This document shows positions 1 through 64,000 of a stretch of DNA of 64,000 nt, in pieces; within the stretch, counting starts at the first letter, position 1, and each line of letters starts with the position of its first letter. The notes beneath the pieces are model-generated. The model did no database searches and had not been told where the DNA came from. It was given only the letters and a program-made list of their open reading frames with translations. This DNA is from Octopus bimaculoides (Eukaryota). Location: the NCBI RefSeq assembly GCF_001194135.2, contig NC_068989.1:2091014-2155013 (forward strand), given 5' to 3'. The position numbers were made by a program, and so were the translations under genes.

Positions 1-109
1 TTCATTATTACTTTGTTTGCTTATATTAGTTGTTTGTTTATATATTTTTTGTTAACTGGTTCATAAATTTCGACATTTCTCACGTAATTCAAATTCCGAA
101 ATCCTAATG

Positions 110-477
110 TTATTTTAGACATGCATACATACATACATACATGCATAATACATACATGCATACATACATACATACATACACACATATATGCATGCATGCA
201 TGCATCCATACATACAGACATACATACATGCATACATACATACATGCACGCATGCATACATACATGCACGCGTATATACATACATGCATGCAAACATGCA
301 CACATGCATACGTACATATATGCATACATACATGCACACATAGATACATACTCACCGACAGACACACACACACAGATACATATATATTTATATATTCATG
401 CATAAATGTATATTATATATTGATATATAAATAGAGGTCGAAAGCTATATACGACTGTATGCATGAGTGTTCATCCG

Positions 478-534
<57 letters not shown>

Positions 535-646
535 AAATCGGAAAAATAGTAAGTAATCGAATAAACGAACACATGATTAACAAAATCAGAGAAAATAGTA
601 ATCGTGAAAACGCAAGAACTATGTATATGTGTGATGTGTGTGTGCG

Positions 647-678
<32 letters not shown>

Positions 679-776
679 CATGTGTGTCTGTAAGTATGTA
701 TCTATGTATATATATATGTAGATAAAACTTACTTGGAAGAGGACGCGTGGCGTTCAATCATATAATAATACAAATA

Positions 777-871
<95 letters not shown>

Positions 872-970
872 TATATACATACGTCTATGTACATACTAAC
901 ATTTATACGTATATATATATATATATATGCATATGTGACATATATATGTATATGAAGAGACAGAGAGAGA

Positions 971-1006
<36 letters not shown>

Positions 1007-1040
1007 CAGACATAGACAGACAGACAGACAGACAGAGAAG

Positions 1041-1112
<72 letters not shown>

Positions 1113-1125
1113 GAGAAAGAGACGG
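110..1125. repeat. Compound microsatellite block: (CATA/CATG)n, (TG)n, (TA)n, (GA/GACA)n
   Basis: Simple repeats read directly; they explain the MCVY/HTYI/SLSL ORFs here. Confidence 0.97.
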
Positions 1126-1617
1126 GCAGAATGTGAAAGAATGAGATATAATAACTTACAGACAATTGTCCTAGTGTTTCTTACTAAATTCTATTTTGAT
1201 ATCTTTTTTCCTCTTTTTTCTTTCACTATAATATCTGGGGAATATATATACACTTCTTATGTCAAAAGACATCGATTATTTTATTGGAGAGACTCGAGGT
1301 AGAAAGTGCGAAACAGATAATTCAATTAACCATTATATTCATAATGCTGTTGCAAGAGAATTCGAGATGAGCCTGATCGAGTAGAACGTGGTCGGTGTTG
1401 TAGTTGTATTTGCAGTATCGGTTGTTTCTAGCGTTTGCGTATGAATATGAAGAAGGTACACCAAGGAAATTATTTGAAGCTTAAGCATGGAAAGGGTGGA
1501 TGAGCAGAAGATATTAAAATACCTTTTATTCCATGACATTTGCTATAATTAAATATAATGTAAACGCCATAAGCCAGTTCAAGGAAAACACACATTTATA
1601 TGTTTTAATACACGTCT

Positions 1618-1659
1618 ATCTGCCTGCCTGTCTGTCTGTCTGCCTGTCTGTCTGCCTGT

Positions 1660-1696
<37 letters not shown>

Positions 1697-1735
1697 TGCC
1701 TGTCTGTCTGTCTGTCTGTCTGTCTGCCTGTCTGG
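1618..1735. repeat. (CTGT/CTGC)n tetranucleotide microsatellite
   Basis: Direct reading. Confidence 0.95.
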
Positions 1736-2049
1736 CGGTCAATGTGTTAAACTTATCTTTATTAATGTATATATATAGATATTATTAATGTATATTAATG
1801 TATATATAGATATTATTAATGTATATCGAATAGATATACATAGATATATTACACAGATATAAGAGTTAGAAGTTGTGATCCGCCCGCGGAACTTTTTCTT
1901 TGGAAATTTTTGCCTGTCGCACTAAAAAATTATCCCACCCCTGGTCTATAGTCAGTTTTCATCCCATGATTTTGTCTTGGAAATTTTTACTATTCCCGCA
2001 ACAACTTTTTGCATTTCAGGGTACCGCCTGCCTGAAAGGATAGACTTGT

Positions 2050-2590
2050 TTCCTCGCCAAGAAGCTTCCTTCTTCAGAGGCTGGAAGTCGTAGAGACGAT
2101 TAAAGTGCTCAAATGTGACATGATGAAATTTGGAGATGATGAAATTTGGCTTGGGATGTTAGAAGCCTTGAATAAACAAGGTATTCTCTGGCTGAAGAAT
2201 GTATGCTAAGTGGCTTGAACCAATAGAAAGACACAAAACAAAGGCAATCAGGGGCGATGATCTATAGTTTTTGAAAAGGAGACAAGAGAAAGTGCCCTAA
2301 TCATAGAGAAATCTCCTTGCTGATCGCCTTTACTAAAGTCTACAACAGATGTCTGGAAAAATGATGTAGGGAAACTGTCGACATCAAGCTTGGTGAAGGA
2401 CAGTGTGGCGGCAGTCCTGGACACAGCTCAACCGACCAGGTATTTCCTCTTCTGTACGTCTTCTAGAAATCGTGGAAATATTGCCAGGAAATGTATGCTT
2501 ACTTTGTAGACATGGAAAAGACACATGACTGCGTGCAACAGGACATGCTTTGCTGCATGACTGAATTTGATTCAAAGACATCAAGTAATA
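2050..2590 (+). mobile_element. Degenerate RTE-clade LINE reverse transcriptase fragment
   Basis: Manual translation with stops and frameshifts: EVVETIKVLK..GDDEIWLGMLEALNKQGILWL / QSGAMIYSF*KGDKRKCPNHREISLL..KVYNRCLEK*CRETV..QCGGSPGHSSTDQVF..KSWKYCQEMYAYFVDMEKTHDCV. This follows the RTE RT order DEIRPEMLKAL..FKKGD..NYRGISLL..QCGFRPGRSTTDQ..FVDLEKAYDRV. Confidence 0.9.
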
Positions 2591-3247
2591 TAGGAATTAT
2601 AGGACAAGTGAGTCATCCTTCGGTATGCTACTTATTATCTCTGTCTCCTTCCGGGATGTTTGGATTCCGTTGAGCCATATTCCTAATAAATCAACCTTCT
2701 CCATTCTCCACTCACACCTATATGAACTATAGTTAGGGTACAAGGTATTGGTAAAACTGTTTCCTTTCCATTAAATTATAATCAAGACATCGACTGAGAT
2801 ACATAAATGTCTTAATTAGCACAGAGCTATTTTCGTCATGATCTGAAAATCGTAATAATATGAACGATGTAAAGTGAAATGAGGTGAAGTGAGAAATGAG
2901 ATAAAGTAAACGAAATAGGTGTTGGATTTCCTATGTCTCCTTTTAACATGAACTTAGCGGCCATTCCATGGCACCAACCCTCGCCAGCCATTTGACGGAG
3001 TGATTTTATTGTTGTACAAATTTGACGTTTATTGAGCAATAAAATCATCCAAATTGAATGTAATCAGTGAATAATTGCACCCCAGACTGAATATGTTCAT
3101 AAACGAGATTTGTTCATCTTTCTTTATAGATACTAAATGTTAATTGTTCCGTTGTAACTGAATTATGAGTGTTAAGTATTTATTAACACAACGTATTCAA
3201 ATAATTGGACTTGCAAACAGTTGAACGACAGAGCTAATAACTCCTAA

Positions 3248-3354
<107 letters not shown>

Positions 3355-3479
3355 TGGGTTGTCTACTAGGTCGGCTTGCTTTGTAGGTGCTATATTCCAA
3401 TTGTGCCACTCCGTCACGTCACACTCATCGTCGCCATCGCTGTCGTTCGCGTCGTAAATAAACCTTTGCTGTTTGGAGT

Positions 3480-4085
3480 GATTCTATTTCTGAAGTGGAT
3501 TCGCTGATGACTGAATAACCCCAGATATAATACACAAATTATTCCACACTGGACACAAACTGTGGCCGCGAGAGTTTATAAATGACCAGTGTAAGCAACG
3601 TATTATTTTTTTCCCCTTTGTATTCATCAACATGTTCAGTTCTCTCATTTTGAAAGTTCTTAATTTTTTTGACGAACTCATTTTATCTACCTCAGATGTT
3701 TTGTCATCAGCCCTTTCCAACTGATGATGCAGGACTTGAGACTCTGTTTCAATAGCTCCTTGAAATGTCCCCCTTCATTCTTCCTTTCAACTGGCAACAA
3801 AAAATTCATTTTAGAAACCTGCTATAATTCGGACGATCTGATCAGCTCACCTAAACTATTGGAGGCAATTTTCTCAATGCTGGGAGTTTTTACTTCATTG
3901 CAGACACTGCTATTCCTTCAATAATTCTCCCGACTGATTTCAAGAATGTTTACTCCATAACGATGATAAAACCATTCTAATATTTTCAGTTTGCGATAGA
4001 TTTTCTGTGCACCAAACCATAAAGAAAAGCTGAAAGATACAACCTTGTAGGCAACCATTTCAGTCTTTGAGAACTCGTGTCGCTA
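3480..4085 (-). mobile_element. Degenerate RTE-clade LINE 3' end (RT thumb/C-terminal region plus C-terminal Cys motif)
   Basis: Minus-strand peptides LSAFLYG..IYRKLKILEWFYHRY..ILEIS, VERKNEGGHFKELLKQSLKSCI and HSLCPVWNNLC..G resemble RTE LLYG(S)ETW..GKRSQGGQKKRFKD.LK.SLK.C and the terminal C..C..C.S.IGL.SH. Confidence 0.75.
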
Positions 4086-6202
4086 AACAGTTAAAGCTTT
4101 CTCTAGTACAATGAAGCATGAATCAGGTCATCGATGTCAACATAAGATAATATGGGGAGATTTGTCCCCATATTGAGGATAATTGTGAGAATCATTCTGT
4201 TCCGCTAAGAACAGAAATCATATTCTGACTCGTACACACACACGCGCACATATTTACAGATCCTCGGTCAGTTGCAATGATGAGCATTAAGTTGGTTGAT
4301 CCCTGAGCTATTCATGCATGAAATTAATATGTAAGACAATGAGTATTGCACAGACGTGTACATTTCATGTAATTCTCTTGCCAAATCAAGAGAGACTCTG
4401 TGACGGAGCTGGCTCATTAAATTACGTTAAAATAGAGTTTGAGCATGTTATTGCATTTGTGGCTTGGCTCAAATATAGATATGATTATTAATAGATGTTT
4501 TAAGCCACAGCAAAATACATGCCAGTTTTTAAATGGCTTTATTTCTATATCCAACATAATATATAACAAATTATATATATACACACATAACAAATACAGA
4601 CGGACTTTTAACAATCAAACAATGTCTGTGTATAAAATAATTTTAGCGAATAGTTGGGATGCCTGCGAGATCCTCTTCTACAAACTGTTATGATAAGCTG
4701 TTCAATAATAAAATTTATTTTAAAATGGCTGTAAGAAAATAATCATTCAAGTACTATCTGAAGTGGACAGTAACCGTCAGCCATATAATTTACTCGTGTA
4801 GTGGGTGGGAGCAATGAAAGATAGATAGATGCATAGATAGAGAGAAAGATAGATAGAGATAGAGAGAGAGAAAGAAAGAGAGAGAGAGACAGAGGGAGAG
4901 GGACAGATTGAGAGATAGAGACATGGCAAAGCAAGTAATTCGTTTTTAGAATTAGGATTTAACAGGGAAACGAATATATTTTCATAAGTTTTCTGAAAAT
5001 GAATTTGAAGAACGGCGATTCATAATTTTCTTCCCGTTTTGTGAGAGATTTAGTTTTAAAAGAATAAATTTTCTATTTATGAACGTGGTGGTTTAATGGT
5101 TTTGATGACCGTCTTGGGAAATATATCTGTGTGTCTGTGTATATACATAATATGATGATGACGACGACGACGACGATGATGATGCTGGTGGTGGTGGTGG
5201 TAGTGTTAGCGATGATGATGATGATATACACTTAGTTGATCCACAGAGGCTTGTATATCCTTTCAGTCTGTAAGTATCGACTAGTTTTGATCCTGATACC
5301 TTTTCTTTTGTGGAATGTTTTACTTCTTATCGAATTTTGGCTTTTCTGATATATAAATCCTGTATTGAGTTCCTTTCTGTACTATTTGCAAAGCCATATA
5401 CATACCCCCAGCGTATTTATGTGTTTCAGCATTTTCTGTATGCAGTATATCTCAAGTCCAGTTGTCCGTTTCTTGATTGCATTTAGTAATGAAATATCTC
5501 AATTAACTCAACTTTTCCTGCCAATGTTGTTGTACTTCGGTCGGCTGTAGAGCTCAGGCTGTACATAAACGGCCAGAGTTGAATATCAAATGAAATAATT
5601 TTGATGACCCTTGGGATATCTTGTGTTGAGTCTTTTATATATCTTTTATCTGGTATATCGAATTCACACTGATATAAAATATACATACATACATATACAT
5701 GTATATATGCATACACACACATTATGTGTTTGTATGTAATATATATTTGTATGTATGTATGTATGTATGTATGTATGTATAGATACATAAATATATATAT
5801 ATGTATATGTGTGTGTGTGTGTTTATATATATTTCTTGTTTAAGTATTAGAAACCGAACAGGCAACTCCCCACCCCACACCCAGTCACCACATTCCGGCT
5901 TCCAATCGAGATTCCTCACGTCTCACACTAAAACGTTGTAAAGTGAAGGTGGTTGTAGGGGGTTTGGACTGGATATGCATTATGAAAAACATGCAAAAAG
6001 CGCAGTGTTTGCTAATGGACAATTAACGATTTACATTCATGTGACACTGTTTAGTGATTGTGAATCCATTTCTGTTTGGTCCATTGAGAAAATCGATGAT
6101 GCCAGCTATCAAGAACCACGCGAACAATGTCGAAAGAGCTAATATTCTGATTCACACTTAACCACTATGCTAATTACGAGGAACATCCTCCAACGGCAGC
6201 TA

Positions 6203-6410
<208 letters not shown>

Positions 6411-6581
6411 GTATTTATGCGACTGCTTATCTTTGCTGTATGAGGCTCAAACGCCACGGAACTACATGCGATAACGTTGTTGACTAGCGTTATCGATACA
6501 ACAACCGCACCACCACCACCACCACCACCACCACCACCACCACCACCACCACGGGGTGGAGCACTTGCAGAAAACTGCATT

Positions 6582-7062
6582 NNNNNNNNNNNNNNNNNNN
6601 NNNNNNNNNNNNNNNNNNNNNNNNNNNNNNNNNNNNNNNNNNNNNNNNNNNNNNNNNNNNNNNNNNNNNNNNNNNNNNNNNNNNNNNNNNNNNNNNNNNN
6701 NNNNNNNNNNNNNNNNNNNNNNNNNNNNNNNNNNNNNNNNNNNNNNNNNNNNNNNNNNNNNNNNNNNNNNNNNNNNNNNNNNNNNNNNNNNNNNNNNNNN
6801 NNNNNNNNNNNNNNNNNNNNNNNNNNNNNNNNNNNNNNNNNNNNNNNNNNNNNNNNNNNNNNNNNNNNNNNNNNNNNNNNNNNNNNNNNNNNNNNNNNNN
6901 NNNNNNNNNNNNNNNNNNNNNNNNNNNNNNNNNNNNNNNNNNNNNNNNNNNNNNNNNNNNNNNNNNNNNNNNNNNNNNNNNNNNNNNNNNNNNNNNNNNN
7001 NNNNNNNNNNNNNNNNNNNNNNNNNNNNNNNNNNNNNNNNNNNNNNNNNNNNNNNNNNNNNN
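6582..7062. other. Assembly gap (N). Other gaps: 8883-9433, 10653-11077, 24687-24817, 30340-30852, 33028-33127, 33318-33583, 40881-40956, 49999-50249
   Basis: N runs; most abut microsatellites, typical of short-read assembly breaks. Confidence 1.
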
Positions 7063-8059
7063 ATAGAAACCTTTCCAAACTGTTTGATCTGCTGCCATTT
7101 TCTTTATCTGAACTCCTAATTCCAAACATTAATCAAATAATTCCTGAAATTCTTTGACTTGCCTGCAAACTTCGAGTTTTTTCCCAGTCTTCAAACATTT
7201 CTCACAACATTTTCGAAGGACTTATGTTGCTTGCGTTTATAGGATTCTTGTTGCGGCTCGTACTGTTTATACTGTTTGTATGTTTTCCCTTGTGTTTTGC
7301 GTGCGCTTTTCTCCTTTGAGAAGCTGTAAATATGTATGTTTGAGCTTCTTCCTGTTTGCTTTCCCTGACCTTTCAGAAGTTTTTGCCATTTTTGTCTGCT
7401 TTACTGTTTGAAAATACTTACGGGTTAATATGCTTACGATGTCGGAGGAATTGCTATCATTACAGTGAAGCCATTTTGAACAACATATATCAATACAAAT
7501 ATCCACACGATAAAAACCATCTTTCGGCGAACACTTTCCCATCCCGTTATCCCCTTTACCTTTTTATTAAAACATTAGGTTTTCGAAACTTTTATCAGAT
7601 TTCTGTCACCGCTTGACCAGACGAAATGCTGCTGCCTGAGGTCATCCACAAGAGTAAAATATATGAGAGAACAGCTTCTTAAAAGGTTGTGGAACAAACA
7701 TCTTATATGTTCTCTTTCTATTGAAGACATTACTAAGTCCTGTATTTTTATTTTAAGGTTGTTACTTCTTTTCCAGAAATGTTGATGAAGGTCTCTTTAA
7801 TCATTCCGCGTAATCTTTGAAACCTACTGGTTTCATTGTGCCCAACCACATGTGAAATGTTCAGTAGTCGACCTGCGTTAATTGCCTGCACGTATTACTA
7901 CTGCCAGCGTTATTCTTTTAAGCGCATATATTGATTAGGAAGAAAACTCATCAAAGTATCAACATTAGGCTTCGTCTGAAATAAATCTCGTTAGATTTGT
8001 ACAGTTTCTTCTGAAACGATAAAGAATCCCGGCAACACTGATCCGACGAGAGAGTAGAA

Positions 8060-8157
8060 TGTGTGTGCGTGTGTGTGTGTGTGTAAGTGTGTGTGTACAT
8101 ATGTATATACATATATATTCTCACACACACGTATATATATGTATATAAACATATATA

Positions 8158-8216
<59 letters not shown>

Positions 8217-8320
8217 ATACATATATATATATATATAAACATACATATACAAACACACACACATACAGGCACAAACACACATACAGGCATACTTGTGTTG
8301 TGCGTGTGTTTAGGTGTGTG

Positions 8321-8418
<98 letters not shown>
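8060..8418. repeat. (TG)n/(TA)n/(CA)n compound microsatellite
   Basis: Direct reading. Confidence 0.97.
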
Positions 8419-8419
<1 letters not shown>

Positions 8420-8479
8420 CTGAGGGCTCAGCTGTGCTTCTCTTTGATCATTTTATTAGATATTTTTCACCTTTTCTTA

Positions 8480-8800
8480 TTAGTCCTTTATGCTTAATTA
8501 GGGCAATAAAGTTCCTCGGTCGAAAGCGTTTGCAAATCTTGGCATTATCCGCTCTCTATGAAGTAGATGTTTGTAATAGTGTTTGGCATTAGCTTTTTTC
8601 TTGTTAGCAAGCATCAAGGAATAGATGTTATTGATGATATCGCACTCAATGGGTTTCAAATTCCAACGATTAACTCTGAATTACTTCAAACAATCAGCAA
8701 CGGTTCTCACTTTATCATCCGTGCGTACAATTTTACTTCTATTTTCCTTTCAATAAGGCCCGGAATTCGTTTGATGATGACCGACATATAGCTTCCTGCT
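8480..8800 (-). mobile_element. Possible highly decayed Tc1/mariner transposase remnant
   Basis: Minus-strand KKANAKHYYKHLLHRERIMPRF..PRNFI weakly resembles the KVNAKxY..HL..EL.P...YPRNDF.F segment before the second catalytic Asp; weak. Confidence 0.25.
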
Positions 8801-8850
8801 TCTCTGTTTAGTTTTGCGGTGCAGCTACAACACATTATGCCACAGAACCA

Positions 8851-8882
<32 letters not shown>

Positions 8883-9433
8883 NNNNNNNNNNNNNNNNNN
8901 NNNNNNNNNNNNNNNNNNNNNNNNNNNNNNNNNNNNNNNNNNNNNNNNNNNNNNNNNNNNNNNNNNNNNNNNNNNNNNNNNNNNNNNNNNNNNNNNNNNN
9001 NNNNNNNNNNNNNNNNNNNNNNNNNNNNNNNNNNNNNNNNNNNNNNNNNNNNNNNNNNNNNNNNNNNNNNNNNNNNNNNNNNNNNNNNNNNNNNNNNNNN
9101 NNNNNNNNNNNNNNNNNNNNNNNNNNNNNNNNNNNNNNNNNNNNNNNNNNNNNNNNNNNNNNNNNNNNNNNNNNNNNNNNNNNNNNNNNNNNNNNNNNNN
9201 NNNNNNNNNNNNNNNNNNNNNNNNNNNNNNNNNNNNNNNNNNNNNNNNNNNNNNNNNNNNNNNNNNNNNNNNNNNNNNNNNNNNNNNNNNNNNNNNNNNN
9301 NNNNNNNNNNNNNNNNNNNNNNNNNNNNNNNNNNNNNNNNNNNNNNNNNNNNNNNNNNNNNNNNNNNNNNNNNNNNNNNNNNNNNNNNNNNNNNNNNNNN
9401 NNNNNNNNNNNNNNNNNNNNNNNNNNNNNNNNN

Positions 9434-9494
<61 letters not shown>

Positions 9495-9618
9495 AAAATG
9501 ATGGATATACTGAAAAAATTAGATGAATAGATATATGGCTAAGCCCCTCTCTCTCTTTCCAGTTTTCTTTTTACTCTCTCTTCATTCTTTCTCTCTTACT
9601 CACTCTGTCTCACAAGTA

Positions 9619-9651
<33 letters not shown>

Positions 9652-11077
9652 GAAAACGACGACAACAACATCATCACCGAGAGTATCCACGTAAACATGT
9701 TTCAAATAGAATATATTTGTTTATTTATATGCTTGTCCTAACATTTACTTTCAAATCTCTCGGACAAAGGTTTCTCTTCATGTAACTCATTTACATATTT
9801 TTGTACACCTCAGTGAAAGGGCTTTCTCAAGCAACAAATGCCTCATTGATAAAACGATACGGAATCCCAAGCAATGTGCACACGCATGAACACTAATTCA
9901 AAGACCAGAGTCAAAGCTACAACTAAGAAGTGGACACTGTGAAATTAGAAGTAAGCAAACCATAAATGTCAGGATTCTTTTATATCAAAGATATAATTAT
10001 TTCACAGAAATCTTAACATTCTATCGAATGGAAGATTGGCTTTTTATCAAATGTGTTATTGTATCTTATCAAATTTGCTTCAAGTTATGGGAGAATATAC
10101 GTGCACACACAGGCGCGCGCGTACTCCAACGTTTACACGCATGCATGCATGTGTTTACGTATGTATGTATATATGTATGCATGTGTATATATGTATATAT
10201 GTGTATATATAGGCATGTGTGTGCGCTTTCGTATACATATACATGGATAGATGGACAGATTGAGAGATAAATAGAAGGAATATATATGTGGATGCATATC
10301 TACAGAAGAGCCGGAAAAATTTCCCATACTGCCAAGCAAAGCGTGCGATCTCAGTCACTGGGTTATACGCATGCATATATATCTGTACATGTTTGTTGTA
10401 TGTCTAACGTTCATACACACACACATATACATACACACACGCTCACACACACACGCACACAGACGCATACACACGCACACACACGCACACACACACACAC
10501 ATCAAGAGGAATTCAAATATTCACTTTGTTGAATATATAAGCAGTAAGGTTACGACTTTTTGATCCGTGGCAAGATACGTGAATATATAATTAGGAGAAA
10601 CCATCCTCATCATTGTTTACATGAATATGTTGTGTGTGTATATATATATATANNNNNNNNNNNNNNNNNNNNNNNNNNNNNNNNNNNNNNNNNNNNNNNN
10701 NNNNNNNNNNNNNNNNNNNNNNNNNNNNNNNNNNNNNNNNNNNNNNNNNNNNNNNNNNNNNNNNNNNNNNNNNNNNNNNNNNNNNNNNNNNNNNNNNNNN
10801 NNNNNNNNNNNNNNNNNNNNNNNNNNNNNNNNNNNNNNNNNNNNNNNNNNNNNNNNNNNNNNNNNNNNNNNNNNNNNNNNNNNNNNNNNNNNNNNNNNNN
10901 NNNNNNNNNNNNNNNNNNNNNNNNNNNNNNNNNNNNNNNNNNNNNNNNNNNNNNNNNNNNNNNNNNNNNNNNNNNNNNNNNNNNNNNNNNNNNNNNNNNN
11001 NNNNNNNNNNNNNNNNNNNNNNNNNNNNNNNNNNNNNNNNNNNNNNNNNNNNNNNNNNNNNNNNNNNNNNNNNNNNN

Positions 11078-11108
<31 letters not shown>

Positions 11109-11149
11109 ATATATATATATATACATTTATATACGTATGTGTGTTCAGC

Positions 11150-11330
11150 CATGTAACCACTCCAGTGCTTTTCTGGGACTTTTCCGTCTCCGGTCCCTTC
11201 CCCTCTCTCCCTTCTGACGAAGAGCCATGCTCGAAACGTAAAAAAAAACTGAGCGTCAGTTTAATATAGTTCATGTGTGAGTCTATTCGCCTTTTGCTGT
11301 CTTGTTATTTTTTATTGTCGATTTGCCTAT
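11150..11330 (+). mobile_element. Penelope-like pLTR remnant carrying a hammerhead motif
   Basis: CTGACGA(11214-11220)-A-GAGC-cat-GCTC-GAAA(11233-11236)-CGTA, in the pyrimidine-rich context typical of PLE pLTRs. Confidence 0.6.
11212..11242 (+). ncRNA. Minimal type I hammerhead ribozyme motif (PLE-type; helix I decayed)
   Basis: Core CUGACGA, 4-bp helix II, GAAA, palindromic ACGU helix III, GUA cleavage triplet (11238-11240); helix I only 2 bp (TT/AA). Confidence 0.6.
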
Positions 11331-11803
11331 ATACATATATATGTGTATATATGTATTTATTTGTATATCTATATATATGTATATATCGTGTTATTATGAG
11401 AAGAGACGTATGTTAACAGAACTACCGACAGGAGTCGAACACAAGACACTCCAAATCCTAGTTATAATATCCATGTAAAATGGAGTAAGGACTGGTTAGC
11501 TTGTAGTGGCACAGAATCGTAAAATGTATTATAAGGGACTCAAACCAAGTCGTGATATTTTGAATACATCTAATACGGTCCTATCAAATAATTGTGCTAT
11601 AGATAAAAAGGGGAATTTCATCTCTTACGCAAAATCCTCCTTAGTTAAGACATATAAAAGTATGAGAAAATTGATGGAATTCGTCCGTTATATATTTGGT
11701 CGGGGCTACTAAAAATTTAAATAAAATAAAATATCAATCGACTAAAAGAATTTTTTCTCACTCCCTTCAAAAATATGCCAAAAAGTTCATTTCATAAAAA
11801 CCA

Positions 11804-11997
11804 AGATATGTTGGAGTCCAGGGGCGTAAGAGAGCGTGAACAATTAATTATTAAAATTCCTGTTCATCCTGATGAGGGGGTCATTGCCGATATGCACCTA
11901 ACTCATAATTCGAACCGCGGCAGTGAACTCCCGAAATGGCTATAGATGTCGTTTGACTTGATTTTGTGGAACTCTCTTACGCTCCTGGACTCCAACA

Positions 11998-12002
<5 letters not shown>
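11804..12002 (+). mobile_element. ~200-bp non-autonomous element with 31-bp terminal inverted repeats enclosing a hammerhead (Penelope pLTR plus inverted tail, or MITE-like)
   Basis: 11804-11834 AGATATGTTGGAGTCCAGGGGCGTAAGAGAG is the reverse complement of 11972-12002 with 1 mismatch. Alternative boundary TA|TGTTGG...CCAACA|TA (11809-11997). Confidence 0.85.
11865..11948 (+). ncRNA. Type I hammerhead ribozyme
   Basis: Helix I CATC(11865-68)/GATG(11945-48); CUGAUGA 11869-75; 14-bp helix II 11876-89/11918-32 with one bulge and 2 G-U; GAAA 11933-36; near-palindromic helix III ATGGCTAT 11936-43; predicted cleavage after A11944 (AUA). Confidence 0.8.
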
Positions 12003-12051
<49 letters not shown>

Positions 12052-12053
<2 letters not shown>

Positions 12054-12181
12054 CCCGAGAACTACGTTAAGGGTACACGTGTCTGTGGAGTGCTCAGCCA
12101 CTTTCACGTTAATTTCACGAGCAGGCTGTTCCGTTGATCGGATCAACTGGATCCCTCGTTGTCGTAACCGACAGAGTGCCA
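12052..12181 (+). mobile_element. SINE family B, 3' part
   Basis: Near-identical to 25745-25873 (CCCCGAGAACTACGTTAAGGGTACAC...GATCGGATCAACT...GAGTGCCA). Confidence 0.92.
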
Positions 12182-12769
12182 TGATAACGTGTATAAAGAT
12201 TTTAAACCATTATTTAATGAATCAACAATGTTGAACAAGAAAAATCAAGAAGATTTCCCGGGTGAACATTTTATACTTTATGTGTACTTTTAATTTGCTT
12301 ATTTTTATTCTCCTTTTTTGCACCAATTCTAATGAGTATCCGTATAAATAAAAGTTCTAAATAGTTTAGGTATCATACCTAAGGGAAGTGGGTCTTTTTT
12401 TTTTTGATTATATATTGAATGAAAGAAGCGCACGTGAAAGGTTTTTCAAATAATCGCTTCACGAAACGACAAAATCGATGGAATTCAGGAAGAAAAGCTA
12501 CGGAAAGAGAAAGGAAGACAAAAAAAGAATAAAGTTCAAGAGAAATTACGTCTGTGAGAATTGCAAATTTGCGAGACAGGAAACAGAAATTATGGCAAGA
12601 AAATGAATATAAACGCTAAGCCAAGGGAAGAGACGAGATTTTAAGAAACATATATATGAAATGATGTAATGTATCACAAAGAGAATTCTGGGAAGGAGAA
12701 GAAAAGAAAGAGAAAGAGTTGTGCAAAGAGGAAATCTTTCACAAAAAGCAATAAAAGAAAGACAAGGAC

Positions 12770-12849
<80 letters not shown>

Positions 12850-13299
12850 GGAGAGAGAGAGATTTTCAGGAATAGCAGAAGTAATCCAGGGAAGAAGAAT
12901 GCATAAGATAAGAATTATAGAAAAGAGCAAAAAGTTGAAATTTCAGAATGGAGAAGGAATGGAGAAGAGAAAAGGCAAATGATGGAGCGACTCCACAGTG
13001 CTGACATTGCTGAGAATATGAGACAAGTAAGGGCAAGGTCCATATTTTTCACAGCGAACCACTTAATATACAGCATCGTCGAGATTCACGCTTATTGTGA
13101 CGCAATGAATGACATCTGTTTGCTCTGTACTTCACTGACATATTTATCACAAGAATATCTCAACATAAAAGCGAAACTAATGTCACAGGCATCTTTATTC
13201 AAGTGTTCCCAGATGACAGGGAGGAAGAAAATGAAAGAAAGATCGACAGGGAAAGGATAAGTGTTTTCAGAATCACTGCGAGGTTAATAACGTAAAAGT

Positions 13300-14150
13300 C
13301 GATAAAAATTTCTTGTGAAGAAAAGTAAATTGTTTGCCATGATTTTTTTTAGTTCATTAAACTTTTTACCAAAACGTCGCACTGATGGAAAATTTAACAA
13401 CTGTTGTCATCATAGGGATAAAATTCTGTATTAATATTAGCAGGAATTCCTTGAATATTTGCAAGATTTAATGAATAATCTAGAGCATATTATACACTAT
13501 CGAAACTTCAAAGATAACATAAGACCGTATAATCTGTTACCTTTGCAACCAAGAGCAAACTAGACTTGCTAATTATTATTTCAGAGTGCTTGGTTAAGTA
13601 TATCAATGAGCGTTTAATAAACATCGAAATGACAATGGATTTCAGAGATAGAAACGACATTGGAATAAATAACAGATATAGTCGAGGCTGTTCAAATGAA
13701 ATTATTCGAAATATTGATAATTTCATAGGAGAAAATCTAAACACAAAAATGTATAACACATTAAATGAAATCTAGTGCGAGGAAGAAGATTTCACTGGAA
13801 GATAAGTATTTATCTATCGTAATTATAGTATTCAGAAGAGATGGGAATGCAGACAGTAACACAACTTAACAGTTGGAGATGTAGTCATGTTATTTACGAC
13901 AAAAACTGGAGTCACCATTCGAAAGAAAATTTCTAGCGATGAAAGTAGCCCTAGGATAAATTCAAATATACTTAGTCCAAACTTAGATACAATAACGTAT
14001 ACATTAGTATACCTATTTGGAAAGTCTGGATGACAGCCAAATTATATAAATAAACATTGAAGGAAATAAACACCTTCAACGTAACAAAATTACTATGCTA
14101 CAACATAAGGCAGTATAGAGCGCAGGATTGCAGCATTTCAATTCTTTTTG
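13300..14150 (+). mobile_element. Helitron Rep/helicase N-terminal remnant (pseudogenized)
   Basis: Collinear peptides SSLNFLPKRRTDGKFNNCCHIG (13350-13430), QEFLEYLQDLMNNLEHIIHYRNFKDNIRPYN (13441-13533), GCSNEIIRNIDNFIGEN, HNLTVGDVVMLF and NLDTITYTLVYLFGKSG*QPNY (13980-14045). These match Helitron motifs GKF..CC..GK, NF..NIRSYN, YNLPT..EVA and DP..YPLLFP.GE.GW. Confidence 0.85.
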
Positions 14151-14754
14151 GTGTAAAACTTTTCTTTGGATTCTTACATCCAAGTTGATAACTTGACTTA
14201 TATAAGTTCAAAGCAACGGAAACGTAATGGTGAGCAGTAAAAAGTATTTTCTGATCGCTGAGCTAATCTAGCCAAAAATATTGGTGCATAAGTGAAACAA
14301 ACCTGTAAATAATGTTTTTTCAAGGTTCTCATGAAAGTGCAGCACCACGAGTCTACGACTATGATGGAAAAATATGAAATAGAATCATGCATAACATCTC
14401 TTACGAACACCCTGTGTTAAAAACCAATAATCTGAGAGGAAGACGAAAATTCGCTGCAGCAGTGGTCAGCAAGAACGCCTTTTCGATGGCTCGTTCTTGC
14501 ACTCCAACCACATGTTTGGGTGAGAATTCGTCGCTTCTCGTATAGCTAAAAGTGAATAAAACATCCACAGAGATTGTGAATTTAATAAAAAAGTAATAAT
14601 TGAGGGGATAAGTATAATAAAGGCGACCATCTTATCAGCGTTTCGTATAGGGACCTTGCTAGTGTAGTATTCTCATTAGAAGGAAGATCAATTAATGATA
14701 AAAAGGAGTACTTTGAGGGTCCAACGTATGATCTTTTACGCATGTTATAAGCCT

Positions 14755-15089
14755 TCCAAATTGAATAATGCCTATAAGACGCACCTTTTTTTTTTTTTTT
14801 ACCCCAAAATGGCTTAACCTACCCTGCGTCCAATGCACTCTATGTAGGCTCAGAACTCGTTCAAAACGGTATGTTCACAAAACGTGTGCCGCCATCTGTT
14901 GGTGAACAGTATGTTTATAGTGAATGTGGATGCAATAAATTACTTTAATTACCGATGATAACATAAAGTGATACAGGTAAGTGGAGGAATTAAAACATTA
15001 TTTTAGTGGTAATTTATTTTACAAAAGTATAGCCTAGGATAGGGTACGTACTACGCACTCATCCGTCTTATAGGCCATCAAATACGGTA
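14755..15089. mobile_element. Tc2/pogo-type MITE (~335 bp)
   Basis: Right end CCGTCTTATAGGCCATCAAATACGG|TA (15063-15089) is inverted to left-end CCTATAAGACGCACC (14771-14785). TACCGTA..TATAAGACG termini are characteristic of this group; the left TIR is partly decayed. Confidence 0.7.
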
Positions 15090-15119
15090 CTTACATAAGA
15101 GTGAGAAAGAAAATGAAAG

Positions 15120-15121
15120 GG

Positions 15122-15208
<87 letters not shown>
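15120..15208. repeat. (GA)n microsatellite
   Basis: Direct reading. Confidence 0.97.
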
Positions 15209-15213
<5 letters not shown>

Positions 15214-16329
15214 AAGCTCAATCTATACATTTTCTATGTATGAAGTAAGATGATGTGTTTCTCCATGTGTTTGTGTAATTATATTGGTTTCATGCTTTTG
15301 TGGCCCACGTGTATTAGTTTGCATTTATGTAAGTATGTGCGTGTCTTCGTTTGTTTGTGTGCATTTATTTAAAAACTTTCCAGAATTATTTCTGACAAAA
15401 CAACGATGACAATGTACACATATTTTCTTTAGCAAGTAATAGATATATTGGTCTATAATTACATCTATTCATTCATGAGAAACCGTACGCCATTTAATTG
15501 TTTTCGGTATTTTCTTTCAGAAATTGAAGACCTACCAAGAGACTGGAGTTTGGTGAACAAGTGACAACCTTGAAATGAAATCTGAATTAACGATTTTTGA
15601 TTGAATTTCCTTACAATGACAAAGTGATGGTTTTTGTTGTCCGATATTATTATCTAACTGGCATCGGTTGATTTGAAGTATCGCCAGAGTTTCGGATACG
15701 AAGGCACGTGACCATGTGGTGTGGATATTTGACTAAAAATTATAATGACGCGGGTTCAATTTCTGAATTGCGTGCTGAGTTGTGTTCTTGAACAAGGCCC
15801 TTTATTTCATATTGCTTCAGAATGTTCAGCTTAAAATGAATGTCAACCGATAGTGTAGCTCTGTCTCTTTCTCTCTTTAGTTGTCACATTTTGGTTGTAT
15901 CGCTGGATCAAAGAGTAGGAGAGTCGAAAGAATGTTCAGATTTACTCGCATCTACATACGCTTCTAAAACATTTAACGATACCGCAGTAAATGCTTCCAA
16001 ACCGTCGGTGGGGACAGCTAGCCCCCCCCCGTTTCTCAGCGTGTTGGATTTAATGTTGTACTGCATTTAGTTATAGTCGATGTCATTCTAATTTTAAATC
16101 CCGATGATATTTTCCGTTTATATTTGTGAGGTAACTAAAATGAAATAGTTGTTTGGCACTGAAGTTGGTTTATATTTATGTTTGATGAAAATAGATTTAT
16201 AACTGAAGTGTAACGCACAGAATTTCAGAATAAGTAACAGTTGTTCGCCAATAACAAACCAATGAATGAGTCACTAGACATGGGCGAAATATCTGATAGT
16301 AAACCAAGATACGACTGTGAGCCAAAACA

Positions 16330-16385
16330 AGTCGGCGAGATAGCTGAATCGTTTGCACGCCGGACGAAATGCTTAGCAGTAATTC
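16330..16385 (+). mobile_element. SINE family C 5' head fragment
   Basis: GGCGAGATAGCTGAATCGTTTGCACGCCGGACGAAATGCTTAGC matches the reverse complement of 51245-51305. Confidence 0.8.
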
Positions 16386-16974
16386 TTCTTAGCATACCAA
16401 TACCTCAATAATATCATTATCAATTTACGTACATTTTGATGGTCAATGGTTTACAACTTGAATTTACCCACCACAAACAAACAAGTGTTCGACTACCAAT
16501 ACTCCTATAATATCCTGCCGTGCCCTAATACAGGTGGCCCTCGTTTTTCTACCCCACATATGTTCTTGGACAGCTGTTACTATAACTGCAGTGTTTCAAT
16601 TAGCCACCGTCCACTGTTATCCACAATGCCATCTTTTTCTAAATAGAATAAACTATACACCAATACGCCATCTGCACCAACCTCTAAAACTGGCGACATA
16701 CAAAAAAATATCACCAACAATATAAATCAAATAATATATAATATGCAATATTTGTAATACACAATAGAACAAATGTACGTATGTTAATATTGAGGTGTGT
16801 GCATGCACTTATATGTGTAAGTGCATAGATATACGTTTACTCTTGTACCATTGCTATCACTTCATTAGATGTATGTGTATGTGTGTATGTGTGTGATGCA
16901 TACATGTCTCGAGTTTATCAAGTCTCTAAAGTAAGGATGGCGGCGACGAGCACATAAAATGGTTTCAGGACAAG

Positions 16975-17215
16975 TAGCACATAATTTAATTCATAATACA
17001 TTTTCATTGCGTATCTAAAAATCAAAACACAAAGACACTGATTCGGAGGAAGAACTTAATTGTTATTTTGCATTTAAAGTCAAAACTCAAGAAAGATACA
17101 ATTTAAAGGAACTACATAATTGTTATTCTTTACTTACAGTCAAAACAATTGGAAATATGTAGTTTTTAAGGAAGTACATAATAAATATTTTGCATCAAAA
17201 ATCAAAACTGAATGA
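16975..17215. repeat. Degenerate ~60-bp tandem minisatellite, about 4 copies
   Basis: TCAAAAC recurs at ~17022, 17080, 17140 and 17202; AGGAA-ATAATTGTTATT recurs at 17047, 17107 and 17169. Confidence 0.75.
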
Positions 17216-19580
17216 ACTCATAAATATAAACCATGTTTAATATGAAAACAACACAAAAATTTATTCTTTGAATCATTCAATATTTTAACTGTAAAATGAA
17301 AACCAAACAATGCGGAATGATAGTTGTTTGCAGTATCTAGAACTACTTCTTTCATCAAGGCATCATGCCGGCAAAGCTGTATGTTATTTTACTATAAACT
17401 CTTTCATTAGCAAATATCCTTCGCTGGAGAACAAAGCTAACTTAGACTCTCTGTCATCACTAATTGGCGAAGACAAAGTATGGTTTATACTTGTGTTGGC
17501 AAGCGTGTCTATCTGCAACTGCACTAGTTTAGAATATGTATTGCAAGCATATTAACAATGGAGACAATTAATGATAAATGAAGCACATCATTATCAATTT
17601 AAGTACATTTTGATGGTCAATGGTCTACAATTTGAATTTACCCACCACAAGTACGTGCCTGAATGAATGAAACTTCTGTGCAATTCTAGATCTACACTGA
17701 ATCATATCTGATTAGATTACTTGTTTCTTAAATATTCTAAACTCTTCAATTTATCAGTATTGTCAAAATATTGATATTTTGAATCAAACGCACTTAATTT
17801 GGTAGCTACATGTTTTAAAGTACTTAGATTTTCGCCGTTTATTTATAATAGAATTCAACAACGCTCAGTAGGATTCGGCTATGAATTACATTCGGCCATC
17901 AACTATTTCTTCATACGATGTAATTTTAATAGCCGACCCAACTCGGCTGCTTCATTCTTGTGGCGTAACAGATCTTTTCGAGAAGTTCTTGGCACCCGAC
18001 AAAACTGGAATAACGGGTCACAGAAATTTTAGCCTTAGCATATCTTCGCAGGTCTTGCTTTATTCCTCCTTCACGTCTTCATTCTGAACCGGTTTTCATT
18101 GAAATTTATTTCGCATATATTTTTTATCTTTAACAAAGCAATTAATTAAATGAAAAGCCGTCGTCACCTCTGATTTATTTTTGTATAGAAGATATAGATA
18201 AATTGAAAACCAGGACTAGATATTCTTCCCGAATATTATAACAAACATGGCTTCTAAAATATGTAATATTTTTTGTGTGTCATTTGCTTCAGAGATACAA
18301 ATTTAACCATACTATTCATTATTGTTTGTAGATTAATAACGATTTCTTTTAATGCTGGTTTTCTCTAGTGTTAGCGCAAAAGATATATGATACCGTTGTC
18401 CACTTGACACTGAACGATGAGAAAATCTACGAGGAAACAGCTGTAGACAATTTACAAAGTTACAAATAATATCTTTAGTTTCTATACGAATGTCAACAAA
18501 TAATTTTCATTAGACATGATTTTAGATATTTTTCAGGTATGTCTTGCACTTTAGACATTTTCCCCTAGCACGTACATTTATTGAGATATTTTCATTTTTT
18601 TTAGAAATTGGTTTATCTCTTATATCATTTAAGATTCTATATTTCATCTAAGATTAAAGCATATCCTAACTAAACTATCAACATGAGTGGAGAAAGGGGG
18701 GGGGGAAAGGAAAATCAAGCAGGCCTTTTCTTATGTTTGCAGCTTAGATTCTTAGTTCTGTTACAAAGGAAACCAAAGTAAAACAGATCCTTAAAAAGAT
18801 ACACGAGCTATATACAAGCAGAATCTTTTGCTTCTCGTCTGAAAAAAAGTTACTGCATATAGAAAATACAAAAGTGGGTTACTATAAAAATCGAAATTTC
18901 GATTTAGCTCTTTATACCAAAGTGGATGATATTGTTCTGACGTTGATGGACATTCTGCAAGTTTATCTAAAAGACATGTTGGAAGCTATAGAGTCATCAT
19001 CTCGAAGTTTAAAAGCTAGAGTTATTTTAAATCTTAATTCAACATGAAGATCCTTGTTAACGTAACTCAATGCATTGATCACCATAGAATCTCTATGCAA
19101 ATCTTAATAAAATTGCTTATGGTAAGAGATATGTAAAGAGAATTCACCATATACTGACGCTTTATATGTCTCTTACACAGGCAAGCTATTACAGAGCACC
19201 ATAATGGAAGAGAATTCGCCAAACAGATCTTCATGCATTCCTGAAAGAAATATCTCCCAATTATATATTTTGGTTGATCTGAAGAAAATAAATTCACGAC
19301 AACTTCAACTTAAACTTGGAATAATGAAGAAAAAGAATTCAAGTATGCTACAATTTCCCTGAGAATACTTCTAAAATGTAAAATTAGAGAGATTTTATTA
19401 AACATAAAATAGTAAAGGTATCATAAAACAAAACTTTTAATGCGAAGAGACAGTTTGTGAGTTGAAAGTTTGGCATGCATCCAAATGCGTTTCTACATGT
19501 AGAATTGTTATGAAATATTAAACAGGAAATGCATAAATATACATAATCATGAAACTGACTTGCTTAGAACAACGGAAGAA

Positions 19581-19931
19581 ACTTGCTTCAGTCATTAGAC
19601 TGCGGCCATGCTAGAGCACCGACTTGAAGAATTTGTAAACCTGGTACTTACTCTATTGATGTCTGTTGCAGAATCGCTAAGTTACGGGGAGGTAAACACA
19701 CCAACACCGGTTGTCAAGCGGTGGTGAAGGACAATCACAAAGAAAGATACACACACACATATATACACGACAGGATTCTTTCAGTTTCCGTCTGCCAATT
19801 CCACTTACAAGGCTTTGGTCGGCCCAAGGCTATAATAGAAGACACCTCCTCATGGTCCTTTGTAGAGGGACTGAACTCGGAACTATGTGATTAGGAAGCA
19901 AACTTTTTACCACGCAACCACGCCTGCACCT
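19581..19931 (-). mobile_element. SINE family A (tRNA-derived, CORE-like centre), near full length
   Basis: Reverse complement aligns end to end with 45869-46298: head GCAGG..TGGT..AAG..GCTT, ACCTTGGGCAAGTGTCTTC-like core, 3' CAGCATGGCCGCAGTC..TGACTGAA. Confidence 0.92.
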
Positions 19932-20264
19932 GTCCTTATTCTTATATTTGAATTAAATATACTTCTTCTTCCCTCCCTCCCTCTCTCCTCTCTTTCCCTC
20001 CCACTTACTCTCTTTCTGATTGAAAATGAAGAAGATAATCGTCAACTTCCTCCTTAGTGAACCACATGTAAAAAGATCAATAATTGATTATCGAACACTT
20101 TGAGCTAACGACACACAATATGTCAAATCAAGCTGCGTCTACATGTAGAATTGTTATGAAATATTAAACAGGAAATGCATAAATAGTTTATTGTTTGAGG
20201 CCTCTTACGTCTATGATAATTTGAAAGAAACGAAAGAAAACCATGTCTCTTCGTAAATACAACT

Positions 20265-20316
20265 ATTTCACACACGCACACACACACTCAAATACACACA
20301 CACACACACACACACA

Positions 20317-20356
<40 letters not shown>

Positions 20357-20445
20357 CACACACACACACTCAAATACACACATACATAAACAGACAGATA
20401 GACACACAGACAAACACAAAGACACACACACACACACAGATGCAT
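20265..20445. repeat. (CA)n compound microsatellite
   Basis: Direct reading. Confidence 0.95.
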
Positions 20446-21658
20446 CTCTCTATATAATCACAAAATAAATGATCAGAAACAATAAAAGACACGTAATAGA
20501 ACAAACAAACACGAAAATTAATCGCTAAAGATTCCGGCAAATTTAGATTCGACGCATTTTGCATGCATGCATGCATACATGCGTGTATGCATGTTTGTAC
20601 ACGTTTTCTGTTTTTAATTTTTAATTGAAGTTTTCCTGTCAAGAAAGAGCTGGTTTCTAACAAAGATACCAATCACTATCGCTGGAATATTATAAACAAA
20701 AAACAAATTCACGTTTTGAACTTGAGAAAATCTTGCTCGGGATAGTAAGTTTTTAGTATTCCGCTTACAGATTTTATTTGTAATCTGCGTGTAAGATGTT
20801 TGGTTTCCTTTTCCGAAAGCCCTAGCTTTTCCAGATTGTCACTTGGCCATTTGCTTACGAAACCAAGCGCAACAGTTGTTGGTATAAATGTGAAATTATA
20901 ATCTCGCTATAGAAGCTGATTTTTTTGCACACAGAGACGCATGCATTTATGTATGTATGTATGTATGTATGTATGTATGTATGTATGTATGTATGTATGA
21001 GTGGAAGAAACCCAAGGGACAGCCTATTCTATATTAATTCGTAAAGGTATTTCTACGCTTTTTTTAACGCGTGTAACGATTTTAAAATATATATTATTGT
21101 ATAAATTCTTTTAAAAGAATGTTCGTCCTGCTCAATTAATTTTTTCACAGGACTATGTACATTTACATAATCCTGTGCGCGTGTGTATGTGCGTGTGGTG
21201 GGTATGTGTGTATGTTTAGTGTAAGTGTACTAAATAGCGATTTGTTCATTCCTAGTTTCTAATTAAGATATTTAAATTTGATATTTTAAATATACATTTT
21301 ATGACAATTCAGCACAATCTAATAAATTTGATTTGGAGAAAACATTGTTATAACTTAATTAATACAAATCAACACCTAATTACGTAACAGATACAAAGAA
21401 ATGCTAGAACCAGAATTCAGTTTCTCTTGATTTAACCAGAATTAGATTTTCGCTAGCTTTAATTAATAATTAACTTAAGTTTAGATGACATTATAAACAG
21501 TAACTTGAGGCAGAAAAGAGCAACTGCTTATACCATTACTACACAGATGTTAATTCAAATGCAGAGCTAGTTTTGACGGATATATGTTGTTTTTCGTAGA
21601 ATTAACTGTATTTCATTGGCTATTTAATGATAATACGTCCTCCTAATAAGAATAAACA

Positions 21659-21830
21659 GGCACGACGTCGGTTACACCGACAAGCGTTCCAGTTGATCCG
21701 AACAATGGAACAGCCAGCTCGTGAAATTAACGTGCAAGTGGCTGAGCATTCGACAAATTTAAGATAGTTTCGCAGGGAGATTCAGTTCGACACCATGTGA
21801 CAAAGCTGGTCCTTTGAATTACAGGTACAA
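21659..21830 (-). mobile_element. SINE family B, 3' half
   Basis: Reverse complement of the TTCAAAGGGCC...GTTAATTTCACGAGC...ATCAACTGGAAC...GTGCC module. Confidence 0.88.
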
Positions 21831-21964
21831 GTAATTTTTGAGCCGCCATATTGGATCATTAACTACAACAATAAAATGTAAGGAGAAAATTTAGTTTTAC
21901 ACCTCACCAAATTTAGACAAAAATTCATGAAACTTTATGGCAATTCTTCACACCGAGATTTTGA

Positions 21965-22198
21965 GGGAAAGGTAATCACTTTAAAACATGAACTGAGGAC
22001 GATGAGTGAGAAACTCCGCTATCGCAAGCGAATTTTTGAGCGAACCAGTATCAATCGCAAGTTTGCTTCCAATGAGATTCCTATCAAGGAGCCTTGGATC
22101 TAGGTTAGAAACAGGCTCTTTCTCTATTGGTAAGAAATCTTGAAATAGTACTGAAGAATGACATATACATACATACATGCATACATGCATACATGTGA

Positions 22199-22200
<2 letters not shown>
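21965..22200 (+). mobile_element. 3' UTR fragment of the RLE-type LINE seen at 55500-56145, ending in a (TACA)n tail
   Basis: CCTTGGATCTAGGTTAGAAACAGGCTCTTTCTC matches 56086-56120; a further inverted copy is at 60678-60780 and a trace at 20630-20670. Confidence 0.8.
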
Positions 22201-22254
<54 letters not shown>

Positions 22255-22271
22255 TAGAGAAAGAAAGAGAT

Positions 22272-22331
<60 letters not shown>

Positions 22332-22332
22332 G
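22200..22332. repeat. (GA)n plus (GATA)n microsatellite
   Basis: Direct reading. Confidence 0.97.
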
Positions 22333-22679
22333 GAGCTTATGTTGTTTGTGTTTGGTACGCAGCATCTGTTCTACTATTTATAATTTATAGCTATTTAAAA
22401 AGAAGGAAATATGTAAAATTGGTTAAAAAAGAACAAAAACACAAAACAAAAACAATTGTACATTGAATTACATTTGAATTCGAAATGAGTTTATTTTGCC
22501 TTCATTGAACGTCTGGCACACTTCGACACAATATTCTCATTTGAATGAAACTAAATATATTTCTATACAGTATGAATTAATTATAATTAATTATATAGTA
22601 TGAATTAATTATATTTATAGTCATTTTAACCTATTAGCATTCAGATTACTCTGTCAAATGTAATATTTTGCTTTATTCT

Positions 22680-22813
22680 TTTACTTGTTTCAGTCGTTTG
22701 ACTGCGGCCATGCTGGAGCACCGTCTGGAAGAATTTTTAGCCGAATGACTCGATCCCAGTACTTATTAAGACCTGGTATTTATTCTATCAGAAACTTTTG
22801 CCGAACCGCTAAG
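22680..22813 (-). mobile_element. SINE family A 3' fragment
   Basis: TTTCAGTC.TTTGACTGCGGCCATGCTGGAGCACCG matches 19585-19622. Confidence 0.88.
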
Positions 22814-22815
22814 AA

Positions 22816-22968
22816 ATGAGAAAATTCCAGGAAAAGTGGACAAATGATTATTTATTTATTGAAGTAAAAAATAATGCAATGCGTTTGATATGTTTGGAAT
22901 CTGTCTCCACTTTTAAAGAATTGAATATTAAGCACTACACTTCAAAACATGAGAATTATACAAGAGTT
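22816..22968 (+). mobile_element. hAT (SPIN/Charlie/GTF2IRD2-like) transposase N-terminal zinc-finger remnant
   Basis: RKFQEKWTNDYLFIEVKNNAMRLICLESVSTFKELNIKHYTSKH matches the F..EW...YFF.E....P.CLIC.E.V...KEYN.KRHY..KH motif; first Cys lost and ORF truncated. Confidence 0.88.
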
Positions 22969-23654
22969 TGGTATCATGATGTGAGTTTTATTGCCAGCTA
23001 TTTTACTGATAGGTCAATCGTTCCTTTATTGCGTCCACTGAACACTATGTGCCGAGCAAGAAACTTAATCCAACAATAAGTTTATATTATTGGAAGATAA
23101 AGTTTTAATGATTGGTACCTTTTGATTCCCATGAAAATTAGTCGGAACACGAAAGATAATTCCCTGCAGTAACACTTGTAGTATTGTAATCAATTCTTAC
23201 CACGTTTATAATTCTTAATTAGATTGATATTGTATCCAGAGGACAAAGATCTGATATCCACTGCATTTGATAGCAATGGCAGTACATAAATTTATTTTTA
23301 ACATGGAAATGTGCAAAAAATATTGGAAAATTATTTTCGTTTGAGTTTATTTCTAATCAGTTTTGGCTCCACTTAGTTTCCTTTCGCTCTGCACAACTGC
23401 AGTGATTCTTTCGTCATGGATCCAGTTTCCTTTGGTAATGTTAAAAGTTGGCTGCTGCTGTCGCAGATTGGAACTGATTAAGCAGATCTTAATCTGGTCA
23501 ACAGATCTGGTCACAGCCTGCAGATCTGTTGCTCCAGATATATCATATCTTTGTCAAGGTAAGTACGATATTCAGATAAACAGCTGTTACTCGGATGGAG
23601 TTCAGTACGACAGTCTTGATATGCTTTACTCTATCCACTGCCCTCTCTAGAACT

Positions 23655-23830
23655 CCGTCGCTTTCGACGACCATGGTTCTAGTTCACCCGATCCATGGAA
23701 CATCCTGCAAGTAGCTGAGCACTCCACAGACACTCGTGCTCTTAACGTAGTTCTCAGAGAGATTCAGCGTGACCACTCAGGTACTGGGGTCAATGCAATC
23801 GACTTGTTCTCCTCACCTCAAAATTTGAAG
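23655..23830. mobile_element. Chimeric SINE debris: family B 3' part (minus) joined to a family C 3' module (plus)
   Basis: GCTGAGCACTCCACAGACAC..CTTAACGTAGTTCTC..GATTCAGCGTGAC followed by GTACTGGGGTCAATGCAATCGACT. Confidence 0.75.
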
Positions 23831-24637
23831 TATTTTTACCAATGTTAAATCAGTTTTATGCGGTGGGTAAATAACCAACTGCCTAATTCGACCTAAGCAT
23901 AATTCTGTAACTACAGTGTATCTTTCCTGATGACTAAAGATTGTTTTCTTACTAACGACACTTACCCAATGTCTGCTAATGATATCTTTTAACTCTCTTC
24001 TGCTAATGATATTTCTTAACTCCCTTCTACTAAAATAAATTTAGGAATGGCAGAATGAAACAGAGTTTCTTTTTAATTTTTCTGTTACAAAAATGAGCAA
24101 GACCATGTTTGTAAAAAAATGCCACGCGTCTTAACTAAATATTTATTTGACAACAGCATAAAAAAAGTTAAATAAGACATCAACTAACTGAAGTATATCC
24201 AGCATCATTGGTCTGAACATCCACGGTATCTTTCTCTCCTCGCTGTTCGCCCACTGCTCGAATATAAAGCAGTTTATTATATTATTCTAAAATCAAAATA
24301 AAATAACTTCAATATACTACTATATTATACTGCTACAAAGCAGGTTATTATATAAATTTAAAAACGCTTTTCTTTTTGAAATAGAATATGTCAGACATTT
24401 TAAAAGAATTATTATGATATTCACAGTTCCTGAAAAATCATTTGGCGACTATATGTGTTTTTAAATAATTTTTCGTGTGGTTTCGTTTTGTTTACAACTG
24501 TTTTAATGAGCGATGCTGTTTATGCTTCCCAGTGATGCGTAAGTCGTTGATTTTGTTATTATTGCTTCTGATTTAAAACTAAACTGCCAAAGAAGAATTT
24601 CAATGTTGACAGTATCTCAGAAGCAGAGCTCTCTCTC

Positions 24638-24686
<49 letters not shown>

Positions 24687-25492
24687 NNNNNNNNNNNNNN
24701 NNNNNNNNNNNNNNNNNNNNNNNNNNNNNNNNNNNNNNNNNNNNNNNNNNNNNNNNNNNNNNNNNNNNNNNNNNNNNNNNNNNNNNNNNNNNNNNNNNNN
24801 NNNNNNNNNNNNNNNNNTATATATATATTCACATACATACACATACATACCTACATACATACATACATACCTTCTGTCTTGCAAAGCTCGTTATATCAAT
24901 AAAAATAAAAACACGCACTGGTTCAGTATCACTTCTTTATTGTTAGTCAATCTTGTAATCTTGTAAGCAAAATACAAAAACAAAAATACACACACACATT
25001 TGTGTAATGTGTTTGTGTGTATATATATATGAACGTATAGATATAAACACCTACTACATGTGCATATGCACACGCATGCGTGTGTGTGTATATATGTTTA
25101 TTGAGAGGTAGAGAAAGATAGATAGATAAATACATGTATGCATACATACATATGTGCGTACATACATACTTGCATACATACACGCATACATATATACATA
25201 CATACATGCATGCAGACATACATATATACATGTATGCATACATACACACATGCAGACATACATACATAAATTACATACATAAATTACATACATAAATTAC
25301 ATACATAGATGCCTACAGCTGCACAAAGCGATGGGAGAGCTGTGTCACCATTGGCGGTGGCCATGTAGAAAAGGACTAATAACTATGCCAAGTTTCGTTT
25401 ATCCCAGTCCTTGGGAAGTGGGTCAGGGGAAATCGTTAATGAAAGCCCTTCGTACATACATGCATAGATTACATATATACATAAATACACGT

Positions 25493-25873
25493 GGAGGCGC
25501 GATGGCCCAGTGGTTAGGGCAGCGGACTCGCGGTCGTACGATCGCGGTTTCGATTCCCAGACCGGTCTTTGTGAGTATTTATTGAGCGGAAACACCTAAA
25601 GCTCCGCGAGTCTCCGGCAGGAGTTTAGTTGCGAACCCTGCTGTATTTTGTCATCACAACTTCCTCTCACTCTTTTATCCTGTTTCTGTTGTACCCGTAT
25701 TTCAAAGGGCCAACCTTGTCACACGCTGTGTCACGCTGAATCTCCCCAAGAACTACGTTAAGGGTACACGTGTCTGTGGAGTACTCAGCCACTTGCCCCG
25801 TTAATTTCACGAGCAGGCTGTTCCGTTGATCGGATCAACTAGAACCCTCGTCATTGTAACCGACGGAGTGCCA
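25493..25873 (+). mobile_element. SINE family B, full length (tRNA-derived)
   Basis: Pol III A box TGGCCCAGTGG (25503-25513), B box GGTTTCGATTCCC (25546-25558), body, and 3' tail ending GAGTGCCA; several partial copies in the window. Confidence 0.95.
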
Positions 25874-26959
25874 CGACTACATAAATACATACATGCATAC
25901 ATACATACAAACAGAGAGACAGATATATGCATATATTGAATGTGCGCATTAAAACTTATAGACAGATAATAATGTGTACTTTTCCTTTATTTTTGTTAAT
26001 TGTTTTGTCCGGTGAAAAGGGCAGTGATCAAGACATCCGTTTGTTGTTTGTACACCCGTCTTCGTCTTTCGCCTTTTTTCTGTAAATTCCAACTATATAT
26101 ATATAAGATTGGCAGGCATGACGATCGATTTCCAGTTAAAGCTTGCTGCAGGGGCATCTCGGGGCGGTTTGTGAGGAAAATACTGACAGTTTTGAGAGTA
26201 TCATGAAGAGAAAGGAAAACAGCAAATGAGAAAACCCTTCACTGCAGGTTTGGGAGGCAACGGAAAGAGCCCCTTGCTCGCTTTTTACAAAGCCTTTGTT
26301 TCTTTAGCCGCATTCTCCCAGCCATAAACTGAATCATTTATAGCTACCTTCCTAATAACACATCCACTCCACTTCTGGTAACCCTTTCTATATTTCAACA
26401 TTGATTTATTCCCTGTCCCTTTCCTCAAATATGTCACCCACTCCAATTAAAAGTATCCAATGTCGCTCTTTAGCATTTTTACCATCCTTGATCATACGTC
26501 AATTTCAAACAGTTTTCTTTCCTCTTAATTCAAAAGATCGATATTTCAGAAAAGTTGCCATACCAATCCACAGTTTCAGTATGTACTTTTCGGTGAAACT
26601 TCGAGATCACTATCAATAAAATCGCAAGATAGTACATCGGCTTGAATATAAACGACAGTACTCTTTCCTCAAATCGAGGCCTTGTTGTACATAAACTTTG
26701 TTCTTGTGGGGGCGTTTAATTCGATGTCAAAATAATCCTGCGACTACAGAGCATAGTTCTGTATTAGCGCTACACCTTGACTTCGCCGTCCTGGTAGTGA
26801 CACTTACTTAATGTCTGCTTATGACATCTGTTAATTCCCTTTAGATTTCTATTCAATTAAAACTTCACCTAAACAGAGTTTCTTTTTAGTTTTCTATCAG
26901 AATTTTAATACGTAGAAGACTTTACGAAAATTTGTCAGACGTCTAAACCAAATGTTACA

Positions 26960-27032
26960 CACACACACGACTATGTATATATACATATTTGTATACATAT
27001 ATATAATATATATATATATGTATACAACACAC

Positions 27033-27081
<49 letters not shown>

Positions 27082-27240
27082 TATATTTACAAACATATAG
27101 ACGACACATTTATATATATATATATATATATATACGTATATATGCATACACACACATACATATATATGTGAGTGTATGTATGCATATATCGCTGCATGTT
27201 TATAGTACATATATATATATATATATATACACACATACAT
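26960..27240. repeat. (TA)n/(TG)n/(CA)n compound microsatellite
   Basis: Direct reading. Confidence 0.95.
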
Positions 27241-27254
27241 ACGTCCTTCCTCTT

Positions 27255-27540
27255 AAACCGGGTGATTCGTCGTGTGTATGGAGTGGAGGGATTTGCAAAT
27301 CGATTTCAATTCCAAAATGCCATAGGACGGTTCGCAGGAATCTCCCAGAGTGATCGGATCAATCCAATGGAAGTTACAAGGTTACATCTGTCACCAATAC
27401 TGCAAACCATGCAGATCTGCAGTGGGACTGATTAGTCATCTGAGAAGTCATGGACGGAATGTCAGAAATGCCACTGACAGTGAGGGCGTTCAGAGAAAAG
27501 GCAGTCGTCTTCGGAGATAGGACACTCACCAGACAATCAC
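27255..27540 (+). mobile_element. RTE-clade LINE extreme 3' end
   Basis: GYICHQYCKPCRSAVGLISHLRSH (~27380-27450) is the C-terminal C..C..C.S..GL.SH.R.H motif of RTE LINEs. Confidence 0.82.
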
Positions 27541-27732
27541 AAGTAAATAGTTGGCGCCCAAATCAGCGTACAACTCCACATCATAGAACGCAAGGAAAAA
27601 TCAACATCAATTTTTAACCAGTTAATGTGAAGACCCTGAAGAAACGTTACCCGTACCATATTAAGGTCGCACTTGCAAAGGTTACTAGGTTACTAATCGA
27701 TGCAGTAGAAACATGTGTAGGTTTATTTCCAG

Positions 27733-27786
<54 letters not shown>

Positions 27787-28029
27787 TAAGAAATTGAGTC
27801 AAACGAGGGTGTTATTCAAATCATTTATACTTCCAACATATGTTTCGAAAATAGCATTGAGATTATTCCGGAGGGAATGAAAATGATGCAAAACAATACA
27901 ATCATCTCGTCAGGGGAAAAAAGGAACAGAACACATCAAGAAGCCATTTTAACCGAATGTGTTAAAAATTTAATGGTGGTGAGAAGTAGCAACACCGTTA
28001 AATCAACGAATCATTGATTAGTGGTGATG

Positions 28030-28110
28030 GCAGAGGTGGGTTTTAGCCCCTGGTCAACTCTGATCGAGCAGACTTGTCATTCGAAAGCATTCCAATCATG
28101 ACCATACTTA
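28030..28110 (-). mobile_element. Dispersed retroposon family D/E fragment
   Basis: AGCCCCTGGTCA..CTGATCGAGCAGAC....AAAGCATTCCA..CATGACCAT; related copies at 32505-32705(+), 34555-34650(-), 34788-34850(-), 43670-43765(+), 44378-44480(+), 48255-48400(-), 48510-48570(-) and 55222-55310(+). Confidence 0.75.
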
Positions 28111-29124
28111 CGAGTGTATGTACGACAACGTCATTCGATGTGCTCTCCTTCATCTAATACTGTAAAGCGTTATTTGAGAGGGATTTGTCTGCCATTTCTG
28201 ACATGTCAAGGCGACACGTAGTGGATGTCCCGTTGTTGATTCGTTAGTTAGACCTAAACAGATGTATTGTATGCGATAGACTGAATGTTTTAGAATGGCG
28301 TGAAACATTGGAGGAGCAATGCAGTCTTGGACATACAAAGAAGTGGGGAAAATTCGAACGCCTTTCAATATGGGTGTCATGATAAGGGATTACTTGGGGC
28401 TAAATTGCAACAACAAAAACGAAAACAAGCAAACAATGGAGCCTCGGGCTAAAAGAAAAAAAAAACATTTGAAATCTACGAATTAAAAGACAGTCAGATC
28501 TAGGACAGCTCGAATGTTCCTAGCTACGGATTACACAACGCTGAAGATTTGATACGAATCGTAAATTCCACGAACCACAATCTGATAACTTTCCTACTCG
28601 TCTTTCAACTCCACGCTCTTTCAAAATGAGAGCCACTTAATTACTCCGAAAATTTTTAATAACTTTCTGCCATTATACGTTAATTCATTTCTACTATTAA
28701 TTTTATAACTCCCCACGGTGTGCCGAGTTTTGTGCCATTCTCTTATTATTTTATGACCGATGATAATGAAAAATTTGAAACCAATCTAGAAATAAAAAAT
28801 AAAAACATAACTTCCTTACGATTTTAATAGTTACTAATTAAATTTAATTGTTATATATTTAAATAATTTAGTTGATGTTTTAGTGTGTTCATACTTTCCC
28901 ACTCCTGTTCCTGTTTTATCCCCGCGAAGCTCAGGTGAGACTTTGTACACTTTTTTTTAAATATGTTCTCTTCTCACGTAGCATTAACTTGTCGATTAAA
29001 GTGTTCGGCACCAACTGATTCAAATCGCTGACGCAATCCTCAACGGCATTCGTAACCAAAGGCGTATGCACTTTGCTATCTAAATTTTAAAAATTTCTTT
29101 TAAACCCTAATTGAAATTAAGAAT

Positions 29125-29460
29125 TTTGGCACAAGGCCAGCAATATTGAGGATGGGTAAATCCATTACATCGACCCCGGTCTACAACTGGTATTTATTTT
29201 ATCGATCTCAAAAAGATGAAAGGCTAAGTCGACCTCGGCGGTAGTTGAAGGTAATTAAAGTAATATTATTGCTAGAGCTTAAATGGAATTTAGTCGATAG
29301 CATCGACCGCACTGATTGATACTTTATTTTTATCGACGCTGGTTGGACGGAAAGCGAAGCTGACCTCGGAGTAATTCGAACACAGAATATAAATAGTCTT
29401 AAGAAATATTGCACGGCATTTTGTCTGACGCTCTAACGATACTGCCAATCTATCACCCTA
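29125..29460 (-). mobile_element. Two tandem SINE family C copies (partial plus near full)
   Basis: ATCGACC..ACTG.T.CTT.ATTTTATCGA..GA.GAAAG...G.CGACCTCGG occurs twice (29165-29240, 29295-29375). Confidence 0.85.
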
Positions 29461-29729
29461 GTAACAACTATAATTAGTTTTTAAAATTTCTTTATATTAG
29501 TTTATAGAGGAGCTTTCATTGTTAACTGACCTCTGTCTATTACTGGTACGTATGTAATAACTATCAGAAGGAAGGATGAAAATATATATTTGATTTCTAG
29601 CATAAAAAATGCTACACATTTTAAATCGGCTTCGGTACTTGTCACATCCTTAGTTATCCACTGCAAAAAAGTGAAAGACAAAATCATGTCTGGCATGATA
29701 TGAAATGAGAAAACAAAGGAATGTACATA

Positions 29730-29910
29730 GGTACCTCAAAGCAACAGAGACAACAATGGTCTAACTTTGGCGTTGCATACAAGGTGAAATAGAGAGAGAA
29801 AGTTGTGGTGAAAGAGTACTGCCGGAGCCTTGTGGAGCTTTAGGTGTTTTCGCTCAATAAACACTCATAACGCCCGGTCTGGGAATCGAAACCGCAATCC
29901 TACCACCACG
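29730..29910 (-). mobile_element. SINE family B 5' half
   Basis: Reverse complement of GCGGTTTCGATTCCCAGACCGGGCGTT.TGAGTGTTTATTGAGCGAAAACACCTAAAGCTCC. Confidence 0.9.
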
Positions 29911-29956
29911 AGGGAGAATAAAAAACACTTGTGAATTTAGCGGTGTGTGTGTACGT

Positions 29957-29992
<36 letters not shown>

Positions 29993-30239
29993 AAAAAAAC
30001 TAGAGAGGCATTAAGGTGGAGATGGATGGACCGAGTAAGAGGGAGAAAGAGATGCAATGAACGGAAACGAAAAGGAGTTAGAAAATGTTAGAGTGAAACC
30101 TGTACGGTGAAGTATGATATATGTGTGAGGGAGGGAGAGGGAGAGAGAGGGAGAGAGAGGGAGAGAGAGAGAGAGAGAGACAAAGGGTGAGATGGAAGGC
30201 ATATATGTACTACATACATACACACACACACACACACAT

Positions 30240-30283
<44 letters not shown>

Positions 30284-31794
30284 AGGCATATAGGTCAGGT
30301 TTCTCTGCGAGATATGTCAGTCGAAGTATATCCTAATGTNNNNNNNNNNNNNNNNNNNNNNNNNNNNNNNNNNNNNNNNNNNNNNNNNNNNNNNNNNNNN
30401 NNNNNNNNNNNNNNNNNNNNNNNNNNNNNNNNNNNNNNNNNNNNNNNNNNNNNNNNNNNNNNNNNNNNNNNNNNNNNNNNNNNNNNNNNNNNNNNNNNNN
30501 NNNNNNNNNNNNNNNNNNNNNNNNNNNNNNNNNNNNNNNNNNNNNNNNNNNNNNNNNNNNNNNNNNNNNNNNNNNNNNNNNNNNNNNNNNNNNNNNNNNN
30601 NNNNNNNNNNNNNNNNNNNNNNNNNNNNNNNNNNNNNNNNNNNNNNNNNNNNNNNNNNNNNNNNNNNNNNNNNNNNNNNNNNNNNNNNNNNNNNNNNNNN
30701 NNNNNNNNNNNNNNNNNNNNNNNNNNNNNNNNNNNNNNNNNNNNNNNNNNNNNNNNNNNNNNNNNNNNNNNNNNNNNNNNNNNNNNNNNNNNNNNNNNNN
30801 NNNNNNNNNNNNNNNNNNNNNNNNNNNNNNNNNNNNNNNNNNNNNNNNNNNNTATATATATATAAAGTAAAATAGAAAATAACAAAGATAATTTCGTTAT
30901 TTGTCACAGTGGTGCGGTATATATTACAAGGAGGAAACGGAAAAGTAAAAACCGATTCTACAGTTTAATGGGAAACATTTAACGGAAAATAAAACAAACA
31001 ATCAGAACTCCAGTAGACAAAACCAACATTTCGAATGTAATTTTCTCTTGAAATTCGTCATTGTCTGACACGTCCAAAATAGCTGCTACTTTATTGATTT
31101 TGTGATTAAAACTGCTGGTGAGATGCTGTGTTATTTCTAGACGTATTTGTTTCATTAGGGCAGGATAATGAAATCGGTATAAAGAACCCTGTGGAACTCT
31201 ACACATTAAAACCTATGCTTATGTTCATCACGTTTCTCATTTCCAATTCAACATGGCGTGCTTGTTTGTTCGTCGTTTGTTTGCTTTATTTCATTATTTT
31301 CCTTTTCTTTGCTTAAATCCAATCTGGGTCGATGAAAGAGTTAGTAATGTATTCGTTGGGTTAACTTCAACACTTTGCTGATTTTGTAATGTATATAATT
31401 CCAGTGAGAATTAAATGTATTTTTATAGCATCTCTTTAGTTTTTATATACATTTCTTGCCTTTTGCCTCTCTTGTTCACCAGGATTGATATTTTTGTAGC
31501 ACATCTTTCATTTCACGTCTTTATAACATGTTTTTTTTTTATTTGACTCTGGTCCAGGTTTTTGTAAGGCAAATAATTCACTTCACTGAATATATTCTGG
31601 TGCTTCACTGGGATTATTTTTGTTATTCTTCGCATAACATCTGCTAGTCTTTAGCTTTAATCTTTTACCTGATTCATTCATTGGACTTCGACCTTTCGAG
31701 GGCAACGCCTTGGAGGACTTACGAGAACAAATCGTGTATGTGTGTGTATGTATGTGTATATTTGTGTGTATGTATGTGGGTGTGTGTGTTTCAG

Positions 31795-31953
31795 GTTTTG
31801 TTTTCATTTACGAAATTCCATTCACAAAGCATTGGTCAATCAGAAGCGATGATAGAAGACTCATGCTTGCCAAAGGCGCCTTGTGGTGGAATCGAAACCA
31901 GAAAGAAAAGCGTACTTGCAAAGCTAACTTCTGCCAGATACACATGCCTGCGT
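31795..31953 (-). mobile_element. SINE family A 5' part, decayed
   Basis: TAGAAGAC..TTGCC.AAGG.GCC...GTGG.ATCGAA.CC..AA..AGCTA.TT. Confidence 0.7.
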
Positions 31954-32134
31954 CCATTATGTTGACCTGAATGCAATCTACGACGACAATAAAAGCAATA
32001 ACAGCAATATTTATTGCTGTTTGATATAATTATTCCGTCTCAAAAATCAATTCGTTCATAAAATTACGGATTTGATGTTTTACTCTCTTTTGTTCTATTA
32101 TTAGTTTTTATAGCTTGCATTCTATTAAAGCTTG

Positions 32135-32465
32135 CATTCCTGTGAAGGAGTGTTGCCAAGTGGTTACAGTATCTGGCTCGCGATCGTATGGCTGTGAGTT
32201 CGATTCCTAATAGTGCGTCGTCTCCTTGAACAAGACACTTTATTTCACGTTGCTCCAATCCACTCAGCTGGCAAAAATGAGTTGTACCTGTAATTCAAAG
32301 GGCAAGGTTTGTCACATTCTGTGTCCCACTGAAGCTCCCTGAGAACTACGTGAAGGGAACGCGAGTCTGTGGAATACTCAGCCATTTGCATGTTAATTTC
32401 AGAAGCGGGTTGTTCGGTTGATCGGATCAACTGGAACGTTCCCCGTCGTCACCGACGGGATGCCA
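32135..32465 (+). mobile_element. SINE sharing the family B 3' tail but with a different tRNA head and a CORE-like centre
   Basis: Head TGCCAAGTGG..GAGTTCGATTCC, centre CCTTGAACAAGACACTTTATTTCACGTTGCTCC, then the family B tail (TTCAAAGGGC..GAGAACTACG..GATCGGATCAACTGGAAC..GCCA). Confidence 0.9.
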
Positions 32466-32504
32466 GTTTTTCCATTTGACTGTCCGAGAGTCCTTGGAGG
32501 TTTC

Positions 32505-32705
32505 TATGTGGTCGTTCAACATACAAGAAATAGCAGCCACATCTCCTCCAAATGGCACTCTAATGTCTTGGAAAACAAGAAATGATTTGCATTAATTAAT
32601 GTAGGCCTAGATATTAAAAAGTTAGGATGGTTTTTCAATGGCTAAAATACCTTTGATCTCAGCTGTACGCCAGCAGGGTTCATGCGGGGTCAAACTACAA
32701 CAACA
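32505..32705 (+). mobile_element. Retroposon family D/E copy with a (CAA)n tail
   Basis: GGTCGTTC.AC..AGAAATAGCAGCCA.ATCTCC...GGATGG..ATGGCT..AATACCTTTGATC...GGGGTCAAACTACAACAACAA. Confidence 0.8.
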
Positions 32706-32884
32706 ATAATGTCAACCACAATATTTGATTTATAATTTGACACCGAATTCCAAACAATAAAACTAAGCGTATTAATTTATTTTTAGTTTTCGTTTTAACA
32801 AACAACTTTTTTTAATAACTTCTTTTCTTTCATCAACTTTTGTATTCTCAATGTGGTTGTAATTTACAACATTTGCCGCGTGTG

Positions 32885-33027
32885 ATCATCAGCATCATCA
32901 TCATCATCACTATCATCATCATCATCGTCGTCATCGTCGTCGTCATCACCATCATCATTATCATGATACAAAAACGCCATCATCGATCATCATTATCGCC
33001 GTCATCATCATCATCATCATCATCATC
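32885..33027. repeat. (CAT/CGT)n trinucleotide microsatellite
   Basis: Direct reading. Confidence 0.95.
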
Positions 33028-33584
33028 NNNNNNNNNNNNNNNNNNNNNNNNNNNNNNNNNNNNNNNNNNNNNNNNNNNNNNNNNNNNNNNNNNNNNNNNN
33101 NNNNNNNNNNNNNNNNNNNNNNNNNNNATATGTATGTATGTATGTATGTATGTATGTGTGTATGTGTGTGTGTGTATTATGTATGCATGTATGTATGTAT
33201 GTATATTATGATCTACCTATTTATCTATCTCTCTATGTATCTAACTTTCTCACTCTATAGATATATATTTGTCATTGTATGTACATGTGTACGTGTGTGT
33301 GAATTTATGTTTGTGTGNNNNNNNNNNNNNNNNNNNNNNNNNNNNNNNNNNNNNNNNNNNNNNNNNNNNNNNNNNNNNNNNNNNNNNNNNNNNNNNNNNN
33401 NNNNNNNNNNNNNNNNNNNNNNNNNNNNNNNNNNNNNNNNNNNNNNNNNNNNNNNNNNNNNNNNNNNNNNNNNNNNNNNNNNNNNNNNNNNNNNNNNNNN
33501 NNNNNNNNNNNNNNNNNNNNNNNNNNNNNNNNNNNNNNNNNNNNNNNNNNNNNNNNNNNNNNNNNNNNNNNNNNNNNNNNNNNT

Positions 33585-33701
33585 AAATAGAGAGATAGAG
33601 AGACAGGCAAATAAATAGATAGATAGATAGATAGACAGATAGACAGACAGATAGATAGATAGATAGATAGATGAATAGATAGACAGATAGATAGATGGAT
33701 G

Positions 33702-33766
<65 letters not shown>

Positions 33767-34075
33767 GGTAGCTGGAATGCTGGAAGGACAGTTCATAGAA
33801 AGATAGATAGATAGGTAAATAATTAGACAGATAGACAGGCAAACATAAATAGATAGGTAGACAGACAGACAGACAGACAAATAGATAAATAGATAAATAG
33901 ATAGGTAGATAGTCGAATGGCTGGATGGATAGATAGATAGATAAAACGAGGTGGGAACACGATAGGTATGTGTGCGCAGCGATGTTTGTTTTCTTGAATG
34001 AGTATGCATGTATATATACGTAAAAATATTTAACGTACAGATGAGTAAGAAAGATATGTATCTAAATATATGTGT

Positions 34076-34150
<75 letters not shown>
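33585..34150. repeat. (GATA/GACA)n array and (TG)n
   Basis: Direct reading. Confidence 0.95.
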
Positions 34151-34151
<1 letters not shown>

Positions 34152-34274
34152 GCAGGTATTCCCTATACTCAAAAACAATGAAAGTTCTGAAAATTTGTGT
34201 GATAGAATGTATGCAGATGGAATGTAAATATATCTTCTATAGATTTTGTCTTTGTTTTAAGAAATATTGATTTC

Positions 34275-34485
34275 TAATATTGGCACAAAGCCACACATTT
34301 AGTGGGGAGGGGAAAAAGTAAATTCGACTATATCGATCTCAGTACTTCACTGGTGCATTGTTGTCAGATTCCAGAAGATAAAAGACAGCGTTTTCCTTTT
34401 GGAGATTTGAACTTAGAACGTCATGATCCGCAGTAGATACTGCAAGACGTTTTGTCTGATGCTGTCACTGCGCTATAATGACACA
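34275..34485 (-). mobile_element. SINE family C, decayed
   Basis: TTGGCACAAAGCCAC..ATCGATCTCAGTAC..CTGGT..GATTTGAACTTAGAACGT. Confidence 0.75.
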
Positions 34486-34894
34486 CTTTTCAAAATAAAG
34501 AGTTGATAGTTTGATTTAACCTACCCCAACTGTATGACTGGTAGTGGACATTCTTACTCATGCCGTTGTTGTTGATACCTATCCCAGATCAGCCATGACA
34601 AAGCAGACCTATGATCGAAGGCTTACCAGCCGCGACCTTCGCGTCCTAATCACGGTACATTGAAGATCACATCCCGTATAACCTAATTTGTTTTGCACAG
34701 TAGTGTGTAATTTGATAGATGATTTGGCTGTTATTTTTAGCAATTTGAATAATCATGTAGAGGTCACTATGGTGTTGTTGTTTGGAGCCAGGTCAAACCT
34801 GATCAGGCAGATCAGTAATCATGGTTGTTCTAGCCGTGACCATTTCGTCATCTTATATCGGCAGAGAAGTTGTCCTGAATAGATGCATGGATGA

Positions 34895-35090
34895 ATGGCT
34901 GACCTTATCATACCTCTACCACATATCATCCTACCTTTACAATATACCATCAATCTGTACAACATAGCGCTATACTTCCACAATATAACTTTACAATCTA
35001 CCATCATACCTGTATAGCATGCCATCTTGCCTCTACAGCTTGCCATCATGCCTATTAAAAATGCCGCCTTGCTACTACAATCTGGTCAGA
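34895..35090. repeat. Degenerate 21-bp minisatellite, about 9 units (consensus near CATCATACCTCTACAATCTGC)
   Basis: Successive units such as catcctacctttacaatatac, catcatacctgtatagcatgc, catcttgcctctacagcttgc and catcatgcctattaaaaatgc. Confidence 0.75.
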
Positions 35091-35770
35091 GGTGATATTC
35101 TACTTCATTGTATGTCGTACATTATTAAACATGAAAACCTTTTCTCGTACATCTATGACCAGGTCATTGATATTTTATTTCACTCTCTCTCACCCTCGCA
35201 GCTATCAAACTATTTCGTCTCACATCTACAGCCTGGCCACTCTATCATATGCTTATTAAATTCACAATGAACTGTCGTCTCCTGTCCATATATATTATTA
35301 AACATTTAGACCAAATGTCGTACGGCTATAAACTAGTCATTGACACTCTGTTTCACTATATCTTATCTATCATTAACAATAATAGTCTATTGTCGTGTCT
35401 GTCGATGGGTCGGTCGTTCATACTCTACTTCAATCTATTCTCTGTTCTTTTTTTACCAGTTATTGTTTGTACAACCGTTCTGCTCTTCTTATCGTGTTGT
35501 TGTTGTTTTTGTTGTCGTTTTTGCATCAATATATTCAACATTGTGGTGTCTGCATGTGAGTGTATGTGTATGTGCATATGTAACTGAAGAATACAAATGT
35601 CTGTACTTGTACGAGTTCAATTGATCTCGCTTTAAAAAAAGGCAACAATATCGAAATTTCGCAATTTACGTTGCACTAACGATTCTCGTTTTTGGTTTCG
35701 TTTTTTTGTGGGTGGTGGGTGGTGGAAGGGGAGGGGTAGCTTCGGCTAATTATTGACTCTGTCATTGTTG

Positions 35771-35802
<32 letters not shown>

Positions 35803-36119
35803 AATATTTATTGTTTTCTCTCAAGACTTTTAGTTTTCTTTACGTTTGTAGAGATTCTGGATATTGGTAGCTCTTCTATCAATTATTTCTTTTGTTGTCG
35901 GACAAAGATTTTAACATTTCATAACTAATTGTTTAAGAAATAAAAGTGAACGTCAGCCTTGTCTGTTTTCACACACACACACACGTGTGTGTGTGCGTGT
36001 GTACATATGTGTATACGTGTGTATATATAAATATATATATGTATATATAGTCGACTAAAAATTCTTCAAGACGATGCCGTAGCATGTCCGCAGTCTAATA
36101 ACGGAAACAAAGATAAAAA

Positions 36120-36159
<40 letters not shown>

Positions 36160-36163
<4 letters not shown>

Positions 36164-36300
36164 TTGCTCCCACAGAATATCTCAACATGCATGATAGAGC
36201 GGCACCGTATATTCACTGAGTAATCTGCAAGGTCCTGGACCTGCTCCATGATAAAAATTGGTGGGGACGCAAACCATCTCCATGTAATTCCAAAAATATT
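36160..36300 (+). mobile_element. R4/Dong-like LINE CCHC-to-RLE linker fragment
   Basis: TLAPTEYLNMHDRAAPYIH*VICKVLDLLHDKNWWGRKP matches LA..EY..RHD.V...IHW.ICK....W.EHKP. Confidence 0.85.
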
Positions 36301-36499
36301 TTCATCTGTGAACATTATCAAAAGTACATTTAAATGTACATAATAGCAAATAGCTTTTACTGTCATCTTAAGATCACGCTATCATCTTATCATCAAATTA
36401 ATTTAAAAAAAACTTTTTATTTTCTTATGTTTTGACAGACACTCTCTAGAACAATACTCTGTACAAAACCGAACATATGGTACCCTAGTCACAAGAAAG

Positions 36500-36870
36500 A
36501 TTTGTCGGTAATATAAAGTTTAGTAAGAATATTAAAATGTAATTCAGACAAGACAAATTTAAGAAACGGAGAAGAAAACGCGGCAGACTGACTGACCAGT
36601 GGAGCAGATAATTCGGGACTCTGGGAAAAGGATCTGATACAGAACCTGTATAATTTCGCGGTTTACATATGTATATTTAGGTATAAATGAATGTAAAACT
36701 GTGTATGAAAGGTTTTTGAAGTAAGGTGAAGAATGAATATTTTGACAGAGGAAAATTATTCGAGATAAATCTCAATTGGAAGAATTCTAAAATATGGCTC
36801 TGGAGTATTAGACTGGAATGTGACAGAAATATATTCCGTGGACTAAAATAAGACAAATCTATTTAAAATA
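36500..36870 (+). mobile_element. R4/Dong-like LINE RT C-terminal remnant
   Basis: KFSKNIKM*FRQDKFK, YVYLGINE and ILKYGSGVLDWNVTEIYSVD match FS.DI.M.FG.DKC, Y.YLG..E and L.YSFG...W...EI...D. Confidence 0.7.
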
Positions 36871-37497
36871 ATTTTTAATAAATTTGCACACAGCACATAC
36901 AATATACAGTTACCACCCAGCCATAAACTCAGGTCATAACATAACCCTATATAACAGTAATCCGGCAACACAGTCGCTATCAAATAATAATATAACACAG
37001 TTTTTAATCCAGTGGTAATCTGATTACTGTGTATCAGAGTATTAGTGAAATATGCAAAAGGTTTCGGGAAGAAACACAAATGTTAATCAAAAGTCCAAAG
37101 AATATAATTATGTTGTGGGAGAAAAACTAAGACTTCACTGGTTCGAGATGAGGAACAGAGAAAAGAACAAAAAAAAAAAAGGAAATAAGAAGGACGAATA
37201 AAACCGAGTTGTTTACATCAAAGATTAATTGGTGAAGGAAAACGGAAGTCAAGAAGGCGGAAGAAAGCATCAAAGTGTGTTGCAAGTAACAGATGGTTGG
37301 AAACTAAGGGAGACAAGCGGAGAGATCAAGTTAAGAGGGAGGTTGTGTGTGCATGAAATTGTGTGTATTAGCGTAGAAGAGCGTGTGTGGGTGTGTATGT
37401 TCTGGGGATTATGTATATATCTACGCATGGTTACACATTGTAAATATTCAAGCGTGTATAGTTCGTAATACTCTACATACATGTATGTATGAATGCA

Positions 37498-37539
<42 letters not shown>

Positions 37540-37639
37540 GAGAATTCACGAAACACATATATATATATATGAAGGAGAAAAAGAAGAAAATGAAAAAGTT
37601 GACATGCAGACATCGAAGTTCACAGATATCGTTTTGAGC

Positions 37640-38338
37640 TGAGAAAGTCGAAAGCGAGACTTACATTGTTAGTGTTTGTGAAAGTCTTACACGGAAAGAG
37701 TACAAACGCAGACACGACAAGGTAGTCCAAAACCTTCACTGGTTACTATGTCGGAAGTATGGATATGCGGTAACGGGTGCTTGGTACCAACATACACCGG
37801 AAAAGGTAATGGACGAAAACGAGAAGGAAAAGATCCTCTGGGACTTTGACTTCCAGACAGACAAGGTATCGGAGTACCGAAGGATGAATATAGCAATAGT
37901 AACCTTTAGGAGGGAGAAGCAAGAGTGCCAATCAACATGGCAGTGTCAGATTATTATCATGAAAGACAAGAGAAACGGTCGACAAATATGGAAGCATGAG
38001 AATTGAAACCGTCAAGGCGTGGCAGCTGCGAGAGTCCAACGTAAAAGTTGTCCCTGTTGTCACCGGAGCCTTGGATTCCATTCCACGCAACCTGAAGAAA
38101 GATCTGGACACTTTAGAAATACCCGACAATCTCGGTGTATTGCAAAAATCGGTTTTATTGAGAACTGCACGCGTATGGCGTAATGTACTGTTTGTCGGAA
38201 TTCCTTCTTCCGACTTGACAGACTGTACAAAGCCCCGATACACACAATATCTTCAATCTACAGCATCACAATATTCGATACTGTACCACGTCTTTGATGA
38301 TGATGAGGATGATAATGATGATGACGATGATGATGATG

Positions 38339-38417
<79 letters not shown>
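37640..38417 (+). mobile_element. R4/Dong-like LINE 3' end: CCHC, restriction-like endonuclease domain, 3' UTR and (GAT)n(AAT)n tail
   Basis: ETYIVSVCESLTRKEYKRRHDKVVQNLHWLLCRKYG..WYQHTPEKV..KILWDFDFQTDKVSEYRR and AWQLRESNVKVVPVVTGALDSIP..L..LQKSVLLRTARVWRNVL; terminates in an (AAT)n run at 38340-38417. Confidence 0.93.
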
Positions 38418-38420
<3 letters not shown>

Positions 38421-39821
38421 TAGTAACAGTCTGAACGTGAAAATGATTAATCAGTTAAAATCGATACATCAATACAAACCAGTACACACGTATAATGAAG
38501 GAACTTATATGAACATTAACTTTGAAATATGCACTGAGGCAACCTAGAAGAGAAGATTAAGAACAGTAGAAGCATGTTGAATAAAGATAAGAGAATTTGA
38601 CCCAACACGGACTTAGCAAATACTTAGGAATTAATGAACCACGTGGACAAATGTAAAAGAAAGATAGGAACAAATATTAAAGACGCATTAGATTAAGGAT
38701 TCAAGCAGAGTTAAATGCACAAGGTTGAGATAATAGGCATCAATGCTCTACTTGTGTCAGCAATAAGATATGATATTGTCAAGTAGCACATTGAATAAAT
38801 TAGCAAGACTAGAGGGGTTAACATGGTGATTGATTCATTGAGAATATACTAACTACTATCTGATTATATCTAATACACATACAAGATGTTCGTCCACTTT
38901 TGAGGTCATCTTTTGCTTTGTTTTTGTGGATATTATATAATAATTCGATATTTTGTGGCTGTGGGTGGAGGGATAAGTATAATGTTATTGTTATCTATTT
39001 CAAGGATTGGAGTTATTCAGTGATGGGGTCTGGCGGGTTTTCTAATTCTAAGTATGCATTATTAAGGTCTCTTCGTGCTGTTCAGAGTATTTCTTATGTG
39101 GCGTGGATGTCATTAATTTTGACGAGTTGTTTATTAGTGATGGACTTTTGCAACTAACTATAAGATCATTATAAAATATCTGCAGTAGAGGCACAAAATA
39201 TCTAATAAAGAATAATTAGAAATTAATACTATCAAACACAGAGAAATAAAAAAGCTGTTTCATGTTTTCCTGAGAGCTTTATGGAAACAATAGGCTCGGA
39301 GTAACAGACAGTTCTGAGGAGAAGAAAATAAAGACATTAAATTGTTCAAAAGCTAAAAAGTAAATAGAAATAGAAATACGGAATATCATATTAATAGAAA
39401 AAAAACCCCATTCCTTGGCCAATACGAGATTGGCAAATGAGAAGTTGATAAAGAAAAGCTGCAGTAGTGAATGTACAATACAAATGTAAATACTACGACC
39501 GAGGGATTTCTTTGTTGCGGCTCATGTTCAGAATCTTCCCACATGAAATTATTAAAAAACATGTAGTGAAGCTGCATATATTAAGTATATTAAGATTCTA
39601 CAGAATATGCAAAGGCTGACAAGAAATAACTAATCAAAATGTTCCTGGCATTCAAGTCTAAGCGAAAAGCGAATCAAAGAGAACAAATATAAGCAAAGCA
39701 AGATTGAAGTTTCTGTCCAGTGGAAGTGATGTTAGCATTATGAAATACCTACAGAACAGACGTGGTATCCACATACAATAAAAAAAGTTTCCGAGAATGA
39801 CATGTGAAGGTATTCTGGTGT

Positions 39822-39853
<32 letters not shown>

Positions 39854-39934
39854 GCAGAGGGAGAATAAAGCAATCAGTCGGATGTAAAGAATAAAAAACT
39901 TTTTTATTCTTTACAGATTTTTTATTCGTTACAG

Positions 39935-40258
39935 ATTGTTTTTGGAAACGTCTAAACCACTCGTACGCTTGTGTGGGGTTTATACACTTCTCTCCATACA
40001 CTTTCTACAACTTTGCGTAGGTCTCTGAGCAGGTATCGCCATAACAGCTTCCTCTGTCGTGATCAATGCGACGATCACATGTTACACACGTTATTTCGAA
40101 ACGCTGCGGTAAAGAGCAGAAGTGAGCTAGAACCTTAAAACTTAGTGCAGATGCACAGCAGAGGTGAAGGTCAATCTGTACCAAGCGGCGTCACTTTGCG
40201 TACTTTAGCTTCGTTGCTATGGCAACAGTCCGGATACTTATTATTCAGACCTCGTACG
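39935..40258 (-). mobile_element. Mariner element 5' fragment (TIR plus transposase HTH)
   Basis: TIR TA|CGAGGTCTGAATAATAAGTATCCGGACT (plus strand 40230-40258); peptide GDTCSETYAKL*KVYGEKCINPTQAYEWFRRFQ matches mariner ET...L.KVYG...MSRTQVYEWF.RF. Confidence 0.88.
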
Positions 40259-40815
40259 TGCATGCATACATGCATACATACATACATACATACATACATA
40301 CATAGGCAGATAGATAGACAGACAGACAGACAGATAGATTGATAGATAGATAGATGGCTGGTTGCATAGATAGATTAATTGATTAATAGATGGGTTGGTA
40401 GATTGAGTGATTTTTGAGATCACAGTGTAATTCGCCAATGTATCAGCAATTATATAATCGAATAATATTTACCGAACAACCAATTAAAGAGAAAACAATG
40501 AGAAAACAAGTAAAATAATGCTTAAAACAATGGATTACTCGCGAGGAAACATGATTACAAATAAGCACGAGGCTTTATTTAATTAATTATAAACCAAACA
40601 TTTGGAATAATTGGTTAATGTAACTAGAGTTTGATAAACGTCATTAGTGTAATAAGTGTAAAGTAACACGCGCGCACACACACACGGACCTCGCTTATGT
40701 GAGTGCGTGTGTGTCTTTATGTTAATGGTTGTTACCCATTTGCTCGGACAAGTTCGTGTCTCTCTAATTATGCACACTCACGCACACACACACGTACACC
40801 CACACACCTACACGT

Positions 40816-40847
<32 letters not shown>

Positions 40848-41799
40848 GCGTCTATATATTTATATACACACATATGTATANNNNNNNNNNNNNNNNNNNN
40901 NNNNNNNNNNNNNNNNNNNNNNNNNNNNNNNNNNNNNNNNNNNNNNNNNNNNNNNNATATATATATATATATATATATATATACTTATATGTATGTATGT
41001 AATAAAATTTAGAAATTGCACCGAGGGACGAAAAGAATCCATAGAACCGCTACTTGTGTCCGGTTCCTATTGCATAAAGTGAGAAACAGACGTCTATACG
41101 GTTTTAATTTCGTTTGAGGAGAGTTGTTAAATTTACTTGCATCGCTGAAATGAATGGGGACATCGCTTTCAATTTGACTCAAGAAATACATACATATTCA
41201 GTCCGCTTAATTGAATATCCTCAGTAATCAAAATATTTATGCAATTAAACGAAATACACAAGCAAAATGCATAGTGAACGATGAATTATGAAATTTCAAT
41301 ATACTGTGCGCAGTATGGTATTGTTCCTCTCTTACATACATATGAGTTGTGCAGTAAAAAAATAAAGAAGCAAAACGGTTTTCTTTTGTTCCAGTGAATT
41401 TTCTGTTATTTATATTTGAAAAACACCGAAGAAGGCATTAATACAATTGCATTTATTCAATGCATTGGATAATAATTACAGATCGATGTTTACATCCCAA
41501 CGGTATATTTAATCGGTACACAACAATTTGCTGAAGAAGAAACTAATAAATTATCTCTTACGTTTTTCTTGAGACATAATGTTGTTAAAATGTCCGGGTT
41601 TGTACAAATTTAACATTGTAAATATAATTATGGTATCCAGTTGAGAAATTCTGTTATCTTTGACTCTATGATCTCAAGCTGTTACTGATTCACACGTCTT
41701 CAATGACACAAAAGTTAGCCAAATATTCACTGTGATACTTTTCTAAGTAACCTCAAACATAGTGAATCTAACCTCTGTTGTTGAGAGAGGTAATTCTAC

Positions 41800-42400
41800 A
41801 GCCTCGCCATCATTGCTGTGATTGTACGAGTAATTTGTTGATCTTGCATCCTTATTCAGGAAATAGGCAATCAATTCTTTGTCACTGTTTAAGATCTTTG
41901 CCTATGATCTTTAGTCCCATTCTCTTCTTCCATCATAGAAGCAGGGAGTTAGCACAATTTTACCTTCCTCACCAGGGGCGCATCTACAGCTGCAAAAACA
42001 ACCGTCTGAAAGCAATTAATGGTCATAGGATCTGTAAGATTGTTGAATGTTGATTTTATTAGTAAATGAATAGCATCCAGTAATGTATTTCTTTGTCAAT
42101 ATTATTTGCTTCTAGCTCTGGATAACCATCAATGGTTAATGGCCACGGTACCTCTGTACAGTGATGTTTCAAAGTTTTTCATGTTTTGGTCACATGTCTG
42201 AAATATTGGTGTTGCATTTGGTGAAAGAAACATCACTTTCACTTGTAACTGCTGGTTGAGTAACGCAGCTGTAAACAAGCAGCTTTTCTCTTTCTCCATA
42301 CCGTCTTTTTGTGAAATCCTTCTCAGCCTTGTGATAAGTATATCTTCAGTTATTCTTGCTGTCGTTATATCGACAGTGAATTCCCTTGCAGACATCTAAA
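41800..42400 (-). mobile_element. pogo/Tigger (DDE_1) transposase remnant
   Basis: VKVMFLSPNATPIFQTCDQNMKNFETSLYR and NTLLDAIHLL match IKV.FLPPNTTS..QP.DQG.I..FK..YR and NILDAI. Confidence 0.85.
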
Positions 42401-43084
42401 TTCTTTATTTTCCCCATTTACTAGTAACTTTCTTTTGACACTAACCTTCGGGAAGAGATTTCACAAATTGCGTGTAGGCTTTACTTTCATAGATGTGCAA
42501 GCGCTTTCAGCTCTTAACGTTTTCAAACACACATATATGTACGTATGGATGGATGCATACATGGATGTCTCAATGAGACAGAGCATTCATTAAATGCTTC
42601 GAAACCTACAACTTCTCAACTTAGAAAATAAATTAACATTTGTACCCCAATATATTTGACTTATTTGATTAGATTACAAAGTGTTAGAGTAGTAATCTCG
42701 GGAACCTAGACTTTTCAGGCAAGAAAGAATACATCAAAGACATAATCTGCAAATTTAATCTGGAGGTGAAAATACGCATGGTTTTTTAAAAAAGTTAATC
42801 ATCTAACAGGTTTTTGCTGTTGCTGCTATCTTAATTCCAGTGATAAAGTTTTGTTTCTTAGTTAGAACGAGTAGTTCTCTCAAGAAAATTACTAAGCATT
42901 AAAAAAAACACATATTCGCACACACAAACACATACACGCACACACATATAAATTCATGAATACATACACACAAACGTACTCACATATATATATATATGTG
43001 GGCGTACGTATGCGTACATATATATACATATGTGTGTGTCCATGCGTGCCTGTGTGTATATATATATATATATATATCTGTGTA

Positions 43085-43119
<35 letters not shown>

Positions 43120-43770
43120 CTGTATGTATATACATGACTGTTGTCGTCACCTCAGTATTTAGATCTTTAGATGTATGTAATTACCGAATTTATGAATGCA
43201 ATGATCCAAGAATGTATGAAGATTACACACGAAAATTTCCAGATAACTACTGACGCATCACACATCCTGCAGCATAAATATATGAACTTAATCAATAAGC
43301 CAAACAACATTAGCCAAATGCTTCACTCTTAGAAAAATACGTATGCTCAAATGCAGCTGTAAAACAAATATACATTTACAGAAAGGAACTTGCATACTGT
43401 CATGGATAACTTTAAATAGAATCACGATTAACATCTGTTGTAAAGTTCATTTAACAGCAAATTAAAAAAATAAACAGAAGTAATGAAATAATTACGAGTA
43501 AAGAAGTGAAATGGAACCAGTGCGTGTATTTATTATTGACATAATGACCTTCTCAAGATACAATAGAATCAAGTTGAATAAATACAAGTTACTGTAGACC
43601 TATCCAGGACTATTACCACAGTATAAATAATTATTCAAAACTACAACCGAGGAAGTAACTCCGACACAGTCGCATGACCTGTTAAAATAATAGCTAAATC
43701 TCACTCAAATCCCATGCTGACTGCTTAGAAAATATGATTACATTGTTAGTAATAGGTGCCTTGAGAAAAG

Positions 43771-43826
43771 AATGTAGGGGCTGTGTTACCCAAGCTGCTG
43801 ACGCTGGGTAACACAGCCCCTACATT
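43771..43826. other. Perfect 22-bp inverted repeat with a 12-nt loop
   Basis: AATGTAGGGGCTGTGTTACCCA (43771-92) / TGGGTAACACAGCCCCTACATT (43805-26). Confidence 0.97.
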
Positions 43827-43992
43827 TTTCGTGACACATGGTATTTAAAGATAAACTCTATTATTCTATGAATCCTTGTTTTATTAAACATATATATACT
43901 GCGTAAACCTAAACGCTATTGCTTTATACAAATTCTGCATAGACTGTGAAATTATGACGGTTCTGAAAACTCTGGTATTTTCTAGATGTAAC

Positions 43993-44125
43993 TACAGGCT
44001 GGGCGGCCGGGTATCAGCCATTGTCCCTCAGTCACTGTGTACCCTTCAGCGTGTCAGCATGCTAACCATTGAAGAACGTACGTTTTTAGTTGAATGGGTG
44101 TTTCGAGCTGGAAACAAATAGACAT
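43993..44125 (+). mobile_element. Mariner-like (DUF4817-type N-terminus) 5' remnant
   Basis: TA|CAGG.. terminus followed by ATG at 44059: MLTIEERTFLVEWVFRAGNK*, resembling the M.T.EER.FLVE.YF N-terminus. Confidence 0.65.
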
Positions 44126-44159
44126 TTTGTAGGCTGGTTCATGATTGGGGTGGTTATAG

Positions 44160-44260
44160 TCGACGAGATTGGTCTCAGTATTTGACAGGCAAATATTCCA
44201 TTGAGTTTCGAAGGATAAAAGGCAAAGTTAATCATCAGCGGGATTTGAACTTGCAGGTTG
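44160..44260 (-). mobile_element. SINE family C fragment, decayed
   Basis: GAAGGATAAAAGGCAAAGTT..CAGCGGGATTTGAACT. Confidence 0.7.
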
Positions 44261-44945
44261 CAGTGATTCAGGGACAGGCGGCTGAATCATACCTGGTCAT
44301 GATAAGCTCTATCAGCAGACTGTCTCTACAGGCAACGTCAATTTATTTGATGAGCCAGTGAAGTGACATCTGCTAAGGGGTCGTTTGATCTGCTAGAAAT
44401 AGCAACCAAATTTCTGTCACGTACTGGATAATGCAGTCTGAGAACATCTATCTCAAAAGACTGGATGGCCATGGCCGAGAATTCTTCGTCAAATTTAAAA
44501 CTGAAGTTAAACAATTCGTATGATCTTCAAATCACAGCTAAACGATTCGATGGGTTCTGTAATCACATCAATAAGAATGGATGAAAAATCCACTCAAAAA
44601 TATGGAGTACACATATAAAGAAAAAAAGTCTTTACAATTAGAATTTGATTTAATCAATCAAATTGCAGTGACAGGAAATTACCGAAAAGTGTAGATCAGT
44701 TGAAACGATATAGAGTGTATGAGACATTTAAATCCCCCGACATAAGTTTTACTAATCACGTTGATAACGAAATGCAAAGAGTTGAAGCAATACGAACAGA
44801 AAACAAGCAGACATCATCAGCCATTGTTGGTCCGTGACATGAAATAGAAAAAACAGTTTAAAAATTTATTCTATGAAAAACGCATTTCACAGATTTTATT
44901 ATTTATGAAATATAACACACCTAAATTCACAGACAGAAAACTTTA

Positions 44946-45011
44946 AAAAAAGCAATTGAGAGACAAACTTGAAACTCTAAAAAAGCAATTGAGAGACAAA
45001 CTTGAAACTCT
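44946..45011. repeat. Perfect 33-bp tandem duplication
   Basis: AAAAAAGCAATTGAGAGACAAACTTGAAACTCT x2. Confidence 0.97.
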
Positions 45012-45868
45012 AAATTATAAGCTTTATATATTGAAATAAAAACTGCATCACAGCTGAAATGCAAATCGATAAATTATAAATACAAAATAGACAAAGTATT
45101 CATTAGATATCATGAAGCAACCAGTCTGTCGTAACTCCGACACAAAAAGTACAATTGATGTAAAAGATATTTTATCAGATAGCAAGTTGAAATCTTCCAG
45201 AAATTTCTCCGAGGGAAAAATGATGCGTTGAACAAGCAGCCCGAAGTGAATACAGAACTAAAGCAAGGCTACGAGATTAGCATAAGTTGCAGACGACGAC
45301 TAGTCAGACAAAAACGTTTGTTGCTGTCACCGTTTTATTTAAAGACCAAATCGACTCTTGTATTGCATTTCTACATTTTATAAAATTTCACTCATATGAT
45401 ATTGTCGGAGCTATTTCCCTTGGTTATGATTTTTCCAGTTTAAACACCTCTAGAAGGAGTTTTGGTTATTAATTGCAATTTACGATCGCAGATGACTGCT
45501 GTATTTTCATTCACTATATTACATATTTGAGACTCTACAGCGCGTGTGTATGTCTGTGTGTACACCCCCCACACATAAAAATATACAGAAAGATAGATAA
45601 ACAGATTGACAGTTGGAAAGTAAGATAGATAGATAAATAGCTTGCTAGCTAGCTAGCTAGATAGATAGATTGACAGGTAGATATATAGACACCTCAGCAA
45701 AGAGACTGACAGTTAGAAAGATTGATAGGTAGATATATATATGAGTAGATTTATGGCAACTGCCTTCGCCAGTTAACATAAATCCTTTTTTATCCCCACT
45801 TTTCTATATTTTCAAATATTCTTATTCCCTGATTTTTATTGTTAAACATGTAAAATTTAAAGCATATA

Positions 45869-46298
45869 CGCAGGTGTGGCTGTGAGGTAAGAAGCTTGAT
45901 TTCCACTCCTATGTTTCAGGGTTCAGACCCACTGCGTGACACCTTGGGCTAGTGTCTACCACTGCAACTTCGTGCTCACAAAAGCCTTTTTAGAGGATTT
46001 GGTAGACTGAAACTGAAAGAAGTCCGTCGTGTATATATATATCTATATATGTACACGACGGACTTCTTTATATATATATTTATATATATATTCATGTGTG
46101 TCTGTGTGTGTCTTTGTCCCTCATTACTGCTTGACATCCGGAGTTGGCGTGTTTACGTCTTCGTAAAATAGACTGATAGAAAAAATACTAGGTTTTAAGA
46201 AAGTAAGCCCTGGGGGCGATTTGTTCGACTAAAACCCTTCAAAGCGCTGCTTCAGTATGGGAGCAATCTAATGACTGACACAAGTAAAATATAAAAGA
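45869..46298 (+). mobile_element. SINE family A, full length with an internal (TA)n/(TG)n tract
   Basis: tRNA-like head, GGGTTCAG.CCCACTGCGTG.CACCTTGGGC, GGATTTGGTAGAC.GAAACTGAAAGAAG.CCGTCG, and 3' CCTGGGG.CGATTTG.TCGACTAAA..ATGACTGA.ACAAGTAAAA. Confidence 0.93.
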
Positions 46299-49251
46299 TA
46301 AAAAATACATAAGTACACTTAACCCTCTATAGATATATGTAGTTGAAATTTCATAGAAAAACGAAAGACAAAGAGAAGCGTACGAACAATATTCAAGTGT
46401 ACTAGTTTGACGCTCGGGAAAAATGAAAAAAAGTCTTTTACATTTCGAGCCTACGCTCTTTGACAGAAAGGAGTAAGAGGAAATAAATGGAGAGAGAATG
46501 GCGTGGCGAAAGACCAAACTCTGAGATGTACTGGTCAAGACGTGCTTTTGATTAAATTTTATACCACTCTACCCCTGCTGTTGAATATTTTTTTCCCTAT
46601 TTTTATGTACACTCACGACGTTCATTCATTATACGTATGTGTGTTTGTGGTGTTGGTGTGTTGGTGTGTGTGTACGTGTACGTGTGTTTGCTTTTGTCTA
46701 CACATGTGTATTCGTGTACATGCGTTTGGTTGTACAATAATGAGAATCCCACCGATACATTAATTCACAGTTAAAATGCAAGAATTTTATTAAAAAGAAG
46801 CAAATTTTTCTCACTTCCTTTCAACAAATATGAAATGTATCACAAGCCTTGCCAACATTTTCTCAAATTGAATTATACTGCATGTTTCCTATAATAATAT
46901 TTCAGCTGTTTATTTATCGTGCATAGCAATATGTAGACTCCAATTTATTACAGCTCATGGCTGAAATATCTGCCAATTATTGTTTACTGAGAATCTACCT
47001 ATATATATAAATAAATACATGCGTGCATGTGTGTGTGTAATAAGTGTATATACTTGTGTGTGTTTACATGTATTTGTATGCCTGTATATACCTTATTTGT
47101 GTACTTTTCAAGTATATACCTTCTGCGTGAGATTCAGAGAGAGCGAAGCAATGACAGAAAAAAAACCAGACACATGAAAAAGGGAGAAGCTTGCAGCTGC
47201 CAACGCAGAGAAATATATATTTACTGTTGTAGCTCGGTTTATTTGTGGAACTCTTACAAATTTTCTAAAAAAATAAAACAAACTTACATAGTAAAGAAAT
47301 ATACACGGAAACGTATATATATATAGATAGATAGATATAGATATGTGTGTGTGCGTGCAGTGCGCGTACGTGTGTAACAGAATACAATTGACAGAACACA
47401 TTGCAGATCATTTTGTGAAATAATGTCATAATTACGTAAATCACTCGTCAACTGTACAAACACCTACGACCGTTTCCAGTGAAAATACGTGAGGGGCTGT
47501 TTGTGCATCTAGTAAGGGATTTGTACTGTGAGGATTTCATCTCACAAAATTATTCGTAATATTTCGATTAATTCATGACATTATGAGTCTTTAAGCTGGT
47601 TAAAGTATGCTTGTGATATTTTAATTTCTCAAGGCAAATTCCCTGTTGTTACCGTGGAGAATAAGCCACCCTTAGAGTAAAAGGTACAGAAACACCATAT
47701 CTGCCCAGTGCTTCCATCTAGCGGATTCCCAAATGCACGTTTCAGGCTCTCTAGCCTTCCTCAATATGAAATACTGAAGAGAGATAACCCTGGGCAGATT
47801 CAACGGTCGAACAGTAATCAAGCGTTATAGTGGAAGGAAAATTTTAAATAAAGATACAACTTCCATCTTTCAACCTTTAGACCTCGTGAGAAGAGACATA
47901 CAACAACGCTCTAGGCATAAATCTGGAAGCTTAAAATCGAAGTGATTAACTACATCTTCAAATGCTACTTACCACACAGCCACTCCTGTGCCTATATATT
48001 TATATATATAAACGTTTGCTTTTATGTTAAGATAAAAGCAATTTTCCATTAAATTGAAGGATTATAAATTTGGTAGAAAATGAATTTATTATTCTTTAGG
48101 AAGAATAGTATTGCGTATTGACAGTGACTTCGAAGCTTCGTGTTGCTAAGTCATCATCTGTTTGTATTCAGTGTTGTAACATATCGCTGTAGAGTACTAT
48201 ATTACCTAAGTACATCTAGGCACCTTTGAATTGTTTTGTAATATTTAACCTTAGACCTTTGATCAAAAATATTCCAGCCGTGACTATCCTGTCTTTTTTA
48301 CGCTATAATGTGAACCTTTTACTGCGTTCACTTTCTTTATAAGATTACATATCACCTGATGCAGAATTGATTGCTATTTCTAGCGAGCTGAATGACCATG
48401 TGGAGGTCTGTTTGTTGCCCCAAGTTAAATCTGTTCAGAGAATAGGCTTTTTCGTAGGACTACAATTCCTAACGTAACCTTTCCATTTTTACGATACTGA
48501 TATATGTAATTCAAGAGAGATCTGGCTGTTGTTTACAGCAAATCGAGAAACTGCAGAGCGCTTCTGCCTGTAGGTCTGAGATAATGCATCTGTAGTTGAA
48601 GTTTTTGCATACACTCTAATTACTATCAAATGAATCAATTAGTTGTTTATAACTATTTTTAATTATACTCTATAGTATAGTCACCTTGGACCTGTTGTGT
48701 GTATATCGGCCGCTACACAGAGACAAATTGTATTAAGAAATAACAGCCTATAAAAATAACATTGATATTAAAAATAAAACAAAAAACATGATTGCCTACT
48801 TAATGAATGACTACTTATTAATTTGACGCTAATTAACTACAAGATTGAATATATATATTTAATAATTTTTATCGTTATTGTCTAGACACTGATATCTATT
48901 GTTTAGACTGTTATCGCTTAGAATTTCCGGAAGGTTGTTTAAAAATGAATATGCGCAGCATGCTGATAAAAGAATAATTATATATTGTTCATCTTGAAAA
49001 TTTATAAAGAAATAGGATATATATATTTTTAAATGGTTATGAACGCTATACGCACATACATACATTCATATATACATATACACATACACCAGCATACATA
49101 ACGATATGTCTGGAGCAAAGTATAGCTGAAGTTAGGATCTTAGGGAGAGAATGCAAATCTTTAATTCATATGCTACAAATGATCAATGCTAGAAATCTTT
49201 TTGGGAAACCTCCAAATTAAAGGACGAATCTAAACGCAACCTTTTTACAGC

Positions 49252-49480
<229 letters not shown>

Positions 49481-49811
49481 AGCCTTTTTGCTTTATTGGG
49501 GTTCTCGATGTTTGTGGTCTTCCGGAACGCTTCTCGTGTATATTCTGGACGATTCCAGCAGCTTTAAACTTATCTCCAATTCCACTGACGGTAAGCTGCG
49601 TCGGCGGATCTGTTTGAAACTCCATCCTAAACTGTCTTTGCACTTCAACTGCGTTTTCACTCTTCCAGTAGCAATTTAGAATGAATTCCCTTTGTTCAAA
49701 TTTTAGTCTAACTGCCCTCATTAATTCCAGTGGGTTTCATTAGGAAAGAAAGACCATCAGTTGAGTTATCAGCTGCTAAATTGTGTAAACATTTTTTGGG
49801 GACACCCTGTA
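49481..49811 (-). mobile_element. Mariner-like element 5' fragment (TIR plus DUF4817-type HTH transposase N-terminus)
   Basis: TIR TA|CAGGGTGTCCCCAAAAAATGTTTACACA (plus 49782-49811); ORF 49434-49721 RLKFEQREFILNCYWKSENAVEVQRQFRMEFQTDPPTQLTV..I.DKF.A.G.VQN.H..RSGRP. Confidence 0.92.
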
Positions 49812-49820
49812 TATATATAT

Positions 49821-49961
49821 ACACGATGGGCTTCTTTTAGTTTCTGTCTGAAGGCAGTGGTTGGCCCGAAGACACTTCCCCGAAATACCACGCAATGGGA
49901 CTGAATCCGGAACCATGTGGTTGAGAAGCAAACCTCTTACAACACAGCCACGCTTGCGCCT
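49821..49961 (-). mobile_element. SINE family A 5' part
   Basis: Reverse complement AGGCGCAAGCGTGGCTGTG..CCACATGGTTCCGGATTCAGTCCCA.TGCGTGG. Confidence 0.9.
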
Positions 49962-49964
49962 GAT

Positions 49965-49998
<34 letters not shown>

Positions 49999-50249
49999 NN
50001 NNNNNNNNNNNNNNNNNNNNNNNNNNNNNNNNNNNNNNNNNNNNNNNNNNNNNNNNNNNNNNNNNNNNNNNNNNNNNNNNNNNNNNNNNNNNNNNNNNNN
50101 NNNNNNNNNNNNNNNNNNNNNNNNNNNNNNNNNNNNNNNNNNNNNNNNNNNNNNNNNNNNNNNNNNNNNNNNNNNNNNNNNNNNNNNNNNNNNNNNNNNN
50201 NNNNNNNNNNNNNNNNNNNNNNNNNNNNNNNNNNNNNNNNNNNNNNNNN

Positions 50250-50305
<56 letters not shown>

Positions 50306-50627
50306 ATACACACACCCACACCATACACACACACAACTAAATACCGTTCATGTTAGAAAGAAAATAGATATTTGTTCAATTATCAAATATTGCGCAAATG
50401 AATGGCTAATACTTGCACAAAACCCAAGAGATTTGCATGTCCTTTCTCTTATTCCGATGGAAACTGGTAATTTCTGCTACTATGGAACCATATTCCTTTG
50501 ATACTACCGTAGCCATATTGATATGAATTGCTACTCTGGCAGAAGAATGAGAAATATAATATAACTTTTCTTCAGGGCATAATATCGTATTATAGTTTTA
50601 AAATATCGCATGATAGCGTTATACCAT

Positions 50628-50780
50628 CAGCGAACTGGCTGAATTGTTAGCGCGTCCTGTGTTAGTTATCTTTGTATTTTATCCCGTCGGGATCGATGAA
50701 ATAAATCGATAAAATAAAGAGCAGTCAGCTATTAGAGCCAATGTAATTGACTCCTTTCCTCTCCTCAAAACCGCTGCCAA
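50628..50780 (+). mobile_element. SINE family C, decayed and internally deleted
   Basis: GCGAACTGGCTGAATTGTTAGC..TCGATAAAATAAAG..CAATGTAATTGACT. Confidence 0.6.
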
Positions 50781-51079
50781 AACCGAATAAATTGCCATAC
50801 TATTTTAGGTATTTCTTTAAATGTGTTTATACAAAACATGTCACAATGATCATTCGCGTAAACACTGCAATTTGGGAAAACAAGTTTGTAACATTATTCG
50901 CAAAAGAAAAGAAAATGATCTAAAGTGCTTTTGATGTTGGCAATCGAATGGATTGAAAACAGAGTTAAGAACCCTTTTTCCAAGAATTCAGAAACAGCCA
51001 TAGTTTGATGTAGCTCAACCTATTTGCACAAGTATTACATATACAGCACCAATACATCTGCTTACGGAAAGAATATTAA

Positions 51080-51305
51080 TTTCTTTATTGTCTACAAGGG
51101 GCTAAACATAGAGGGAACAACCAGGGACAAAGAGATTAAGTCTATTACATCGACCCCAGTGCGTAACCGGTGCTTATTTAATCGACCCCGTAAGGATGAA
51201 AGGCAAAGTCGACATCGGCGTTATTTGAACTCAGAACGTAACGGCAGACGAAATACCGCTAAGCATTTCGCCTGGCGTGCTAACGATTCTGCCAGCTCGC
51301 CGCCT
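51080..51305 (-). mobile_element. SINE family C, full length (tRNA-derived)
   Basis: Reverse complement AAGGCGGCGAGCTGGCAGAATCGTTAGC..GAGTTCAAAT..GCCGA.GTCGACTTTGCCTTTCATCC..GGGGTCGAT..CACTGGGGTCGATGTAAT..GTTTAGCCCCTTGT. Confidence 0.95.
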
Positions 51306-51779
51306 TTTACGGAAAGAATATTGGCATCAATGATCAAATGTAGTCGGGTGTACGTTTTAATGCATTTTAATGTCTCTTTGATCGGCAAGGAAAATAAGCA
51401 GAAACATTTACAGAGACCAAACACAAACCACTTTTTAATAAATAATGAACTCGTCTCTCTTTGCTCTGTCAATGCCTTATATTAGCGTTAAACGGCCACA
51501 CTTACTTGTACAATTTCTTCTATTAGTCTCAATGTTATCTTTGGTCGAGATTGTCGACGCAGTAGTCTTCTGCATTCTAGCAATGCTCTCTATTTCCCTT
51601 TGAATTACAAATTTACGACCAGCGAACCATTCCAGGTGTTGTATGGTTCAGTGGTTGCTTCATAATCACAGCGAAGGGACACAAGTTTAACGGTTCTGGT
51701 ATCTCCGAACTACTTCGTGTCTCAAATGGACAATAGGAAAGAAAATGTAAATCTCTTAAATATTTAGAACAACTTGGAG

Positions 51780-51905
51780 AGTAAGGGCCATATTTATAAC
51801 ATGAGTGGCATTTCGTTTAGTCTCTTTACGTTTTGAGTTCAGTTTCTGCTTACGTTACCTTTGTGTTTCATTCCTTCATGGTTGATAGAATAAGCTACTT
51901 CGGAT
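51780..51905 (+). mobile_element. SINE family C, decayed
   Basis: GGCATTTCGT..TTTACGTTTTGAGTTCA..TTTCATTCCTT..GGTTGATAGAATAAG. Confidence 0.6.
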
Positions 51906-54534
51906 CAAGTATAAGAGTCGATTTCATTTTAAGCATTGTGTGTATGTGAGAAATCTATATTTTTAACATTAATAACGCAATCATTCCTCATGACGATAGT
52001 TAAAAAAAAAAAATGTCAATATTAATAACGCAGACGATCGAGGAACGTGATAATGAATCGATAAATGATTATATTTTAAGATTATAGTCCCGAGTACCAT
52101 TTCGGAAATTGAATCAATTAAAAGAAAACCCCGAGCTACAAGATTGTGTTCTGTGGACATTGTAACAGAGCTGTTGGATTCCATTCCCGGGAATATTGGT
52201 TTAGGATATGACATAATTTACTAAATTGAAGACTGTCTCTGACGAAGAATATTCCTGTGCTGTTAAAACGAATTATAGGAACCAAAATTAAAGGCTCTTT
52301 GAGCAACAATAATTGTAACCACAGCAATAGTAAAGATATTTGTCTATCAACTCATATATTTGTTGCGAAAACCGGGAACAAAAGAAAGCGTCCTTCATTG
52401 AAATTAAAGTGTCGTAAGTCCTTTGCCAACACTATCAATGATGCTTCATCCGAAGATAATGGAAATTTAGAGGTCGACTTTCACTAACTTTGTTCACATC
52501 ATTCCGGGACATATAGAGTCAATGGTAAAGAGTGATGCCTATGTGTCAGTTTTTTTTTATGGCTCAAGTGGAGATACAGCATACACAAGTTTCTGTCTTG
52601 AATGCATGAGAACTTGGTAATCTTTACACATTCCAACGATCCATCCTCATTCTTAACCGCGCCAAATGTGAAGTACACTTGGCGAAATTCCAATCACATG
52701 GATTCGTTGGACACAGTGTGCGGCGACTATTGTTATCGTTAGGCCTAATTCATTGTAAAGTAAATGCCAACATGAACGATATCCAAACTACAGAAGAAAA
52801 CGCGAGCCACTAGATTTCGTTTAAAAGAGACGATGAGCGATGGTAGAAGAATATTGATATAATAGATAACCGGTTGGTCTAGCAAGCGGGGCCTCATGCC
52901 AGTGCGCAATGATGCCGTCGAGAGGTAAGCTCCGAAATGGTGCGCATTCTCTCCTAATGATCCCAAACACTTGCTGGCTTCCGGTATGCAGAGCTTTCGA
53001 CTGGTAGCACTTGCATGTGCAAGTTGTTTGCAAAACACCATAATTCTCGAGATTACATAACTCCTTAATTTCTGCTCGTAAACGAGCAAAAGCAATGACA
53101 GAATTATATACAATGCTTCGGAATCTTTACATGTAACACTAGCAACTTACAAATTTATAGTAGAAATATACATTCATGCATACATACATACATACGTACG
53201 TATGTATGTATGTATGTATGTATGTATGTATGTATGTATGTATGTAGGTATGTATGTATGTATCTTCCTACTATACATAATGTAAATTAAATTTTGTCCA
53301 ATAGTTCTTTATTTTTATTAGTCAAGCTCAATGATAAATTTTTAAGGGGTGAAAGGTAATAATTTATAATTCTTTATTCATTTATTTTTTTTCTCTTTCT
53401 GTATTTGACTGGAACAAATAAAAGAAAAATAATAAAATAAGATATTCAGAGAAAGAGAGAGAGAGAGAAAGAGTCAAAAGTTGCACAGAAGGACGACAAA
53501 GGAACACAGGGAAACATCACACACGAGACGTGGACATGCTCATCTCTCATAAGTTGTCCAAAAATTATAACAGTTTTGCGGCATTATCAATAAGATTGTT
53601 CATTTTGGTGCGATCAACACCAGCTCCATTGAAGACAACCACAAATTCATGCGATACACGGTAGAAAGAATGCAAAAGAGAGCAGGCTTTGCGGGGCCCT
53701 GAACATATTGGTTCAGATGATGCGTAGGATCTGTTCTTCATCCCCTTTCACAATTAAATTCTAAAATGAATAAACAAATTTAAAGTGGGAAGCTACTGGT
53801 GGTCTGCATCTACAAATTTTGTTTTAGACGAGCTGTTTGTATAAGCTCGTCGCAGAGAAAATTATTATGACGTTTTGAAATTGTAAAATAATCCTTTCTT
53901 TGTAGTAAAACACTTCCACATTTTCTGCAAACTATTTTCGAATTTCGAAAATGTAAAACTAGAATAAATCGTTGCAATTTTTTATAGTAAAAATATATTC
54001 GTAATTTTTTTGTTAAAATTTTTCTTTCGGTTTTCCTGTCATCCTCTTTCATTGCTTTTCAACAAATTTTATATTTTACATAATTTTTCTCAAACAAAAT
54101 TTTTTTTTTCTTGATTTTGCATCATCGTTACTGTTGTGGTTGACATTTTTGTCATTTGTCTAGTTGTTACTGGCGTCAACATGTTATAGTTGTTGTTGGT
54201 GACGACGACGACGACGACGACGATGTAGCAATTGCTGTAAGCTGAAAATGGAATAAAATATAGAATAAAGATCATCGCTGTACTTTAAAATGATTTTGTT
54301 TTTGTTTCTGTGGATGATGGTGATGAATATGGTGATGGGGAAAATGATGATGATGATGATGCCGTGGCTTTAAGCCATATTGATAGTGCTGTAGTTGCTA
54401 TACATTGACAGATTATTGACCGAGGACACAATTCAGTGGGGTAAATTACATTATGCTTAATAACGAATTAATTGCAAAATCTTTGCAGATATTATTGGGT
54501 TGGTGCATAATTATTGCGGCTTTTTTGTTACCAT

Positions 54535-54745
54535 GGGGTATAAGCGACCGAGCGGGGCGCTGGTTCGAGAGGAAGGCTCAATTTTGAGAGGAATGGACAA
54601 GTAGATTACGTCAACCTCACTAATTCACTGGTACTGAATTTTATCGATCTCGAAGGGAAGAAAAATGAAGCTGACGTTGGCGGATTTGAACCAGCCGCTC
54701 AGCATTTTATTCATTGTTCTTAGGATTCAGCCGACTCGCCGTCTT
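54535..54745 (-). mobile_element. SINE family C, decayed
   Basis: CACTGGTACT..TTTTATCGA.CTCGAAGG..GGCGGATTTGAAC..GATTC.GCC..CTCGCC. Confidence 0.78.
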
Positions 54746-55439
54746 TATCTACGGTTACACAACATAATTGAATGCTTTAGAAGTTCGTTTTGAAAATGAA
54801 TTGCAAAGTCTTAGGTTCGATTCCGAGGTGTGAGATCTCGAATGAGTTAATTTTACTATGGCTTCCGATTGAAAGAAACTGGACAGTCGTTACGTGGAAG
54901 CTTTTCAAAGAGAGTTATGTATACAAAGCAACATTAAATGTGCAGTTACTGACTCAGCAGACATATAGTAGAGAAGTAAATATCTTGAGAATGTGAGCTG
55001 ACTGCGAATGAATATATTTTATGAAAGAACGAAGGAAAATTAAACATAAATTGACAGGAGTAATCTGTCAAGATTTTAACAATGATGTGTTATTTTTTTT
55101 CTTATTCGATGACTGCTTCACTGTAGTCTGGCCGCCAGACAAATAGCACATTCTCATAACTATCACATTCGTACTTTTATATTTTATTCTTTTTAATAGT
55201 ACAAACGGAGGAACCACTATGTTCGTGCACGACCTGCTAGAAATAGCAGTTATAATCTCACTTGTGTCATATGTTATAGCGTTAAGATATTAAGGCTGGC
55301 TTGGACAAGATAATCTTAAGTATGTCAACTTATTGTAACAAAAACTTGTAGCACATACATACACACACATAATACATACCTACACGCACACATAGATACA
55401 TACACACATACATACACACATATACATACATATATATAT

Positions 55440-55488
<49 letters not shown>

Positions 55489-55519
55489 GAAATCCATCGG
55501 AAAGATAACATTGAGGAAA

Positions 55520-56147
55520 AAAGAAATAAAAACCAACAGTATGGTTGAAGCCATAGGTATTCATAACAAAAAAGGAATACTGGTGGAATGTCTCAATGAA
55601 GACCTCAATAAAATGTAATCACAACAGACTTAATATAATGATTTGGGATAGAGAAGAGAAACCGTGCACAGTTGTGGAAATTAGCTGCTCAGCGGATGTT
55701 AACGTAAAGCTGAAGATCAGTGAAAAAGAGGACATCTACGTTGAACTATTGAGAAGTCTGCAGTTACTCTATCCAGATTATAAGTTTAGCTTTATACCTG
55801 TAATTATTGGGGCCCTGGGATATGTAACACACTCCCTAAATACCAGTCTTGCGAAATTATGCTTCTCAAAACCAGAAAGGAGAAAGCTGATTTGAAGACT
55901 ACAAATCCAAACCATCACTGGAACTGTAAAGATCTGTAATGCTTTCCAAAAGTTTATCATTTAAGTATATATGAGCATTTCTAGATATGTAACTATATGC
56001 ATGAGAATACATACATAAAACATACAAATCTGTACATATACATACGTACAAAAATTCCCTGCTGCTGATTTTGAAATTCCAATGAACCTTGGATCCAGGT
56101 TAGAAATCAACTCTTTCTCTTTTGACAAGAACTATTGAAATAAAAGT
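55520..56147 (+). mobile_element. RLE-type (R4/NeSL-like) LINE 3' end: endonuclease domain plus 3' UTR
   Basis: KCNHNRLNIMIWDREEKPCTVVEISCSADVNVKLKISEKEDIYVELLRSLQLLYPDYKFSFIPVIIGALGY matches the RLE motif HNRPD.....VE.SCP.D...K..EK..Y..L....PV.IGALG; catalytic PD lost. Confidence 0.92.
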
Positions 56148-56148
56148 G

Positions 56149-56237
56149 GAGGCGCAAGGGCCCAGTGGTTACGGCAGCGGACTCGCGGTTGTAGGATCGC
56201 GGTTTCGATTCCCAGACCGTGCGTTGTGAGTGTTTAT
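56149..56237 (+). mobile_element. SINE family B 5' head
   Basis: GGAGGCGCAAGGGCCCAGTGGTTACGGCAGCGGACTCGCGG..GCGGTTTCGATTCCCAGACC. Confidence 0.92.
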
Positions 56238-57544
56238 GTATATATATTTATGTATATATATTAAAGAAGGCAAAAATGATTAAAGCAAAAGGCTAACTGT
56301 GGGTAAAAGTATTGTTTTCAGTATGTTGGTTCAGTGTTCAGTATGTTGGCCACAGGACTTTCTGTCAAAGAGACAGGGTTAAACAAAGTTGTACATCATC
56401 TCCCTCTTCCTCTCACATACCCACTCTTTCTCTTTCTCTTATTATCACTCTCACTGCCACCATCAATACTACTACTTTTAATAAAACATCATCAACTCTC
56501 CCTAAATTTCTTTGTCTTTCTTTCTCTCCCCCTCTCTCTCTCTGTCTGTGTTCGCCACCGCCCTCACCATCTCTTTGCCTACTATTATTCTCATCCCAGC
56601 ATGAGGAATAGTAGAAGTGTCCTTGAATAGTGAGATAGGAGGTCAAAGTGTGACACACTGACACATAGAAATTAGTTTTCGCATTTATTATATCAGATAT
56701 ATTCTGCAGTACTATATAGAGTATTTCGTTTACTCGTTTGTCAGATTTACAAATACTCAGCTGTTCACACAACAATTATTCTCTGGTTTCTTCATTTACA
56801 TCAATAACAGAATACGAGAAACAAAGTCGGTTGAATAGGAACTGAAATACATTATTGTAACTCAGTCTTTCGAAACTAGAGTAATGCTGGAGTACAAAGT
56901 TGATTTCTAAAACGATTGCACTAAATACTGTAGTGCCATTAAAACATCTCTCTTGACACTGTTACTCTTCCCATTAATCTCTCGAACCAGCAGTTCCTAA
57001 GTATATCTCCTCTTATTTATGTATTTCTTACAATATCAATTACGATGTGTTTTTATTTTTGCCTTAAACATTTCCAATATTCTTTTATAACGATATATTT
57101 TTCGACTGTCTCCGGTATCCTGTCACAATAAATGATTGCCTCAGTTATGTTCTGCATCCTATTATAAAAGTCGTTGCCCCAAAGACACTTTTGGCACTTC
57201 CGTTTTTATCCTCGAATATTTGTTAAATAACTACAAGATTCATAATTCGTATGTCCCTCAGTCGTGACCTTGAAGCTCGAGAACCTAATAATTTCCACTT
57301 ATCACATGCGGCACAGATTTAGTAAACACCTGATAAACTAGTGTTTAGACAAAAGAATGTCATGCAAGGACGTCTAGAAGACGATGAAAATTATGTGTGT
57401 GTGTGTGTGTGTGTATGCGTTTGTGTGTGAAGAACGGACCGAAGCCACGAAATATACAATACTGTGGTCTCAGTTTCCCTCCAAATTTAGGTATTATGAG
57501 AAAATTAAAAGATTTAAACAAATATTAACACCAACTGCGCTTGT

Positions 57545-57576
57545 AATTATTATTATTATCATTATTATCATCATCA

Positions 57577-57637
<61 letters not shown>

Positions 57638-57646
57638 CATTAAGGC

Positions 57647-57683
<37 letters not shown>

Positions 57684-57688
57684 GTATG

Positions 57689-57721
<33 letters not shown>

Positions 57722-57726
57722 ATATC

Positions 57727-57759
<33 letters not shown>

Positions 57760-57765
57760 AAAGGA
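57545..57765. repeat. (ATT/ATC)n, (TA)n, (TATG)n and (GATA)n microsatellites
   Basis: Direct reading. Confidence 0.95.
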
Positions 57766-58750
57766 CAAATAGGTGGAATAGATGGATAGATCGATAGAAT
57801 ATATCTCCTTACTACAATGACTAGCACAAAACCCCACCCTCCGAGCAGTTTTTTTGATAGTTTCTATTGTATTTAAACACGTTTCATTACTTAAGATATT
57901 TTGTACAATGCTGCATCTCTTTGAAAGGTATCATATTGAATTTGGAACCCATTCAAATGATAAATATCACACGAATTCTAACAATAATATTTCGTTAGAA
58001 ATGCTTCGGTTTCTGCGATTATGCATTGAAAATGTTACATAATCTATGTACAGCTTTAATATGTCATCTGAAGATGCAACCGTTATATTATCGATTATAG
58101 AAGATATTAGAAGCACCGATAAATCTTTTGCCGTTTAGAATGGTTAGTCTGCTACTGGAAATACTGGCCAAATATTTGGTTGACGTCCCCTACAAAACGG
58201 GTGAAATGAGGTGTTGTTCAAATACATATTTTTTAGTTTATTCAAATATAGATCACGTCTGCTGATAGTTCCTTGTGTCCATTCCACATCAGCCAGTGGA
58301 CCTTTACATCTGTGGTTCTCGAATGGAACTCCACAGGAAATAAATAGCCAGATTTTTAGATATACAACTCAAAGCTTGAGAGAATCTTTACTATTGTGTA
58401 AGCAGCTAGAACAACGTGGGCTGTACGATTTTCATATATTATCATACATCTTATAGAATATTGGTGCATTCTTATAATAACCTAGCGGTGTCATTAACTC
58501 CATGAGAAGTGAGAGATGCAGAGAAGAAAAGGTAGTATGAAAGGCTGAGACTTACCTCTCTCTTAACGGTAATTCTAGAATGCATGCTCATCCTCTCTTT
58601 AATATCCTTTTCATATAAATCTTTCTACCCTCCCTGTAACATCTTTCAGCCCACTTCACAAATACTCTTTCTTTCAGCTGTTTTCTTTCCATTCTTGCTT
58701 TCTTTCTCCCTTTATTGCTAAATTAGAAGCATTAGTTTCGTTAATCTAAG

Positions 58751-58945
58751 GGCAATGGAGTGCAGAAATCGTTAGAGCAGAGGGCAAAATATCTTGCGTT
58801 AATTTTTCTGACTCTGGACGTTGTGAGTTCAAATTCCACACAAGTCAGCTTTGGCTTTCATCTCTTCTGGGTCGATAAAATAAAATAATGGTCAATAAGA
58901 CCAACTAAATTCTCCCCTCAAACTTACCATCCTTGTACCTAAATT
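58751..58945 (+). mobile_element. SINE family C, decayed
   Basis: GCAGAAATCGTTAGAGC..GAGTTCAAATTCC..GCTTTCATC..GGGTCGATAAAATAAA. Confidence 0.8.
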
Positions 58946-59446
58946 AAAAACCATTATTTATGATATCTCGATACAGTTAAAACCAAATTTCTCGACTATT
59001 TCTCCACCCATTTTCCTTCATTTCTTTCACTTTTGTTTCCCTGTTACATAGGTTTCTGTTTCCTTACATTTGGTTTTTCGTATTTTGACTTTTCCCGTTG
59101 TCTCTATCTTTTCATGTGTTTTCCTTCAATTTGTTCTTTTATCTTTCTCTCTGTCCTCTCATAATTTTATTCTGTCTTGAACCTGCGGGAAACTCTCCGG
59201 CTTCACCGCTACGTCTATAGTTATATTTAAGTTTGATAATCTTGAGCTTTGACCGAATTTTTCAGTCTCTAAATTTAAAGCAGTGACACCAATAATTTTA
59301 AAGGAGCGGTACCACGAAACCTGAAATAAACAACGGCAAAATTCCCAATACTTTTATTTACCTTAATCACCTATCACAACAGTTTATGTTGAAGTACCTT
59401 TACTGGTTTCAAACTACCGTGCCATGCATAAACGCATAACACTGTG

Positions 59447-59447
<1 letters not shown>

Positions 59448-59512
<65 letters not shown>

Positions 59513-59552
59513 GTCTGTCTGTCTGTCTGTCTGTCAGTCCGTCTGTCTGTCT
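59448..59552. repeat. (TATC)n/(TGTC)n microsatellite
   Basis: Direct reading. Confidence 0.96.
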
Positions 59553-60180
59553 TTCTATCTCACTCTCAGTCACTCTTTGTATGTTCGGCTGTTTATGTAG
59601 CAGACATAGTTTATGTAAATACGTTGCTTTAATGCAATAACTTCTGATAAGGAACATGTTCAACAATATCCTGTAGTCGTAACGTTAAAACTCAAACTAA
59701 TTTTAAATGATTTAACAACTATTTTAAAACTTTGAATTTCCTTAGACTGTATATAACAGTTAATCTTCATTTTGGTTGATAAATAAATATTAATCGAGAA
59801 GCAAATCAGTGATAAAGATTTCAAAATTTATTTCTCATGTCTTGAAGTAAAATAAGAAAATTATTAAAATATCTTCGGAGATTGTCTGTATAACAGAGCT
59901 TTTAAAAGAATAATACTAATTTATGAAAATCTCAATCTCAAATTGTCGCATGAAAGATAAATTGTGTTATTTTGTCTGAGTCAATTTTTCAGACACCATG
60001 TAGAAAGAATTCCAAGACAATGCTAACATATCGCGTCGAACAAGAAACAAGTAAATTTCCCCTCTTAACTTATACAGCTCGCAGGTGCATTTTGGAAGTG
60101 TCTGCTGAGATTTAAAGAAATGTATGCTGTGATAGGTTTTAACCTTTAAAATTTGGTTTTATTGTTCCATGAATCAACAG

Positions 60181-60240
60181 GCTTTGCCATACGACACAGC
60201 TGTAGCGTTTATGCATTTTATTGATGGGAAGCAAAGTATG
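60181..60240 (+). CDS. Candidate isolated coding exon (phase 0-0), ALPYDTAVAFMHFIDGKQSM; product unknown
   Basis: Acceptor ...ttttattgttccatgaatcaacAG, exactly 60 nt, only frame 0 open, donor ATG|GTAAGG; no recognisable homology. Confidence 0.35.
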
Positions 60241-60677
60241 GTAAGGTTTGTAAAGAAACTCAGGCACAACTGTGAAAATGGAAATTACCATGGAAGACGT
60301 GTGTTGGTATTTTGTTAGGTTCTCTTTAAGAAAGCTCTCTGAAAGGCCTTAAGAAATAAATATCGAGATGTTATTACAACTCAGCGTTTTCGACAAAGCG
60401 AAGTATTGTTTATAAAATCGTAGGGAGTTGAATTTACCAAATTTTAGATCAAGATATCGGAATTGCTAATATTATTAAAAGCAAACCAGTCAAGAGTCAT
60501 TTGTTTGAAAGCGTGTGGATAGATTATGGATTCGCGGCTTAGAAAATTACATTTTGCACACGAAGGTGGGTTACTCTGCTGCGCACATAAAATCTAATTT
60601 TAAATGATTTAACAACTATTTTTATACTTTGAATACGTATGTATGTATGTATGTTTTATGTATATATGTATGTATGC

Positions 60678-60890
60678 CATTATTCAGTTTATTACATGAT
60701 TTTTTGACGATAGAGAAAGTACTGGTTTCTAACCTAGATCCATGGCTCCTTCACTGGAATTTCAACATCAACAACAAGGTATATTTGTTTGTATGCATGT
60801 ATGTATGTATGTATGTATGTTTGTATGTATGTATGTATGTATGTATGTTTGTATGTATGTATGTATGTATGTATGTATGTATGTATGTAC
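60678..60890 (-). mobile_element. RLE-LINE 3' UTR fragment embedded in (TATG)n
   Basis: AGAGAAAG.ACTGGTTTCTAACCTAGATCCA.GGCTCC is the reverse complement of 22085-22125 and 56086-56120. Confidence 0.8.
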
Positions 60891-61882
60891 ACACCTTTCC
60901 GTACGAAGTTCGTCAGTAATATTTTTATTCGGTATAGTCAGTTGTGAAACTAGAGTTATTTGGTTACTCTTTCTAAGATCTGAACCAAGCACAAATTGGA
61001 TCATGCAGTCCAGGATACACTATTCCGAAAAGAAATTCCTCGGAACATGATTTATTTGATCAGAGCTGACTAGAAGTTAAACAATAATAACATCAGCAAA
61101 AAGTAGATCCATTTGTAGAATTATAAGCAAGATACATTAAGTTTCTTTTAAGCTTCCTCACAGAAATTGAAGAGGAAACGTGTTTCTACATGGTTTGTAT
61201 TGCTATTCACGACCACAGCTTATACAATTACATGTTGTATGATATAAAGTTGCTTATCAATTCATAACCAATCATAAATGTTAAGGTATATATGCGATGT
61301 AATGTCATGAATTTTAAATATCTAAGCAATCTCTTTTTGCGTTTAGGTTTTGTATATATCAACAAACGCTTATGTTTTTCAAAGATCAAAGCAAAAAAGA
61401 AAAAGAGAAAAAGCCCTCAAACAAACTTCAATATCAATGAGGTCAAATAAGTTTATTTCAAAAGATCGATATCTATATGGATAACATTGACAACTTGCAG
61501 TATATGAAGAAAGAAACGAACAAAAACTGTATACATGCATATGTTTATCTTGACAGGATTAATCTAATGTCTTTCGAATATAAAATCTCTAAAAAGCATA
61601 AATAAACGTCAAAACTAAAGGGGCAAACAGGAATGCATTAATAATGGACATCATGAAACAGTGAAATGAAACGACGTGTTGCCTAATTTGCTATAGATTT
61701 TCCTTGCAAACTCAATAATCAATAATATCAATCTTTCTGGGGTCGTTCTACTGTATCAGCATCAGATAATAGTCTTTGCATTCAATAATCCTTGTCTCAA
61801 AACGAATTTCCGACGAAAAGAACAATATTATTATAGTGTAAATGTTTACATAGTAAATATACGCCAAAGTACATTATCTCCT

Positions 61883-61934
<52 letters not shown>

Positions 61935-63052
61935 CACGCATACACACGCACACACTCATATATAAACTCACATAAATAATAAATACCTATACATACAAAA
62001 CTTTACCAAACATTTACATGCATTAATGGCGACAAACGAAAGAAAATTACTCAATGATGGGAGGATATGGATATATGAAATCAGTTACATAGAACAGAAA
62101 TTGGTTGAAACTCTGAGATATAACATGCAGAGATATTATCGAAGTAAATTTGGATCGCCACTCAATCATTTTGGACACGGCGGGTTAAACAATATCATCT
62201 GACCGACCAGCACAAACATCGCATTGGTTTGATACTGTCGCCCGTCATCATCGGTCGATGAATAAGATCCAATGAGGTAAACCAGCTGAAAATACCTGAA
62301 CAACTGTATAGTGCACTTTCTCAACATGATAACACTTGCGCTATATCGCTAATTTGTTTAAAAATGCCATTCAAGAGCGCATTTACGATGTTTTACTGTA
62401 CCCACCGCATTCGTCTCATACAACGGCTTTAGGTTATAACTTTGATGCGGTCGCTCACCAACAGTCTACAAGGAGTTTCACTTAACAACGACGTGATCCC
62501 GAAAGCCTGACTCCATGAATTCTTCGTCAAGATTCCGTAATTTCTACCTTTGGACAAGCAAATAGAACGCTGGTAATAAGTCGTGGAAGAATACATTATT
62601 CATTAATTTCTTAAAATTGCTGATAAATACTAAAACATATAAGGAAAAAAGCGTGCGAATTTATCTGACAACACAGTTAAATATGTATGTACACACACAC
62701 TCTCATATATATGTATGTATAAGTATATATGTATACACATACACACACACATATATAATTGAGATTCAGTTGAATTAGGTACTTAAATGGAGGTGCCAAG
62801 CCAGTTCGGTAAAGTCTGTGCAGCTCGAAGTTAGGTGGACAAAATGCAAATACGTAACAAGGATGTCCAGGTGTCAATGCATATCGGCCGTTTCAAGCGG
62901 CTCCGTTTAATCGATCAATAAACACATTACACCAATTTCAACGAAACTGCTATCCTCAGACGCAGATGACTATATAGATTTCCAATATAATGGATAAACC
63001 ATTTTTAGTATTTCTAGCAAATTTATATCAATTCTAGAAACCAAAATGGTTA

Positions 63053-63100
<48 letters not shown>

Positions 63101-63184
63101 TCGTATATATATATATATGCATATGTATAGGTATATGTAAGTAAGTTTACGTCTATATGTATATGCATAATATATATCCTCTCT

Positions 63185-63380
63185 GCTTTGGGCACAAAGC
63201 CAGCAATTCTAGCTGGGCGGTTGTCGATTGAAGTAACCCCAGCGCTTGGCTGGTTCTTATTTTACTGGATGAAAGGTAAAGTCGAAGTCGGCAGAACTTG
63301 AACTCAGGAAGTAAACCCGGAAAACGTGCCGACAGGCATCATGTCTTTGACGACTAAAATTCTGACAGCTCACCACCTTA
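63185..63380 (-). mobile_element. SINE family C, decayed
   Basis: GGGCACAAAGCCAGCAATT..GGATGAAAGGTAAAGTCGA.GTCGGCAGAACTTGAACTCAG. Confidence 0.8.
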
Positions 63381-63478
63381 TATATGAGTACATGTAAGCG
63401 TTTACAAACATTTATACGTATACATACATACATTCACACACACGTACAAACACACACATAAACACACACATATACATA

Positions 63479-63530
<52 letters not shown>

Positions 63531-63849
63531 CACTGAAATTTATATACACATACATGCTAGTTTGCGTGTGTGTGCGTGTATATGTGTGTGTGCGTGCGTG
63601 TGCCTAAATGTATCCATATTGGAATAAATACCCTTTGTGTATTCAATATAATTCAAGTGGTTATAAAAATTTATGGAATTCCACAAATCCAACGCATAGA
63701 ATATTGAAATAAAAATGAAATCATAGAATGAAAGCGTCTCAGCCGTACACGGACACTTACTAAAATACTTATATACATACACACACACGCACACCGACGC
63801 ACGCACGCACACTTGCACACGCACACATACACGCACACACACATATAGT

Positions 63850-64000
63850 CGCTGGTATGGCTGTGCGGTTTAGAAGCTTGCTTTATAATCTTGCGTTTAC
63901 AGGTTCAGTCCCACTACGTTGCTGACTGGGCGTCTTCTATTATAGGTTTTGCTGATTAAAGTTTCGTGAGCGGATTTCTTAGACGGGAACTGGAAGAAGC
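63850..64000 (+). mobile_element. SINE family A 5' part (runs off the window end)
   Basis: GCTGGTATGGCTGTGCGG..AGAAGCTTGCTT..GGTTCAGTCCCACT..GGATTTCTTAGACGGGAACTGGAAGAAGC. Confidence 0.88.

What the first reader, a model, noticed from the sequence alone, without database searches (positions are those of the whole stretch)
11804..12002. Hammerhead ribozyme packaged inside a ~200-bp element with 31-bp terminal inverted repeats
Seen in sequence: 31-bp terminal inverted repeats with a single mismatch that would be a G-U pair in RNA. They enclose every conserved hammerhead nucleotide in type I order: helix I CATC/GATG, CUGAUGA, a 14-bp helix II with a 28-nt loop, GAAA, a near-palindromic helix III ATGGCTAT and an AUA cleavage triplet ending at 11944. 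Core and helices are intact although neighbouring TEs are heavily decayed. Established: Penelope-like elements (PLEs) carry minimal type I hammerheads with very short palindromic helix III, proposed to cleave as dimers, and their pLTRs can bear a ~30-40 nt inverted tail; retrozymes are non-autonomous hammerhead retroelements. Inference: this is a solo pLTR plus tail, or a non-autonomous hammerhead-carrying mobile family. Its transcript would fold into a rod closed by a 31-bp dsRNA stem, which is also a potential ADAR substrate. The ends can also be read as TA|TGTTGG...CCAACA|TA, a MITE-like architecture, which would be an unusual ribozyme/DNA-transposon hybrid. The long helix II insert is atypical for minimal PLE hammerheads.
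Basis: partly seen in the sequence, partly recalled or inferred. Interest (0 to 1): 0.9.

Follow-up and report, generated by a model that had tools for sequence, protein, structure and literature searches.

The report
Truncated Penelope-type retroelement with hammerhead ribozyme
This 199-bp piece of an octopus genome does carry an intact-looking hammerhead ribozyme between 31-bp inverted ends, but it is most likely an ordinary truncated insertion of a Penelope-like retroelement (or a non-autonomous derivative of one), not a new ribozyme/DNA-transposon hybrid.

Summary
The 31-nt arms pair 30/31, with one G·U. Between them lies a complete type I hammerhead: 4-bp helix I, CUGAUGA, 14-bp helix II with a 28-nt loop, GAAA, near-palindromic helix III, and cleavage after A11944. 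A descriptor finds it once in the window against about 0.03 per shuffled window.

The window is octopod DNA, and octopus genomes hold many Penelope-like elements (PLEs). Genuine PLE loci fetched as controls show the same anatomy. A min-hammerhead lies 53-62 nt upstream of the insertion's 3' end (58 nt here). An inverted 5'-truncated copy abuts the main copy. One control is an ORF-less 632-bp twin insertion.

The best reading is a 168-bp 5'-truncated copy plus a 31-bp inverted twin, made when the PLE enzyme primes reverse transcription on both nicked strands at a (TATC)n microsatellite. The helix III is the dimer-dependent type, so a solo copy is probably inactive.

Caveats: no other copy and no octopus PLE 3' end could be retrieved, so homology is untested. 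A model built from Poseidon-type PLE hammerheads does not score this variant. No unambiguous target-site duplication exists. The MITE reading rests only on a palindromic TA/ATAT. Verdict: a new member of a known kind, of low to moderate interest.

The parts
11804..11834 (-). Left arm: a 31-nt inverted, extremely 5'-truncated twin copy, the reverse complement of the element's last 31 nt
   Evidence: 30/31 complementary; single G/A difference at 11823. Interpretation by analogy with the inverted 5'-truncated copies in genuine PLE loci: L003, L004, L005 (76 nt) and L006 (167 nt) and PMC8557442.
11835..12002 (+). Main copy: 168 nt, the 5'-truncated 3' terminal segment of a hammerhead-bearing retroelement RNA
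   Evidence: It contains the hammerhead on the sense strand, with the cleavage site 58 nt from the 3' end. Genuine PLE insertions show 53, 55, 56 and 60-62 nt.
11865..11948 (+). Type I hammerhead motif: helix I 11865-68/11945-48; core CUGAUGA 11869-75; helix II 11876-89/11918-32 with 28-nt loop 11890-11917; GAAA 11933-36; helix III 11936-43; cleavage after A11944
   Evidence: Helix II appears in the MFE fold of both the element and the isolated domain.
11936..11943 (+). Helix III AUGGCUAU: as a monomer, 2 bp plus a GGCU tetraloop; between two copies, 8 bp with two G·U (dimer type)
   Evidence: Adding the 2-bp hairpin destabilises the monomer fold (-18.4 vs -21.1 kcal/mol). The self-duplex is worth -8.7 kcal/mol.
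11972..12002 (+). Right arm: the 3' terminal 31 nt of the main copy, the presumed start region of reverse transcription
   Evidence: The ends of both arms coincide to the last base, as expected if both strands were primed at the same RT start site (PMC11167929). A flush example is L004.
11998..12053 (.). (TATC)14 microsatellite abutting, and overlapping by 5 nt, the right end; the probable insertion target
   Evidence: PLE insertion bias toward microsatellites and AT-rich DNA is reported in PMC8557442 and PMC11167929.

Best explanation
The 199 bp are one insertion made by Penelope-like-element (PLE) machinery in an octopod genome.

Inferred mechanism: a PLE ribonucleoprotein (reverse transcriptase plus GIY-YIG endonuclease) nicked both DNA strands at the edge of a (TATC)n tract. 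Each nick primed reverse transcription at the same internal start site of the template RNA, about 55-60 nt downstream of its hammerhead. One cDNA ran 168 nt (11835-12002, + strand, carrying the hammerhead). The other stopped after 31 nt (11804-11834, inverted). The two were joined head-to-head, so both outer ends are the element's 3' end and look like terminal inverted repeats.

The template was either a full PLE, truncated at insertion, or a short non-autonomous PLE derivative (a 'non-LTR retrozyme' monomer). These cannot be separated here.

The hammerhead is a passenger from the template's 3' region. Its helix III is stable only between two copies, so this solo copy is probably catalytically silent. 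The 31-bp stem is a by-product of integration, not a designed part.

Shown: the anatomy, the spacing, the analogues in real PLE loci, and the octopod origin. Inferred: the twin-priming event, the template identity and the lack of activity.
For: (1) The hammerhead is real and of the PLE type: all core positions, 4-bp helix I, enlarged helix II, G10.1-C11.1, palindromic helix III (criteria in PMC4209133).

(2) Spacing from cleavage site to the insertion's 3' end is 58 nt. In genuine PLEs fetched here it is 56 nt (Sitophilus L003), 53 nt (Tenebrio L004), 55 nt (Uloborus L005) and 60-62 nt (Dendrolimus L006). In Anolis PAc it is 85-92 nt including the 30-40-nt tail (PMC11167929).

(3) Inverted 5'-truncated copies abut the main copy in L003 (574 bp), L004 (1031 bp, flush ends), L005 (76 nt or more) and L006. 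L006 also holds an ORF-less 632-bp twin insertion (167-bp inverted copy, 463-bp main copy, 11-bp TSD), a direct larger analogue. PMC8557442 describes this as a general PLE feature.

(4) PAc protein nicks and extends both strands with the same RT start (PMC11167929).

(5) The target is a microsatellite in AT-rich DNA, matching the reported PLE bias.

(6) The host is an octopod. O. vulgaris has 31 PLE families with 336 recently active insertions (PMC13282606).

(7) A second, Poseidon-type PLE min-hammerhead lies 650 bp upstream at 11211-11243. An independent covariance model finds it at 17.8 bits, E about 0.01. So PLE fragments do populate this locus.

(8) Most PLE hammerheads in animal genomes are solo copies from truncated elements (PMC4209133).
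Against: - No homology to any PLE 3' end has been shown. No other copy and no octopus PLE could be retrieved.
- There is no RT or GIY-YIG remnant in the window.
- A covariance model built from four genuine Poseidon-type PLE hammerheads recovers held-out PLE hammerheads but not this one, even with filters off. This hammerhead lacks the bulged base after A9, its helix II is far longer, and its helix III differs.
- The 58-nt 3' segment is T-rich, not A/C-rich like the arthropod controls.
- There is no target-site duplication at the 31-nt boundaries, whereas L003 and L006 have 10-11-bp TSDs; L004 shows none either.
- There is no 30-40-nt tail on either side.
Confidence: 0.6

Rival explanations
1. 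A distinct non-autonomous family whose unit is the whole ~200-bp hairpin-closed element, both arms included. It would be copied as such (a retrozyme-like or 'MITE-shaped' retroelement), with the 31-bp stem as a functional part, for example for RNA stability or recognition.
For: The arms are nearly perfect (30/31) and flush. The transcript folds into a very stable rod (-91 kcal/mol, z = -10). Non-LTR retrozymes are reported to derive from PLE pLTRs and to occur partly as monomers (bioRxiv 10.64898/2026.07.22.740005).
Against: A single copy in 64 kb plus 20 kb of O. vulgaris. Known animal retrozymes are head-to-tail tandem repeats, not inverted-repeat units (PMC7229834). Twin insertion explains near-perfect, flush arms without invoking function (L004).
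Confidence: 0.15
2. A DNA-transposon MITE (Tc1/mariner-like, TA target duplication, 26-bp TIRs TGTTGG...CCAACA) that happens to carry, or has captured, a hammerhead.
For: TIR-like ends. TA (or ATAT) can be read on both sides. Tc1/mariner elements and MITEs are abundant in octopus (PMC13282606).
Against: The TA/ATAT is palindromic and lies inside the complementary arms. Complementarity continues 3 nt beyond the TA (AGA/TCT), which a TSD does not predict. No transposase-related sequence and no second copy were found. The 58-nt hammerhead-to-end spacing would be a coincidence. No hammerhead-bearing MITE turned up in the papers searched.
Confidence: 0.07
3. A local fold-back or inverted duplication produced by replication or repair next to the microsatellite, unrelated to the insertion mechanism, acting on a pre-existing solo hammerhead fragment.
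For: The element abuts a (TATC)14 tract, and microsatellite-rich DNA is prone to rearrangement.
Against: The duplicated 31 nt are exactly the terminal 31 nt and end flush with the other end, as in PLE twin insertions. No other local rearrangement is seen.
Confidence: 0.08
4. The hammerhead is a chance match inside an unrelated palindromic repeat.
For: Rfam and the Poseidon-type model do not score it. Helix I is only 4 bp.
Against: Shuffles give about 0.003-0.03 descriptor matches per window, and the real helix II (14 bp) is far stronger than the descriptor requires. G10.1-C11.1 and a palindromic helix III, which the descriptor does not require, are both present. Rfam also misses true PLE hammerheads.
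Confidence: 0.03

Closest known systems
Solo or 5'-truncated Penelope-like element insertions with an inverted 5'-truncated twin copy (Evgen'ev and Arkhipova; Craig et al. 2021, PMC8557442)
   Same: Both outer ends are the element's 3' end. The hammerhead is on the sense strand 53-62 nt from that end. Truncation is strong and the target is a microsatellite or AT-rich DNA. There is a direct analogue in Dendrolimus L006 9845-10476.
   Different: Here the inverted copy is only 31 nt and the whole unit 199 bp. There is no tail and no clear TSD. Homology to a PLE of the same genome has not been shown.
Minimal type I hammerheads of PLEs (Cervera and de la Pena 2014, PMC4209133)
   Same: Short open helix I (4 bp), helix II longer than canonical, G10.1-C11.1, palindromic helix III that needs a second copy, and mostly solo genomic copies.
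   Different: No unpaired base between A9 and G10.1. Helix II is 14 bp with a 28-nt loop instead of 6-8 bp with a short loop. Helix III is AUGGCUAU rather than ACGU. It is not scored by a model of Poseidon-type PLE hammerheads.
Animal non-LTR retrozymes (PMC7229834; bioRxiv 10.64898/2026.07.22.740005)
   Same: Short non-coding unit with one type I hammerhead. Helix III of 2 bp plus a tetraloop, as in invertebrate retrozyme hammerheads. Thought to be PLE-derived and PLE-mobilised.
   Different: Retrozymes are head-to-tail tandem arrays that yield circular RNAs. This is a single unit with inverted, not direct, terminal repeats.
MITEs of the Tc1/mariner (Stowaway-like) type
   Same: About 200 bp, terminal inverted repeats, and a possible TA at both ends.
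   Different: The TA cannot be told apart from the arms. No family and no transposase link were found. Carrying a ribozyme at PLE-typical spacing is unexplained by this model.

Membership tests
Hammerhead ribozyme, type I | Conserved core C3 U4 G5 A6 N7 G8 A9 / G12 A13 A14 / A15.1-U16.1 / H17 (not G) | tested here: met
   CUGAUGA 11869-75, GAAA 11933-36, U11943, A11944.
Hammerhead ribozyme, type I | Three helices in type I order, with helix II closed by G10.1-C11.1 | tested here: met
   Helix I 4 bp, helix II 14 bp, helix III 2 bp as a monomer or 8 bp as a dimer.
Hammerhead ribozyme, type I | Match to Rfam hammerhead covariance models | tested here: not met
   No hit at gathering score or at E<=10. 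Control: genuine PLE hammerheads in L002 and L003 are missed as well, so this feature does not discriminate for this subclass.
Hammerhead ribozyme, type I | Site-specific self-cleavage | not testable with these tools
   Needs in vitro transcription of monomer and dimer constructs.
PLE minimal hammerhead (PMC4209133) | Short helix I (4-5 bp or less) and palindromic helix III that requires dimerisation | tested here: met
   Helix I is 4 bp. The AUGGCUAU self-duplex is -8.7 kcal/mol, and the monomer helix III is destabilising.
PLE minimal hammerhead (PMC4209133) | Unpaired nucleotide between A9 and G10.1 | tested here: not met
   CUGAUGA is followed directly by G10.1. All five control PLE hammerheads have the extra base.
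PLE minimal hammerhead (PMC4209133) | Helix II of about 6-8 bp with a short loop; match to a model built from genuine PLE hammerheads | tested here: not met
   Helix II is 14 bp with a 28-nt loop. Model R1 finds held-out L002 (26.8 bits), four L006 copies, and window 11211-11243 (17.8 bits), but not 11865-11948, even with filters off.
Penelope-like element insertion | Hammerhead on the sense strand a fixed short distance upstream of the insertion's 3' end | tested here: met
   58 nt here; 53, 55, 56 and 60-62 nt in L004, L005, L003 and L006.
Penelope-like element insertion | Inverted 5'-truncated copy abutting the 5' end, so that both outer ends are 3' ends | tested here: met
   The 31-nt arm 11804-11834 is the reverse complement of the terminal 31 nt. 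The same layout is seen in L003-L006.
Penelope-like element insertion | RT plus GIY-YIG ORF in the element | tested here: not met
   tblastn with the Poseidon_Ac protein finds nothing in the window, and there are no motifs. This is expected for a 168-bp truncated copy, so it does not exclude PLE origin.
Penelope-like element insertion | Optional 30-40-nt tail on one end | tested here: not met
   The arms end flush. The tail is optional (PMC8557442), and L004 is also flush.
Penelope-like element insertion | Target-site duplication | tested here: inconclusive
   None at the 31-nt boundaries; only palindromic AT/TA/ATAT inside the arms. L003 and L006 have 10-11-bp TSDs; L004 has none visible.
Penelope-like element insertion | Sequence homology to the 3' end or pLTR of a PLE in the same genome | not testable with these tools
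   No eukaryotic genome search is available. The PLE protein search listed no octopus hits among the best 120 of 4621.
Animal non-LTR retrozyme | Head-to-tail tandem repeats of the hammerhead unit | tested here: not met
   Single copy, no direct repeat of the unit.
MITE (TA-duplicating) | TIRs flanked by a direct TA duplication, and many copies of uniform size | tested here: inconclusive
   TIRs are present. The TA is palindromic and lies inside the arms. Copy number could not be tested beyond 84 kb of octopod DNA, which holds one copy.

The most novel reading that the evidence does not exclude
The element is the founder or a member of an undescribed cephalopod family of short hammerhead-bearing retroelements. 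In this reading the unit includes the 31-bp closing stem and an unusually long helix II, so it would be a hairpin-closed, retrozyme-like RNA. In an animal with massive A-to-I editing, its perfect dsRNA stem could be an ADAR target or a regulator of ribozyme folding.
Probability: 0.1. Interest if true: 0.6.

Novelty: new member of a known kind. Interest (0 to 1): 0.25.

Why it matters
If the main reading is right, this is one more relic of Penelope-like retrotransposition. Its value is mostly practical. It shows that very short twin-primed PLE insertions can mimic MITEs, and MITE finders would call them as such. It also shows that PLE-type hammerheads escape Rfam, so they go unannotated in cephalopod genomes. 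The variant hammerhead (14-bp helix II with a 28-nt loop, no bulge after A9) extends the known range of PLE-associated ribozymes. It would only become important if it defined an active non-autonomous family or cleaved efficiently.

Tried and rejected
- **Rfam** at gathering and permissive thresholds: no hammerhead. Shown to be uninformative by controls.
- **Other copies in the window or in 20 kb of O. vulgaris:** none.
- **Translating the open frame across the element** and searching 5.8 billion predicted proteins for spurious ORFs on other copies: nothing.
- **Exact-pattern scans:** metagenome contigs with the TIR and with the hammerhead pattern, viral contigs and prokaryotic genomes all gave nothing. 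None of these collections holds cephalopod genomes.
- **PLE coding remnants in the window:** motif grep and tblastn with Poseidon_Ac found none.
- **Six-frame Pfam scan:** the tool refuses translations containing stops, so I dropped it in favour of tblastn.
- **Retrieving octopus PLEs through Poseidon_Ac homologues:** 4621 hits, but the 120 listed are reptile, insect and metagenome sequences. I used them as positive controls instead.
- **Supplements of PMC8557442 and PMC13282606:** no TE libraries held.
- **Correction:** the long list of repeat lines printed after L005 belongs to L006. The 'L005 outer end' lines used those wrong coordinates and are disregarded. redid both loci separately.
- **Chance origin of the hammerhead:** rejected.
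- **The 11211 hammerhead as a dimer partner:** rejected, because the helix III sequences differ (ACGU vs AUGGCUAU).

Full report
**1.
The window carries a 31-nt inverted repeat, 11804-11834 against 11972-12002. It is 30/31 complementary with 137 nt between the arms. The one mismatch is G11823 opposite T11983, which is a G·U in + strand RNA.

Between the arms, on the + strand, every element of a type I hammerhead is present in the right order:
- helix I: CATC 11865-68 / GATG 11945-48
- core: CUGAUGA 11869-75
- helix II: 11876-89 / 11918-32, 14 pairs (12 Watson-Crick, 2 G·U, one bulged A) closing a 28-nt loop, starting with G10.1-C11.1
- GAAA 11933-36
- helix III: AUGGCUAU 11936-43
- cleavage triplet ending at A11944

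A simple descriptor (helix I at least 4 bp, CUGAUGA, helix II at least 4 bp, GAAA, U-H, helix I) matches once in the real window. In 300 dinucleotide-preserving shuffles it matches 0.027 times per window, or 0.003 with helix II of at least 6 bp. The real helix II is much stronger than the descriptor requires. The motif is not a chance match.

**2. Rfam is silent, and that means nothing here.**
No hammerhead family is reported at gathering score for the window or at E<=10 for 11700-12100. As a control I fetched genuine Penelope-like element (PLE) loci. Their hammerheads sit just downstream of the RT-EN ORF, and Rfam misses them at E<=10 too. PLE-type minimal hammerheads in general escape the Rfam models.

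**3. Folding.**
The whole element folds into a rod closed by the 31-bp stem (-91.1 kcal/mol, z = -10.2). Helix II forms in the MFE of both the element and the isolated domain. The hammerhead-competent monomer fold (helices I and II) is 3.7 kcal/mol above the MFE. Adding the 2-bp helix III hairpin makes it worse (-18.4 against -21.1). Two copies can form an 8-bp helix III worth -8.7 kcal/mol. This is the dimer-dependent design described for animal type I and PLE hammerheads (PMC4209133). A solo copy is therefore expected to be nearly inactive.

**4. Context.**
- The window is AT-rich (34% GC), full of microsatellites and assembly gaps, and has no long ORFs.
- A TE protein remnant at 55557-55892 has its only named relative in Octopus vulgaris. 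The O. vulgaris chromosome segment around that gene (L001) shares many interspersed repeats with the window at 70-85% identity. The window is octopod DNA.
- The element is single-copy in the window and absent from L001.
- Its right end runs into (TATC)14 (11998-12053). A 5'-truncated copy of a SINE-like repeat follows, which has four other copies in the window.
- There is no RT or GIY-YIG remnant anywhere in the window.
- Octopus genomes are rich in PLEs. O. vulgaris has 31 PLE families with 336 recently active insertions (PMC13282606), and Penelope is among the abundant shared cephalopod families (PMC8967140).

**5. What the literature says PLE insertions look like.**
- Insertions are strongly 5'-truncated.
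- An inverted 5'-truncated copy often lies immediately upstream, giving inverted repeats around the unit.
- A 30-40-nt tail is often present on one end.
- Hammerheads sit near the 3' end.
- Insertion is biased toward microsatellites, which obscures target duplications (PMC8557442).
- Most PLE hammerheads in animal genomes are solo copies of truncated elements, and pairs on opposite strands 100-700 bp apart occur (PMC4209133).
- The purified Anolis PLE protein nicks and extends both DNA strands. It starts reverse transcription at the same internal site on both, at +111-118 where the hammerhead cuts at +26 (PMC11167929).

**6. Positive controls examined here.**
I used the Poseidon_Ac protein (supplement of PMC11167929) to find PLE proteins and fetched their loci.

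| Locus | Species | Layout | Cleavage site to 3' end |
|---|---|---|---|
| L003 | Sitophilus oryzae | 10-bp TSD, inverted 5'-truncated copy (574 bp, with a 30-nt tail), 10-nt filler, full copy, TSD | 56 nt (86 with tail) |
| L004 | Tenebrio molitor | 1031-bp inverted copy flush with the main copy's 3' end, no obvious TSD | 53 nt from the hammerhead-like site |
| L005 | Uloborus diversus | 76-nt inverted arm next to the ORF start | 55 nt |
| L006 | Dendrolimus kikuchii | full twin copy, plus a separate ORF-less twin insertion at 9845-10476: 167-bp inverted copy with 34-nt tail, 2 nt, 463-bp main copy, 11-bp TSD with one mismatch | 60-62 nt |
| Finding | octopod | 31-nt inverted copy, 168-nt main copy | 58 nt |

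The finding has the same layout on a smaller scale.

**7. Membership tests that fail.**
I built a covariance model from four genuine Poseidon-type PLE hammerheads. It recovers a held-out one in L002 (26.8 bits) and four in L006. In the window it finds a different site, 11211-11243 (17.8 bits, E about 0.01 over 110 kb). It does not score 11865-11948 even with filters off.

The finding's hammerhead differs in three ways. It lacks the bulged base after A9. Its helix II is about twice as long, with a 28-nt loop. Its helix III (2 bp plus a tetraloop) is closer to invertebrate retrozyme hammerheads (PMC7229834) and to the 'less atypical' PLE hammerheads of flies, rotifers, shrimps and mosquitoes (PMC4209133).

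Further differences: its 3' segment is T-rich rather than A/C-rich. There is no tail. No target duplication is seen at the 31-nt boundaries; only palindromic AT/TA/ATAT inside the arms can be read that way.

So it is not a member of the Poseidon-type hammerhead subfamily. PLE origin rests on architecture, spacing, target and host, not on sequence homology.

**8. Interpretation.**
The best-supported reading (about 0.6) is one insertion event by PLE machinery. Both nicked strands primed reverse transcription at the same start site of an RNA carrying the hammerhead about 58 nt upstream. One cDNA reached 168 nt and the other 31 nt, and they were joined head-to-head.

Whether the template was an autonomous PLE or a non-autonomous PLE derivative cannot be decided without other copies. 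The preprint 10.64898/2026.07.22.740005 argues that animal retrozymes are such derivatives.

The rivals are:
- a fixed hairpin-closed non-autonomous family (0.15)
- a local fold-back duplication (0.08)
- a TA-duplicating MITE (0.07)
- a chance match (0.03)

The MITE reading has no support beyond a palindromic dinucleotide. The complementarity also continues three bases past it.

**9. What could not be done.**
No tool here searches eukaryotic genomes. All indirect routes to other copies failed. Copy number, covariation among copies, the empty site and homology to an octopus PLE therefore remain open. A single BLASTN against octopod assemblies would settle them.

**10. Verdict.**
The tail and MITE readings need correction. 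The element is best filed as an ordinary, fairly young, truncated PLE-type insertion carrying a variant hammerhead. It is a new member of a known kind, with interest about 0.25.

Noticed in passing
window 11211-11243 (+), island 11139-~11327: A second, Poseidon-type PLE min-hammerhead: CTGACGA-A-GAGC cat GCTC-GAAACGT-A. It lies in a ~190-bp island of unique sequence embedded in TA-rich microsatellite, on the same strand 650 bp upstream of the finding. A covariance model built from unrelated genuine PLE hammerheads finds it (17.8 bits, E about 0.01). The cleavage site is ~87 nt from the island's right edge, which matches the with-tail distance of PLEs. Helix I is only about 2 bp, and an assembly gap (10653-11077) lies close by.
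   Followed up: partly
window 12052-12184; also 25743-25876, 32336-32465, 21659-21755 (-), 23652-23755 (-): A SINE-like interspersed repeat family, 71-91% identical between copies. The copy next to the finding is 5'-truncated exactly at the end of the (TATC)14 tract.
   Followed up: partly
L006 2943-2982 (-), 7215-7254 (+), 9936-9975 (-), 10378-10417 (+): The Dendrolimus kikuchii PLE hammerheads have the core GUGAUCA instead of CUGAUGA. This is a natural C3-G8 to G3-C8 swap, the same double change that partly rescues activity in the Anolis PLE mutants (PMC11167929). My CUGANGA descriptor missed them; the covariance model found them.
   Followed up: no
L003 5773 vs 8341-8343: In the Sitophilus oryzae PLE, the 5' end of the full-length main copy coincides, within 2 nt, with the hammerhead cleavage site of the unit. 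This would be expected if a ribozyme-processed RNA 5' end was the template end.
   Followed up: no
L003 5189-5218 (rc) and L005 ~4900-4919 (rc): The 'tail' sequences of a beetle PLE and a spider PLE share the motif GGCCG(C/T)GAAAGCCT. Their 3' segments also share GAC.ACGGC..AA...CCCGGAA-like motifs. This suggests a conserved RT-initiation structure across arthropod Poseidon-type PLEs, which the octopod element lacks.
   Followed up: no
protein P0065: A PLE reverse transcriptase fragment, 62% identical to the Anolis Poseidon, is deposited as a hypothetical protein of Escherichia coli on a 2.6-kb contig. This is almost certainly eukaryotic contamination of a bacterial assembly.
   Followed up: no
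window 55557-55892 (+), 49437-49736 (-), 42132-42395 (-), 22813-23076 (+): Decayed TE protein remnants. One is a retroelement C-terminal domain with an O. vulgaris homologue (54% identity). By eye, the others look like a transposase helix-turn-helix fragment, a pogo/Tigger-like DDE fragment and a hAT-like fragment. Only the first was searched.
   Followed up: partly
window 6582-7062, 8883-9433, 10653-11077, 24687-24817, 30340-30852, 33028-33127, 33318-33583, 40881-40956, 49999-50249: Nine assembly gaps (N runs, 2794 N in total), mostly next to microsatellites. The long 'inverted repeats' reported around 10625-11103 are artefacts of an N run.
   Followed up: yes
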